From Cyanophora paradoxa CCMP329 (lineage: Eukaryota; Plantae; Glaucophyta): a DNA stretch of 64,000 nucleotides. The stretch lies in the NCBI GenBank assembly GCA_004431415.1, contig QPMI01000408.1, positions 1 through 64,000 on the forward strand, written 5' to 3'. This document shows, one piece after another, positions 1 to 64,000 of this stretch. The first letter of the stretch is position 1; the number at the start of each line of letters is the position of its first letter. Both the position numbers and the translations under genes were made by a program. Under the pieces are notes generated by a model. That model was not told where the DNA came from, ran no database searches, and worked only from the letters and a program-made list of their open reading frames with translations.

Positions 1-1
1 T

Positions 2-980
2 CACGCTTCATTCCGCTATGTTGTCCCAGAGGATTTCGTCACCCAGTATTTTCTACTGATGACCGAACAGGGCGAACTCGATAAGAAACTTCGCTATGTG
101 GGTGGTCTTGTCGGAACCGCTGGTAACACTGTCGGTGGAACCTACGAAATCGATTTACCCTCTCCTTTCGAGAAGGCGATGTTCCCACTTTGCGCTCTGA
201 ACTCTGAGATCGTGGTCGAATCGAATTCAAGCGATTGGTGATGGTATCATTGAGGATGTAAACAATGTTGGCAATATTTCGGTCGTAAACAGTGGTGCTT
301 CCCTTCAAGTGCTGAACCCCGCATTATCTGCAAGGTCGTAAATGCCGATGAGGCGGTTGTATCTGAGACCATTGCCCGTGTTAAATCGACTGGTATCGCG
401 ATCCCCTACAACGAAATCGGTTTCCTCCACACAGATTTCAGCGACCGCCTCCGGTTCGCGAGTCAATCTCTCGCAACTCACAGGTGCGGGTCTCATCCAC
501 ACTCTCGTATTCTCTGTGCGCCAAAACGCGAAGACGAAGGTGAACAACGGAACTCTCTCGGTTCTGGCTCCTCGTGCACTCCGAACCAACGCTGTGAACT
601 TCTATGTGGAACTCAACAATAACCGCCTTTACTCGAATACTTCGCTTCCTCTCATGATTGCCGCGACCAAACTTCAAGATAAATATAATTCGGCGATCTT
701 TACCGAGAGCACAAGCTACCCCGCTCTCACTGGCATTTACTTCGGTGCTGGAAACGGAAAGGCGTCGCTTCTCAACCAAGAGAACACGGGCTACATCGAT
801 GCCACAGGCACATCGGCGTTCGATCTGGTCTTCGAATTCAATGGTGTCACAGCCGGTGGAGTCGGTAATGAGGAGTGGTATGCGGGTGCCGCTTATCAGA
901 AGATGCAAATTCAGTGCATTGCCCTCGCTCATAACATAATGATAATTACCGCCGACGGAATCCGAAGAGTAAGCGCCTAG
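2..980 (+). CDS. Major capsid protein (double jelly-roll), 5'-partial, frameshifted
   Basis: The frame is open from base 2 (HASFRYVVPEDF...). MCP-like motifs FPLCALNSEIVVE and C-terminal IQCIALAHNIMIITADGIRRV. The intervening peptide (IICKVVNADEAVVSETIARVKSTGIAIPYNEIG) lies in other frames, implying several 1-nt indels between ~215 and ~425. Adjacent to the packaging ATPase. Confidence 0.72.
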
Positions 981-1030
981 TCTATTGACCACATTCAGTC
1001 TTATTTTTCTATTGTTTTTATAGTGAAAGA

Positions 1031-1897
1031 ATGCAAAAAGGGACGACGCCCATAGATCTCGAAGAATGGAACCCGAAACAGAGGGTGAAACTTCCCGCAC
1101 GATTTCTCCTATTGGCGAAAACCAATTGTGGTAAATCGGTATTCTTAAAGTGGCTGATCAAAGAACTCGAAGACCAGATCTCGTATGTTCTGGTTTTTTG
1201 TCCTACGAGTTTCAACGGTTTCTGGGGACAAATTACAGATGAAGTGCATGATACCTGGAAACCGGAATACGTAGAGTCGATCATAGAAGCCCGCAAAAAG
1301 GCTATCATTGCGGGTAAGAAACCAAAGAATATTCTTATCGTGCTCGACGATTGTTTGGAGTCCGGAACTATCGATCTTTCGCGCGATCATTTGCTAAATA
1401 AATTGATGGCGCAAGGTCGTCATACGTTTTGTAGCGTCGCTTTAATATCGCAGAAATTAACAAAGCTGTCAACTATCATTCGCAGTAATGCGGAGTATAT
1501 CATATTCCTCAGCTGGTCAAACATGCGAGAGTTCGAAGCATATCACGAGGAATTCGGCAACATGGATAAGGAGAGTTTCAAACGTATGTTCCAAGAGTTT
1601 TGTCATAGCTACCAAGCGATCATTCACGATAATACCGGGTATTCTGTGCGATGGTGGGTCGAAAAAGCCGATATGATCGATGACCATCCGTTTACTAAAT
1701 TCCACAAGCGGGCGGCTTTTGAAGAAAAGAAGCGCAAACAACAAGAGGAGCAAGCGACAAAACCGCCGCCTGTCAAAGATTCGACAACTGTCTGTCGAAC
1801 TTTATCCAAATTTGAGCGTGAGCTTGAAGGTATCCCAAAACTTTCGCAAATTTCGCCTAAGAAAAAGAAAATGTTAATCAAATGTAAGAGAAGATAA
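1031..1897 (+). CDS. A32-like (FtsK-HerA family) genome packaging ATPase
   Basis: Walker A LAKTNCGKS, Walker B ILIVLDDC, and A32-type motifs QGRH and SVALISQ...IIRSNAEY. Confidence 0.92.
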   Translation: MQKGTTPIDLEEWNPKQRVKLPARFLLLAKTNCGKSVFLKWLIKELEDQISYVLVFCPTSFNGFWGQITDEVHDTWKPEYVESIIEARKKAIIAGKKPKNILIVLDDCLESGTIDLSRDHLLNKLMAQGRHTFCSVALISQKLTKLSTIIRSNAEYIIFLSWSNMREFEAYHEEFGNMDKESFKRMFQEFCHSYQAIIHDNTGYSVRWWVEKADMIDDHPFTKFHKRAAFEEKKRKQQEEQATKPPPVKDSTTVCRTLSKFERELEGIPKLSQISPKKKKMLIKCKRR

Positions 1898-1899
1898 TC

Positions 1900-2583
1900 A
1901 TGGTCTACCGAAAGAAGCCTCAAACCATTCAAACGGTCGCTTCTGGTAATCCTAATCGCGGACTTGAAGAGTCTGGATTAACGTCGGGCGGCGGTCTCGA
2001 AATGCCCGAATATCTTATAGACACTTCGCCAGAGGAGGTCGCCAAGCAAGAGGCGATTATTGCGAGTGCCACCGCGGACAAGGGCAACCAAGATAGCGGT
2101 AAACGCCAAATGGAGGATTTAGCTACTGTAAAACCACAGATTGGAGGCGGCTCTGTTGATGAAGCAACAGACAAAGTAATTAAAGCGCAAGTTGTCGCAA
2201 GCCAGCACAAAACGCAAGACGTCCCGAAAGCCGCCGAAACTGAGCTCAAAAAGCGCGGATCCTATCAAAAACACACGGTTCCTGTCGACGTTGTCATGAG
2301 CTTCGAAGAGAAAGTGCGAGACCTTGAAATGAAAGTCTCTAACTACGAGAAATGGATGCAAGATTATAACGAACGCAAGAAATTAAAGGGGCTCGTGAAG
2401 AAAGAGATCTCCAAATTCGGATTAAAGCAAAAAGTCGACGTAGAGGAGATTAAAAAGGAGGAAAAGACAGATGCGCAAGCCGTAACTCGACAGCAATCGG
2501 TTGCCCCGCAATATGCACATATTGTGCCGACCGCACCCGTGAATTATGCCGCAATGCTTGGTGGTAAACGCCATATCCGCTAA
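1900..2583 (+). CDS. Hypothetical viral protein with coiled-coil
   Basis: 227-aa ORF starting 2 nt after the ATPase stop, same strand, with a Lys/Glu-rich helical segment. Confidence 0.7.
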   Translation: MVYRKKPQTIQTVASGNPNRGLEESGLTSGGGLEMPEYLIDTSPEEVAKQEAIIASATADKGNQDSGKRQMEDLATVKPQIGGGSVDEATDKVIKAQVVASQHKTQDVPKAAETELKKRGSYQKHTVPVDVVMSFEEKVRDLEMKVSNYEKWMQDYNERKKLKGLVKKEISKFGLKQKVDVEEIKKEEKTDAQAVTRQQSVAPQYAHIVPTAPVNYAAMLGGKRHIR

Positions 2584-2744
2584 TGGCTGTGAATATCCGC
2601 AAGGCAAAGCTGAACCCGCCCGTATTTAGAGCGGGTCTTTATGTGGACTCCCTTGCAATAGGGACAGGTCGGCTCCATAAACAGCATTATAAGTTCGACC
2701 AATTCGTAGGGGAACACACGAGCAAGTAAAGCCCTCATTCCCTT

Positions 2745-2757
2745 TATTTTCTCCGAT
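2745..2757 (+). promoter_or_regulatory. Putative viral promoter motif (variant TATTTTCTCCGAT)
   Basis: One mismatch to the motif at 3324, 3888 and 9651. Lies upstream of ATG 2786. Confidence 0.5.
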
Positions 2758-2785
2758 ATTAATACGTTGCGTCCTTGTAGGATCG

Positions 2786-3220
2786 ATGAATTTCATCACA
2801 CAATGCATTGAAATGTTTCAGCTTCATGTCGTGTCTAATTGCCACAGTCCTTGCTGTGACACAACCGTAGAGGTTAATATTTCTGACGACGAGAATGGAG
2901 GTAGGCGCCTTTCTGTATATTCTAACCACAGCGACAATCACAACCACCCACGATCTCGATCGCCCTCGCCTGTGCCCGCGGCTATGAGTTCTAATATCGA
3001 AACCGCTCAGATAGAGGACGTGCATGTAGAGCATATTAGAAGGCGCTCATGTCCTGAATTTGTAGAAGGTCATTTGCGCGCTGACTCCCCTTATCCGATG
3101 TATAGATTGGATCAAATGCCATTAGGCGACGATGAAAATGTAACGAACCCTTATGTTTATCCTCAGCAACCTTATGTATATCCTCAGCAACAAGAAAGAA
3201 CCGTCTGGAACGGTTATTGA
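2786..3220 (+). CDS. Hypothetical viral protein (N-terminal CxSxCC motif)
   Basis: 144-aa ORF preceded by the promoter motif. Contains SNCHSPCC and a PYVYPQQ repeat. Confidence 0.55.
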   Translation: MNFITQCIEMFQLHVVSNCHSPCCDTTVEVNISDDENGGRRLSVYSNHSDNHNHPRSRSPSPVPAAMSSNIETAQIEDVHVEHIRRRSCPEFVEGHLRADSPYPMYRLDQMPLGDDENVTNPYVYPQQPYVYPQQQERTVWNGY

Positions 3221-3323
3221 GCGGTGAATTTCGGTGGCGCTTGTATCGAGCCAAGGGCAAAAATTGAAGGTTTCGGTAAAAGGTATATAAGGGCAAGGGA
3301 AATAATACAGAGTGACAAAAAAC

Positions 3324-3336
3324 TATTTTCTCCGGT
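3324..3336 (+). promoter_or_regulatory. Putative viral promoter motif TATTTTCTCCGGT
   Basis: Exact 13-mer, 8 nt before ATG 3345. Confidence 0.6.
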
Positions 3337-3344
3337 TATAGTAA

Positions 3345-3858
3345 ATGGCGAAACCAAGATTTCAAACCAAGAGGCAATGGCGGCACAGCAAGAAAAGCGC
3401 AGACCAGGGCGACCGAAGAAGGTGATCACAGAAGAGGAGAAAGCGGAGAGATTAAGACTAAAACGCGAGAAAGATGCAGAGCGGCAGCGAAACAAGCATC
3501 AGAGACAAAGCAAGAGCGATTAGCCGCCGGAGAGGCTACTATATTCACACCGGAACAGCTACAAAAGATCGCAATTCGTAAACAGCAGCGATACCAAGAC
3601 GATGAAGAGTATCGGGAGAAAATCCGAGAGAAGGCACGTGAATACCAACGAAGGAAAAGAGCGGAACGCAAGCTGAATCCGCCGGTGAAGCCCAGCCGCA
3701 AAAGCCCGCTGGAAGACCCCGAAAGCATGTCGTCGAGAACGCAAAAACTTCGTAGCGGAAAGTACCGTACGATGCAAAAAATGATTAATTTTTTACCTCC
3801 ATTTTTATTCCCCGTATCGGTCAAAAAAGCACTTAAAGATTTGGCGACAAGGGTATGA
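3345..3858 (+). CDS. Basic, AT-hook-like (RRPGRPKK) putative DNA-binding protein, frameshifted
   Basis: Charged helical peptide split across frames (AAQQEKRRPGRPKK... then LAAGEATIFTPEQLQK...RV*). Preceded by the promoter motif. Confidence 0.5.
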
Positions 3859-3880
3859 AAGGAGAATTTGGTAGATTGCG

Positions 3881-3900
3881 CCGAAATTATTTTCTCCGGT
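3881..3900 (+). promoter_or_regulatory. Putative viral promoter CCGAAATTATTTTCTCCGGT
   Basis: Identical 20-mer at 9644-9663. Lies upstream of ATG 3923. Confidence 0.65.
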
Positions 3901-3922
3901 TATTTTAAAAGAACTAATAGAG

Positions 3923-6900
3923 ATGCCGCGCGCAACCAACAGAATCGCTAACAATGTTCGGGATGAAATTATCGGATACATTATGCAGGGATTGAGTCAG
4001 GATTTGCTAACCGAAGAACAGGCGCATTGGGCGATGCACAACACAATGAATCGGAAGCCCAAGCTCCAAACGCTGATCGACATTCGGGACACTCTGAATG
4101 GAATCATTAATCCCCGCGTTTTCCGCAGGGCAGAGCGGAAAGAAAAGCGCGCCGCTCGCACCCAAGTTAACATAGAAAAGCAAAAGCAAAAAGAACAAGA
4201 GGCTAAGCGTTTACAGCGCTTCGATCGCAAGCAAGAACAGAAACGAGCGAAAGAAGCGAAGCTCGAAGCAAAGCAGCAGAGAGGTAAACTAAAAACGGTA
4301 GAGGATGCAATTAAACGCACTATTCTCGATCCAATCGCCGCATACGATCCGGAAACTCTCGCAACAATTACGTTCAAGCTATGGGGACCTGGATCCGGTG
4401 CTCGGTCGTCGGAGGTATTTGTTATTCCCGGAATTCCCGAAGAAAATATGCCAGACAGAACCTTTGTCACCTACCGCAATATAAGAGAGACAGTTTCGGT
4501 GAGTGTGTTGCGAAGCTTTGCTCTGGCGAAAATGGATACAATGTCTCAAATTATAATTAGACCGGGTCAAGTTCGTTATGATTGGCATGAGAGCGAATCA
4601 ATCTTCTATTTACTCAAAAACTACGATGAATTGGCAGTAGGACTTAAAACTTTCGGCGAAGCATACGAGGTGTTCTTCTATAAGACACCACCAACCGAGG
4701 AACAGAAAAGACTAAGCCTAATATTTGGTGATCTTGGCGGCAGTATCGATGATGCCTTTATAACTGTTCATGAGGTCGTGATCGATGGGGACGAAGGTGT
4801 CGAAGATGACGGAGCCGGTGCTATCCCTGGCAATCGCTATGCGTTTCTGGATGAGGAGCTTACGGACAGCATGCGATGCACCGCGATTATGAGCAAATTC
4901 ACAGACTACACATTAAATCCAAACGCGTCTGAGTTCGAAGATGTTATTGAGCTTCCCAAATCATCTACATCTAACGCTTGCGGATACGATATGATCATCT
5001 CCACATGGGGAGCGTCCATTAAGAAGTGTCAGGACGCGCCAAAACCGCGATATACTGACTTAACTATGTCCTACGACGGTCTCTATAAATTCTTTCACGG
5101 TCGCGAACGCACACCTGGCGACTCTCTGGCTCTCACCCTCCGCCATATTGAGAAATTCTGTAAGAGAATCCAGACAGGCTTCCGCGTCTTTGATGTCGAC
5201 GGAAAGTTAATACACAAATTCGCGGCGGAATCAATTAACAAAAACATCTTTCCCCGCAATATTCACTTTATGATTCACAACAAGCACATCTATATATTCA
5301 ACGATAACATCAAGTCGCTCGAAATGCGCATGGCGAAGATGGAGGTCGAAGAGCTCGATAATCATGTTCCTAAGTCGAACTCTTCGTTAGCACTCTATAA
5401 AATTCCGACGTGTCTTACTCACGATATCTTCGCGCACACATCCAAGGATTTGTTAAAGATCACGCAACTTAAACTATCGCCCGACGAGCGCAGTTTCATC
5501 CGCATTCTGTATACTGGGCGCGAAGGTCTGGAAGGTCTTCTATTTACGTTCCTGAAAATGCGATATGAACCCGCAGTGAAGCTAACACCATCGAAACAGA
5601 TCGACAGCATCACATTCAAAGCTAATGGCTCGATGTTCTCTATCAAAGATCCACGCACAACAGACCACTTTATTGAGCAAGATTTCGAAACAGAGGAGTA
5701 TTATAATAAGGTCTGTGAAATCGGGAAGGGATTCCGCGAGTCGCTTCTAAATGCGACGAATATCTCACATTACAGCCCGAACATGCGCGAAATTCTCACG
5801 CACTACAAGCGATCCGCACTAAGTGGCTTTTTCTATAAGCCGAACCCGAAAGCCACCTACACAGCTGTCGATATGGCGAAGTGCTACCCTTCGATACTGA
5901 AAGGCATGCAATATCTTCCGAAATACAATGTGTTTGATGACTTCGTTCCCTTTAAAGCGGGAAGCGATATTCTCGAATACGCGATCTACTACGTGCGTGT
6001 CGTTGCGTTTGAGAGAGAGCAAGCGACTTTCGCCGACGATGAGGATGTAGATTATGATGCCGCCATGTCTCGCAAGATTGATGGAATCGAAATTATACTG
6101 GATCGCGCATTTTCCGTGAGTGGTCGCTGTTATAATTTCATGACAGGCTACACTCTCTCCATGCATTGGGCGGACGTAAAGGACAAGATAGAGATTATCG
6201 CGGTCGCGGAGCCTTCGCATTTGGTGCCCAATACGTCGATCGCTGAGATGCAAAAAGTGCTGTCAAGCGACATTCAAACCACAGATAAGAAGCACATTTT
6301 AGTGAAAGAGATCGGAATGCTCGGCAAATTCCAAGACTCGCAAACATCCACGAAAATGTTCTACAACCGTGCCGAGGCTGAGAGGTTCGCCCAAGAATGC
6401 GGAGGAACAGTAGAGGTGTTTACTTTCAATCCTAAGAATTCGAAACGTGTCAAAACTCTTAGCGAATTCGAAGGTCACATCTATTTCGTTAAGATCAGCT
6501 CCCACCGCGAGCTCGTTAACGGATTCCTTCCTATCCACTTTCATATTTACGATCGTAACCGTGCTAATATGTTTGCGCAATACAAGCGCCTGACAGCGCG
6601 CGGGCACAAGGTTGCCGGGATCAGAACGGACTGTCTATATATCGAAGGTTCATGGACAAGTAAGAAAGAGTTCGACCGAAATGCGTTTGAGAACATGGGC
6701 AAATTCAGCTATATTCCGGGAAAAGATGCCCTGAGAATGCACTCCGCCCACCACGGGGTGTAACTCTCGAATTTCAGGATCCCGAGACACTCATTAACCG
6801 GTTCTCGCTGAGGGACGAATTTAATCCGGAGTGCTTTAATTGGGTTGCGGAGCTCCATAATCGTATGCTTGTCCTTGCTGACATGCCCGGAAGTGGAAAG

Positions 6901-8237
6901 TCGACACTCGGTATTAACTGTTTCGCATCTCAAAAGTCGAATTGCTTAGTTATTTGCCCCTATAACAAACAGTGCGCGGAGCTGAGGGACTCTCTCAAAG
7001 TCCGCGGAATCGAGAATATTACCGTTCGTACTTTGTATAATGTTCTCGGGATCCGTGTCTCAAATGATCAGACCTACGAAGAGGCTATGAGCGAAAAAGA
7101 CCAGAGGGCGTTCGTATCTGAGTTCAGCCACATTATGTTCGACGAGATATTTGCGTATTCCGTAAAAGATCTCGCTAAGATCAAGTCGTTTATCGATCGC
7201 TATCCGGATATCAAATATTTGGCTAATGGCGATACCTATCAGAACGAACCGATTAATGATGAGCTATCGGTTTCTGATCGCAAGGGCTACTATAAGCGCG
7301 CTGTGCAGAGCATGTTCCCTAACGTCCTGAGTCTACGCATTAACAAGCGGCACAAGAAGGAGACAGACGTGAATTAATTCGGGCGATTAAAGAGGATCTC
7401 TTCGAGAACGGACTGGAAGCCGCACAGATTATCTCGAAATACGGGTTGCCGACAATTAATGATCTAAGCGCTATTCCCGACGGCTACTTTGGCATCGCTT
7501 ACAGAAACGAAATGACCTTAGCCTACAACAAACTGATGCACGATAGACGCAAAGTAAATATCCCAACCGTAGAGGTCAATGGCATCAAATTCTACAAGGG
7601 TTTGGAAGTCGTTTGCCGCAAGTATCTACGCATTTCGCGGTCTGAGGGCGAGTCTATAAACGCATACACGAATTACACCTATCGAATCACCAAAATCACC
7701 AAGCAAATGGTCACATTAACTGACGTTTTCGATGGCGTCACGTTCGAGGTTCCGTGCGCGATGTTAGAACATTTTTCTCTCCCTTATGCAGGAACAGGTC
7801 ATTCAACGCAAGGTCTCACACTTGATTCGGGCATTGTCATTTGTGAGGCTACGTTCCGCTATACCACTCGCGAATGGTTCTATACCGCTCTCACTCGTAA
7901 CCGCGATCTGTCCACTGTGCTGATTTATACACCGATTCACAAGTTCCAAGGAAAGAGCGACTACATCGAATATCTGAAAACGAAGATCCGCGGATATAAA
8001 TGCCAGGATCAGCGTGCCGGGCGCGATTTCAACGAAGCGGATTATATTACGCCGGAGTGGATATTAGAGCGCAAGAAGCAACAGAAGGGCGCCTGTGCGA
8101 TCTGTTCCCTTCCGATTCCGATTGAGCCGCAAGATCCGAATTATAGGCTCGTCGTGGATCGCATCAATAATAAGCGCCCACATCTTAAAGACAATTGTCA
8201 ACTCGCGCATCACGGGTGCAATTGCAGCAAAAAATAA
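3923..8237 (+). CDS. Replication protein: divergent family-B DNA polymerase fused to SF1 (RecD/Pif1-like) helicase and C-terminal HNH/endonuclease VII-like domain; two -1 frameshifts (~6722, ~7370)
   Basis: PolB motifs AVDMAKCYPS, KKHILVKEIGMLGK and GIRTDCL. Helicase motifs PGSGKS, FDEI, GDTYQ, INKRH, TGHSTQG and YTALTR. Terminal CAIC...VDRINNKRPHLKDNCQLAHHGCN. The downstream frames are open back across the upstream stops. Confidence 0.8.
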
Positions 8238-8255
8238 ACAGGGTTAATTAGAAGA

Positions 8256-9637
8256 ATGTCACGGATCGTCAGAAGGGTAGCGGGCGAGGAAACGGAGACC
8301 ACCATTCTACCTATCGCGGTTCCTGAAACTGAGCAAGTCCCCCAAAAAATCACAAAACGCCAAGCAAAATCAAATTTATTAGGAGATGTTCCTTTTAGCA
8401 TTGCTAACCCGTCCTCTAAGATCGTGCGACGCATGTATGACCCGAAGACAGGTTTTAAGAACCCGTCCGCGATATACGAAGAGCTGAGAAAAGAGGACAA
8501 GACCCTCACATTAAAAGAAGTGCAAGATGTCGCAGCGAAACAAGAATTTATGCAGATCAACAAGAAGCCCCCGCACCGACCCAAACAGCTTTTATTCCCA
8601 TCACAGCCCCGCCGTGGTGCTACCAAGCCGATCTCATCTTTTATCTCTCATATGGCAGCTATAATTCCGGCTACATTGCAGTCCTTACTCTCATCGAGAT
8701 GACAAGCCGAAAAGCATATGCCAAGAAGTTAAAGAACAAAGAGGGCGCAAGTGTTGCCGCCGCTTTTGCGGAGATGCTTACAGAGCTCCCGGCTCCGATG
8801 ATTCGATTGGAGACAGATAACGGCTCAGAATTCATCGCGAAGGAGTTTCAGGAGGTCGTTAAAAGCAATGGAATAGAGCACCGCTTTAAACAGGTCGGAG
8901 ATCACACTTCGCTGGGAATAATGAATCGCTTTCATTTGACCCTAAAAACGATGATAAACAATTACTGTGTCGCATATAATACTGTGCGGTTTATGGACAA
9001 GCTGGACGACTTCGTTTTCAATTATAATAACACCATTCACAGAACCATAGGAATGAAACCCGCAGATGTTAAGCTTTCTGATATGGAGCGGATCCGAGCG
9101 GCTATTATTTCAAGGAAGAACACAATCGTAAAGGATATATTCAGCGACTTTAAGCCGGGTCTCCACGTCCGTGTATTATTGCCAAGATCAAAGTTTGATA
9201 AAGGAGCAACACAAAGGTATAGCAGAGAGGTCTACAAAATTGCGGGAAGGAGAGGAAACGCGATAGAGGTGCAAGATGCAGCCGGGAACGTAATGCCGAA
9301 GCTTTTTAAGCCGCACGAATTGCAAATCATTACAGAGGTCGAAGCTGTGGTCGAGCCATCAGGCAACGCTATTTTAGCGGCTGATGTAGAGGCAGCTTCG
9401 ATCCGGCAGGTTCAAAAAGAAGGCATAGATGTCGCCGCAAGTGTTCCAAAAGGCGCATTATTGGAAGATCGCGCAGAAAAGACAAAGAGGGCGCTGAGAG
9501 AGCTCGCTAAATTAACGATCGCGGGAACTGAGAAGCTCTCAGAGGTAAACAGTCAGCGGTGGTATAAATCATTCAAGAATCAGAGCGCAAGCTACACAGC
9601 CCCTACTACGCGCATTCTTCGGTCTTCTCGTTCATAA
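8256..9637 (+). CDS. Polinton-type retroviral-like (rve) integrase, one -1 frameshift at ~8600
   Basis: YDPKTGF N-terminal motif; shifted frame reads ITAPPWCYQADLIF...LTLIEMTSRKAYA; then LETDNGSEF, GIMNRFHLTLK, YNNTIHRTIGMKP and FDKG...YSREVYKI. Confidence 0.88.
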
Positions 9638-9643
9638 CAAACC

Positions 9644-9663
9644 CCGAAATTATTTTCTCCGGT
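9644..9663 (+). promoter_or_regulatory. Putative viral promoter CCGAAATTATTTTCTCCGGT
   Basis: Identical to 3881-3900, 13 nt before ATG 9677. Confidence 0.65.
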
Positions 9664-9676
9664 AAATATAAAAGAG

Positions 9677-9991
9677 ATGGAGGGTGAAAAGTATTATGTT
9701 GATATTCCGTTTGATAAAAAAGACGTTGCGAAATCCCTCGGTGGAAAGTGGGATCGTGAGAATTCATGCTGGTATGTCATGAAGAAAGATCACCCCCTAT
9801 GCTCTCAGTTCAAAACTCTAAGCTATGAGCAAGTGTATCAAAGAAACGTGAAGGTTTACCTCGATATTCCTTATGAATTTAAGGATCAAGCGAAGGCTGA
9901 GAAAGCCCGCTGGGATCCCGTTATGAAATCCTGGTATGTCATGGGTCTCGATCACCCGCTAATGGGCAAGTTTCCGATCAAGGAGCATTAA
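9677..9991 (+). CDS. Tandem DUF5710-like domain protein
   Basis: Two copies of Y-x-DIP-x-x-x-KD-x-AK...WD...WYV (YVDIPFDKKDVAKSLGGKWDRENSCWYV and YLDIPYEFKDQAKAEKARWDPVMKSWYV). Confidence 0.75.
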   Translation: MEGEKYYVDIPFDKKDVAKSLGGKWDRENSCWYVMKKDHPLCSQFKTLSYEQVYQRNVKVYLDIPYEFKDQAKAEKARWDPVMKSWYVMGLDHPLMGKFPIKEH

Positions 9992-10016
9992 ATATATCTG
10001 TCGTTTTTTTCATTTT

Positions 10017-10409
10017 TTATGAAATTGGGAACCTTTGCTCGACCTGTAAGTCCCACTTTCGAACTTTCAGCCTTTCCTGTATGAGATTGTTAATGTCCCG
10101 TGCTATACCCATCGTCTTTGCTTCGGCATTTGAGCCGCATGTAAAGATATCGATCGCTAATAGCCCCTGGTCGCTATAAGAGTGAGCTGTGGCATGCGAC
10201 TCATCTAATAGAAAGCCAATCGCGAAACCGGGAGGGGAAATAGAGCCATCGAAAATGCAAGTGTGCTGGTGCACGATGCGCATATTGCGATCTGTGATAT
10301 ATTGCGATAGGTTCGCTGTGATCCACTCGGCGCATGCCTCCGGGGACTCAGTAAACGGGTCGGTTATATAGTCGAGCATAACGTGGTAGCCGCGGTATCG
10401 GGAATCCAT
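10017..10409 (-). CDS. speD: S-adenosylmethionine decarboxylase proenzyme, small prokaryotic (class 1b) type
   Basis: 130 aa. GYHVMLDY, then PPGFAIGFLLDESHATAHSYSDQGLLAIDIFTCG with the ESH pyruvoyl self-cleavage site and TCG motif. Confidence 0.9.
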   Translation of the reverse strand: MDSRYRGYHVMLDYITDPFTESPEACAEWITANLSQYITDRNMRIVHQHTCIFDGSISPPGFAIGFLLDESHATAHSYSDQGLLAIDIFTCGSNAEAKTMGIARDINNLIQERLKVRKWDLQVEQRFPIS

Positions 10410-10794
10410 TATTATTTAAGTCGATATTTTTGTGAGCTATGTGGTTTCGTAGCCGCCAAATCGCGCCCTTTGCGAATCAGACCGCGCCACTTCGTAGTAG
10501 TGTAGAACTACTCTATACGCGCGCGGATGCAAAGTATGACTAGTGGAGCCCTCCGGGAACGCGCGCCGGCGCTCAGAATGTAGCGGACACCTCCGTTTTC
10601 GGGCACTTGTGCAGAAATCGAGGTCGCTCTTCGCTCCACGGTGGGCTAAGCTAGTCAAAGCGTAACCATCATGCCCGGAATCAAGTTGTGAGCACATAGC
10701 AATTGAGAGCGCGCCGAGATCGGCTTCCTGTCCAAAGTTATGCCCGGAAAACGAAAGGGGGTCTCCGCGAAGTCGCGATCGCGATGTTATCGAG

Positions 10795-10829
10795 TCGGGA
10801 CTCGGGACTCGGGACTCGGGACTCGGGAC
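10795..10829. repeat. (TCGGGAC)5 tandem repeat in the PLV terminal region
   Basis: Read directly. Other short repeats lie nearby (TACCCCAATCGGTTACG x3 at ~11011-11095). Confidence 0.9.
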
Positions 10830-11146
10830 TCCGGGAAGTTGGCAAGTCGGTCAGTCACTGGTCATGATCAGTCATATATATATGCTACTGGTCAGTCAAG
10901 TTTTGGTGTCGCGATCGGCTTGTCGTTAAATCGACAAGTAATGGCGGCTTGTCGAAAAAACGTCAAGTCTGTTGCGGCTTGTCGTAAAAACGTCAAGCCG
11001 ACGAAAGATATACCCCAATCGGTTACGCGAGCCTCTACCCCAATCGGTTACGCCCGCATAACCGGTTATGCGAGCCTCTACCCCAATCGGTTACGGTCAC
11101 ATCCGCGATTGGTCGAATTCAAAAAAAAACATTAAATTTTACTTCG

Positions 11147-11870
11147 ATGCATTCTACATGTTTTCGGGATCGCCGCAATGTGATGACCCCGAATATGTCG
11201 GTGACGCCGGTGTATATATGTATATGTCGACATATATAAAAAAGACAAAACAAACCCGATCACTGACACAGAGGTTCGGACGTATATATGATAAATATAT
11301 ATTTTTGAGTCGTTATTTTTATATATATACTATCGCCCTGCGATCACATCACGATTTATCAGATGGCGATCAGCTGATGTATCACACTACGATCAGCCCT
11401 ATCAGCTGATTTATCAGATGGCGATCAGCTGATATATCACACTACGATCAGCTCTATCAGCTGATTTATCAGATGGCGATCAGCTGATTTATCACACTAC
11501 GATCAGCCCTATCAGCTGATTTATCAGATGGCGATCAGCTGATATATCACACTACGATCAGCTCTATCAGCTGATTTATCAGATGGCGATCAGCTGATTT
11601 ATCACACTACGATCAGCCCTATCAGCTGATTTATCACACTACGATCAGCCCTATCAGCTGATTTATCACACTACGATCAGACCACGTAAAAATACTACGC
11701 TATCGCATGCTACATGTTTTCGGAATCGCCGCGATGTGATTACCCCGAATATGTCGGTGACGCCGGTATATATATGTATATGTCATCATATGCGAAAAAA
11801 AACAAAAAAACAAAAATGCAAAGTTGTGCGGGATCACACACAGGGAGGTTCGGACATATATACGAAATAT
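11147..11870. repeat. ~150-bp imperfect direct repeats (~11147-11300 and ~11706-11870) bracketing a tandem array
   Basis: TACATGTTTTCGG.ATCGCCGC.ATGTGAT.ACCCCGAATATGTCGGTGACGCCGGT occurs twice. Confidence 0.85.
11353..11680. repeat. 55-bp tandem repeat (5 full + 2 partial copies) rich in palindromic ATCAGCTGAT
   Basis: Unit GATTTATCAGATGGCGATCAGCTGAT(G/A/T)TATCACACTACGATCAGC(C/T)CTATCAGCT. Confidence 0.92.
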
Positions 11871-13724
11871 ATACATGACTGAATTGTTATTTTTTCATAG
11901 AACTCGCATGTTGTTCGCATGTATCTTGCATAGTGGGCGGGGCGCGAGTGGTTCCAGTGCATTAAATGGAACATTTCGATTGAAGTCGCGAGTGTGTGCA
12001 GGTGGGCATTTTCGGCATGCTTGCTCATGCACATACTTGCTTTCGTTATTTTTCATTGCTTGCGATAAATCGATTAATCGTGTTCTATCGTCGTACTTTG
12101 TCGATTATCGTACTCTATCGGTGGGGTTCACCTTGATTTCGTATTTGATCCATCCGGATTAAGGCTATCGGTGGGGGTCACCTTGATTTTTCAATTTGGG
12201 TAACTGAAAACAGTCCGGAAACGATCGGGAACATTTCGTAAAAATGAGGGTCTTACTGTCCTTACTGAGAGATCGGGGGAAAGTTAAAGGGCTTACTGGG
12301 AATGGTAAGGAATTAGAAAAATGAAGAATGAAAGGGTTTCGTGATTGGTTTCAGTAAGGAAGGGTTAGATGTTTGAAAAATACAATGTGGCTCAGTGCGA
12401 ATTTGTGATTTTGTGACTGAGATTCGTGATGCTGAAAATGTGCTTATTGAAAATGGTCGCGGGAAGGTCGCGCAATTGGTGGGGGTGACCACCCAGCGAG
12501 CGGGGGCCCCGGTGGAGGCCCCGAGGTCCAGTGTCGACTGCGCGGGGTGCGGACTCGGCAGCATCGTCTAGGCGCCGGCGCCGTCGGACCCAGCACCCCA
12601 AGCCGATTCCCACGGACAGGCTAAGCGCCGTGAGTATCGCCAGGGCGGCCCAGCTGGGACTAGATAGGGGCCCGAGGATCTCAGCGGCGCAGACGGAGGG
12701 AAAGAGAGCCCAGGCGGGGGGGTCAGCTAGGGGCCCGAGGACCGGAGCGAAGCTGGCCGCCGTCGGGAGGAGGGCGAGGAAAAGAAGGGAAAACAGACCG
12801 GGGGTGGAAAGGCCAGGTCGGGGGCCCGGGTTTCTGCGGTGGTAAAGCGCCATCAGAGAGTCGGGGTGCTGCGGCGGGCGGCGAGCAGGCGGGCGGAGGC
12901 GCGCGCGCCGCGGAGAGCGAACAGCAGGGGGGCATCTTACCCCGGTGAGCCTTGCGGCCCCGGGGGATCGACGCGCGGATTGCCTATCCACGGAGAGCCG
13001 GACCGCTCGACGACGGCGTGTGGCCCCGTGGTATCGGCGCAACGGGGGGGACCGGACGGATAGCCAAACCGCGCGACGACGGTGTAAGGCCCCGTTACAT
13101 CGATCCGTTTGTGAATTGAGGGAGGGCTTATTCACGGATAGCCAAACCGCGCGACGGCGGTGTAAGGCCCCATGACATCGGCCAGAGGGCGGCATGCCTT
13201 TAGCGTCGGCAGCGAACGCGGGGGGCACGTCGTTCGAACGTCGGCCGCCCGCGCCCGCCACGCAGTGAAAGAGTGGTGATTTGAGAACTGCGGGGCGGGC
13301 GTGAGGCCCGGGCGGGTGGCGCGAACGACGCGCGAGGCGGGGTGATGTCCCTTCGCAAGGGCGCATCGCACGGGGGCTTCTGCAAGCAGAAGGAGCTTGT
13401 TCGGTCGGTCGCCGCCCGGCTCGAGTTCCGTCGCGGGCGGCGTTGGCTTCTTGGTGGTCGCTCGGCTCGAGAGTGAGCGCGGCGCCACATCGTTCGACTC
13501 CCTCTGCACCGCCGAGCTGCGACGCCGCTTGGATTGCATCTTGTTGTTGGCGTTGCGTCGCGAGCCTTGTTTTCGGCTCCGGTGTGCTCGGGCGGTGTCC
13601 TCCAGCTCCGTTTGGTGCCGGGAGGCTGCTTATGCTGCTGGTCGATGCGCTAGCATCGCCAGTTTCCCGTACGCGCAGGCCTTCGCGATGGCCTGGGTAC
13701 ATCGTTTTTTTTTCCCCACAATCA

Positions 13725-15555
13725 GAGATCATGGGATCCTGCCACACACCCTGTTTGGGAGATTTACGAAACTTCAGAAAGCGAGTCAAACATGCTTCTT
13801 AAGCATAATCTATCATGTAAGTCTTTCTATCATGTTGCGGAGATCACGGGCAGCCAGCCGTTTCAAAGTTTGCGAATTTCGGAAATGAGCAAAGCAGAGC
13901 GTGCAGCAGGCCTGAAGGTGCTGTGGGCATAGGCTCGAGAGATGCGGTCCTGCCACACTGTGACACACCTTGTTGGAGAAATTTACGAAATCTCAAAAAG
14001 CGAGTCAAACCTGCTTCTTAAGCATAATCTATCATGTAAGTCATTCTATCATGTCGAGGAGATCACGGACAGCCAGCCGTTTCAAAGTTTGCGAATTTCG
14101 GCCCGGCGGAAATGAGCAAAACCAGAGCGTGCAGCAGGCTCCATGGTGCTGTGGGCATAGGCTCGAGAGATGCGGTCCTGTCACACACCCTGTTTGGGAG
14201 ATTTACGAAATCTCAAAAAGCGAGTGAAACCTGCTTCTTAAGCATTATCTATCATGTAAGTCATTCTATCATGTCGTGGAGATCACGGGCAGCCAGCCGT
14301 TTCAAAGTTTGCGAATTTCGGAAATGAGCAAAGCAGAGCGTGCAGCAGGCCTGAAGGTGCTGTGGGCATAGGCTCGAGAGATGCAGTCTTGCCACACACC
14401 CTGTTTGGGAGATTTACGAAACTTCAGAAAGCGATTCAAACCTGCTTCTTAAGCATAATCTACCATGCAAGTCATTCTATCATGTCGAGGAGATCACGGG
14501 CAGCCAGCCGTTTCAAAGTTTGCGAATTTCGGAAATGAGCAAAGCAGAGCGTGCAGCAGGCTCCATGGTGCTGTGGGCATAGGCTCGAGAGATGCGGTCC
14601 TGCCACACACCTTGTTTGAGAAATTTACGAAATCTCAAAAAGCGAGTCAAACCTGCTTCTTAAGCATAATCTATCATGTAAGTCATTCCATCATGTCGAG
14701 GAGATCACGGGCAGCCAGCCGTTTCAAAGTTTGCGAATTTCGGAAATGAGCAAAAGCAGAGCGTGCAGCAGGCTCCATGGTGCTGTGGGCATAGGCTCGA
14801 GAGATGCGGTCCTGTCACACACCCTGTTTGGGAGATTTACGAAATCTCAAAAAGCGAGTCAAACCTGCTTCTTAAGCATTATCTATCATGTAAGTCATTC
14901 TATCATGTCGTGGAGATCACGGGCAGCCAGCCGTTTCAAAGTTTGCGAATTTCGGAAATGAGCAAAGCAGAGCGTGCAGCAGGCTCCATGGTGCTGTGGG
15001 CATAGGCTCGAGAGATGCGGTCCTGCCACACACCTTGTTGGAGAAATTTACGAAATCTCAAAAAGCGAGTCAAACCTGCTTCTTAAGCATTATCTATCAT
15101 GTAAGTCATTCCATCATGTCGAGGAGATCACGGGCAGCCAGCCGTTTCAAGGTTTGCGAATTTCGGAAATGAGCAAAACCAGAGCGTGCAGCAGGCTCCA
15201 TGGTGCTGTGGGCATAGGCTCTAGAGATGCGGTCCTGTCACACACCCTGTTTGGTAGATTTACGAAATCTCAAAAAGCGAGTCAAACCTGCTTCTTAAGC
15301 ATAATTCTGTCATGCAAGTCATTCTATCATGTCGTGGAGATCACGGGCAGCCAGCCGTTTCAAAGTTTGCGAATTTCGGAAATGAGCAAAACCAGAGTGT
15401 GCAGCAGGTCGGAAGGTGCTGTAGGCATAGGCTCGAGAGATGTGGTCCTGTCACACCCTGTTTGGGAAATCTACAAAACTTCAGAAAGCGAGTCAAACCT
15501 GCTTCCCAAGCGTGCTCTATTGTGCAAGCCATTCTATCATGTCGAAGAGATCACG
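13725..15555. repeat. ~211-bp satellite-like tandem array, ~8.5 copies
   Basis: The marker TTCAAAGTTTGCGAATTTCGG recurs at ~13862, 14081, 14301, 14512, 14723, 14935, 15146 and 15359. Confidence 0.95.
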
Positions 15556-16199
15556 CTGGACGGCCCAGATCCCCGCTCCCGGCAAGGCTCGCGCCGGGGC
15601 AGAAAAGCACATCGAGCTCATTGAGCTCACCGTGGCACCCCCGCGGCCAGGGTGGGGGGCGGCGGGGGGATGCAGAGGGGAGGGCTGGGGAAGGCCTCGC
15701 GATCCGCGTGTCAAGCCGTGGGGAGTTCAATCTCGATGCCGAGGCGTCAGGGCCAGGCCGAGGGCGACCGCGGGGCGAGCGGCCGCGGGGCGCAGATCTA
15801 GAGGCGCTTCGCTCTGGTCAGCTGCATGCATAGAAAGGGCGCACGCCTCACGCATCCGCACCTCGCGAAGGCGCTTGCTTAACAGAGCGTTTATACGCTC
15901 GAATGCGAACATGTGATCGGGGGCCTTGAGCTTTCGTTCATGACGGCCCGGCTTAGACTGCGCTTCGCTCTGTCGGCTACATGCACAGAAAGGGCGCCTC
16001 GCACGCCTCACGCATGCGCACCTCGCGAAGGCGCTTGCTAAGCAGAGTGTTCATATCCTCGAATGCGAACATGTCGAGCTCCCGAGTCGAGCTCCGGGGG
16101 TAGTGAGTCGAGCTTGTCTCAAGTGATCATCAGCGAGACAGAGCTTCGGCGGGACTCACTCGCCTGGGCTCTATCGTGTAATCAGCTGGTCACTCCCAC

Positions 16200-17860
16200 G
16201 CCGCAGGAGCCCGCGCCAGGCTGCCCCCGAGCGCCTCGGACTCGAGGGGACGACGCCGCGACGCCGCCGCGACGCCGCCAGCTGCCGAGCCCACCCGTGC
16301 AGCCCCGCCCACGCCCGCTGCCCGCGCGCCGCGTGCCCCGCCGCAGGAGCCCGCGCCAGGCTGCCCCGAGCGCCTCGGACTCGAGGGGACGACGCCGCGA
16401 CGCCGTGAACGACGCCGCCGCCGACGTCGCCAGCTGCCGAGTCCACCCATGCAGCCCCGCCCACGCCCGCTGCCCGCGCGCCGCGTGCCCCGCCGCAGGA
16501 GCCCGCGCCGGGCCACCCCGAGCGCCTCGGACTCGAGGGGACGACGCCGCGACGCCGCCGCGGACGCCGCCAGCTGCTGAGTCCACCCGTGCAGCCCCGC
16601 CCACCCCGCTGCCCGCGCGCCGCCTGGCCCGCCGCAGGAGCCCGCGCCAGGCTGCCCCGAGCGCCTCGGACTCGAGGGACGACGCCGCGACGCCGCCGCG
16701 ACGCCGCCAGCTGCCGAGTCCACCCGTGCAGCCCCGCCCATCCCGCTGCCCGCGCGCCGCGCCCTACGCCGCAGGAGCCCGCGCCAGGCTGCCCCGAGCG
16801 CCTCGGACTCGAGGGGACGCCGCCGCGACGCCGCCGCGACGCCGCCGCGGACGCCGCCAGCTGCCGAGTCCACCCGTGTAGCCCCGCCCACCCCGCTGCC
16901 CGCGCGCCGCGCCCTACGCCGCAGGAGCCCGCGCCGGGCCGCCCCGAGCGCCTCGGACTCGAGGGGACGACTCCGCGACGCCGCCGCCGATGCCGCCAGC
17001 TGCCGAGTCCACCCGTGCAGCCCCGCCCACGCGCGCTGCCCGCGCGCCGCGTGCCCCGCCGCAGGAGCCCGCGCCGGGCCGCCCTCGAGCGCCTCGGACT
17101 CGAGGGGACGACGCCGCAACGCCGCGGCGCCGGCCGACGCCGCCGCCGATGCCGCCAGCTGCCGAGCCCACCCGTGCAGCCCCGCCCACCCCGCTCCCCG
17201 CGCGCCGCCTGGCCCGCCACAGGAGCCCGCGCCAGGCCGCCCCGAGCGCCTCGGACTCGAGGGGACGACGCCGCGACGTCGCCACCGATGCCGCCAGCTG
17301 CGGAGTCCACCCGTGCAGCCCCGCCCACGCGCGCTGCCCGCGCGCAGCGTGCCCCGCCGCAGGAGCCCGCGCCGGGCCGCCCCGAGCGCCTCGGACTCGA
17401 GGGGACGACGCCGCAACGCCGCGGCGCCGGCAGACGTCGCCGCCGACGCCGCCAGCTGCCGAGCCCACCCGTGCAGCCCCGCCCACCCCGCTGCCCGCGC
17501 GCCGCGCCCTACGCCACAGGAGCCCGCGCCAGGCTGCCCCGAGCGCCTCGTACTCGAGGGGACGACGCCGCGACGCCGCGGCGCCGGCCGACCCCGACGC
17601 CGCCAGCTGCCGAGTCCACCCGTGCAGCCCCGCCCACGCCTGCTGCCCGCGCGCCTCGTGCCCCGCCGCAGGAGCCCGCGCCGGGCCGCCCCCGAGCGCC
17701 TCGGACTCGAGGGACGACGCCGTGACGCCGTGGCCGACGCCGCCGCCGATGCCGCCAGCTGCCGAGCCCACCCGTGCAGCCCCGCCCGCGCCCCACGCTG
17801 CAGGACCCCCCGCCGGCCCGCCCCCAAGCGTCTTAAATTCGAGGGGACGACGCCCGCATG
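16200..17860. repeat. GC-rich ~140-160-bp minisatellite, ~11 copies
   Basis: Unit containing CAGGAGCCCGCGCC...GAGCGCCTCGGACTCGAGGGGACGACGCC...CCAGCTGCCGAG.CCACCCGTGCAGCCCCGCCC. Confidence 0.93.
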
Positions 17861-17931
17861 TCATACCATGCAGCAGCTTTGGATGAATGTGCTCGAACTT
17901 GATGTACTCTACAGATAATTACCCTAGCAAT

Positions 17932-19262
17932 CTAAACACTGTGGGTTGGGATGTCTTGAATTGAAGCCAGGCCTTCTTCAGGACTCAGAAAGTGTAGCCA
18001 CCGCCGCACCTTGTTTGGAGTCTCCTCCGGCACAAATTCGAGTGCTTCAGTGGTAATGGTGCAGGTGTCGACGTCCGGCGATGGGGTCGCGAGATGCTTG
18101 CAGGGGCCACCGTTACAGCAGTCGCGACACCGGCATGCTTTGGAGCACTGCACTTTAGCTCTCAGGCAAGAGCAGTGCTTGTGCTGGCAGCCGGACTTCC
18201 GGCAGTTGCACTTAGGGTGGCTCTGCGCCTGCGCCTTCCGGCACTGAGCCTGGGCAGCGAATTAAGGGGATCGAATTAAGGGGATCGGACCTTCAAATTT
18301 GGTTTTGGGAGGGTCCGGCGGTTGTAGCTTCCCTGGGCAGGAACGCGGATTGCACCAGACCTGCGTGTGTATCTTGAGCATTGGGGCATTGGGATTGCAT
18401 TCGCACCCATATGCACCCATATGTATTGGGGCATTCGCGTGCTGCACCAGTGTTGAAAAAACTGGGGCACGGCTGGCAGAGGGACACCTCCTTTCTCGCT
18501 GCTCCGTCAAGGCCTGCGTAGCGCGTCGAGATGATGCTTGTGATGGCACTGTGGGTCTCGCGGCTGAGCTTGCACTCGCCAATGTAGAAGCCGGCGCAGT
18601 GCGGTGCCTGTTCGAGAGCCTTCACGAAAGACTCGCCAGATGCATTCGTCAACTTTGCCGCATCAGACGTAGACGAAACCTCGAGACCAGCTTTGACGTA
18701 CCAAATCATTCTCTCCCACGTTGAGGCCGCGGATGCAGAGTCTTGGTGTCTTCAGGATCGCGATAATGTACCGCTCAAACCAGTCGTCGTTCAGATTCCA
18801 GTGGTGGCAGAGAACTGCACGTAAGTTGCCGAGCTGATCCGCCCTCTTTCCAATTACTTGGACCAGACGCGCGAGCTGGCCATGGGCACCGTCAGACGCG
18901 CCCGAAGCGGGTGGTGCTCGGGCGTACCTGGTGCTCGCGCACGTCGCCCTTCTTTACGACGATCTTGATCGCTTGTAGGTCCTCCAGCCTTCTTCCGAGC
19001 GCGATGCGGTCTATAAGGCGGTTGAGCTCCTTGTTCGCACGCGAGTCGCGCGTCCAACGCGGCACCCCATCGGGCCGCTCGGCAGTGCTGAGGAGCTCCT
19101 CCAGAGACAGGTCTGTGGTTGCTGCCTCGGCCAGCTCATGCTGGAGCGCAGCATCTAGCCGGAGATTCAGCAGTGATCAGCACTGTGACAAAAAAAAAGG
19201 TGCTTACAGTTTTGGGTCTGCGTTGTGCGTTCCGAAGACCAGGCTTTCGACGTCGAAGTCAT
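17932..19262 (-). CDS. Multi-exon protein with LRR-like segment and C-terminal CXC (tesmin/TSO1-like) domain
   Basis: Exons read ...LRAVLCHHWNLNDDWFERYIIAILKTPRLCIRGLNVGENDL...LTNASGESFVKALEQ... and CNCRKSGCQHKHCSCLRAKVQCSKACRCRDCCN. GT-AG introns inferred by eye. Confidence 0.6.
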
Positions 19263-20063
19263 GTCAACGTTGCACCGTACCTACACTGGTACTGCTTCGA
19301 ATGGCTACTCTGCAGCTTAGCGAATTCGAATTCGAAATTTGAATTCGATTCGAATCAAGTTCAATTACTTCAATTTGGCAAATTTGAATTCGATTCGAAT
19401 CAAGTTCAGATTTAAAATGATTCAATTGCAATCAAAGAATTCGACAGAATCATGCATATATGCATTTGATCACAGAATCTTCGAATTTTGAAGTTCGCAC
19501 GGCAGCCAGGCTGTTCATGCATGCGCATGCACATACGTTCATAAGCTGCCAATTGCAAGCTGGTCTTACAGACACATCATGCCACGTGCACCATGGCATG
19601 ACGCCTGACGGTCTATATATATATATTCAATGAGACTGCCACAGTGCTACTTTTATATTATTAATCACGCCTTCGAATCCCGCCCGCTCCACATAATTCC
19701 GATCGATCATGTCCCACCTTGCCTGTATACGCCCCCGCAGTGCTGGAGTAGACTAGAGGCTGTGGCCGGTAATTCACCAAAAAAAAAATACTTTTATATT
19801 ATACTGAGCAAGCAAAAACTCTATAAAACTCTGAGTGCCATTAACAAAGTCTAACAAACATGCTGAAACTAGTAACATGTAGCCACACAACAGGCTGCCA
19901 TTCTGCACTGGAAGCCGAAGGTTCTAGTGCAGCTTATAGATATCGATGTACTAACTGACACATGTAGTACATCTCTACAGTGCTTCAAAAACAAAAGGAC
20001 TGAAGAAAGAAATGAAAGATTGATAGAAAAAGAGTGCTGGCAAACTGAGCACCTGTGGACTTG

Positions 20064-21249
20064 TCAGTCATTCTCATCGTCATGATCAAACACACCAGAG
20101 AGATGGGCAGACCTAGTTAGTGAGAATGTCAAAGGAACTGACAATGTCGTTAAAGTCGCGATCCACATCGGCTTCCATGTCGATCGTTGAGCAGTCGTCG
20201 GAGTCATAGGGAAACTCAAGCAGAGTGTCCAAATCTGCTGAGAGCTTGAGCACGACTGTGGGACCAATAAGCGATGCTTGGCCATGGGCTGCTGAGGGCA
20301 CCCGCAGCTGGGCCAGATGCAGGCGCACTCTTGGAAGAGATATCGGTATCCGCCTGGGGATCTGCCAAAGGCTTAAGGACGACTGTGTGACCAGGGGCAG
20401 TGGTGCTTGGGCGGGCTGTAGGGGGCACCCAGGCCAGAGGCTTGCAATTCGCCAGTCTCACCCTTGGAAGAGTTGCTACTGACGACACTTAAGTCTTCCA
20501 GATTGGAGTCTTCAAAAGTAGCCTCAAGATTCTTGATAGGGTGGAGCCCGAGGCCAGGGGGATCGGCCAATTCGAGGGTGATTGGATCTTCTATGAGCGG
20601 CGGCTTGATGCGCAGACGGCCAGTCTTCTTGTATTGGCATCCATCGCCGCAATTGCAGGCAGTCGAGCAGCCCAAACCGCTTTGGAAGCATTTGCAACTG
20701 CCCTTGTCGCATCCCCGCTTGCTGCATCCACATGTGAGTGGAGTTGCCTGAAACATTTTCTGCTGTACAGCTGAGTGCAAATTCTACAACAACAGAAAAG
20801 ACATAACCTGCTTCTCTTCGTCGTCTGACGAGTTCGCGCAATCATCGCAACCGCAAAAGTCTGGCTGGCACTTATGCCCCTGATAGAAGCACGGGCAGTA
20901 ACTGAGATTCAACGAGTCAGCAACTGACATCCTGGATGGGATGCAAACGCGCGGCGCACTTTTGCTTACAACCAGCTTGGCAGCCCGCGCATCCTGGGCC
21001 GTCGCCAGGTCGTCGCGTTCCGGTCAGTGCCGCAATCTTACGCTTACGAGCCAGCTGCTTCTTCTTTCCGGTGCGATCTGTGGGGCTTCCCGCCACAGTG
21101 CGAGGGCTGCTCCTCGGCCGCGCTTTCCGTTCGATCATTGACGCCGCCGCATCCGTTAGCTGTGCAAGGCCGGGTGCGCCAGGACGATCTGCGCGAGGCC
21201 GGGTGCGCCAGGACGCGAGGCAATCGTCAGTCGACGGCGAAACTATCAT
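20064..21249 (-). CDS. Multi-exon protein with two CXC domains (CRC-like)
   Basis: Splicing gives CAGCQAGCKQNYCPCFYQGHKCQPDFCGCDDCAN and CGCSKRGCDKGSCKCFQSGLGCSTACNCGDGCQ. Basic NLS-like KKKQLARKRK and an acidic tail. The 3' end is approximate. Confidence 0.68.
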
Positions 21250-21903
21250 GGAAGACGCTGAACAGGCGTACCACTGAACGCACTAGCGTCCGGGATATTC
21301 ATCCTTCGCTCACGCAGCAATTCGCGTGTTTCTTTTGGCGGGAGCTTCGAGTCGAGCGTACCCCTTACAGTCACTTGCTGGCGAAACGTGCATGCTCGCT
21401 GAGTCCGCGCTGATCCTGCTCTGCTCTCAAAAACAGTTCACCTGAACTATGCTTCAGGGGTAGACTTCCTTTCAGCACTTGCGCCTGAGAGCATATGGCC
21501 ATGGCGGCACAGACGTCGGGCATAGAGCTTGAAGCGGCGAAGCGTGCAAGGGCTGACGTGCGTGGGCTTTGTGCATCGTTGTATTCGAGACCTGATCTGT
21601 AGGGTTTACAGTATGAGTCGCAATACGGACCGATTAGGATTGGCATCTCGTCGAGACCAGCTCGAGAAAGCATGGCTGCTGGCACGGCGTGAACTGGACG
21701 CGGTGATTAGGCGATCCGTGTTCTGAGGCCGATCCGTAGCTGAGCAGGCCAAGCAGGCACAGGCTGAGCTGCGCCAAGTGCGGGGGGAGCTGGATGTGAC
21801 GCGAGCGGACCTGGAGGCTATGCGCGTGGAGCGTGACCAATTGCGCGCGCAGCGCGACGGCGCGCTCAAGGAGCGAGACGCGGAGCGAGCCCATACCGTG
21901 CGA

Positions 21904-24900
21904 TTTTTTTTGAACAACCTGTTGCATTCGTACACACTTGACAACAGTCCCCCGCTCCTCGCCTACTGGATACTGGGATGCTGACTGCAGGAGGAGATAG
22001 GTGACAAGAGTGCTACAGCTACTAGTCGTGTCGAGCTGGTGCTTTAGCTGTAGTCTACCGAGTCGCCTCCAGAACATAATATGCGCCGGTCCTCTAGCAG
22101 TGAGCGCGGCATGATGAGCTGCACGGTCCTAGATGCCCGCTTGATGTCTCGTAGAACTTGGCCGTGGTACGCTGTGTCCTATCTAATAGTGGCGGAGATG
22201 CGGTAGGGGGGAGAGTCCACGGTGTCGTCGCGCCCGTCGTCGTCGCCGCCGTTCGAAGTCCAGCTCCGACCAGTGGGACGAGGCGCCGCGCTCCGAGACC
22301 TGCGCCACCCCCCCCCCCCCCCCCCCCCCCCCTCCCCCCCCGCCCCTCCCCTCCCCTCCCCCCCGGACCTCCTTGCTAGCCTTTGTATTTCAGGATGTTG
22401 TGCCCCGAGGGGTCGACATGAAGGAAATGATATGTGGCTGACAGGCGCAGTGATGAGCTGAGAAGCTGGCGGGCGTGTCTGGAGGGGCAGAGCAGATGTG
22501 GGAGACGGGCCAGGCCTGTGGGGGTGATCGCGTCATGGTGGATGCGACGGCAGCCGCAGGTTGCGCACATGTCTGGGAGGTATTGGAGTATGCTGCGGGG
22601 CTTTCGAGGTTTGCGCGGCTTGGGAGGGGGCGTCGGTAGTGGCATCGGCGGTGGCTTCGGGGGCGGTGGCGGCGGCCGGGGCAGCGGGGGCAGCTCTTCC
22701 AGTCGGGCTGGCTGGCGGCGGCGGAGTTTTTTCCGGGGTTTCGAGGTTGCTTGGCCCGCGGGGGCGCGCTCGCTAGGCGGCCGCAGAGTGGTTTCTGCCG
22801 TCGGTTTCCATTCGCCTGGGGCGAAGAATTTAAAGATGGAGCCCTCAGGGAGCCCCGGAATGGGGTCCGGTGGCGGGGCTGAGGCGTCACGCTTGCCGCG
22901 TTTCTGTCCTGGAGGCTTCCGAGGGGCCGGTGCGTGTTTGCGTTTGCTGCTCGGCGGCTCTGACGGTGTTATCCCTGGGCGACGTTTGGCGCTGGAGGCC
23001 GGGGCTGTAACGTCATCCTCCACCGTGCGTTTGGAGCCAACGGGTGGAGGCCTGCTGGTGGACGGTGGCGGGTGTTGCGGGGCCCCGTGCTCGTCTCTGA
23101 AGCGTTTAGCTGATGTCGGGGGTGCTGCAGGCGTGACTGCAGGCCGTTTCGCTACGCGGGCGGGGGGCTGCGGGGGGTAGAGAAGGGGTAGTTCCAAGTC
23201 GGTCGTCGAGGACGTGGGCTGGGAGGGGCTAGGATTGCGGACTAGCTGGAAGCCGACTCCCGCTGCGCTGTCGACGCAGAGACCGGTAGCGAGGTGGCGG
23301 AGGCACCGGCGGGCGGAGGCAAAGCTTGTCCCGCAGGTGTCGCAGCGAGGGCGTCGTGCGTCGAGTTCGCGGAGGCGGGCGCTACGTCGGGGGGGCTGTT
23401 GAGTAGGTTCCTCTTCCAGCTTCTTCCAGGTGAACGCCGCCAGCTCGGCCGCCAGGGCAGGAGCTGCCCCGCCGAGGTACTCCGTGATCGTGACTTGTTG
23501 GCGTTCGAGCGAGGGGCATCGGGTAGTCGGGTTGAGAGGGATTGGTGCCGGGGCTGGCGTAGCAGAGACCTGAGCCAGCATTGAGGCCTTAGCCCGCTTG
23601 GTGCGTTTTTTGCCCGACGTGATGCCGTGTTCCTGTTCCCAGGCTATGACTGCGTCGCAGCGGGTTTTCCAGATGGTCCGTGCATGTTCGTCCGCTAGTT
23701 GCACCAATCCATTCACTGCTTGCTGCGAGGTCGTAGCTAGAGTTCGAACTCCGAAGGCTCGGAGTAGGACGTGAATTCCTTGCGGGGCGACAAGCTGGAA
23801 GAGAGCGCGAAATTCGAATTGATGAAGGAGGTCGGCTGCTTCGAGAATAGCTAGTTTCTGGCCCAGTGGGCAATCCGGAGCGAACTCGAGCGGAGGGCTG
23901 GACATGCCAGGGTCTAGTAGGAAGGGGAATAGCGAGTCCCAGGAGCTGCGAAGTCCCGTCGGCTTGTGTTTCATCACGTGTTTAAGGACGTGTTCGCGGG
24001 CGGCTAGGCGAAAGACGTTGACGGCAGTAGCAGCAGCAGGGCATACCCAGATGTGATCGAAGTCTTCCTCTGCGAGGCGGCAGCGGGGGCAAATCGGTCC
24101 CTCGGGCAGATTGCCGCATAGATGTCCGGGCGCGTGCGAGCACGGACTCGCAGCGTGGCCAGAGATGCAGTCAGCAGTTTCGAGCGCGTCGCGCGAAGCT
24201 GAACCCGGCTTGGGTCTTGCGGCGTCCATCTTTGCGGTGTGCGGACATGAGGGAGAGAGCAGCGTCGATTTGGCCGCCAGTGAAGCGCAGGAGTCTACCA
24301 GCTTCGAGTTGACAGCTCCACTGAATGAAATCCACGAGGTGGGCTTCCTCGTCCATGTGTTTGCGCGGGTCTCCGTTCACGCGGTACGCCAAGAGGTGGC
24401 CGGCGTATCTCTCTGTGCCGGTCGGTAGCTCCGCAGAGCCAGGCTTGGTGCCATAGCGGATGAGCGGGGTGGTGGACCCGCATCCTGCGGGGAGGTATAG
24501 AAGGGCAGGGAAAGGCCCATCGTTGCAGCTTTTCGCGAGGCGATCGGCCTGGTCGTTGTAGCAGTCGTACGCTGGATTGGGTACCAGTTCCGCTCCCGGC
24601 GCCCGGCGGGCTCGCGCCCGGTCTTTCTTGGTCGGGGCAGGCGCAGGGGCCGGTGGGGGCGATTTTGAGTTCTCTTCGGCGAGGGTGGCAACCTCAGCTG
24701 CGCGGAGCGATGCCGGGCGGGTAAGGTTAGAGAGAATCTCGGCGCGAGGCAGATGCAGCCTCCGTTCTCTTTGCAGTTTTCCTACGACCTGGGCGAAGGC
24801 GGCCTCGTCTGATTTTGGCGGGGGATCTGCTGCCGGATCTGGTAACGTGATGAGCGTTGGCGAGGGAGGGCAGGAGTGAGCAACGAGGGAGTCCTCTTCG

Positions 24901-25293
24901 CTGTCGCTTGCCTGCCAGTTGTCCTCGAGTGTTAAGCGGGTCTCGCCTCCGTCGTCGATTTCAGAGTCAGGCGGCGTCGGCAGCATGCCACCGTGGTGCA
25001 AGGTTGCCACCGTTCGCCGGCGCCGGCTGCCGAGCGTTGGAACGCATGCTGTTTCTGGAGTCGCAAACGCGAGCTGATCCGGGGGGAAAGGTGCGGAGCC
25101 TATTTCAGTGGTGCCGAGGTAAAGGGCAAGTATAATGAAATGGGTGTAGGTCCGAAGCCGTTCCGGGAAGTCCCGGATGAGTGTGCTGAGGCGTTGCGTC
25201 GACGGGTCACCCGAGAGGACGTAGGCTGTCATGAGGAGAAGGATCCCACAGGAGGAGCGGGCAATCTGGATGGGGCCGTCACAGGCGTCTGTC
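21904..25293 (-). mobile_element. 5'-truncated non-LTR retrotransposon (LINE), 3390 bp
   Basis: Exact 21-bp TSD GAGCGAGCCCATACCGTGCGA at 21883-21903 and 25294-25314. A8 tail (T8 on +) at 21904-21911 and a G-rich 3' UTR. Confidence 0.93.
22376..25293 (-). pseudogene. LINE ORF2 C-terminal part: RNase H end, CCHC zinc knuckle, C2H2-like finger, Pro-rich linker, Cys/His terminal domain (frameshift ~24200)
   Basis: YNDQADRLAK (RNase H C-terminal motif), CPRCRLAEEDFDHIWVC, IWKTRCDAVIAWEQEHGI and CDTCGTSF...RHL. The RT domain is absent because of the truncation. Confidence 0.8.
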
Positions 25294-25411
25294 GAGCGAG
25301 CCCATACCGTGCGAGTGAAGAGCGCTTTCGCTCTATTCCAGGCCATAGTCGATCGTCCATGAATGCCACAAATTCAAACAAATTTAAGCCACATCAAGGG
25401 GCTGCAAAACT

Positions 25412-28032
<2,621 letters not shown>

Positions 28033-30564
28033 CGAAGGCCGGCGGGAGGTTTGACAATGCGAACGCCATGAAGGTCGGGCGGGTCTCTCGAATTTGAAAT
28101 TCGAATCAAATACGTCGATCTAAATGTTTTGAATTGAATTGATCGCATTCGAATCGAATTCGAAGTCGCGACCGTACGCGTGCGATCGGCTGCGCCGAAA
28201 AAAAGAAGAAGAACTACCCACTTTTTTTTTCGTTCTCGACTAGTACTAGTACTGGCCAATATGCATGGTCGTTCTCGACATGTATACGTATACGTATACG
28301 TACAGCGCTAGCGAGCTCACGATTTCCAGTTTGGATATCGATGCATATGGCCGGTGTGCATGCGGCGCCGGCGCGTCGCCGGCTGCGCATGCGCATGCGC
28401 ATGCGGCGCGGCCGTACGTGTACATGTACGCGTGGCGCGGCCAGCAACTCCCGTGGCCATGGCCATGGCGCAATTGCAAGTACTTATGTTATTAGGCACT
28501 CATAATGAAGATTCATAGCATAATAGCATAGTATATTAAAATGCACAAATCTAGTCATCTGCATCTACAACTGCATATGCACCATCATCCTCTACATCTT
28601 CTGCACTTGCGACCTCAAAATTGGAAGCGATGTCCTTACTGACTGCTTGGAGCTGGTCAATTTCGTGATCTGCGTGAGAAGAAACTGAAAACTGCTGTCT
28701 ATAAGCTCGTACACGTGCAGCAACATCTCTAGCTTTGTCCTCCTCAGGGAGAGTTCGCCACTCCGGGACAATAACAACACGAGGGCGTAGAGTATCATCG
28801 CAATCAAGAGGGAAAAAGAGTACACGCTGTAGCTCGGAAACGTCAATGTAACTGGAGAAAGTCTCCACTTTCTGAATGGTATACACGGGATTGTCAGAAT
28901 CAACAGTCAATTCCTCATGCATTGCTCGGGAGTCCGTGTCGTACCACTGAACACGAGCAAGCACTTCAAAGTGCTCACACGGCTTCACCTTCGAATCCTC
29001 ATCAACGAAGGTCGAGGAAAAGTGTACTTTGACGAAATCCGTGATTCTTCCGGCAGTCATGTACCGATTGCCATTCTCATGCATGGCATAAGCCTGCACA
29101 GCACTGCTGTCCGAGGTGAAAGTGCCCTCCTTCTCCTCAGCTCGGAAGGTTGTGTTGAACATTCTGACTTTCTTGAATCGCCAGCCCTCCAAGCTGGGCC
29201 CAGCAAGCAATGCTACCTCCTCGCTTGTGAGTGGTTTCTCCTTGCACTTGGAAGCAGATACAGACTTGGGAACAAAAGGCCTCCATCTCTCAAAGGGGAT
29301 ATTATCCTGCGAACATCTACTTAGCAGAAGCAAGCACATATCTTTGGAGAGTGCACGTACCAGAGAAATGTCCCTCTTTGCTACCCGGGCTTGTTTGTCC
29401 TTCTCGTAACGTTGTTCAAGCGATATAAGAACAGGATGAGTTCGTTTTAACCAGGTCCAAATTTCTTTTCTTTCAGGTTCTGTGAAGGTGCAGCTGAACT
29501 GCGTGCTGAGAATCTCACACGAAGCTTTTACTGCATCGACGTCCTTGCTTCCAGCTTTCCACTTCTCATGCCGCCTTCTATTATTCTGTGTGTGGGACCG
29601 AATCAGACACACATTTGCATCCTCGTCCCCACCCCCCTCCTCTCGCGAGAAATGCAGATGCGCACAGCAGCAATGATGAAGCGTGGGTCGGAGTAGAGTA
29701 AGGTTGGGCAAAGAAGTTCTAGGCCTTGAATCTTGCCGACAAGGTGCTCCTGATCCACGGCCAGGCGAACAACTCCAGTGTGTAGCTGTCTGGAGATCAG
29801 ACTAGCTGGTCGACTAGATTCTTGTAAACAATCATACCGCAAGACCCTTGGCGATAGATGCAATTGGGTATCTGTTATTTCGTTTAAGCTGTGCCACCAA
29901 GTGGTTCACACGCTCGAAGGCAAACATGTTGACCTGCGACCCTCGCCATCAATGAAGCTTCACGGTCTGAGCCTCAGAAAAGGACTGACCTCATGAAGAT
30001 TCCCAACAAGCAAGATCGCCTGGATAATGTAGCGTACGTCGAAGAGCAAGGGGATCAGAATTGAAGTAGGGTACCAATCCTCAAGCCGCACAAGCCACTT
30101 CATATAGCGGATCTCCAGCCACTCTACCATTGAACGCCTGGAAGATCGAGTCATGTCAAAAAGCAGTGGAGCACGCAAGATCTCACCAATGCTGGTGCTG
30201 AAACATCTCATCCCACATATCGCACAACTCGAAGAAGATGGCTCGCTCCTCTTTCTGAAACGGTTCGAAGATGCCCAAAAAGCACGGTTTGGCCAAGTAC
30301 CTGTACCAAGCAAAGGTAGTAGCTCGAAGAAAGCACAAGGAAAGCACGAGGAAAGCACCTGATGAACTTGTGCCGGCAGTCTGTCTTCAAGGATCCAAAG
30401 TGCTGAAATGGGCGCCGAGGCTGGTCTCCACGATCAGCCCACATGCGCACCCTGATTGCTCGCTTGTCAACTAGTGCCTTCTGTGCGCTTGAAAATACAC
30501 ATGGATGTCTCTCCCAGCGTTCATGTTCAGGAACATCACCATCTTCCTCGTTGCCGTTACCATT

Positions 30565-30636
30565 GCCCTTGCCCTTGCCCTTGCCCTTGCCCTTGCCCTT
30601 GCCCTTGCCCTTGCCCTTGCCCTTGCCCTTGCCCTT
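30565..30636. repeat. (GCCCTT)12 hexamer repeat encoding (KG)n in the transposase
   Basis: Read directly; the minus frame reads DKGKGKG... Confidence 0.9.
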
Positions 30637-30653
30637 GTCTCTCCTTGGGTTGT

Positions 30654-31397
30654 GTCGAACCCCCCGTTGACCCCGGCCACCCCTATGGCTTCGGCCCCCC
30701 CACCGGCTTCGGCCCCCCCCTCGGCTTCGGCCACCCCATCGGCTTCGGCCCCCCCCCCGGCTTCGGCCACCCCATTGGCCTCGGCCACCCCTCAGGCTTC
30801 GGCCACCCCCCCTCAGACCGACCCCTCCCGACCCCTCGCGACCCGCCTCGTCTCCGCACTCCCCGCTCTCTGCGCCGCCTGTCAATGCCCACGCTCACTC
30901 CACTCTGCCGTCCCGGCACTGCTCCCTGCCCTGCCCCGCATCCGCTGCCCACCCCCTACCGCTGCCTCCGCCCACTCCCTCTCCTTCCTCATATCTTCCT
31001 CCTACCACCTCCTTCACCTCGACAGAACGGGACACCGATTAATCGGGGTCCTGGGGCGCAGGTGAGGAGGAGGGAGGAGGCAGAGTGAGGAGGAGGAGGG
31101 GTGGCGGAGTGGCGGCAAGGGAGGGCGGCGGACTGCGAGACATTTAATTTCACTTCCAGGGCTCATGAGGGATGGAGGAGTTGATCAAGGGGTGGGCGCG
31201 CGGGCCTGGTTACGGCTATCACCGAAAACCATGGCTCCCCCACTCAGGCGAACCTCCCATATTGAGCGACCCATGGCCGGCACCTTGCTAGCATCTTCGG
31301 CTAGATAGATGACCGGTCGGAAGGGCGCGTCACGTAGAACATTGATACATGTGCCGTGGTGTATCAATGCGACGTCCACTTTTGCAAAAAAAAAAAA
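30654..31397 (+). mobile_element. Severely 5'-truncated LINE copy (744 bp) inserted in a transposase exon
   Basis: Exact 19-bp TSD TTGTCTCTCCTTGGGTTGT at 30635-30653 and 31398-31416. A12 tail at 31386-31397. The encoded peptide is homologous to the C-terminus of the 22.4-kb LINE ORF. Confidence 0.92.
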
Positions 31398-34300
31398 TTG
31401 TCTCTCCTTGGGTTGTCCATGGCCAGTAGATCAATGAACTTGCCACGATCTATGTCTGCCTAAAGTTTCTCATCAGCCTAAGCCTCAGCGAATGATCAGG
31501 GTGCACCTCACGCCATTTCTTGTTGTCAAACTGCCCAGCAAACAGCTTCATGAAGCGCTTCTGTAGATTCCCACCACCATGCATTGGATCGAAGATGACA
31601 TTCCTTGTCACATCAAAGCCAGGGATCTCATCAAAAATGCAGATCCCTTTGATGCCTGGTGGGATGTTAACGTTTAGATGTGGAAACATGATCCAAGAGC
31701 CCCAGCGCACCTGTCGAATTTTGAATCTGTGTAAACCTTGTTGTATCCTCTTGTTCCACAGCATGCTCAAAATTTCTGTAGATTCGTTTTACCTCATCCA
31801 AAGACCGCTCCTGCTGTCGGTTACATACAGACGGAGCAGAAAAGAACAAGCTGATATTCACATGAGGTGCAACTCCATCTTCTGTTGTCCCATCAGGCTT
31901 TCTTCTGTCGCGATGGCCTGGAGGCAGCCACCGCCGATAACCTTTGAGCGTGCACGTTAACATTCAGAATCAGATAAGACGGACTGCGACAGTGCAAGTA
32001 CAATACAGCCACATGCACCTTCAATGATTTGTGTATCTGCAACTTTCTTTGCCCGGACAGATGATCGGACAGCATTCGGGATGTTTGAAGCGTGATGCAC
32101 CTTCAAAATCTGTCATAGTGTAAGCATTGGTGAGCATCTGTCGCAGCACATGCATGGTCAAATAAAAGCCACATACTTTATTGTATTCTTCGCGATCAGC
32201 AACCGCAACCCGAAGCTTCGCCTTGTAAATGTACTTCTTTCCAGTCGTTGGGTGCTCAAGCTCCATTCCTGTCAGGTTGCATATGCCGGTCAGGGATCTC
32301 AAGGGCAATCAGCATCTCATGGGCAGCGAGAACCATCAGTCTGCAGACGGATGAAGGATTCAATGATAGGTCGGTAAAACACATCCAAGTTCTTAGGACC
32401 TTGACTAGCAATCACAGGGATCAAGAAGTATCCAGGCCTGACTCGACACGTGGGATCCAGGTTGTAGCAGACAACGACGATCGGATGGGCCCCCCCTGTC
32501 TTCGGATCGTTGTTCTTGCGTTTTTTTTTGCTCAAGTCGAGTCCATCGCTGGAAATACCCCAGATACCGTTGATTGGGGTGGCCGCAGTAACAAAATCTG
32601 TCATTCTGTGAATCTGTCTGCTCCACTGGGCTACATTGTCATGTACCTTTTGACTCTTCTTTCCAAATAACACCATCGTAGAAGCCTGAAGATCAATGTA
32701 AAGAATGCAAGATGCAGAGAAGTATGCAGAACAGGGTGCACACTCTCCAAAAGATTCTCTTGCTCCTCTTCGCTCCTCTCCTTTGCATTCCTCTGCATGG
32801 TCCTCCACGCATAGAACATGTTGTCGTACATGTGCTGGCTTGCCAACAGATCCGCTATCCCTTCCTCGACATCCATAAAGGCTGCTTGAAACTGGGGCCT
32901 GCCACGCAACCCACGCTCTGTATGGTATCGATCCGCACCACACTCCGGGCATTTCTCTTCTTCTGCATATTCTCCCTCGAACAGCACACAATTCATTTTC
33001 GGGCAGACGTCTACGATGCGATAAGACGGCAGGTAGGCATCGAGTGCCTGAGGTTCCATCAAACACAATTCGCCAGAACCTGGCTTCAAATATGCTAACC
33101 TGGATGACCGCCCTGAAGGACGTAGGGTGATTGTGACCAATTAGCTCACTGTAAGTTTTCACAATGGAGTCCATCTGCGTGTACTGCATCGCTCCGGGCT
33201 TCATTGCGAATGTAACCAGGAGCGCCAAACAGAGTCCAAAGACAGTGGTGGAGCTTCCTGGTGTCAGCGGTGCGTCTGTTTCGATCGCGCCAATCAGTTG
33301 CGAGGCTTCAGGATCAGGCTCCAGGAGCTGCCGACGCTCCTCATCTGTGAGATCTTGGCACAACGACAAGATCTGTTGTGCGCCCCCAGCAGAGCGAGGT
33401 TTCCTCCGTCGGTGAGGGGCCTTGGCGGCCAGTCCCTCGTGATTCGGCATAACGTCTGGGTTTTTCGGCTCGCCAATGGCCGCTTCCGTGCTCTCGGTGT
33501 CCATAGCGTCAATCGCGAGGTCATCAATATCACCCCCCTGAGCAGCACTAGACTCGTTCTCCTGCGCAGAGGCTGGCGGATCTAGGCACTGAAAACTATG
33601 TGCAAACATATTCAACTTACGCTCGTAGCGCTCGCAACACCTCGCGACGGGTGGAAAAGGAATTCTGGGGGCCTTCCTCCGTACTGCACTACGATCAGAA
33701 GCAGAAAGGCGCGCATCCCGTTCCCGCCCTCACCTCAGGATGCCAAGCTGAAGGATCTAACGTTGGACCCTGTGCTATGACCGTCCCGCGCCTCCAAGAT
33801 CGCGCCGAGTGCGACAACCGTCCAAGCAGGTGAGTGCGCTCGGTCTTGGCATTCTGTAGGTATCCAAACGGCCAGCACTTGTTGCACCGGCATCGTCCGT
33901 CTTCTCGTCTCTTCAATCTAATGCCACCCTTCACTTTCATGGTTGCAAGGAGGGGGTACGGGTAAGACGGAGGAGCAGGACGAGGAGGAGCTGCTCGGCA
34001 TCGACGGCCTCTCGAACGAGCGCATCGCCATGCTGCCCTTCGACACCAGCCGCCGCTGGTCCGACCCTCTCCCCGCCCGCCCGGACCAGTGGCGGCTGAC
34101 CGGATTTGCGTCCAACGGAGCGGCGCTGACGCAAACGGCAGCCGCCGGCGCTCCACGCCGACAGCGCCGCGAAGCTGCGTGGCGGCCTCCACGCCGACAG
34201 CGCCGTGCGCCGCTTCCGGTGCATGCGCATGCGCATGTCTCGCCTTGTGCCGACCAAGTGCTTTTTCTGCCCAGTTCGCCTGGCCTTATTCGACCGAACT

Positions 34301-34494
34301 CGCTCCTCTCTGCGGGCCCGAGGCAGGCGCCAGCGGGACGCCGACGTTCCTGCGACGGCAGCGGCGGCGGCGCGAGCAGGCCCATGCCCCTCCGGCTTCG
34401 AAGTGGGCGGGGCCGGCTTCTTCCCTGGGCCTCGGGGCCGGCTTCTTCCCTGGGCCTCGCCCCCCGTGCTAACAGCCGGCGCCGCCCGCCACGC

Positions 34495-34745
34495 GCCGCC
34501 CCCGCCCCCGCATCGCGTGGCGGTCGACACCGGCTGTGAGCGGTCGGCCTTCGGGCTGCACGGCTTCCTCGCCTCGCTCGGCCACGTGCGTGCCCCGGCC
34601 GCCCCCTCCTCGCCCGCCACGTGCCGCCCCCGCCCCCGCATCGCGTGGCGGTCGACACCGGCTGTGAGCGGTCGGCCTTCGGGCTGCACGGCTTTCTCGC
34701 CTCGCTCGGCCACGTGCGCGCCCCGGCCGCCCCCTCCTCGCCCCG
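34495..34745. repeat. ~125-bp tandem duplication upstream of the transposase (possible subterminal repeat)
   Basis: CCCCGCCCCCGCATCGCGTGGCGGTCGACACCGGCTGTGAGCGGTCGGCC... occurs twice. A 31-bp direct repeat also lies at 33975-34005 and 34765-34795. Confidence 0.85.
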
Positions 34746-35680
34746 CCTCACCCGCGCGGGCCCCGCAGGACGAGGAGGAGCTGCTCGGCATCGACTCGCA
34801 ATCGAGGACCAGGCCGAGATCGAGGCAGGTGGGGCGGGCGGCAGCCTGGGCGGGTCGCGGCAGGGCCGGCCCCTCTTGCGGCCTCGTCCCTCCCGCTTGC
34901 TGGCCCTCGGCTGCGATCAGGGACGTGCGGCGATCGCCCCCCTCACGCCGCCTTGCCCCTCGTGGTTGTCGGCCTCGCCCCTCCCACTCGTCGGCCCTCA
35001 GCTGCGATCGTTGACGTGCGGCAGGCGGGGCTGGCTGTCGTGGGGCCGGCCCCCTGCGGCCGGCAATATATAGTGTAGTCCTCTTTCTTTCCCTGAATCT
35101 TTCTATGGTTGAGTCCTCTCTTTAAGAATCCTTTAGTGATACTGTGATAGGTGTCTACAGTAATACACCCGCCCACCTGCTCCAGCACACACATGCAGAG
35201 CCTGCCTGCTACTCGTCTGTGGCCCAAGGTCCGTTTCAAGTTTAGCATTTGCATTAAATTTGCATGAGCACAACCGAGCCACGGTGGAAAGGCGAACTTC
35301 GGAATTCGAAAGCTAATGTCTAAAAAGCTAAATCAGTACTCGATCATTCCTGCTCTAGCGATACAGATATAGCTGGCCATGGCTGCCACCACAGTGCCCC
35401 TGAAAGAGGAGAAGATGTGCTGGCGAATTGCTGTCATGTTGGTGCAAAGAGCAAATTCATGTTGGTGCTGTCATGTCAGGCGAATTCAAATTGAAATAGA
35501 GCAAAAAAATTCGAATCGATTTGAGCTGAATCGTTGAAATGAAATTCGAATTCGCATTCGATTTGAATCAAAACTTGAATTTGATTCAATTTTGCTTCGG
35601 CGGCAAAAAGGCATGATGCCAGTAGCAGACATCATTTTTGAATTCGTCGAAGCGTAGGAAGTCCCACACCGTCTACGCCG

Positions 35681-38600
35681 ATGGAGCTAGACCCGTCGCA
35701 ACAGTTGCGCGGGCCATCGGGCGACGCCCATGCTGACGCCGGCGCCGACGCTGGCGCCGACGCGCACGCGCCAGCAGGCGCCAACGACGCCGTCTCAACG
35801 ACGCCGGACCGCGAAGCATCTCGTCCGCCGCTCCCTAAGCCTGACACTCCCGGCGGAGCTCCCGCGGCCGGACCTAGCGCCGTGAATGTCCCTAGTGTGG
35901 TGACCGGCAAGGAACTTCTGGTGCGCTGAGCGTGCTGCTGGGCCTGAATCGCGACGCTGCTGCGCTCTTGGACCGGTACTGAGATTATTATTTTTTTCGC
36001 AGGACTTCCTCGAGGAGCAACGCCGACGCGGAGCCAATCTCACCCGGAAGAGTCTCCTCGCTACGTTGCGCTGGGACTTTCCCAAGATCATCAAGCAGGG
36101 CAAATGTCGGGCCATTCTCGCCAACGGCAGCATTCCGTTGTCCGATGGCTTGCCGGAGACCCGAGTCGTGAAGACAAGCCACAATCGGCAATCTCACACT
36201 CACACTCTCGTTCAAGTCCGTTAAAGCACCCATGTACTGCGCCTCGTGTTGACCGTTAACGGACAGGTCATTATCCAGCGGATTCTGCCGCCCGTCAGCC
36301 GCGATGTGCCAGTGCTTCTCCGGAACTATCGACCCGGCAACCCCGCCATGAAGTCGAGGATTAACGACTTCAAGACCGGCGAGTCCACCTGGTGGCCGGC
36401 CGACCTCGTTGGCGTTCGCATGAACCAGTACCGCGTCCCCGTGGACTCTGAACCCAATGGCGTGGACTTCTTCACTGCTGGTCCCGAGGTACGCTGCTTG
36501 CATCTTCCGCTCGCTGAGCTGGCGGTAAGATCATTTCGCAGATCATGGTCGGCGACACGCCTTCGAAGCCCGACTTTGCCGATGAGCTGGTGTGGACGGC
36601 GGAAGAGATGCTCGCTGGACAGTTCTCTGCTGGCGAGGACGTTGTCAATCAAGACTCGGGCCAGGAGTCGGATAGTACATACGCCTCCCGTAAATCGGTA
36701 AGTCGGACGGCTGAAGCGTTTTGCGTTGGGATCTGACGCTTGAACAGGGCCGCCTGCAGGAGGCAAAGGCAAAGGAGGTAGCAAAGGCATTGGCTCAGCT
36801 TTCAGGTGAAGGTCGCAGCTCTCAGGAGGCGTCCCAGCCGCAGGAGGAGGACGAGAAGGATGAAGAAGAGGTGCATTTCCGCCGTCCTTGCTGGCGCTTT
36901 CCGCGTTTGTGTTGATCTCTGGCACAGGAATCCCCCTGGGAGAGGAAGTATCGCCTGGCGAATCCGAGGATGAAGAGGCTGATGGAGACGCAAGCGAAGA
37001 AGCAGCGGGACTTCGAGAAGAAGAACCCACCGTACGAGCCTTCTGACGGTGACGGAGACGACGAGGACGACGACGAAAATCTTGTCAGCGATGCCGAGGA
37101 CTACGAGGTCCTCGTTTGTCGTAATGACTGCACTGTACTCGCTGATCGCGACGGCAGGACGAGGCAAGCAAGCCCCACACGAGTGGCAAGCGCGTTTCAA
37201 AAGTCCGCAGCTTTGCATGTTTGCCCCGTTTTCGTTTGCTGATTACATTCGGCAGAAGACATCTAAGCGGCAAGCCGAAGAAACCGACAGCGATGGGCAG
37301 GTCAGTTGCGAAACCCTTCGCGCCCAATCGCAGCTGGGAGTGCGATGACCCTGAGCGTCCGGAAGGTGAAGAAGACGAAGAAGAAGGCGCGCTTCGCCAC
37401 CGGCTCGCCCGAGCGTCCGCGTCGGGCGCCGAAAGCCAAGCCGAACCAAAGCCCAAAGATCAAGGCCCTCTCGAAAGCGAAACCGAGCCAGGAAGAACCG
37501 GAGTCGGAAGAGGACCTGATGTATCAAGTGCGAACGGATTCTGCCACTCTTGTTTGTGTGCTGAAGCGCTTGTCAGTACGAAGAGCTCAAGACGCGCTTC
37601 GAGAAGATGCAGGCGTACAAGCCGATCTTCCCTGTCCAAGCTGATGCGAAGCTCTTCAAACACGCCGACAAAGCCACAAAGGCGGAGATACGGGTGCGCG
37701 GGAGTATATCCTCGCTTTTTGAGCCGATGATAACGCACACAACAGAGGGCTTTCCATGACAGACTTCGGCCGCAACTCGTCAAGAACTACTTCGGCCACT
37801 TGTTTAACAACCTCCCGCCCGGCGTCCAGAAGATGTGCATGGCCTGGTGTCAGCAAGCGGTGAGCCTGGCCAGGCTGTGACCCTGCCGCTCGCTTCTGAT
37901 TCCGACCCGCAGTTCCCGGCGTGGGACGTCTCAAGTCTTTGCTACGGCGTCATAAACGAGAGTCTTCGGCAGCGCCGGAAGTATATCCTCGCTGACAAGA
38001 AGCGCCTCTGCTCGGCGCGGGTTTACCGTCACTATTTGCGGGACCTCGAGAGTTCGTGCTTTTCTTGCCGCGCGCGAATCTGTTTGATTTTCGAGCGTAA
38101 TCGTTCCCTGCAGGAGGCAAGCTGTGCGAGGTGGAGGTGCAAGCCAGCGTTCTGGAGGTCGGCGACCTCATGGACACCCTGGAGCTTGAGCACGAGGAGC
38201 TCACCTCGCAGGGCTGGAGCACCCGCTTCCGAACGCTCGAAGATGTCAAGCTTCAGATCGAGGAGGCTTTCGAGAACAAAGACCCCGACCTCGCTGAGTA
38301 CTCTTCCCCGGAGGACTACACCAAGTACGTCGGACCCTACACCATGACGGTGTCCGAGAAAAAGTGGGAGATCAAGTGCTCTCACTTCCGCGACCCCGAG
38401 GAGGAGCTCTTTTTCGATCAGCACTGGACGGACGTGCGCTCCTTCATTTCTCGTCTCCCTAAGGCCTGTTCTTGCACTTACGCGCCATGTGCAGTCTGCC
38501 GCGTTCTGCGACGGCCGCGAGAGGCCGGCGTTCTTCAACTGGGTGTACGATCCGTTCCCTGCCAAGATGATCGAGGTAGTGGACGAGGCGGACGACGCTG

Positions 38601-39400
38601 CAGTCCCGCTGGAGGGCCCGGCCTCCCAGGCATGGCCTCCGTTGCTTGTATTGGCAAACTCGTGCTCATTCTCTCCCCCTTTTTTTGCAGCCGGAGCCGG
38701 CGCTGCCAGAGGTAGAGATTGACGCCTACAACCTTCTGGTTCTTTCCATTTCCTTCTGGAAAAGGGGGGCATTGATCGCGCCCACAGACTCCGGCTGGCG
38801 GGGGATCGCTCGAGAACTTCGTCGACTTGGTTCCCCACGGCTTGGGCGAAGCCAAGTACGTCCGCGTTTTTATTCAGCTTGGCACGGGGTTTGTCAAGAT
38901 TGGCACGGGCACAGTCGAGTTCATGGACAAGGTTCGCTTGCGAAGCCCCTCTCTTTTTCGAAAGTCTAACTCTAGAGCAGGAGGACTACCGCCCGGTTAC
39001 GAGCCTCGCTGGCTGGGTGTGTCTCTCAATCATGTTTCGTTTTCTTGTTATGATTCTTTTGCAGTGCGGCGAAAAGCGCAACGAGGAGCACTTCTGCGCC
39101 ATCACCATCAATGTGAATGGAAACACGCACGTTGACCCTAAGAATAAGGGGGCCAAAAAGTACATCGAGGATGAATTCGAGGTTAGCTTTACTCCTTTTT
39201 CAGCTTCCTTTTTGTTGCATTCACGCTTCAAGACCTGAAACCCCTCGCAGATTCCCCACGTCATCAGCAGGCTTCCCTTGAACAGGACGCTGGGACACTG
39301 CATGTCTGGGCAGCACACGAACAAGCTTCGCGCTCTGGACAGCAAGACTGTGCTGTGGCCGCGCTACCTTCTTTCCCTGTCAAAGACACTTGCTGCTTAG
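35681..39400 (+). CDS. Large multi-exon protein of unknown function (acidic and basic low-complexity tracts)
   Basis: Series of plus-strand exons with strong codon bias, separated by ~60-nt introns (e.g. VIIQRILPPVSRDVPVLLRNY, VEVQASVLEVGDLMDTLELE, EEHFCAITINVNG). End approximate. Confidence 0.6.
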
Positions 39401-39959
39401 GCGAGTAGTATCCTGGCTTGACCCCTGCCGATCGATGCGTTTGTCGTTAACAGCCCCGTTTGCAGAAGCTGTGTCTGTCATCGCACGGCTCAGAGTCCTA
39501 GGTGAGCCACAGTCCAAGCCCGATTCCTCCCTCCTGATTCCTGTCGTAGTCGTTCCTGATTGCCCCACCCCCGCGTGTCATGCAGAGGGCATGATGCAGC
39601 GAATTGCTAGAGTTCAGCATGAGCAGCGTTCTGTGCTCTCGGCGGCAACGCAGTTGTACTCTAGCTAGGAGCTATCGGCCCTGCAGGCTCCCCTTCCCAG
39701 TGTTCTGCACCAGCTAGAAGCGAAGAGCTGTCGTGTCTATAGGAGCAGTAGAAATCCAGGCTTGTCCTTGAATGAGAGCGGTTTGGATTCAGAGAGTCGC
39801 GTTCGGTATCGCATGCGAACGGGTCCGGGTACCGCCTGAAAGGGGAAGCGGGTACCGATCGATAGCGTAAGCAGTTACTGGACGTGACGAAAAGCAGCTC
39901 CCGGGCGAGAGCTTGTACGGTTCGCACGCGCAAGGGCATTGTGGTCTCAGCTGGGAGCG

Positions 39960-40135
39960 AGCGTAGCTAGCGTGCGCGACGGCTCGCCGATCTCGGGCGA
40001 AAGCTAACTTGGCTAGCGTGCGTGGCGGCTCGCCGATCTCGGGCGAAAGCTAACGCCGATCTCGGGCGAAAGCTATCGTGGCTAGCGTGCGCGGCAGCTC
40101 GCCGATCTCAGGCGAAAGCTAACGTGGCTAGCGGG
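39960..40135. repeat. ~45-bp tandem repeat (~4 copies, core CGCCGATCTCGGGCGAAAGCTA)
   Basis: Read directly. Confidence 0.85.
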
Positions 40136-40254
40136 CGCAGATGATCGGCTGTCCTCCCCGTGAACGCAATCTTCTTACCGAGGGGAACAACCTGTCAAGC
40201 ATGGTAAGCAGCTCGGTTACATAAAAAGCGGGCAAATCCGGTGAGCAAGCCTAT

Positions 40255-41850
40255 TCACCTAGTTACCATGTCTAGCCGACTCCTAACCAAAAGTCGACCA
40301 TCTGAGAGGAGCCCTTTACCGAAAGTCGCCCCCCACCTAGTATGGTGAGCGTGCCTATGTTCACCCCCCCTCCCCAGGCTGCTCACCCCCGATATTGCCG
40401 GCGTGGGAACAGGGGCAGATTCCACTAGTGTATTATGCATCTCAGAGAGAGACGGAGATCTAGCATCCCACCTGGAAGGGCCGGAGCAAGTCAGCCGGCT
40501 GCAAGCAGTCGAAAGATCCCTCTTCAGGGCAGCACGCGATGTGGAGGCGCCGGAGAGACGGCAGCTCCACGATTGCTTCTGCAAGGAGATTCGGGAAGTG
40601 ATTATACTCACAAAACATCTCGAGGTCGGCGAGAAGAGGCCGCACGCTGGCGCTGTCTAGAAAGCCACGAGCAGCAACGATACCGGTTTCATTTTTCGAA
40701 AGCGACGTATGCAGCTTGAGGCATTCGAGGTTTGCGAGGTTGCTCACGGCTTCCTGGACGGCCGCCGAAGTAGCGGGGGTCGTTAAGACATATGGACCAA
40801 CCGACAGGGACAAATTCCGAAGCCTCTCGATGCTTCCAATGGCCTGGATGGCCTCGGGTGTGCATGTAGCAATCTGGTTGCGATTAAGGCTCTCACAATC
40901 AACGCTCTCGGGCGCTACGCACAGGCAGTGGTCCAATCGATTCGAGTTTCGGCATGTGGCTGATCGCAAGAATGGCTTCGTTTGGTTTGTCGAAATGAGC
41001 GTTCCTCTCGATGCTGTATTGGTATAAATCAGACGGTAGCCAGTTGCGACGACCATCCGCGAATTTCTGCGAGCTTGGAAACTCGCCCTCCCTGCTCATA
41101 TATGCGCACGTTTTACGTGATCAGAGGTTCGCGATATATATGACAAATTAATATTTAAATGTGCATAAGTATCGTAGCTGTGTGTAGTATTATTTTCTAT
41201 ATACAATCATTGAATGTGTAATTTATAAGAAATTGAGCGCATGCGCACTTTACGAGCACCGTCTCATTGAGGAAAGCGACGCTTCGAAGGCTTCTGCCAG
41301 CGACAACGTCGGCGAGCTCGATCATGCCATTATCCAACAAATAGTAAAAATGTAGACAAGCGATGGTGATCACGTCGAGCTGCTCGAGGTGCGCCAGAGG
41401 CGCGAAGGCAGCCATGCATATGGCCAGCTGCAGCGTCTTGGCTTCATGACCTTTGTTCGGAGGAACGGTGATCGCGATGGAGCGCAGGAGAGGGCAGGCC
41501 GCTGCAATGACGGACGCCGTCGACTGGCTAATCCCAGATCCAAGGATATTGAAATAGACAGCGAGGGAGCGCAGTTTGCCGAATGGGGCCAGAGCTGACC
41601 GCAGCTTGACGGCATGCGGCCACCGCAGCCGCCTTGGCCATATCCATTCGTTCACAGTTCGGCAGTTCGTTCACGCGCATGCGTACGCGTCGACCGCGAT
41701 CATTTGAATGTCTCGAAACGACGTCGGCGCCGTCCGTGCGCGCTACAGCAGGTGCCTTCACACACTCGCGATCAGCTCGCCCGAAACAATTTAATTGTGC
41801 TGTGAACCGAAAACGGTCTCTCGACACGCACGATCGGGTTTTTGATTTGC
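40255..41850 (-). pseudogene. Degenerate leucine-rich-repeat (RNI/F-box-LRR-like) gene
   Basis: LRR-like strings AAACPLLRSIAI, LAHLEQLDV, IERLRNLSLSV, LANLECLKL and LPSLRRLHI in broken frames. Confidence 0.5.
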
Positions 41851-43130
41851 ATTTCATTGAACTTGCTCATGATCAGGGAAGACGGCTCATTTAAAACAGA
41901 TTTCTCAATCTGCACACACACATGCGAAGAAAGATTTAAAAAGCGGCAGATCGCGATTGTGATCGTGACAAGATCTAGACCTTCAAACTATTGCGCACCC
42001 GAATCTCATCGCCTGATGCCCCTTGTGCCACGAGAGCTGCGACGAGGGCCGCTTCGGCCGCATTCAACACTTGCATCTGGACCGCTGTGCAGTTGGAAAA
42101 CGAAAATGCCAAAATGCATATATGCAACATCAATTGCAATCGAAACAGACGACGTCGAAACCGACGGCTGCATGCGCGCATAAGCATGTCCGACGGTCGA
42201 TGATTAGCGAATGAGCAAAAGCGCACATTTAAATCTCCAGCTGAAAAAGGAGAATTGCGAAGAGCCTGGCCGCAGACCTAGATGGCCGCGCACCGCTCAA
42301 GCAGCGCGGCGTTGACGCTTGCAGCATCGATCTCAGAGACATTCTGCGGCTGCGACCCCCGCCCGGCCCTCGACGGCGTCATTTGTCGATCGATATCGAT
42401 ATATATGGGCGCATGGGCGCACGCGCATCTGATCCTGTTCATGATCGGGGTCTTCGTGTCGCCGCGCCCGCTTCTCGGCGCGCTCACAGGGCGTGCTCGC
42501 GCCCGACGCCGACATTCCTCGCGATCGAGTTCTATCGTGCTTTGATCGATCAGCTGAATGCGCAGCGGCGTACTACGGTACGCGTTCGCTTCGAATTCTG
42601 GCGCCCAAACTCGCGATCGAGGTAGCCGGAAACTCGCGCGAGGCGATCGCGAGCTCGAGGTCGGCCCTTATAATTGCTCGATCGCGACCTGTAGGCCCGA
42701 GCGCCTCCCCTCAATTCCGCCGGGCCCGGGGCCCCTTGACCCCCTCTAGATCTCCCTTCGAATTTCGCCCCCTTCAAATTCACCTCCGAGGCTCTCCCCT
42801 CTCCTCTGCCTCTCCCCTCGCGTGCAAATACCTGAAATTCGAATTCTGAACGGAACTCTCGTGTGCAACTGCTGCATTGGCTTGACGGTGGCTTGCAATT
42901 GGGTGATCGTATTATGGATCTATGGAGCAACGCTAATAGTGTAACCTGCCGCATGCACTAGCTATAGTACATATGCATGCATAAATTCTGAACGAAACGT
43001 ACGGTACCGGTGGCTTGCAATTGGCGATGATCTTATATATCACGGATCTATGATAGTACTACGGCATGGAGCAACGCTAATAACATAACCTGCGCATGCT
43101 TTGCAAAGTAGTTGAATTTGGAAGAGCCCC

Positions 43131-46100
43131 TTAGCTGTAGAGGGGCGCGTCGAGCGGGGGTCCTGGAACGATCGCTGCAAAGCATACGAAGAAGACGCGT
43201 CAACGCGAATCTATAGTCAAAGCGCGGCACAACGGCCCGCAAAAGAGTGCACCGGCGCGGAGGATGGTGAGGACGATGATAATGAAAATAATCATGTACA
43301 GGAACCGGCACACCATGACCACCTGCGAGCGGGCGCGGGCAAATCATTAAGCGGAGGCAGCGGACTAATAAAAGGAACGAATAGAACGGGCGGACGCGGT
43401 CGAGCTTTTCGGTGACTCTGTCGGGGTCGTAGTCCTGGACGGTGAGGAGGCCGAAGAAGAACTTCTGCGGCTCGTAGCCCGTCAGGCCCTCGTCCTGCGC
43501 CCGCTCCGCCGCCGTCTTCTGGCCGTGCCCCCGGCCCCGCAGCTTCTTCACCTGCGGCGCCGGCGCGGGCACGGGCTTCGGTCGGAATTGAGCGGCGCGG
43601 CGGCCGCGGGCACGGGCGGACCCAGCTCGGCTGGCGCGGCTCGCGGGCCGGCTTGGCGTAGAGGTCGGCGGCGGGCGGGAACGGCGACGCGGGGCCCTCG
43701 TGGATGTACGCGGGCGGAGCCGCCTGGTTGGAGGACTCGGACCCCTGGAACGAGGAGCCCTTGCGGGGGAAGAGGCCCGTGGCGCCGGCGCCGTCGCTGC
43801 CGCGGGCGACGGGCGGCGACGGGAGGAAGATCGACTGCACGCGCAGCGGCGGCTCGCGCTCGTCGACGACGTCGAGGCCGGGCGTTCTGTCCGAGTACAC
43901 GACGGCGACGCCGGCGTCGGCGCGGGGCGAGCCCGACGAGCCCGTGCGCGCCGTCGCGAGCAGCGGGTCGAGGAGGGCGACGCGGGCCGCCTCTGGCTCC
44001 CTGCGGGCGGCCGCGGCCCGCTCGGCCTTCTCGGCGGCGGCGGCCTTGGCCTGCGCCTTGGCGTGGTCCTTGCGCAGGTCCCGCACGACCTCCGCCGCCT
44101 GCCAGAACATCTGCAGCGTCACCTGTATCACCAGGATCGAGAACTGCGAAACGACGACAAGCGCCGCGTCAGGGCTTCCCCGCCAAAGGCAGCTGCGACG
44201 TTGACAGCGCTCTCGCCTGGAAGGCGTAGACGAAGGCGATGAAGGCGGTGAGGCGGGTGAGGTACGCCACGGGGGGCAGGGCCTCGAGGATCACGAAGGA
44301 GTAGATTAGCGTCCCGATGATGGAGGTCGAGACCAGCTCCATCTGCGGGGGCGCCGATCGTGAGCGCCAACGCATTTGGATGATTTCGATGTCTCAGACG
44401 CCGTGGCCGCGACGGGGGCGCGAGCATGGGCGCAAATGGGCGATTGTAATGTCTTGAATGCCACGGACCTTGTAGTCGTTGTCGAAGGCGAGGAAGAAGG
44501 AGAAGTAGGAGGAGATCATGAGCATGGCGAGCGGGAAGATGATGTTCGTCGAGTGGTACGTCGACCGCCGCTCCGCGTGGAAGTACACCTGTACGGAGGG
44601 ATTGGATTAGGTTGGCTTTCATCGTCGGATTGCAAATTGGGCCGACAAAGCCCTAATCAGTGCATGAGCGAATGAGAGGCGCACGGTGAGGCGGGAGTAG
44701 TCCTGCGAGATGCCGCTGGACACGTTGCTCACGACCTGGTCCAGGTTCTTGAAGATGAACATCCCGTCCTGCGCGCGCGTCGGCACAGGAAGGAAGGATA
44801 ACGAAGTCGGAGAGGCAAGGCGGCATGCGCGCGCACGTCGATGGAAGTGAGGACGCCCTGGACGGACTCGACGGTCGATGCGTTCCGCGCGTCGTTCCAG
44901 TTCGCGAAGACCATCTTCTCCGTGTTGTACACGCTGCACGGTCGCCGCCTCAGCGGCGCGCGAGCGGCGCAGACAAAATCTCGCCGAGGCGATAGAAGGG
45001 ACGCACGAGGACTCGAGGCGGACCATCATGAGCTGCGTGTCGAACGGGAATTCCCGCACGTTGATTGCTGCGCTCGAGCGCGGCGGACGATAAGAAGCCG
45101 GCCGGCCGGGGGCGCGCAGGCGCGGCCCGCGCACCGTCCCAGTTGACTCGGATCAGGTAGCGCTCGCTGCGGAATTGGGAGTTCGGAGGGGTCACCGGGG
45201 AGGAACCCATCAATTGCGCGGTAGATCGGAGCCACGGGGCGCGCACATCAATTGGACCATGCCGCGGTCGACGCGGAGGCGCTGCGAGAGGTACTGCGCG
45301 CACAGGCAGTTCAGCACAAACGAAAACGGCAGAGAATGGCCGGGGCGGACGCGGGGCGTGTCGCGGGCGTTTGCGAAGACGAGTGCGGGAGTCCAAATCT
45401 GGCTCGTGAAGCTGCACGGCTGTTAGAAAAAGGCGGGGCGCCGGCGCCCGGCGAGAATCCGAAATCGCTATGCGGGGCCAGCGCACTTCCAGTTGAAGAA
45501 CGTGTCGCGGTAGGGAGTAAAAGACGGGTCGAACCACTGCGTCACCTGGCTCGCGTCCAGCGTGAAGATCTGGTCCGCCTCTTTCGTCTCATACACGTTG
45601 TTGATCTAACGATGTCACGCAAATATGATTCGAAACACCGTAAACGATGGATCAAACCACATCGCCCCGCACCTGGAGGACGACGGAGACGGGGACGGGG
45701 AAAGTGTCCATGATGGTGCGCGGGGTCCCCGTCGCCTGCTGTAGGAGCTGCCGCGCCCTCACCAGCGTCTGATTCGCTCCCGCGGTTGCCGACGATGGGA
45801 GCGTTCTGAATAAGAAAGGTAACGTGAGCGCCACGTCAACGCGGGCAAAGCCGGGGTGGCGCACGTGGCGCCGGACTGGACGGCGAGCAGAATGGCGGCG
45901 TATCTGACGCGGGGGTCAGAGTGGGCCTCCAGCGCCGGATAGCCGGGGGCCCTGTACCCGAGGGGCGGGAAGGGGATGCGGTTCGACTTGACGACGATGG
46001 CGGCCGAAGGCAGCGAGATCGCCTCCAGCTGCGCGCGCCGCCGCGCCGTCAGCGCCAACGGGCGAGGGCGGCGAGGGCGGCGCAAGCGCACGGAGATGGA

Positions 46101-49100
46101 GAGGTCGGCGTAGAGGCCTGTGAGGGCGTCGGCGATGACGACGCCGCGCAGGTCGAAGGCCGTCGGGCCCGCCACCGTCAGCGGCGCCCCGTTCGTCTCC
46201 TCGCCGTCCCGGATCTTGTACCGGAAGTTGAGCATCTTTCCATTGCAATTTCGAGTCAGCGCGGGAGGAGGGGCAGCGCGGCGCGGATCCTGTCGCACCC
46301 GCGGGTCGCGGGCGTCAAAGGAGACGAACTCGGCGAGGCCGCCCGAGGAGAGATCGATGCGGGGCGGGGTCGCCGGCGTCCGCGGCTCCATTGTGATGTC
46401 TCGCGTAAAGATCAACTGCAGCATCGGGTTAGACGGATTAAAAAGGAAAAAAGAATAAGGGCATTATTTCTATGAAGCAAATTCCGAGCGCGCCTGGATG
46501 CGGATGGCGGGGGAGGAGGCGTCGAGGGTGCGCCCGAGGTAGGTGGCCGTCACGTCGAGGACCATGGGCGGGGACGTGAAGACGAAGAAGGGGAGCGCCC
46601 GCGACGTCGGGGGCGCCTTGAGCGGCCCCGCGCGCGCCCCGAAGACGCCGTCGCGGCTCGCGAGGGCGCTCCCCGCCGGCAGCTCGACACGCGCCTCCGC
46701 GTTGAGCGCCGGCGGCACCGCCTCCAGCGGCACGAAGGCGCGCGGCGAGGCGGGGTCCAGCCCGCACGCCGCCCCCTCCGGCACCTCTGCGCCCCGCCCC
46801 GCTCAGCCCGCCGTTATGGGCGTGAAGAGCGTAAGGCGCACCGAAGGCGAAGAGGATGCCGGGCTCGCGGTACTGCGGGCCCGCGTCGTAGCCGCTCCCC
46901 TCGATCAGCGCGAACGGGCCAAGTGTCCCCGCCTGCACGTCGTGAGTGCCTGAGCTGAGGTAACATTAAAATGCAAAGCGAGGCCACCAGAACGTTAAGG
47001 CGGAGAGACGTCCCTGGGAAAGGGGCGCCCAGCAGCCCTCTCTGCGAGGGCGTCGGGATGCAAGAAGGCGGCAGGCCGGGTTGGGGCGCTGCACGTCGAA
47101 GGTGGCGCGGGCGGTGGCATTGACGGTGGCGCGCCCGCAGCGCATCGGAATGTAAGGCGCCTGGCCCCGGTCTCCCAACTGCGCGCGAGGACAGTCGTGA
47201 GCACAGATATGCATTTTAAAGCGAATCCTAAATTAAAGCCAAAGTGCAGAGCGCACCTTCACGGCGACGGGCTGGTCGTAGAACACGGCGATGTACACCA
47301 CATCCTTGACCGTCGCCGCCTGCCGCACGGCGTCAGCGGCGTGGCAGCGACGGCGGATCCGGAGCCGCGACGACGGGGCGGGCGGGCCTGGACGTTGGAG
47401 GAGTTGAAGGTGAGGCCGGCGGCGGAGAAGAAGTTGGTCGTCGCGAGGAAGAAGGTCCAGTTGCGCACGAAGGGCTCCCCCGAGTAGATCGTGTACTCCC
47501 CGTTGCTGCCGGGCCGTTATATTAGCCTGGCGCCGCCGTCGGTTCGGGGCGCGGAAGGGCGCACAAGAGCTCGTCGACAGCGATGGGAGTACGCTCGAAG
47601 GCGATCGCGCCGTCGAGGACGGCGACGAGGGACCAGCCGCGGGTCGTGGCGTTGGTCTGCGGCTGCAGCGTCCCCGCCCCGACCGTCTGGTTCGAGAGAG
47701 GTCCGAGAGGGACCGCCGGGTCCCGCGTGAACCCGCACTTGGCGTCCTTCTGCACTCTGTACGCGAAGTTGACCAACGAGACCCGGATGAGCCCCTGCGC
47801 GGCTGCCGTGAGCTGAGAGCGGCCGGGCTCGTCGGGCGGCGGGGGGGCACCCCGGCAAAGCCCTCGAGCGTGTCGAACACGTCGACGAAGGAGAAGACGG
47901 CGGGGACGGCGCCCGGGCGGCCGGCGCCGCAGGTGAGGTTCAGGTAGGGCGTCCCGGGGGCCGGCGCCGTCCCGTTGACGCCCGATGAGCCCCGCACGAC
48001 GACCGGCTCCGAGTAGACGAGCGTTAGATACACGAGCTGGTTTGTGAAGGCGACCTGGGCGACAGGCGTCGGGCGGGGAAGCGGCGCGGGGATCGCGGGG
48101 GCGCTGGGCACCGTCTGGGGCGTGTAGGAGCTGCCGGCGGCGAGCTGCGCGTTGGCGGCGTCGCGCGGGTGCGCGCCGAGGGTGAAGAAGACGCGCATGA
48201 CATAAGGATCGTCTGCCTGGACCTGCGCGGCGCTCGGAGGGAACGAGAGCGGCTCGGTTCGCGTGAGCGCACCACGATGTTGGTGGGTTGCGGCGGCTCG
48301 GGCAGAGCAGTCACGATGGCGGTGCCGTCGACCTTCGCTACGAGGCCAGTCGCGTTCTGCAGGGCGAAGACGCGGAGCGTGCCGTCCGTGCCGATGCCGC
48401 ACGAGTCGTCGCGGACGACGGACGCGGCGAACCGGGCGTAGTAGACGCGCTCGGAGGTGGACGTCGCCGTGTTCAGCTCGTCTTGGGTGACGATCTCGGC
48501 GAAGGTCGCGCGGCGCTTCGGCGCGTCGGACCCGGGTTCGCTGCACGTGTACTGGAAGGAGGGCGGCGGCGAGCCCGGGAGGAGCTGCATGGGCTCGCGG
48601 AAGCGCAGCTCGAAGGTGAGCGGTTGCCCCGGCAGCGCAACCGGCACGGCCGAGGCGCGGCCGCCGCCGCCGCCGCCGCCGCCGGCCTCGTCGGCGTACG
48701 GGTTCAGCGGCACGGACCACGCGGCCGCGGCGATCGCATTGAAGGCGCCTTTGCGGACGCGGATGGCGGAGAAACCGGGCGGCGGGGCGTAGACGGCGAA
48801 CGCGAACTGGGCGAGGACGTTCCCGCCGACAGCGGCGTCGACGGGGCTGTCGTCGAGGACGGCCGCGACGCGATCCGCGTTGGCGACGACGCTGTCCCCG
48901 AAGTAGATCTTCGACTTGGTGCAGTCGTCCCCCCGCGTCACGTTGTACCTGCCGGCCCCCGGCGGTCGGACGGGATGGCCGGATCGGACCCGAATGCTGG
49001 AGGACCCGCTGGGGCGGCTGCGCACCTGAACAGGAGGCCCTGGTTGGGGAGCCCGATGTCCTCCAAGAGGCACTCGTCGACCGCGCCGGGGCCCTTCACC

Positions 49101-51894
49101 CCGCCGCACTCCACTGCCGGCGGGACACGCGGGCGGGCGCGACGGTCAGGCGCGAAAGAAAGATAAGATGGGACGGGAGGATTTTGTTGCAAGGATGGCG
49201 CACGGAACTCGGTGTCGAAGGAATACGGGGGCCCGTCGGGGGAGTCCAGGCAGGGGAGCGAGGGGTTGGTGCCGCAGGGGTACAGGACCTCGTAGAAGCG
49301 CGCGACGCGCGGCACGCCGCACTTGAACGTGAGCGAGGGGACGGCGTCGCCGGGCCGCACCTGATCAGGCGCCGGGGCGCGAATGTCGACGTCAGCGGCG
49401 GCGAGAAAGAGAGACGGGAAGAGAGGGCGCGCGGGCGCGCTTCGACGGGCTCGCTGAAGGCGACGAAGAACTGGAGGAGGCCGCCGATGCCGAGGGCGCC
49501 GAGGGCGTTGTCGGCCGTGGCCGCGCTCGGCTTCACCGGCGACTCGGGGTCGAGGCGCGCGCGCATCCCCGCGACTGCGCGCGCGCGTTCGTGAGCGAGC
49601 GAGCGGCTATTTGAAGGAAGCTGTGAAGAAGCGCACTGGTCGGGAGGGAGCGGATGACGGTGCTGTACTCCATCGGCCGCCACGCGTCGCCGATGGCGAC
49701 GGCGTTCCGCGAGAAGGGCGCGTCGTCCGAATTGGCGACGACGGCCCCGACCAGCGGCCCGCCCGACGCGAAGCCGGCACTGTCGCACGCGTCGCCGCGC
49801 GACACGTTGTAGTGGAAGAGCAGCCCGGACGTCTGCAGCGCCGGCGCTGCGGCGTCCGCCGCCGCCGCGACGGGCGGGACCGCGGTCGGGTTGGCCCAGG
49901 TCAGCTCCGGCCCGGCGGGCGAGCCGACGCAGGGCCTGGTGGGGACCGCCGTGCAGGGCACGACCCTGTCCACGAAGGCGAGCGGCCGCGCCGCCGCGCC
50001 GCACGCGTACTTGAGCGTCACGGCCGACGTGTTGCGCACGGGCTCCGTGAACGCCGCGAAGACCAGGAACCGAGCGCCGAAGCGCGAGACGGGCTTGGCG
50101 CCTGCAGCCGCAGCGGGCGTGAGCGGGGCGCGCTTCGTCGTTGGGGCGCGCCGGGCCGGGACGGCAGGCGCACTGCTCGCGCCGGTGTCTCCCAGCACGT
50201 ACGCAGGTGCGGGGCTAGCGCCCGGGTCAATCGTGGACCGGACCGAGAGGAGCACGGGGCGGCCCGCCACCACCTGCGGCGCCCGCACGCGTCGGGACCT
50301 GGCAGCGCCGGGGCGGGCGGTGGCAGCGGCGGCACTGACCAGCCTGGCGGGTAGTTTCGACGGGGTCTTCGCGGCCGTGGTCAGCGAGGCACCGTCCACG
50401 CTGGGGCTGCTCCGGGATTCTGCCGAGCAGAGTCGGACGGGGCGGGGCGGGGCGGGCCGCCGGGCACGGCGCGGCGCACGGGGGTCCGCGATCCCGGTGA
50501 GCTGACTGGCGGCGGAGGAGCCGAACAAGCAGGCGGCGCCGCGGTTCACCGAGTAGACGAAGCTGACAACCGGCGAGGAGTAGACCTCCCTCGCCCGCGC
50601 CACCAGGTAATCCGTCTGTGGGCGGCGCCGGTGGCGTCGGCTGCAGCCGCGGCGGTGCGGCGGCGGCGGAGGGCGACGAACCACCGAGCCGCGCTTGCAC
50701 GTCATGTTCAGAGCTGCGCAGCGGGCGACAGGAGGAGTCAGACGGCGCCCGGCCGGATTGGGGCTTAGGCCTAGTCTGGTCTAGATCTGGTTCGTCTGGA
50801 TAACAACAACGGCGCGCTGAGCTTTGAGTGAAAAGTGCAGGGACCTGGGGCTAAAGGGAGCGGGGGGGGCGGAGGGCGGAGGGGCGGAGTGGGGGGAGGG
50901 GGGGGGGGGGGGTGGCTGATGGGGGCCAAACAAGTACGGGGGTGCGGAGGTGGAGGTACCGGTGGTAGAGGGGTAGATGGGGATCGAGGTGGGGATAGAG
51001 GCGGGGGGGGAGGGGGGGGGGCGGGGCGGGGAAGGGGACGGGGGGCGTGGGGGCGATAGGGGGGTTAGGGGTAAGGGGTTGGACGATCAGGTCGGGCGAT
51101 GGGGAAACAGGTAAGAATGGGGACGCGCAGGCGGAGTGGGGGTGGGGTTGAGGGTTGGGGGTTGGGGTTGGGGTTGGGGGGGGGGGGGGGGGGGGTGGGG
51201 GGGGAGGGGGGGGCTGGGATTGGGAGGGAGCGGGGGCGATGAGAGAAAGAGGGTGAGAATTGCGGTCGGTTCGGTATGTATGCAGGGCGGAGAGCGGGGC
51301 AGGCCGGGAAGAGCGGGGCGAGACGCTACGGGAACGGGCCGGAAGGGGCGAGGTTGGCGGGGCGCGGGGCAGATAGGGAAGGGACGGCGTGGGGCGAGAA
51401 GGGGCGGCGCAGGGCGGGGCGAGAAAGAACGGGGCGGGGCGGGGCGGGGCGGGGCGGGGCGGGGCGCACTGGGGCAGTCGCCGGCGCAGTCGATGATGGT
51501 GACCGGCTCATCGAATACGACCCTGCGAGGCGCGCGTGCCGCGTCTGCGCGGCCCCCGCAGGCGCGGGCGGGCGCGGCCTCGGCAGGCGCACTCGATGGT
51601 GAACGAGTCGGGGGCGCGTGCCGCCGTGCCCAGGTAGACGTCACCGTCAGGGGCCGGTGCGGGCGGCACGAACGAGCTGCTTTCAACCTGCGCGCCGGCG
51701 TGGCCGCGAGGCGCCGCCCGGCCGAGTGAGTGCCGGTACCGCGGCCGCACGGCGCGGGTGCGGCGCCAGGCGCGGCGGGAGCGGCTCACGGTGATGGCGA
51801 CGGCGCTGGTCGACAGGCAAACGACGATGCAGAAGAGCAAGGGCGTCTCAGGGCGCGCCCGTCCGCAGACCCGCGACGTGCACCCGCGCGGCAT
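43131..51894 (-). CDS. Cys-less pentameric ligand-gated ion channel subunit with very large N-terminal Ig-like repeat region
   Basis: ECD motifs TQWFDP, IWTPALVFAN and REFPFDTQ. M1 RRSTYHSTNIIFPLAMLMISSYFSFFL, M2 MELVSTSIIGTLIYSF, LPPVAYLT, M3, long M3-M4 loop, M4 ...MVCRFLYMIIFIIIVLTIL. Signal peptide LLFCIVVCLSTSAVA. About 7 repeats with F(S/T/D/R)EPV...L.CG...F.Y.V..G. Confidence 0.85.
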
Positions 51895-53789
51895 TGCTAC
51901 GTGCACCGGGAGCGGCGCCGCGCGAGCCCGCCCTCCGTCGAACACTGCAACGACTTCGTGCGCAGACCGAAGAACCGCTGCAGGCCCGGGGCTGTCGGGC
52001 GACCACGCGCCGCTTCCGACGATCGACTGCGGCTGTGGCTGCGACGCGACGCGGCCGGAAGGAATCTGGATCTCGGCGCGCTGGTAACGAAGGCGCGATC
52101 GATTTCTACGTATGCTGCGACGCAGTTGACGTGTCGAACGCCCGGCGGTCGCGGCCAGTCCGGCCGGTACGGTGTGCTCGGCGGGCAGCTTTGCTCGTGG
52201 CTGACTTGTCTGATCTCCGTTCAACTGATACCGGATCGGCGCCGATACCGGCGCTGGTGCGCTGGTAGGGCGAGGCGAGCGAGCGCGCCAAAATCCAAAC
52301 TTCGCCGCTCCCTGTGCGGCTGTGCCCAGCGCTTCCCGCGCCCGCCAGCCGGCCAGGCAGGCTGGAAACCGCAGCGCCGAACGTGAGCGAAAAAAAGAAC
52401 ACGGAACCTACAAGGAGGCTCGATTCTCGAAGAAGAGCTCGGAGGGCCACGGAGGCTGGTACGTAGACGTGGTACGCGCGGGCGGAACGGCCCGCCGCCC
52501 GGCGAGGCGGCGCCGCGGCCCGCGGCGCCCGGCCCGCCCGCGCCGGCCCCGCGGGCCGCGGCCCACCCGTAAGAGTCTGCTAGACCCCTAAAAAAACGAT
52601 TAGGACCCCCGGTACAGTATTTCCCGGACCGGGTCCGATTTAGGAGCTCGGTCGGCGGGCGTGCCGGGGGGCGTTCTGCAAGCGCGACCATCGCTCCCGG
52701 CTAGTTCGATAATGCCCGGATCGCAACTCGCCGCGTCCCCGGGCGAGCGGTGTAAGCTTCGGGCGGTCGGCAAGCGACTGGCACCTTCGGATAGCGTCCG
52801 GAGCGGCGTGCCGATCAGCAGGCGGCTCCAACGCCTCCAGAAGCGATAGTACAGCATACAAGATAGTTCTGGAATGCCGCGAGACGCTCCCCGCCTGCCG
52901 ACCCGCACCGCCCCGCGGCCACGTCTCGCAAGCTTCGTAGCGCGGGTGCCCCAGCGAGCAGCAGCGGCATCTCCCTGCCTGCAGGACACTATTGGTGCGC
53001 TGGGTTAGGTCGCGGGCGACAGTCGGTCGCGCGCAACAGTGCCGCTGACGAACGCGCAGGCCGATCGCCTGTCAGGAGCCTCTCCCGATAGCTACTGCAC
53101 CTGTAGCTGCCACGGGCAGCCTCTCGGCCGCCCCACCATGCGGGTTTGCGGTCCGCGCGTCCTAGGACCAGCAGCAGCCGGGCGGCACGTTGGATTCGTC
53201 AGCCAACCTTCCACCGGCGATCTTCTCCGGCGTAGATAGCCTACAGACGCCGGATTCAGCGTCCCGGGCTCCTTTTGCAGGCGCCCGCGCGCCTCGTCGG
53301 CTCACTGCCTCGGCGCACCTCGGACAACCGACAGCCGCGCGCCCAGGTGCGGCGCCTCCCGTCGTTCCTCGCGCAGAAAAGGATGATTGAACGATCGCGC
53401 ATGCTCAGGGCTCGTCCTGACGCTGTTTCGCACAGGTCGGCCGGCTTCGTGCGGATTGCTTGCACCGTCGAAGGCGGACGACGCACCGCGCACGCGCAAC
53501 GCTCTGCAACATCTCTCCGGTTGATCCTGTTGCAGGCGAGCCGCGCCCGCTGCCGCGCTGCGCCCGAGCCCCGACCCCCGCCGCAGTTTGATGGTCGCGC
53601 GGCCGCACCCGTGCGCCCCCGCCCCAATCGCTGCGCATTGCCGTGATCCTCGCCTCAGATGCTCGCGAAACGACCGCGCGGGAGCGGGTCCTCCGCCGCT
53701 CCTTCCCCCCTCGCGGTGCTGGAGCTAAGCGGCGGCGTGCGCCCCGTCGCGGCGCTCGTCCGGGTCCGAGGGGTCCCTAGGGGAGGGAG

Positions 53790-54690
53790 AATCAACTTTC
53801 GGCCGACCACGTAGGCTTATAGAGGGCTTCAATACGAGTTAAATGAGCACAATGACGGGCTCGGCAGCTCACTTTTAGAGACGACTTCCTGGCACCGTTG
53901 CCGGGCCGCTGGGCCGCGGGAATCGCTGCCGCGGGCGCGTTCTCTTATCCCGCGCACTAGTCTGCATCTAACCTCAATCCTGGAACTCGCAGATCTCGCA
54001 GGCGAGCTCTCTACGCGAAACGGCTGAGGAGCTCCGGGCGTTTCGGGTGCGCGCTCGCCAGGGCGGCGATTCCTCCCAAAATTTTCTTAGCGGAGGCAGC
54101 TCCTCTGAGGGAGTAGAGTACGGGGGACCGCCTTTCGACCCCCTTCGATTCCGCGAGGAGCTTCCTTTGCGGATCTAGCGCCAGGGCCAGGGCGCCGCTC
54201 TTAAGCCCCATGAATCATCTTAAATGTCTCTTCAATGCTCTTCTAACATATTTTTGCCTCCCAGATTGTCGGGGATCGATCTGGCGCCCTCGCGGAGGCC
54301 GTGGCGGTCGAGGACGGCGTCCGCCGCCTCCAGGTACGAAGGTCTCCCTGGGGGGTAAAAATCAACTTTCGGCCGACCTCGTAGGCTTATAGAGGGCTTC
54401 AATACGAGTTTAAAAAGCATAGTCTCCGGTCCGGCAGATCACTTTTAGAGATGACTTCCTGGCACCGTTGCCGGGCCGCTGGACCACGGGAATCGCTGGG
54501 CCGGGCCCGCTCTCCTTCCCCGCGCACTAGTCTGCATCTAATCTCGAGTTCTGCTTGTTCAGATTTCGCAGGCGAGCTCCTCACGCGAAACGGCTGCGGA
54601 GCTCCGCGCTTTTCTGGTGCGCGCTCGCCAGACCGCGGCGCCGCTCTTCAGCTCTTTGCATAATCTCAAATGACTCTTCAATGCGCGCTT
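53790..54690. repeat. Internal diverged tandem duplication (period ~570 bp)
   Basis: AATCAACTTTCGGCCGACC.CGTAGGCTTATAGAGGGCTTCAATACGAGTT at ~53790 and ~54360, with continuing similarity. Confidence 0.85.
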
Positions 54691-56043
54691 CGACGTGCTT
54701 CTAGATCGCCCCGTTCTGAACGCCCCCCGCCTGACCTTATTCTGACATTATTCTGACACTATCCCCTAGGACGGACCTCCCGACCCGTCCCTGGCCACCG
54801 GAGGCGCGCCGGACCGCCGGAACTGCGCGGCCCGACGGCGACGGGTACGGGCAAGAGGCGCGTACCCCTACCGGGGGGTACATGATTTCTCAGTGACCGT
54901 CCTTCAGGTCCTCATTTCTCGGAACGGCGGCGGCGGCGGGCGGCTCCGCGCGGCTTCCCGTGCGCGTCTTGGCATGGGCCATCCACACGCCGAGCGCGGC
55001 GCCCGGCGCCGCAGCCAGCGAGGAGCGCGGGCCCGAGATCTCCCCAGGAGAACCCTCTGGACCGCCGCGCTCCTCTGCGCCTCCCCTATTCCCGCGCGTG
55101 AGGATGCGCGGGGGTCGCTAGGATGATTCTTAATCAAAATGTGCAGTAAACATGCAGCGCGATGGTCGCTTTCGGCACAGCGGGGCAGTTTTCGCACGCG
55201 CCGTCCCGCGGAGCGGCGCTGGGGGCTTCGCGGCCTATATACTCATCTCTAATCGATAAAGAATGTTCGTGGCATGCTGCGCGCCGGGCGGGAGTTCCGG
55301 GGAATGCATTCCGCAGCGGAAAGTATACGCAGCCGGTTCAAATTTGGCGGCCTGCTGTGAACGCGCCGGCTCATCTCCAGCTTCTGAGACTTGCATATTT
55401 GGAATCAGAAGCTTCAAAATAGGGTGGGTGCTTAATCCCAGGTCGATACGCGAAGACTGCGCGATCCGCGACTCGGTCATGAACATGATGATCATGAACA
55501 TGATTTGCATGACATGACATCGACGGTTTACACTCGACCTGCGCATTTTACATTTTACGAAATACCATAAATATCCAGAAGGGTGTAGATGGGGGTTTTC
55601 GAGGGTGCCGAAGACGATGGGCGTGTTTCTGCGGCCAGCCGATTAAAGCCTGAAACGGTACTTAAGATTTGCAGTAATGAGGGCCCCATATTGCTCCCAG
55701 CATCATTCCGCCCCGCCCGTTCGCAGCCAGCTTCTGCAACTCCAAATATAAGTCATTCAGATGCTATTAAGAAATACTGCATGCTTGGAAGCCCGCTCGG
55801 AGTTCAAATCACGAGCCCCGCACCCCCTCGAGCCCTTGGCCCCCGCGTGCTCAGTCTGCAGATCAGCTAGCTTGGTTCAAATCGGTGCGGTGACAAGACA
55901 TGGGGCCCGGGACGCGGGCTGGGGAAGAGAGGAGAGGGGGGGGGGGGGGGGAGGAGGGAGGCGGAGGGAGGGGAGGGGAGGGGAGGGGAAGGAGCGGGCC
56001 GGGGGGAGCGAATGGCGAGGGAGGGCCGGGCTACTAGAGCCTA

Positions 56044-57347
56044 CTACCGCCGGCGCTTCGGCGTGGCGGCGGCGCCCGCGAGGGCGGGGGCGGGGCGCTT
56101 GCCGTTGCGGAGCGCGGCGGGGGCGGGGGAGGGGGCGCGGCGCTTGCCGTTGCGCGGCGCGGCGGGGACGGCGGGGCGCTCGAAGATCGCCTTGCGGTGC
56201 TCGTCCCTGAGGCAGGTGCCCTCGGTCAGCGGGCCCGGCTCGCTGAAGCGGGGTACGGGACGGCACCAGTACGGCCAGGAGTAGGCGACCGAGAGCTGCA
56301 CGTTCGCGTGGACGGCGCGGAGCGGGATGACGGCCATGTTGACGGGCCGGAGCTTGAGCGGGTCGGGGCCGCCCCAAATGATGCCGTACACCGCGTTCAC
56401 CGGCCCGTCGGGTAGGTCGACCCGCTTTTTGTAAGTGCTGCAGTTGATGCCGGACTTCATCGCCAGATCGTTGACGTACGCGCCGAGCCCCGCCGTCGTG
56501 CGCCCAGTGAATGTGGGGGTCTCCAGCTGCGGGGAGGCAATCAGGAATCGCCTGGCAAAGCCCGCCGCAGCAGCGCGCACCTGCACGACCTTCTGGACGC
56601 CGTCGCGGTCGACGTGGACGTAGAGGACGTCGCGGTCGATCCGCTGCTCCTGCGCCGGCGGCTGCTTCCACAAGAAGTCGCCATTGGTCTGCGAAGAACG
56701 GTCAGCGACATGCACGGGCGGGGCGCGGGCGCGCGGAGGTGCGCGCGGACCTGCTCGTGGAGCTTCCACGCGAAGCAGCGCAACGCGTCCTCGTTGCGCA
56801 CGACCGCGAGGTCGCCGTTCTTCGGCACGCCCGCCAGCGGGCGCCCGCGCTTCGATACCAAGCCGGTATCGAACGGAGCGGCTTCGAAGGGCAGCGCGCA
56901 GAAGCCCGGCAGCACGACCTCGGCGGCTAGCTCGCGGAACTTGTGCTCCGACGCCGGTAGCTCCTCCCCGCGGCCGTTGTCCGCGTAGGGAAGCACCCCC
57001 GCCCGGGCCGCGCTGATGAAAGGCTTGCTGTCCGTGAGCGTGGCTCTGTACGTGGCTCTGATGCATACTGAGATGTTCCAGATGCTTCTGGAGCGGCTGG
57101 GGCGCCCGCCGGCCCCGCTCCCTGGAAATCTGCGAATCGTGTCACAACCACACGGCGGCCCGTCGGCTTGTCTATGAGGAATCGTGTATTCGTAGTACGA
57201 ACCAACTGTTATGCTTGTCGTGGGGCCGGGCCCCTGTGTCAATCTCTCCGCCAAGTGTGGATACCGACGCGCGACCAAGGCCAAGCCGCGCGCGCTGGCC
57301 TCGGGCTTCACCAGCTTCTCCTTGCGCTTCCCGGTCGCCTTGCCCAT
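56044..57347 (-). CDS. Divergent SET-domain protein carried inside the TIR element
   Basis: GLGAYVNDLAMKSGINC...NMAVIPLRAVHANVQLSVAYSWPYW resembles the SET core (RY(I/V)N(H/D)...N...A.R.I..GEEL...YG..YW). Spliced, with a basic NLS-like tail PKRRR. Confidence 0.65.
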
Positions 57348-57649
57348 CGTGGCAGGCCTAGCTGCACGGTAGCTACGTGCTCGGCGGTGCGCGTCCGGCT
57401 TCCCTGTACCCGGGTTTTGGACTTGGCTAATCGTTTTTTTAGGGGTCTAGCAGACTCTTACGACCTCCTTTCAAAGCCTAGGCCCCTAGCCCCGGGCCCG
57501 GGGCGCTGATCATGATCAAGTTGACAGTTACTTGAGACTTGAAGCCTTGAACATGAAGCTCAAGCTACCTGACTCACGGAAACACCTACACCGACTCGCT
57601 CGCCGAGTCACAGCTGCAGGGGCGCGGCCCGGGCGCGGGGAAACCTCTA

Positions 57650-60600
57650 CTATCTGACAGGCGCGGGGCCGTGGTCAGCTGCCGCCGGGGGCGCGGCGGA
57701 GGGGCACGACGAGCCCGGGCACTGGCCCCGCCGCCCCCCGCGCCCCGGCCCCCATCGCCTGCCGCTTCCCCTGCCGCTCCCCTCCCCGCCCGCCGGCCCC
57801 GCGGCCGCCGGCTGAGAGGGAGGCGAGCCCGAGGGGCCGGCTGGAGGCTTAGGGAGCCGGAGGAGACACGCCGGACGGGAGGGACTGGGCCCGGGCGAGG
57901 GCACCAGCGCCGGGGGCGGCCCCGGCGCCGCTGCGGATCCGGGGCCGGCGTCCGCCAGGCGGCCGCGGCCCCGCGGGGCTTGGCGGGGGAGAGGGCGCCG
58001 GGGAGGGCGGGTGGAGGGATGGGGGAGGGCGGGCGGGGGGGAAGGCGACGCGGGGGCGAGGGCCGGGGTGGGCACGGGGGCGGACTTGCGGCGGGAGCCG
58101 GGGCCGACGGGCAGCGCGCCGAGGCCGAGGGCGGCGGGGCCGGCGGGCGCCTCGGCCTCGGCGGCGGCGCGCGCGGCCGCCTCCGCAGCGGCGAAGAGCG
58201 CGCCGTCCGCCTCCATCGGCACTGCCTGCGGATCCGAGCGGAGCGGAGCGGCTCAGAAGATGGGGGCGAGGCGAGGCCCCACGCCCTCTAGGGAGGCGTC
58301 GGGGAGGAAGGGATGGGGATTAAGGAGGGGCGGGGTGGAGTGGGGATTCTCAGAGAAGGAAAGCGGGCGGGGCTGGGGCGCGCTCGCCTCGGGCTCGGCG
58401 TCGGGGTCCTCGAGGCCGGGCTCCGGGCGGGGCGGCCCCGCCCGCGGCGCCGGCCGCTGCCACCGCTTCACCTGCCGCCCCCGGCCCCAGCGCTCAGCGC
58501 TGAAGGCTGGGCCAGCGCTGGGCCAGCGCCAGGCCGCCCGGGGCCAGGCTGGACTCTACTCCTCTAGAGTCTAGGCGCGAGCGAGGGCCCAGGGGGGAGC
58601 GCGCGGAGCGCCCCTCTCAAGAGCTTCGGCGCCCACTACTTGGCAAGGCGCAGACCACTCGCCACGGGGGCGGCGGCCTCCCATCGCATCGCCATCTATC
58701 CCTTGGACCCATCTTGGACCCCATATATCATCTATCGAGCTAAGAGCTTTCGGCGCCCACGAGGCGGCGACGGCTACGCGGGGCCTCCCTCCCACCCCTA
58801 TCCATGGCCACGGCCAGCGAGGCACGACTCCCATAGCTAGCCCCGCCTTATCCCTCTCCCCCGCCGGGGGCCGGCACCTGGCCGCCGGCCGATGCGGTGG
58901 CGAGGGAGTGGGGGAGGAAGGCGACGGCCGTCGCCGGCTCGTGGTGCACCTGCCGCCCCGCCCGCCCACTCAGCGACGCTCTCATCCGCTCTCCTTGGCG
59001 CTAGTTTTGCTTGAGTCGTCGCTCAGCGACGCTTTCTTGTTCCGCTCTCCTTGGCTAGCTACGCTTAGGCCGGCTTCGCTGCGCCTAGTTCGGCTCGGGA
59101 AGTTCGCGCGCGGACCTCGGCGTTGACGACGGGGTGGAGGACCGGCACCTCGGCCCGCCCCGGCACCCCCTGCGCCGGCGCCGGCGCCGTCGCCGCCGCC
59201 GCCAAGTGGTGCTTTTCCCTGCCGCGCAGTACTGAGCGGGGGGCGGCGGCGGCGGCGCCTCGCCCGCGCATCCCAAGCCCAAGCGCAGCGCAAGGGCCTC
59301 GGCTCACCCGCTGTTCTTGTGAGAGCCCGAGGGGGACGAGGGGACCGAGGACGGCGCGTTCAGCGGCGGCGCGTGCTGCGCCTTCGCCGGCCGCGCCGAG
59401 GGCGCCTGCCCCGCCTCAGCTCAGCCGAGCCCCGCAGAGCGCCCAGCGGAGCGGCGCACCCGCTTGGGGAGGGGCACTTGGAGGTTGGGGAGGGAGAGGT
59501 CCCACAGGCACAGCCGCCCGTCCTGCGGAGAAGTTAGCGTAAAGATAAAAGCGAAGGGGAAGGGCGGGGGCGGAGGCGGGCCTGGCCGGCGGAGGCGAAG
59601 CGGTAGAGGTCGCGGGGCGGGTCGGAGGCCCACGGGTCCCACGCCACCGCGTGCACGAAGGAGCGGTGCCCTGCGCGGAGAAGGCCTCAGCTTGGGGCGG
59701 GACCCCCGAGCTTTGGGGCCGCTTGGCCTAGCTCTGGGCGGCTAGCTTTGTCTTAGATGCGGGCGCGGCGGGCGCAGCTAGAGAGGCCCAGAGAGGCCCA
59801 GGGGCGGAGAAGGCCTCAGCGGGAGGCGCGGGGCTCGAAGGGGCACGGTCATGTGGTTTAGCTCTCCGCTGCTGAGCTCTACGCGCCCGAGGGCACGGCT
59901 AGAGGCCTAGAAGGCCTAGACGCCCGCCCGCCGCGCCCTAAGCAGCCCGGAGGCGGGTACGGGCGCGCCCTCGCAGCGGCAGACGAGCGCGTGCTCGGCC
60001 GTCGACCACACGCTGCACATGTCGTCCTCGCCCCCGGTCTGGGGGGAGGGGGTGAGGGGGGGGGTGAGGGTGGGGTGGGGGGGTGGAGGGGTACCAGGAT
60101 GTACTTGGCGTCGGGGCTCCAGGCGAGGCAGAGGAGGCCCCCGTAGTAGCTCTTGAAGGAGTACAGCAGCCTGCGGGGGGTGCGCGTCCGTCAGGGCGGG
60201 CGGGAGGACGAGGGGCTACGCGCACGCTTCCTCCTCGAAGGAGAAGACGCGCAGGTACCCGTCCCGCGAGGCGGTCGCGAGCAGCTGCCCGTCGGGCGAG
60301 AACGCCGCGTCTGTGGAGGGGGTGGGGGGTACAGCCGTCAAGATCTCCCTACCCCCCCTTCTCTCCCCCCCCTCTCTCAGCGGACCGTGGACGGCGGCGC
60401 GGGAGAGGCGCCAGCGGGCGACGGGGTTCGCGCGGGCCTTCGGGTTGCGCTGCACGTGGAATCCCTCCGGCTCCCGCTGTGGCGCCTGCCCCGCCCGTCC
60501 GCGGTCAGCCGCGGGAGCCGCCCAAGTCAGCCGGAGGGGGGGAGGAGGCGCGCCTGGAGGCCTCCGTCCTCCTTGTCGCGGTCGTAGAGCAGCAGGCTCC

Positions 60601-61493
60601 CGTCGCCCATCGCCGCCAGGAACTGGCCCGCCGAGCGCGGCAGCCACCGCACCGCGTTCACACGCGCCCCGCTCACCGCCCCCTGCGCCCCACGCCCCAC
60701 TCATCGTGAGCTTCCTGCCCGGCGGGCGGGCGGGGACGGGCGCGCGTCCTTGTTGTAGTAGGCCATCTTGGTGCTATCCCGCCGCATCGGGTCGTGGACC
60801 ACAATGTCCCCTGCACCCGCGCCGTCGGCCGGCGACGGGCGGGCGGGCGGCGCGGGGCACCGGAGGCGAATCCGATGACGACGTCGAGGCGTTCGGGGGA
60901 GGCGGTGAGCGCGTTCGCCTCGTGGCACGTCGGCGGCGCCCGGAACTTGAGCTGCTCCATCGGGCTCTGCGCGCGGCGCGCTCGGCCTCTCGGCGCCAGG
61001 GCGGCGCGGCGCGGGGCGCGGGCGGCGCGCCTGCCCCTCAAGGTCCCCGTAGTCCTGGAAGTACAGCGTGTCGCCAACGTTCACGAGCACGTACGCGTCG
61101 TCCTGCGCCGCGTGAGGCGGCGCCGGCGGAGCGCGTGCGGCGGGCGCTGCGGCGACCTTCGGCGCAGAGGCCAGGTCGTCGTCGTCCCCGTCTGCCCGCT
61201 GCTTCGCGTCGAATGGGACCACTTGAGGCTCCGGCTTCGCCGCGTCTTTCCGCCGCGAGGGCGCGAAGGTGAGCTTGGGGGCGCGCTTGCCGATGTCAGC
61301 CGTGCGCGCGCCGAGCGGGTGGGTGACCGCTTCCCGCAGCCTGAACTTCCCTTCCGGCGCCTTCAGCGTCTGCGTGGCGGGTCAGATTGCGGTGACTTTG
61401 CGCTGCGGGCGGGCTGACTGTTTTGAGGTCCTTGAGCGGCGAGCCGAACATCGCCGCGGCCGGCGCGACCGGCCCGGCGTTCTGCGCCGTCAT
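57650..61493 (-). CDS. WD40-repeat protein, WDR20/DMWD/CreC-like
   Basis: [116 protein letters not shown]. The 3' end is approximate. Confidence 0.88.
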
Positions 61494-61723
61494 GCTGCCG
61501 TGGGAATCGCGGCGTCCAGGTCCGGCAGGGGGGTACTGTGAGAGAGATCGACCCGCAAGAACCAGCGCTCAGCGGCTTTCCGGCGACCCGGGGCGAACCG
61601 AACGGCACGCGCGAGCAGCGCGCTCGCTTTGCGCGAGAGTAGGGTGCGCTTCCGGCGAGCGCGGGGGGAGATTTGATCCAAGCCCTCCTGGCCCACCCGC
61701 TGCGCGCCTCCCCGCCCCGCAGT

Positions 61724-63439
61724 ATGGTCAACCTTTTCCTGGTCCCAGCGGGAGAGCGCGACTCGCGGGCGTCGCGAGAAGCGCGCCTGTCGTCCGCATC
61801 GGCGTTCCGGCCGGCGCCGCGCGCGAGCTACGCGGGGGCATCGAAATCCATTTCTCTCGGATCCCCGGGAGGCCTCGGGCGCTCCATCGACCTGGAAGCC
61901 CTGCCGGAGCTCGCGGAAGGGGACGGAGACCCGGCGTTAGAGCTCGGCGCCCCTGCAGCTGGTGTTGCAGCTGCAGTCGCAGCCGGCTTCGAATTCCCGC
62001 GGCCACCCTCCCTCTTCGACTTCGATGGAGCGCCGGACGACGTCGCTCAAATTCGCAGGTCCCTTTCCGACAGCTCCCTCTCCAGCTGCAGCAGCTCCGA
62101 ACCCAAGCGCTCGGCAAGCCAGAAATGCGCGCCGCCTGCCCCCGTCGATCGCAAAAGCACAGCAGCTGCAATTGCAAGTCGCGGCCCCAGCAGCAGTCTG
62201 CACGCACGCGTAGGCGACGAGTTCGCGAGGGCGAGAGACGCCGCGCTCGCCGTTTCTATCGAGATCGATGTCGTTCCAGAGAACCCGCTTGCACGAGGTG
62301 CCAGCTGCAGGCCGCCCTCTTTTCGCGCCCCGGGCTATAGCGGGGCCTGCGACCGCAGAACGTCGAGATTGTAATCATTGAAATATCGCACACATGCGCA
62401 GCGGCAAGGTCGCTGGATCGCGCCGCCTCCGTGGCGAACTCCAGACTCGGGAGGTCTTTCCTGCAGACTCTCAGCGTCCTCGGTGCGGCGCGGGCCCTCA
62501 CGACCATGATTAATATTAAAATTAGCCGACGTCCTCTAGGTTGCAGAAATATCAATCCAATCATTTACTGGGTCGTTCAATTTCACGTCGTCGCAGTGGC
62601 CTTCATCGGAAGCCTCATAAAGAGGCTGTTCATGGACCCAGCCCACCGCGTGCGTTGAACCTAGGCCTTGCACTCGAATTAGTTTATAATTATATATTAT
62701 AATCGAACCTTGCAATTGACGCCAACACCTCCGCCTCCGCCCAGTTCTTCGTGGCACACCCGCGGCTGTGGGGGGTCGTCGTCCGTCTCCTCGCCTGCGT
62801 CGACCGCGGTCTCTTCCTCTCCGTTCGCCCCCGGCCTCTGTTTTAAAAATTGAATTTGCTGCTCGGTCCGCCCGGGCCTCTGATCATGAGGCCTCACGCA
62901 TGCGCTCTCGCCCGCACTGGGCCCGCAGGACATGATCATGGACATCGCCATCTGCTTCAATTTCTGGAACCGTGCGCTTTCTGAATTCGAAATTTTATAA
63001 TCAAATTAAATGCACCGTCTTTCAGCCGCGACTGATCATGATCTCCTCGGGCGTCCTCAGGAAAGCAGTACAAATGGCGAGAATCGCTACTTATATTGAA
63101 TTAATCATGACCTCACGATCTCGTTTAATAATTTTCGAGCACAGGTTCGGAGTATGGCTGAGCCTCGTCGCCTTCCCGTACCTCTTCCTGCTCTTCTTCC
63201 TGTCGCGGGCCTTCCGGCGCGAGTGCGAGCGGCGGGGCTGGGAGGCCCGCCGCTGGATGCTGGGCTACTGGGTCCTCTCCCCCGTCTGGTGCCTCATGTA
63301 CGACGTGTGGATCTCGGTGCGGTACCTCTTCTCGGAGCCCGTGGACAGCTCGGGCCTGGGGCGCATTGCCCGCTACTACCTCCGCCTCCGCCTCTTCACC
63401 GAGACCTCCCTCGAGACCCTGCCCCAGAGCATTTTTCAG
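61724..63439 (+). CDS. XK-related-like multi-pass membrane protein, 3'-incomplete
   Basis: Hydrophobic exons, DMIMDI and LFTETSLETLPQSIFQ (E..LE..PQ..LQ motif). Divergent from the WD40 gene. Confidence 0.55.
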
Positions 63440-63503
63440 GCGCGAAATTTTGTGGCTCGCGCCGTTTCTATCAGTTTAAGAAGCATATACTTATTGAACT
63501 GAT

Positions 63504-64000
63504 TGTCGCGTGCGGGATTAGTGGGGAAGCACGCGGGGAGGCTCCCGGTCGAGCGTGGCTCGACGGGGCTCAGCGGATCACGAGAAACCACAGTGCAAGC
63601 CAGTAGTATTGGTAGAACTGTGTACCCGGACAAACCCGGTACACGTACCCCTAGCTCGGAGTACTTCGGTCACTGACTCAGGGGAATCGCTGTACCCTGG
63701 CAAATACACGTGTTCGGCCGTGGCGTACTAACGCCGACATCGGCCCTAGCGGCCCGTAGGCAGCTCTGCAACTAGCAGCACGAAGGCTGCACCTAGCTAC
63801 TAGTAAGGTAGCTGTACAAGCTCATAGAAGCGCTAGGACAGCGCTAATCCTGAATGCGACAACTCCCCCTCTTAAGACTGCGTCCCCGCAGGCTACACTC
63901 TGAACCGGCGACTGCCGGGAATGAATAAGCTTTGTAGCCGGTACTCGCTCTACGGCAGCCGACTGCCGGGAATGAAAAGACTGTCAGCCGGATGCCGTTG
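63504..64000. mobile_element. Possible start of an LTR or other insertion within an intron
   Basis: The intron begun at 63440 runs into TGTCGCG... just after a branch-like CTGAT, and no further exon is evident. Composition changes and short direct repeats (CGACTGCCGGGAATGAA x2) follow. Confidence 0.3.

Follow-up and report, generated by a model that had tools for sequence, protein, structure and literature searches.

Does the interval 43131-51894 of the DNA studied here hold one gene, in which a long array of extracellular repeats is joined to a pentameric ion channel (pLGIC), or two neighbouring genes, and what would such an array do on a channel? The window, i.e. the whole stretch of DNA that was analysed, is 64,000 nucleotides long and comes from the glaucophyte Cyanophora paradoxa CCMP329.

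Gene structure and transcription

The boundaries of the interval are exactly the start and stop codons of the public Cyanophora paradoxa gene model tig00020553_g10501.t1 (EukProt EP00741_Cyanophora_paradoxa_P010862, here P0001; 1785 aa), and each block of P0001 residues maps with full identity onto the window. The gene is divided into about 40 exons, mostly by introns of 50-126 nt. The encoded protein starts with a probable signal peptide, after which come about 1,220 residues of extracellular repeats (R1-R7), a linker of about 70 residues, the ECD of a Cys-less Pro-loop pLGIC, M1-M3, a 211-residue loop and M4. The features are, from the 5' end of the gene:

43131..51894, minus strand: whole CDS; ATG at 51894, stop at 43131-43133; public protein P0001 (1785 aa)
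51787..51894, minus strand: exon 1, probable signal peptide MPRGCTSRVCGRARPETPLLFCIVVCLSTSAVA/ITV (hydrophobic window and basic N-region)
50199..51660, minus strand: R1, aa 45-174 (motifs; profile matches to R2 and R4, E 0.002-0.02)
49534..50198, minus strand: R2, aa 175-351; FTEPV, YACG, FHYNVSRGDAC (reciprocal R2/R3 profile matches, E 1e-13 to 1e-18)
48678..49533, minus strand: R3, aa 352-554; FSEPV, FKCG, FRYNVTRGDDC (motifs and profile matches)
48148..48677, minus strand: R4, aa 555-714; FREPM, YTCS, YYARFAASVVRDDSC (profile matches, AlphaFold2 model, RNA contig cover)
47424..48147, minus strand: R5, aa 715-898; YSEPV, LTCG, FAYRVQKDAKC (motifs, profiles; RNA introns 47505/47565 and 47793/47850)
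46563..47423, minus strand: R6, probable repeat, aa 899-1082; FYDQPV, MRCG, FAFEVPEGAAC (hhalign; RNA joints 47317/47386 and 46786/46842)
46092..46562, minus strand: R7, aa 1083-1192; FTRDI, FRYKIRDGEE, no cysteines (motif-level likeness only)
45712..46028, minus strand: linker, aa 1193-1260, three exons (RNA joints 46028/46092 and 45903/45958)
45806..45864, minus strand: 59-nt GT-AG intron, in-frame join of repeat part and channel part; same in the public model
44559..45711, minus strand: pLGIC ligand-binding domain, aa 1261-1450, nine small exons (Pfam Neur_chan_LBD; ELIC alignment)
45039..45050, minus strand: Pro-loop FPFD (translation); Ala and Met replace the two Cys-loop cysteines
44099..44558, minus strand: pre-M1 Arg, M1, M2, M2-M3 loop (LPPVAY), M3 (hydrophobic windows, PDB matches)
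44144..44216, minus strand: GC-AG intron within M3, donor GCGAGA; needed by the exon sum and used in the public model
43393..44098, minus strand: M3-M4 cytoplasmic loop, 211 aa (RNA contigs cover 43394-43549 and 43620-44143)
43131..43319, minus strand: M4 (LYMIIFIIIVLTIL), short C-terminal tail and stop; includes intron 43175-43252 (RNA joints 43320/43394 and 43174/43253)

Spliced RNA contigs from three runs of two studies (X1, X2 and X7) bridge from the repeats into the channel in a single open frame; these contigs are short-read assemblies, not full-length single molecules. The GT..AG skips of this gene are present in the three RNA runs and absent from the DNA run X8. Record 1 of X1 (2,334 nt) stretches from the 3' UTR over every channel exon as far as exon 46092-46235, so that this R7 exon and the channel exons share RNA contigs, and record 5 of X2 (2,426 nt) starts at 48041 in R5 and continues through R6 and R7 into the channel. 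A sequence-only reading of this DNA had proposed a single gene joining the two parts in frame; the bridging contigs support it, with one gene and one reading frame instead of two.

The same reading had placed a 59-nt intron at 45806-45864. Its splice sites can be read directly (GT..AG ends, QSGAT/TLPSS), as can those of the 67-nt intron at 45606-45672 (GT..AG ends, PVPVSVVLQ/INNVYE); neither is among the 15 of 36 RNA joints listed. Record 1 of X1 has exactly 990 nt between 44143 and 46092. The 12 exons add up to this length only when introns 45806-45864, 45606-45672, 45068-45134 and 44144-44216 are all removed, so the 59-nt intron is required. Exon arithmetic and public model thus agree on it, and the 990-nt exon chain contains no in-frame stop.

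Splicing is borne out by the RNA contigs over the region from 43174 to about 48950; within R3 they run from 48433 to about 48950, with splicing further upstream. For the part of the gene above about 49.1-49.25 kb, its 5' third, the structure given here comes from the public model and from collinearity with a paralog, P0002. Here a long CCCCG-rich intron of about 756-810 nt lies inside R1, where the public model is probably mis-spliced. This is a single, spliced, transcribed nuclear gene, and the encoded subunit has about 1,785-1,800 residues.

The channel part

By sequence, the C-terminal part qualifies as a complete pLGIC of the Cys-less, Pro-loop kind. The Pfam family Neur_chan_LBD matches at 3.7e-13 (49.8 bits against a cutoff of 26) and TIGR00860 at 1e-26, and the ECD aligns to ELIC residues 7-200 and beyond. 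In the PDB, 269 solved pLGIC sequences match over the ECD and M1-M3, the best at 1.4e-18, and when the M1 exon and the M2-M3 exon are each searched alone they match only pLGICs. A feature search of the ESM Atlas scores 0.95 to pLGIC clusters, with haptophyte and diatom clusters among the neighbours. Neur_chan_memb reaches 26.0 bits, 2 bits under the Pfam cutoff of 28.1, and a word search found no close channel relatives.

All four transmembrane helices are present, and every hallmark position of the family is kept, namely the pre-M1 Arg, M1 Pro and M2-M3 Pro together with the beta-2 Trp and the FPFD Pro-loop. P0001 lacks cysteines between residues 1016 and 1752, in agreement with the earlier description of a full pLGIC that has the Pro-loop and lacks the Cys-loop cysteines. 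The intracellular mouth of M2 reads Y-K-M-E, which is neither the classical cation nor the classical anion motif.

Hydrophobicity windows give five segments only, the signal peptide and M1-M4, and the N-terminal region of about 1,220 residues is without a membrane segment. The more than 1,000 extracellular repeat residues expected ahead of the channel are found in P0001. The N-terminus probably is a signal peptide, as residues 18-36 form a hydrophobic window (KD 2.32) preceded by a basic N-region. The linker contains a hydrophobic stretch, GYAAILLAVQSGAT, and a helix-like one, NQTLVRARQLLQQ; the former resembles a signal peptide and may be a relic of one.

The repeats and their relatives

The N-terminal region probably consists of six homologous modules of 130-200 residues, each with a conserved Cys pair, and a degenerate seventh module. 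R1-R5 are clearly homologous in sequence: the profile matches that link them (E 1e-18 to 6e-3) outscore 2,100 shuffled decoys, and those of R3-R4 and R4-R5 have E 4e-4 to 2e-5. R6 is probably homologous to them (hhalign 69%, E 4.6e-5 against the R1-R5 profile, motifs in register), while R7 is tied to R1-R6 by motif register alone and its score is not significant. All seven start motifs quoted earlier (VVFDEPV, AAFTEPV, VAFSEPV, LRFREPM, LVYSEPV, VFYDQPV and LIFTRDI) are present in frame, as are the x-C-G and F.Y.V..GD.C motifs downstream of the repeat starts. The earlier count of about seven repeats thus holds clearly for five modules and probably for a sixth; for the seventh it stands at the level of motifs only.

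One repeat, R4, was modelled with AlphaFold2 and is an all-beta sandwich of eight strands (core pLDDT 72-91), in line with what had been expected of the repeats; a model of R6-R7 has a pLDDT of 28. The structural matches of R4 are generic (Z 3.3-5.8, the best 5.8) and include weak ones to filamin, SbsC, and pilus and ice-binding adhesin domains. When 14 repeat copies were compared with Pfam no model matched, even at E 10, and no PDB family was found for the repeats. The label "adhesin-like Ig" amounts to a generic resemblance in fold and is otherwise speculative.

Bacterial Ig-like repeats of fibrillar adhesins and S-layers (Big_5, Big_12, SWM_repeat) are likewise tandem, all-beta modules of about 100-150 residues, and the hhhF-x-EPV start motif is reminiscent of Big_5-type domains. 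The ESM Atlas feature score of the repeats to Big_12/Big_5 and SWM_repeat clusters is 0.89, below the level that counts beyond a lead. What sets the Cyanophora family apart from the bacterial repeats is its conserved Cys pair and its F.Y.V.RGD.C motif.

A comparison with 1.84 billion representative proteins yielded a single relative of the repeats, the collinear Cyanophora paralog, and a search with the R3/R4 exon matched only P0001 and P0002. The Cys pairs are conserved in P0002, and the identity between the two proteins climbs from 40% in R1 to 70% in R7, the best-conserved part. The P0002 model stops right after R7, by apparent intron read-through. If the repeats of P0002 are not fused to a channel, the array can occur as a separate protein.

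Comparison with known pLGICs

A close parallel in layout is found in DeCLIC from Desulfofustis and other prokaryotic pLGICs with N-terminal domains, in which a Cys-less Pro-loop channel likewise stands behind beta-rich extracellular domains in the same polypeptide. In DeCLIC these domains, NTD1 and NTD2, are mobile and modulate gating (PMC9897478, PMC12664993). However, DeCLIC has two jelly-roll lobes of about 200 residues in total, against seven modules and about 1,220 residues here, and the Cyanophora protein, from a eukaryote, is encoded in about 40 exons and carries a 211-aa cytoplasmic loop. The structural matches of R4 did not include DeCLIC.

Over the ECD and M1-M3 the best PDB sequence matches are ELIC-type chains (1e-16 to 1e-18), with GABA-A alpha at about 1e-15; for the M1 exon it is sTeLIC. 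The subunits of ELIC, GLIC, sTeLIC, GABA-A and glycine receptors have about 300-450 residues and no N-terminal repeat array, and the animal GABA-A and glycine receptors bear the Cys-loop disulfide that the Cyanophora channel lacks.

Cys-less pLGICs of unicellular eukaryotes share with the Cyanophora channel the conserved Pro-loop and the residues of the ECD-TMD interface (PMC4795631). That survey, by Jaiteh, Taly and Henin in 2016, covers stramenopiles, chlorophytes, opisthokonts and alveolates; neither Cyanophora nor glaucophytes occur in it. Its authors trimmed non-aligning segments at both termini and report no giant ectodomains (PMC4795631).

What the repeats may do

It is highly likely that the locus as a whole is best explained as one fused gene for a pLGIC subunit, whose repeats most likely serve as an accessory sensing or anchoring domain. 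That there are instead two genes, a secreted repeat protein ending at about 45.9 kb and an independently started channel, merged by prediction or short-read assembly, is extremely unlikely. A contig across two genes is no proof of a single transcript, the P0002 model terminates directly after R7, and a signal-peptide-like AAILLAVQSGA lies in the linker just before the N-terminal helix of the channel. However, that hydrophobic stretch is merely about 9 residues long, the frame is open over five spliced junctions from R7 to beta-1 (introns of 54-67 nt) with no stop codon, Met or room for a promoter and UTR in between, and the identical exon chain is seen in three runs. It is also very improbable that the channel part is decaying or no longer conducts, in a protein that acts solely as surface receptor or scaffold. 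The unusual cytoplasmic mouth of M2, the slightly low Neur_chan_memb score and the lack of close relatives in the word search would fit such decay, but every hallmark position and all four transmembrane helices are retained, the frame is intact through about 20 small exons, and the gene is transcribed and correctly spliced.

Two other proposals accept the fusion and differ on the role of the repeats. In one, from the sequence-only reading, the arms of the five subunits join in a single long stalk, and gating comes from contact, adhesion or mechanical pull on that stalk, not from a small ligand. Long tandem beta-sandwich modules with disulfide pairs do recall force-bearing surface proteins, as do the weak matches to filamin, pilus and ice-binding adhesin domains, and attachment at the ECD apex follows known pLGIC topology. 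We nevertheless regard it as quite improbable: those matches are generic, the residues that couple ECD and TMD are conserved, as in channels gated ordinarily by a ligand or ion, and no pLGIC is known to be force-gated. In the other proposal the ectodomain leaves gating unaffected and is a passive spacer or an anchor that localises the channel, for instance by tethering it to a surface coat or matrix; this would agree with the fast divergence of the distal repeats (40% identity to the paralog) and with the fact that no ligand-binding family is detectable in them. This too is unlikely, as R7, which adjoins the ECD, is the most conserved repeat (70%), a better fit to a functional contact with the channel than to a spacer, and the N-terminal domain of DeCLIC does affect gating (PMC9897478).

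For the preferred fused subunit, assembly into pentamers, ion conduction and whatever the arms do are all inferred from membership in the family. Five subunits would form the pore, as in any pLGIC. As the N-terminus of a subunit lies at the membrane-distal top of the ECD, five multi-module arms would project from the apex of the channel, on the extracellular (or luminal) side. There they may bind extracellular material and tune gating allosterically, with the conserved proximal R7 as coupling element and the fast-diverging distal modules as specificity end.

According to the DeCLIC papers, N-terminal domains of such a type are not observed in eukaryotic homologs (PMC9897478, PMC12664993). The Cyanophora gene is thus a eukaryotic case of a layout that the channel literature holds to be absent from eukaryotes.

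Gene model and database relatives

The gene is encoded on the minus strand, in DNA rich in G+C (62-74%). Repeat and channel motifs are spread across all three frames in a three-frame translation of that strand, as expected of a gene with many small introns. When one repeat exon (window:48273-48944:-) was searched against 1.84 billion representative proteins, only two matches were found.

Matches of the repeat exon (handle, database identifier, length, source)
P0001, tig00020553_g10501.t1, 1785 aa, EukProt Cyanophora paradoxa
P0002, tig00000204_g17744.t1, 1258 aa, EukProt Cyanophora paradoxa

P0001, the public model of the gene, is identical to the window block by block from 51894 to 43134. The sequence-only reading had placed a repeat-channel gene at 43131-51894; this observation is confirmed, and its coordinates thus agree exactly with the start and stop of a gene model that automatic annotation had already produced. 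We found no paper describing tig00020553_g10501.

Exons were searched individually, and no spliced sequence other than the database protein P0001 was used. For introns not listed in the alignments, brute-force enumeration of GT/GC-AG pairs was far too permissive and was replaced by mapping of P0001. Pfam gave no match on raw open frames or on single exons, the latter because exons of 15-44 aa are too short. Shared-word homolog searches returned nothing for the stop-free frame with the exon of repeat R5 as region, only P0001 itself for P0001 with the channel region (candidates of 982-3124 aa), and nothing for the channel part alone. These searches are insensitive, probably swamped by low-complexity loops, and their nulls do not establish absence. 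The same caution applies to the R6-R7 alignment, with which a likewise insensitive scan of metagenomes found no relative; by these means, no giant relatives were found elsewhere. The gene and its collinear paralog point to a lineage-specific family.

Over the span from signal peptide to R7, the module adjoining the channel, the paralog P0002 and P0001 are collinear at 50% identity. The identity climbs steadily, from 40% in the distal R1 to 70% in R7, which suggests that R7 is the most constrained module. Residues 1228-1258 of the P0002 model end with RRTPLRPVLRRAQSWRLRTALELMRASWI, right after the R7 intron position of the P0001 gene. This appears to be intron read-through, so the model is probably truncated, and a channel part, if P0002 has one, may have been missed or split into a separate model.

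Splicing joins repeats and channel

To follow the transcript, contigs of four public runs (X1, X2, X7 and X8) were aligned to 43100-49099. In X1, X2 and X7, which come from two studies, the contigs contain skips with CT..AC ends, that is GT..AG on the minus strand, while X8 contigs have no such splice skips in this span. This identifies X1, X2 and X7 as RNA and X8 as DNA. The RNA contigs are short-read assemblies and not single molecules.

Record 1 of X1 (2,334 nt) extends from the 3' UTR across 43394-43549 and 43620-44143 as far as 46092-46235. Record 5 of X2 (2,426 nt) starts from 48041, passes through 47565-47793, 47386-47505, 46494-46786 and 46092-46235, and continues for 1,041 nt more into the channel. 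The following joints are among the 15 of 36 that were listed, at the depth of the same contigs:

45903/45958, minus strand, RNA joint on the repeat side
46028/46092, minus strand, RNA joint on the repeat side
45411/45487, minus strand, RNA joint on the channel side
45293/45351, minus strand, RNA joint on the channel side
45166/45247, minus strand, RNA joint on the channel side
44933/45007, minus strand, RNA joint on the channel side

The 59-nt GT-AG intron 45806-45864, which the sequence-only reading had proposed to join the repeats in frame to the channel, lies outside these 15 joints and was tested through the record coordinates. Between 44143 and 46092, record 1 of X1 contains exactly 990 nt. 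The exons of this interval measure 71, 39, 133, 119, 61, 47, 32, 61, 97, 84, 120 and 126 nt, and their sum is also 990. The match implies that four introns have been spliced out: 45806-45864, 45606-45672, 45068-45134 and the GC-AG intron 44144-44216. The reading frame is open across every junction of this chain, and together the sum and the open frame support the proposed intron and its in-frame join. Above about 49.1-49.25 kb, in the 5' third and outside the contig-aligned span, the structure of the gene is based on the public model and the collinear paralog.

Repeats and channel thus form one gene in one frame, and the fusion reading is supported. Three other explanations, two separate genes, an assembly chimera and a pseudogene, were weighed and rejected.

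A few further features of the locus were observed:

44144-44216, minus strand, GC-AG intron inside M3, donor GCGAGA; it is demanded by the length arithmetic of the RNA contig and present in the public model, and the remaining checked introns of the gene are all GT-AG, with a donor that is mostly GTGCGC
44604-44678, intron between the beta-10 and M1 exons, where one X8 DNA contig has 39 different bases for 75 intronic bases, probably an allelic or strain indel
46353-46368, 46564-46620, 46689-46740 and 47906-47910, clusters of G/C transversions near the ends of single X1, X7 or X8 contigs, which may be alleles or misplaced pieces of the paralog on tig00000204
48647-48697, GGC repeat encoding the eight-glycine run between R3 and R4, masked as a repeat in the read alignment; some RNA contigs end here
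50682-51521, minus strand, region where VVFDEP is followed in the public model by the 810-nt intron 51503-50694 and a micro-exon of 4 residues (RGSV)

The last of these concerns R1. An alternative intron, 51469-50714 (GTGCGC..GCGCAG, phase 1), would give ...DCAGDCP-T-LNMTCKRGSV, a product that matches DCPTLTFTCGESEQ of P0002 and would regain the R1 cysteines. To judge from the comparison with P0002, R1 is probably mis-spliced in the public model. In either version the intron is about ten times the length of the gene's other introns, and it is rich in CCCCG repeats, readable as a proline-rich open frame.

The channel part

In P0001, Pfam Neur_chan_LBD (PF02931) matches residues 1262-1448 at 3.7e-13 and 49.8 bits (cutoff 26), aligning positions 22-215 of the 216-position profile, and TIGR00860 matches at 1e-26. 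Neur_chan_memb scores 26.0 bits, 2 bits short of its cutoff of 28.1. P0001 is matched by 269 solved pLGIC sequences, the best at 1.4e-18, and in the PDB alignments ELIC-type and GABA-A chains are covered from beta-1 to M3 inclusive. By ESM Atlas features, pLGIC clusters score 0.95. Single pieces were also searched against PDB. The M1 exon alone matches 21 sequences, pLGICs only, with sTeLIC best at 0.008, and the M2-M3 frame alone matches 57, all GABA-A or GLIC, both at the right positions; the beta-1/beta-2 exon alone has no match. Matches of the open frame around FPFD to ribosomal L29 were dismissed as chance; that frame contained intron sequence.

The Pro-loop motif FPFD (residues 1366-1369), HAERR ahead of M1 and LPPVAY in M2-M3 align to equivalent positions in ELIC, GLIC and GABA-A chimeras. 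The interface hallmarks are kept: the beta-2 Trp, FPFD, the pre-M1 Arg, the M1 Pro and the M2-M3 Pro. By hydropathy, the only membrane segments of P0001 are the signal peptide and four helices:

residues 1456-1474 of P0001, hydrophobic window of M1
residues 1481-1506 of P0001, hydrophobic window of M2
residues 1514-1535 of P0001, hydrophobic window of M3
residues 1756-1774 of P0001, hydrophobic window of M4

The M3-M4 loop has 211 aa and in this resembles eukaryotic pLGICs. The cytoplasmic mouth of M2 reads Y-K-M-E, which differs from both the classical cation motif and the anion motif.

In metazoan-type Cys-loop receptors two cysteines 13 residues apart flank the loop. Here the Pro-loop sequence is AINVREFPFDTQLM, with Ala and Met at the cysteine positions. 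Cysteine is absent between residues 1016 and 1752, and the sole one after 1015 is in M4. The protein thus lacks the flanking pair that defines a strict Cys-loop receptor, while it has the ligand-binding domain, the Pro-loop/interface set and the four transmembrane helices of a pLGIC. The earlier description, a full pLGIC with FPFD and without Cys-loop cysteines, is borne out by the PF02931 and PDB matches, M1-M4 and the residue scan.

The repeat ectodomain

From the signal peptide to beta-1 there are about 1,224 residues with paired cysteines, 11 N-x-S/T sites and no hydrophobic segment. Homology between the repeats was assessed with one profile per repeat pair (P0001 and P0002), and each profile was run over the remaining repeats together with 2,100 shuffled decoys. 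Links were obtained for R2-R3 (1e-13 to 1e-18), R3-R4 (4e-4 to 6e-5), R4-R5 (2e-5) and R1-R2 (2e-3 to 6e-3). R6 aligns to a profile of R1-R5 with all three motifs in register (hhalign 69%, E 4.6e-5). R7 is in register without reaching significance, and it is without the cysteines. Of the about seven repeats first proposed, six are therefore homologous modules by profiles, R6 probably so, and the seventh is degenerate and shares only the motif register.

Structure prediction was informative for one module. AlphaFold2 of R4, with an alignment of 14 repeat copies, gave an eight-strand all-beta core (pLDDT 72-91), but for R6-R7, with a two-sequence alignment, it was uninformative (pLDDT 27.8). Foldseek of the R4 model against PDB found nothing below E 0.025. 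In VIA-align the best match (Z 5.8) is the C-terminal sandwich of a sialic acid esterase, and a lower tail at Z 3.3-4.7, below the level of true relatives, holds Ig-like, filamin, FN3, CBM, S-layer and pilus-adhesin domains. An ESM Atlas structure search with R4 gave two unnamed clusters (TM 0.51-0.53).

At the sequence level, the 14 repeat copies have no match to Ig-like Pfam models at E up to 10, and none of the Pfam, NCBIfam or PDB sequence families matches the repeats. Some clusters, unnamed ones as well as those of Big_12, Big_5 and SWM_repeat, are linked to them weakly by ESM Atlas features (0.89-0.91). For the bacterial Ig-like families Big_5 and Big_12 the repeats have no HMM match, and the ESM Atlas value of 0.89 is a lead only. 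As modelled, R4 is a generic beta-sandwich without family assignment. The sequence-only reading had called the repeats adhesin-like Ig domains: judged by the R4 model Ig-like beta-sandwich may be a fair description, but adhesin-like is only a resemblance, with no family match.

Linker and possible origin of the fusion

Between repeats and channel the linker contains AAILLAVQSGA, followed by the helix-like NQTLVRARQLLQQ. The small exon ahead of the 59-nt intron was noted as follows:

45865-45903, minus strand, exon encoding GYAAILLAVQSGAT, which resembles a signal peptide in its hydrophobic core and cleavage region

This exon directly precedes the pLGIC N-terminal helix. To judge from its sequence, the linker looks like a former signal peptide with the usual pLGIC N-terminal helix, and GYAAILLAVQSGAT may be a relic of the signal peptide that the channel gene had before the fusion. 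This look of the linker hints that the fusion arose when an upstream gene read into the channel gene.

Possible function and significance

Given the structure of pLGICs, the subunits would assemble into a pentamer with five arms, the repeat ectodomains, departing from the apex of the extracellular domain (ECD). Most likely the arms would serve as an accessory domain for binding, anchoring or modulation. The proximal module might provide coupling and the distal ones specificity, which fits the conservation gradient. Gating by contact or force on the arms, an idea of the sequence-only reading, is a speculative and rather unlikely alternative. It seems rather unlikely, if worth stating, that the Cyanophora channel family acts as sensors of macromolecules or contact, in which diversified distal Ig-like modules would bind extracellular polymers, particles or other cells and pass the signal through the conserved R7 and the Pro-loop ECD to open the pore.

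The N-terminal domain of DeCLIC, mobile and accelerating gating, is the only characterised one in the superfamily (PMC9897478, PMC12664993). Its jelly-roll NTD1 and NTD2 are absent among the best 50 Foldseek and VIA matches of R4, the one repeat modelled, where weak matches are possible. Cys-less pLGICs are known in protists, and the survey reporting them mentions neither Cyanophora nor glaucophytes (PMC4795631). Prokaryotic pLGICs are known to carry N-terminal domains, which have been stated to be absent from eukaryotic homologs (PMC9897478).

To this stated absence the expressed algal gene is an extreme counter-example, whose accessory part is 3-4 times as large as its channel core. It may well be an example of fusion at a former signal peptide. 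If the sensor reading were true, the gene would provide the first eukaryotic pLGIC with a regulatory N-terminal domain and a direct coupling of surface receptor to ion channel, unknown in the pLGIC superfamily. The gene offers a natural experiment on the extent to which an added ectodomain can govern pLGIC gating, and a lead on the role of ligand-gated channels in a free-living unicell without synapses.
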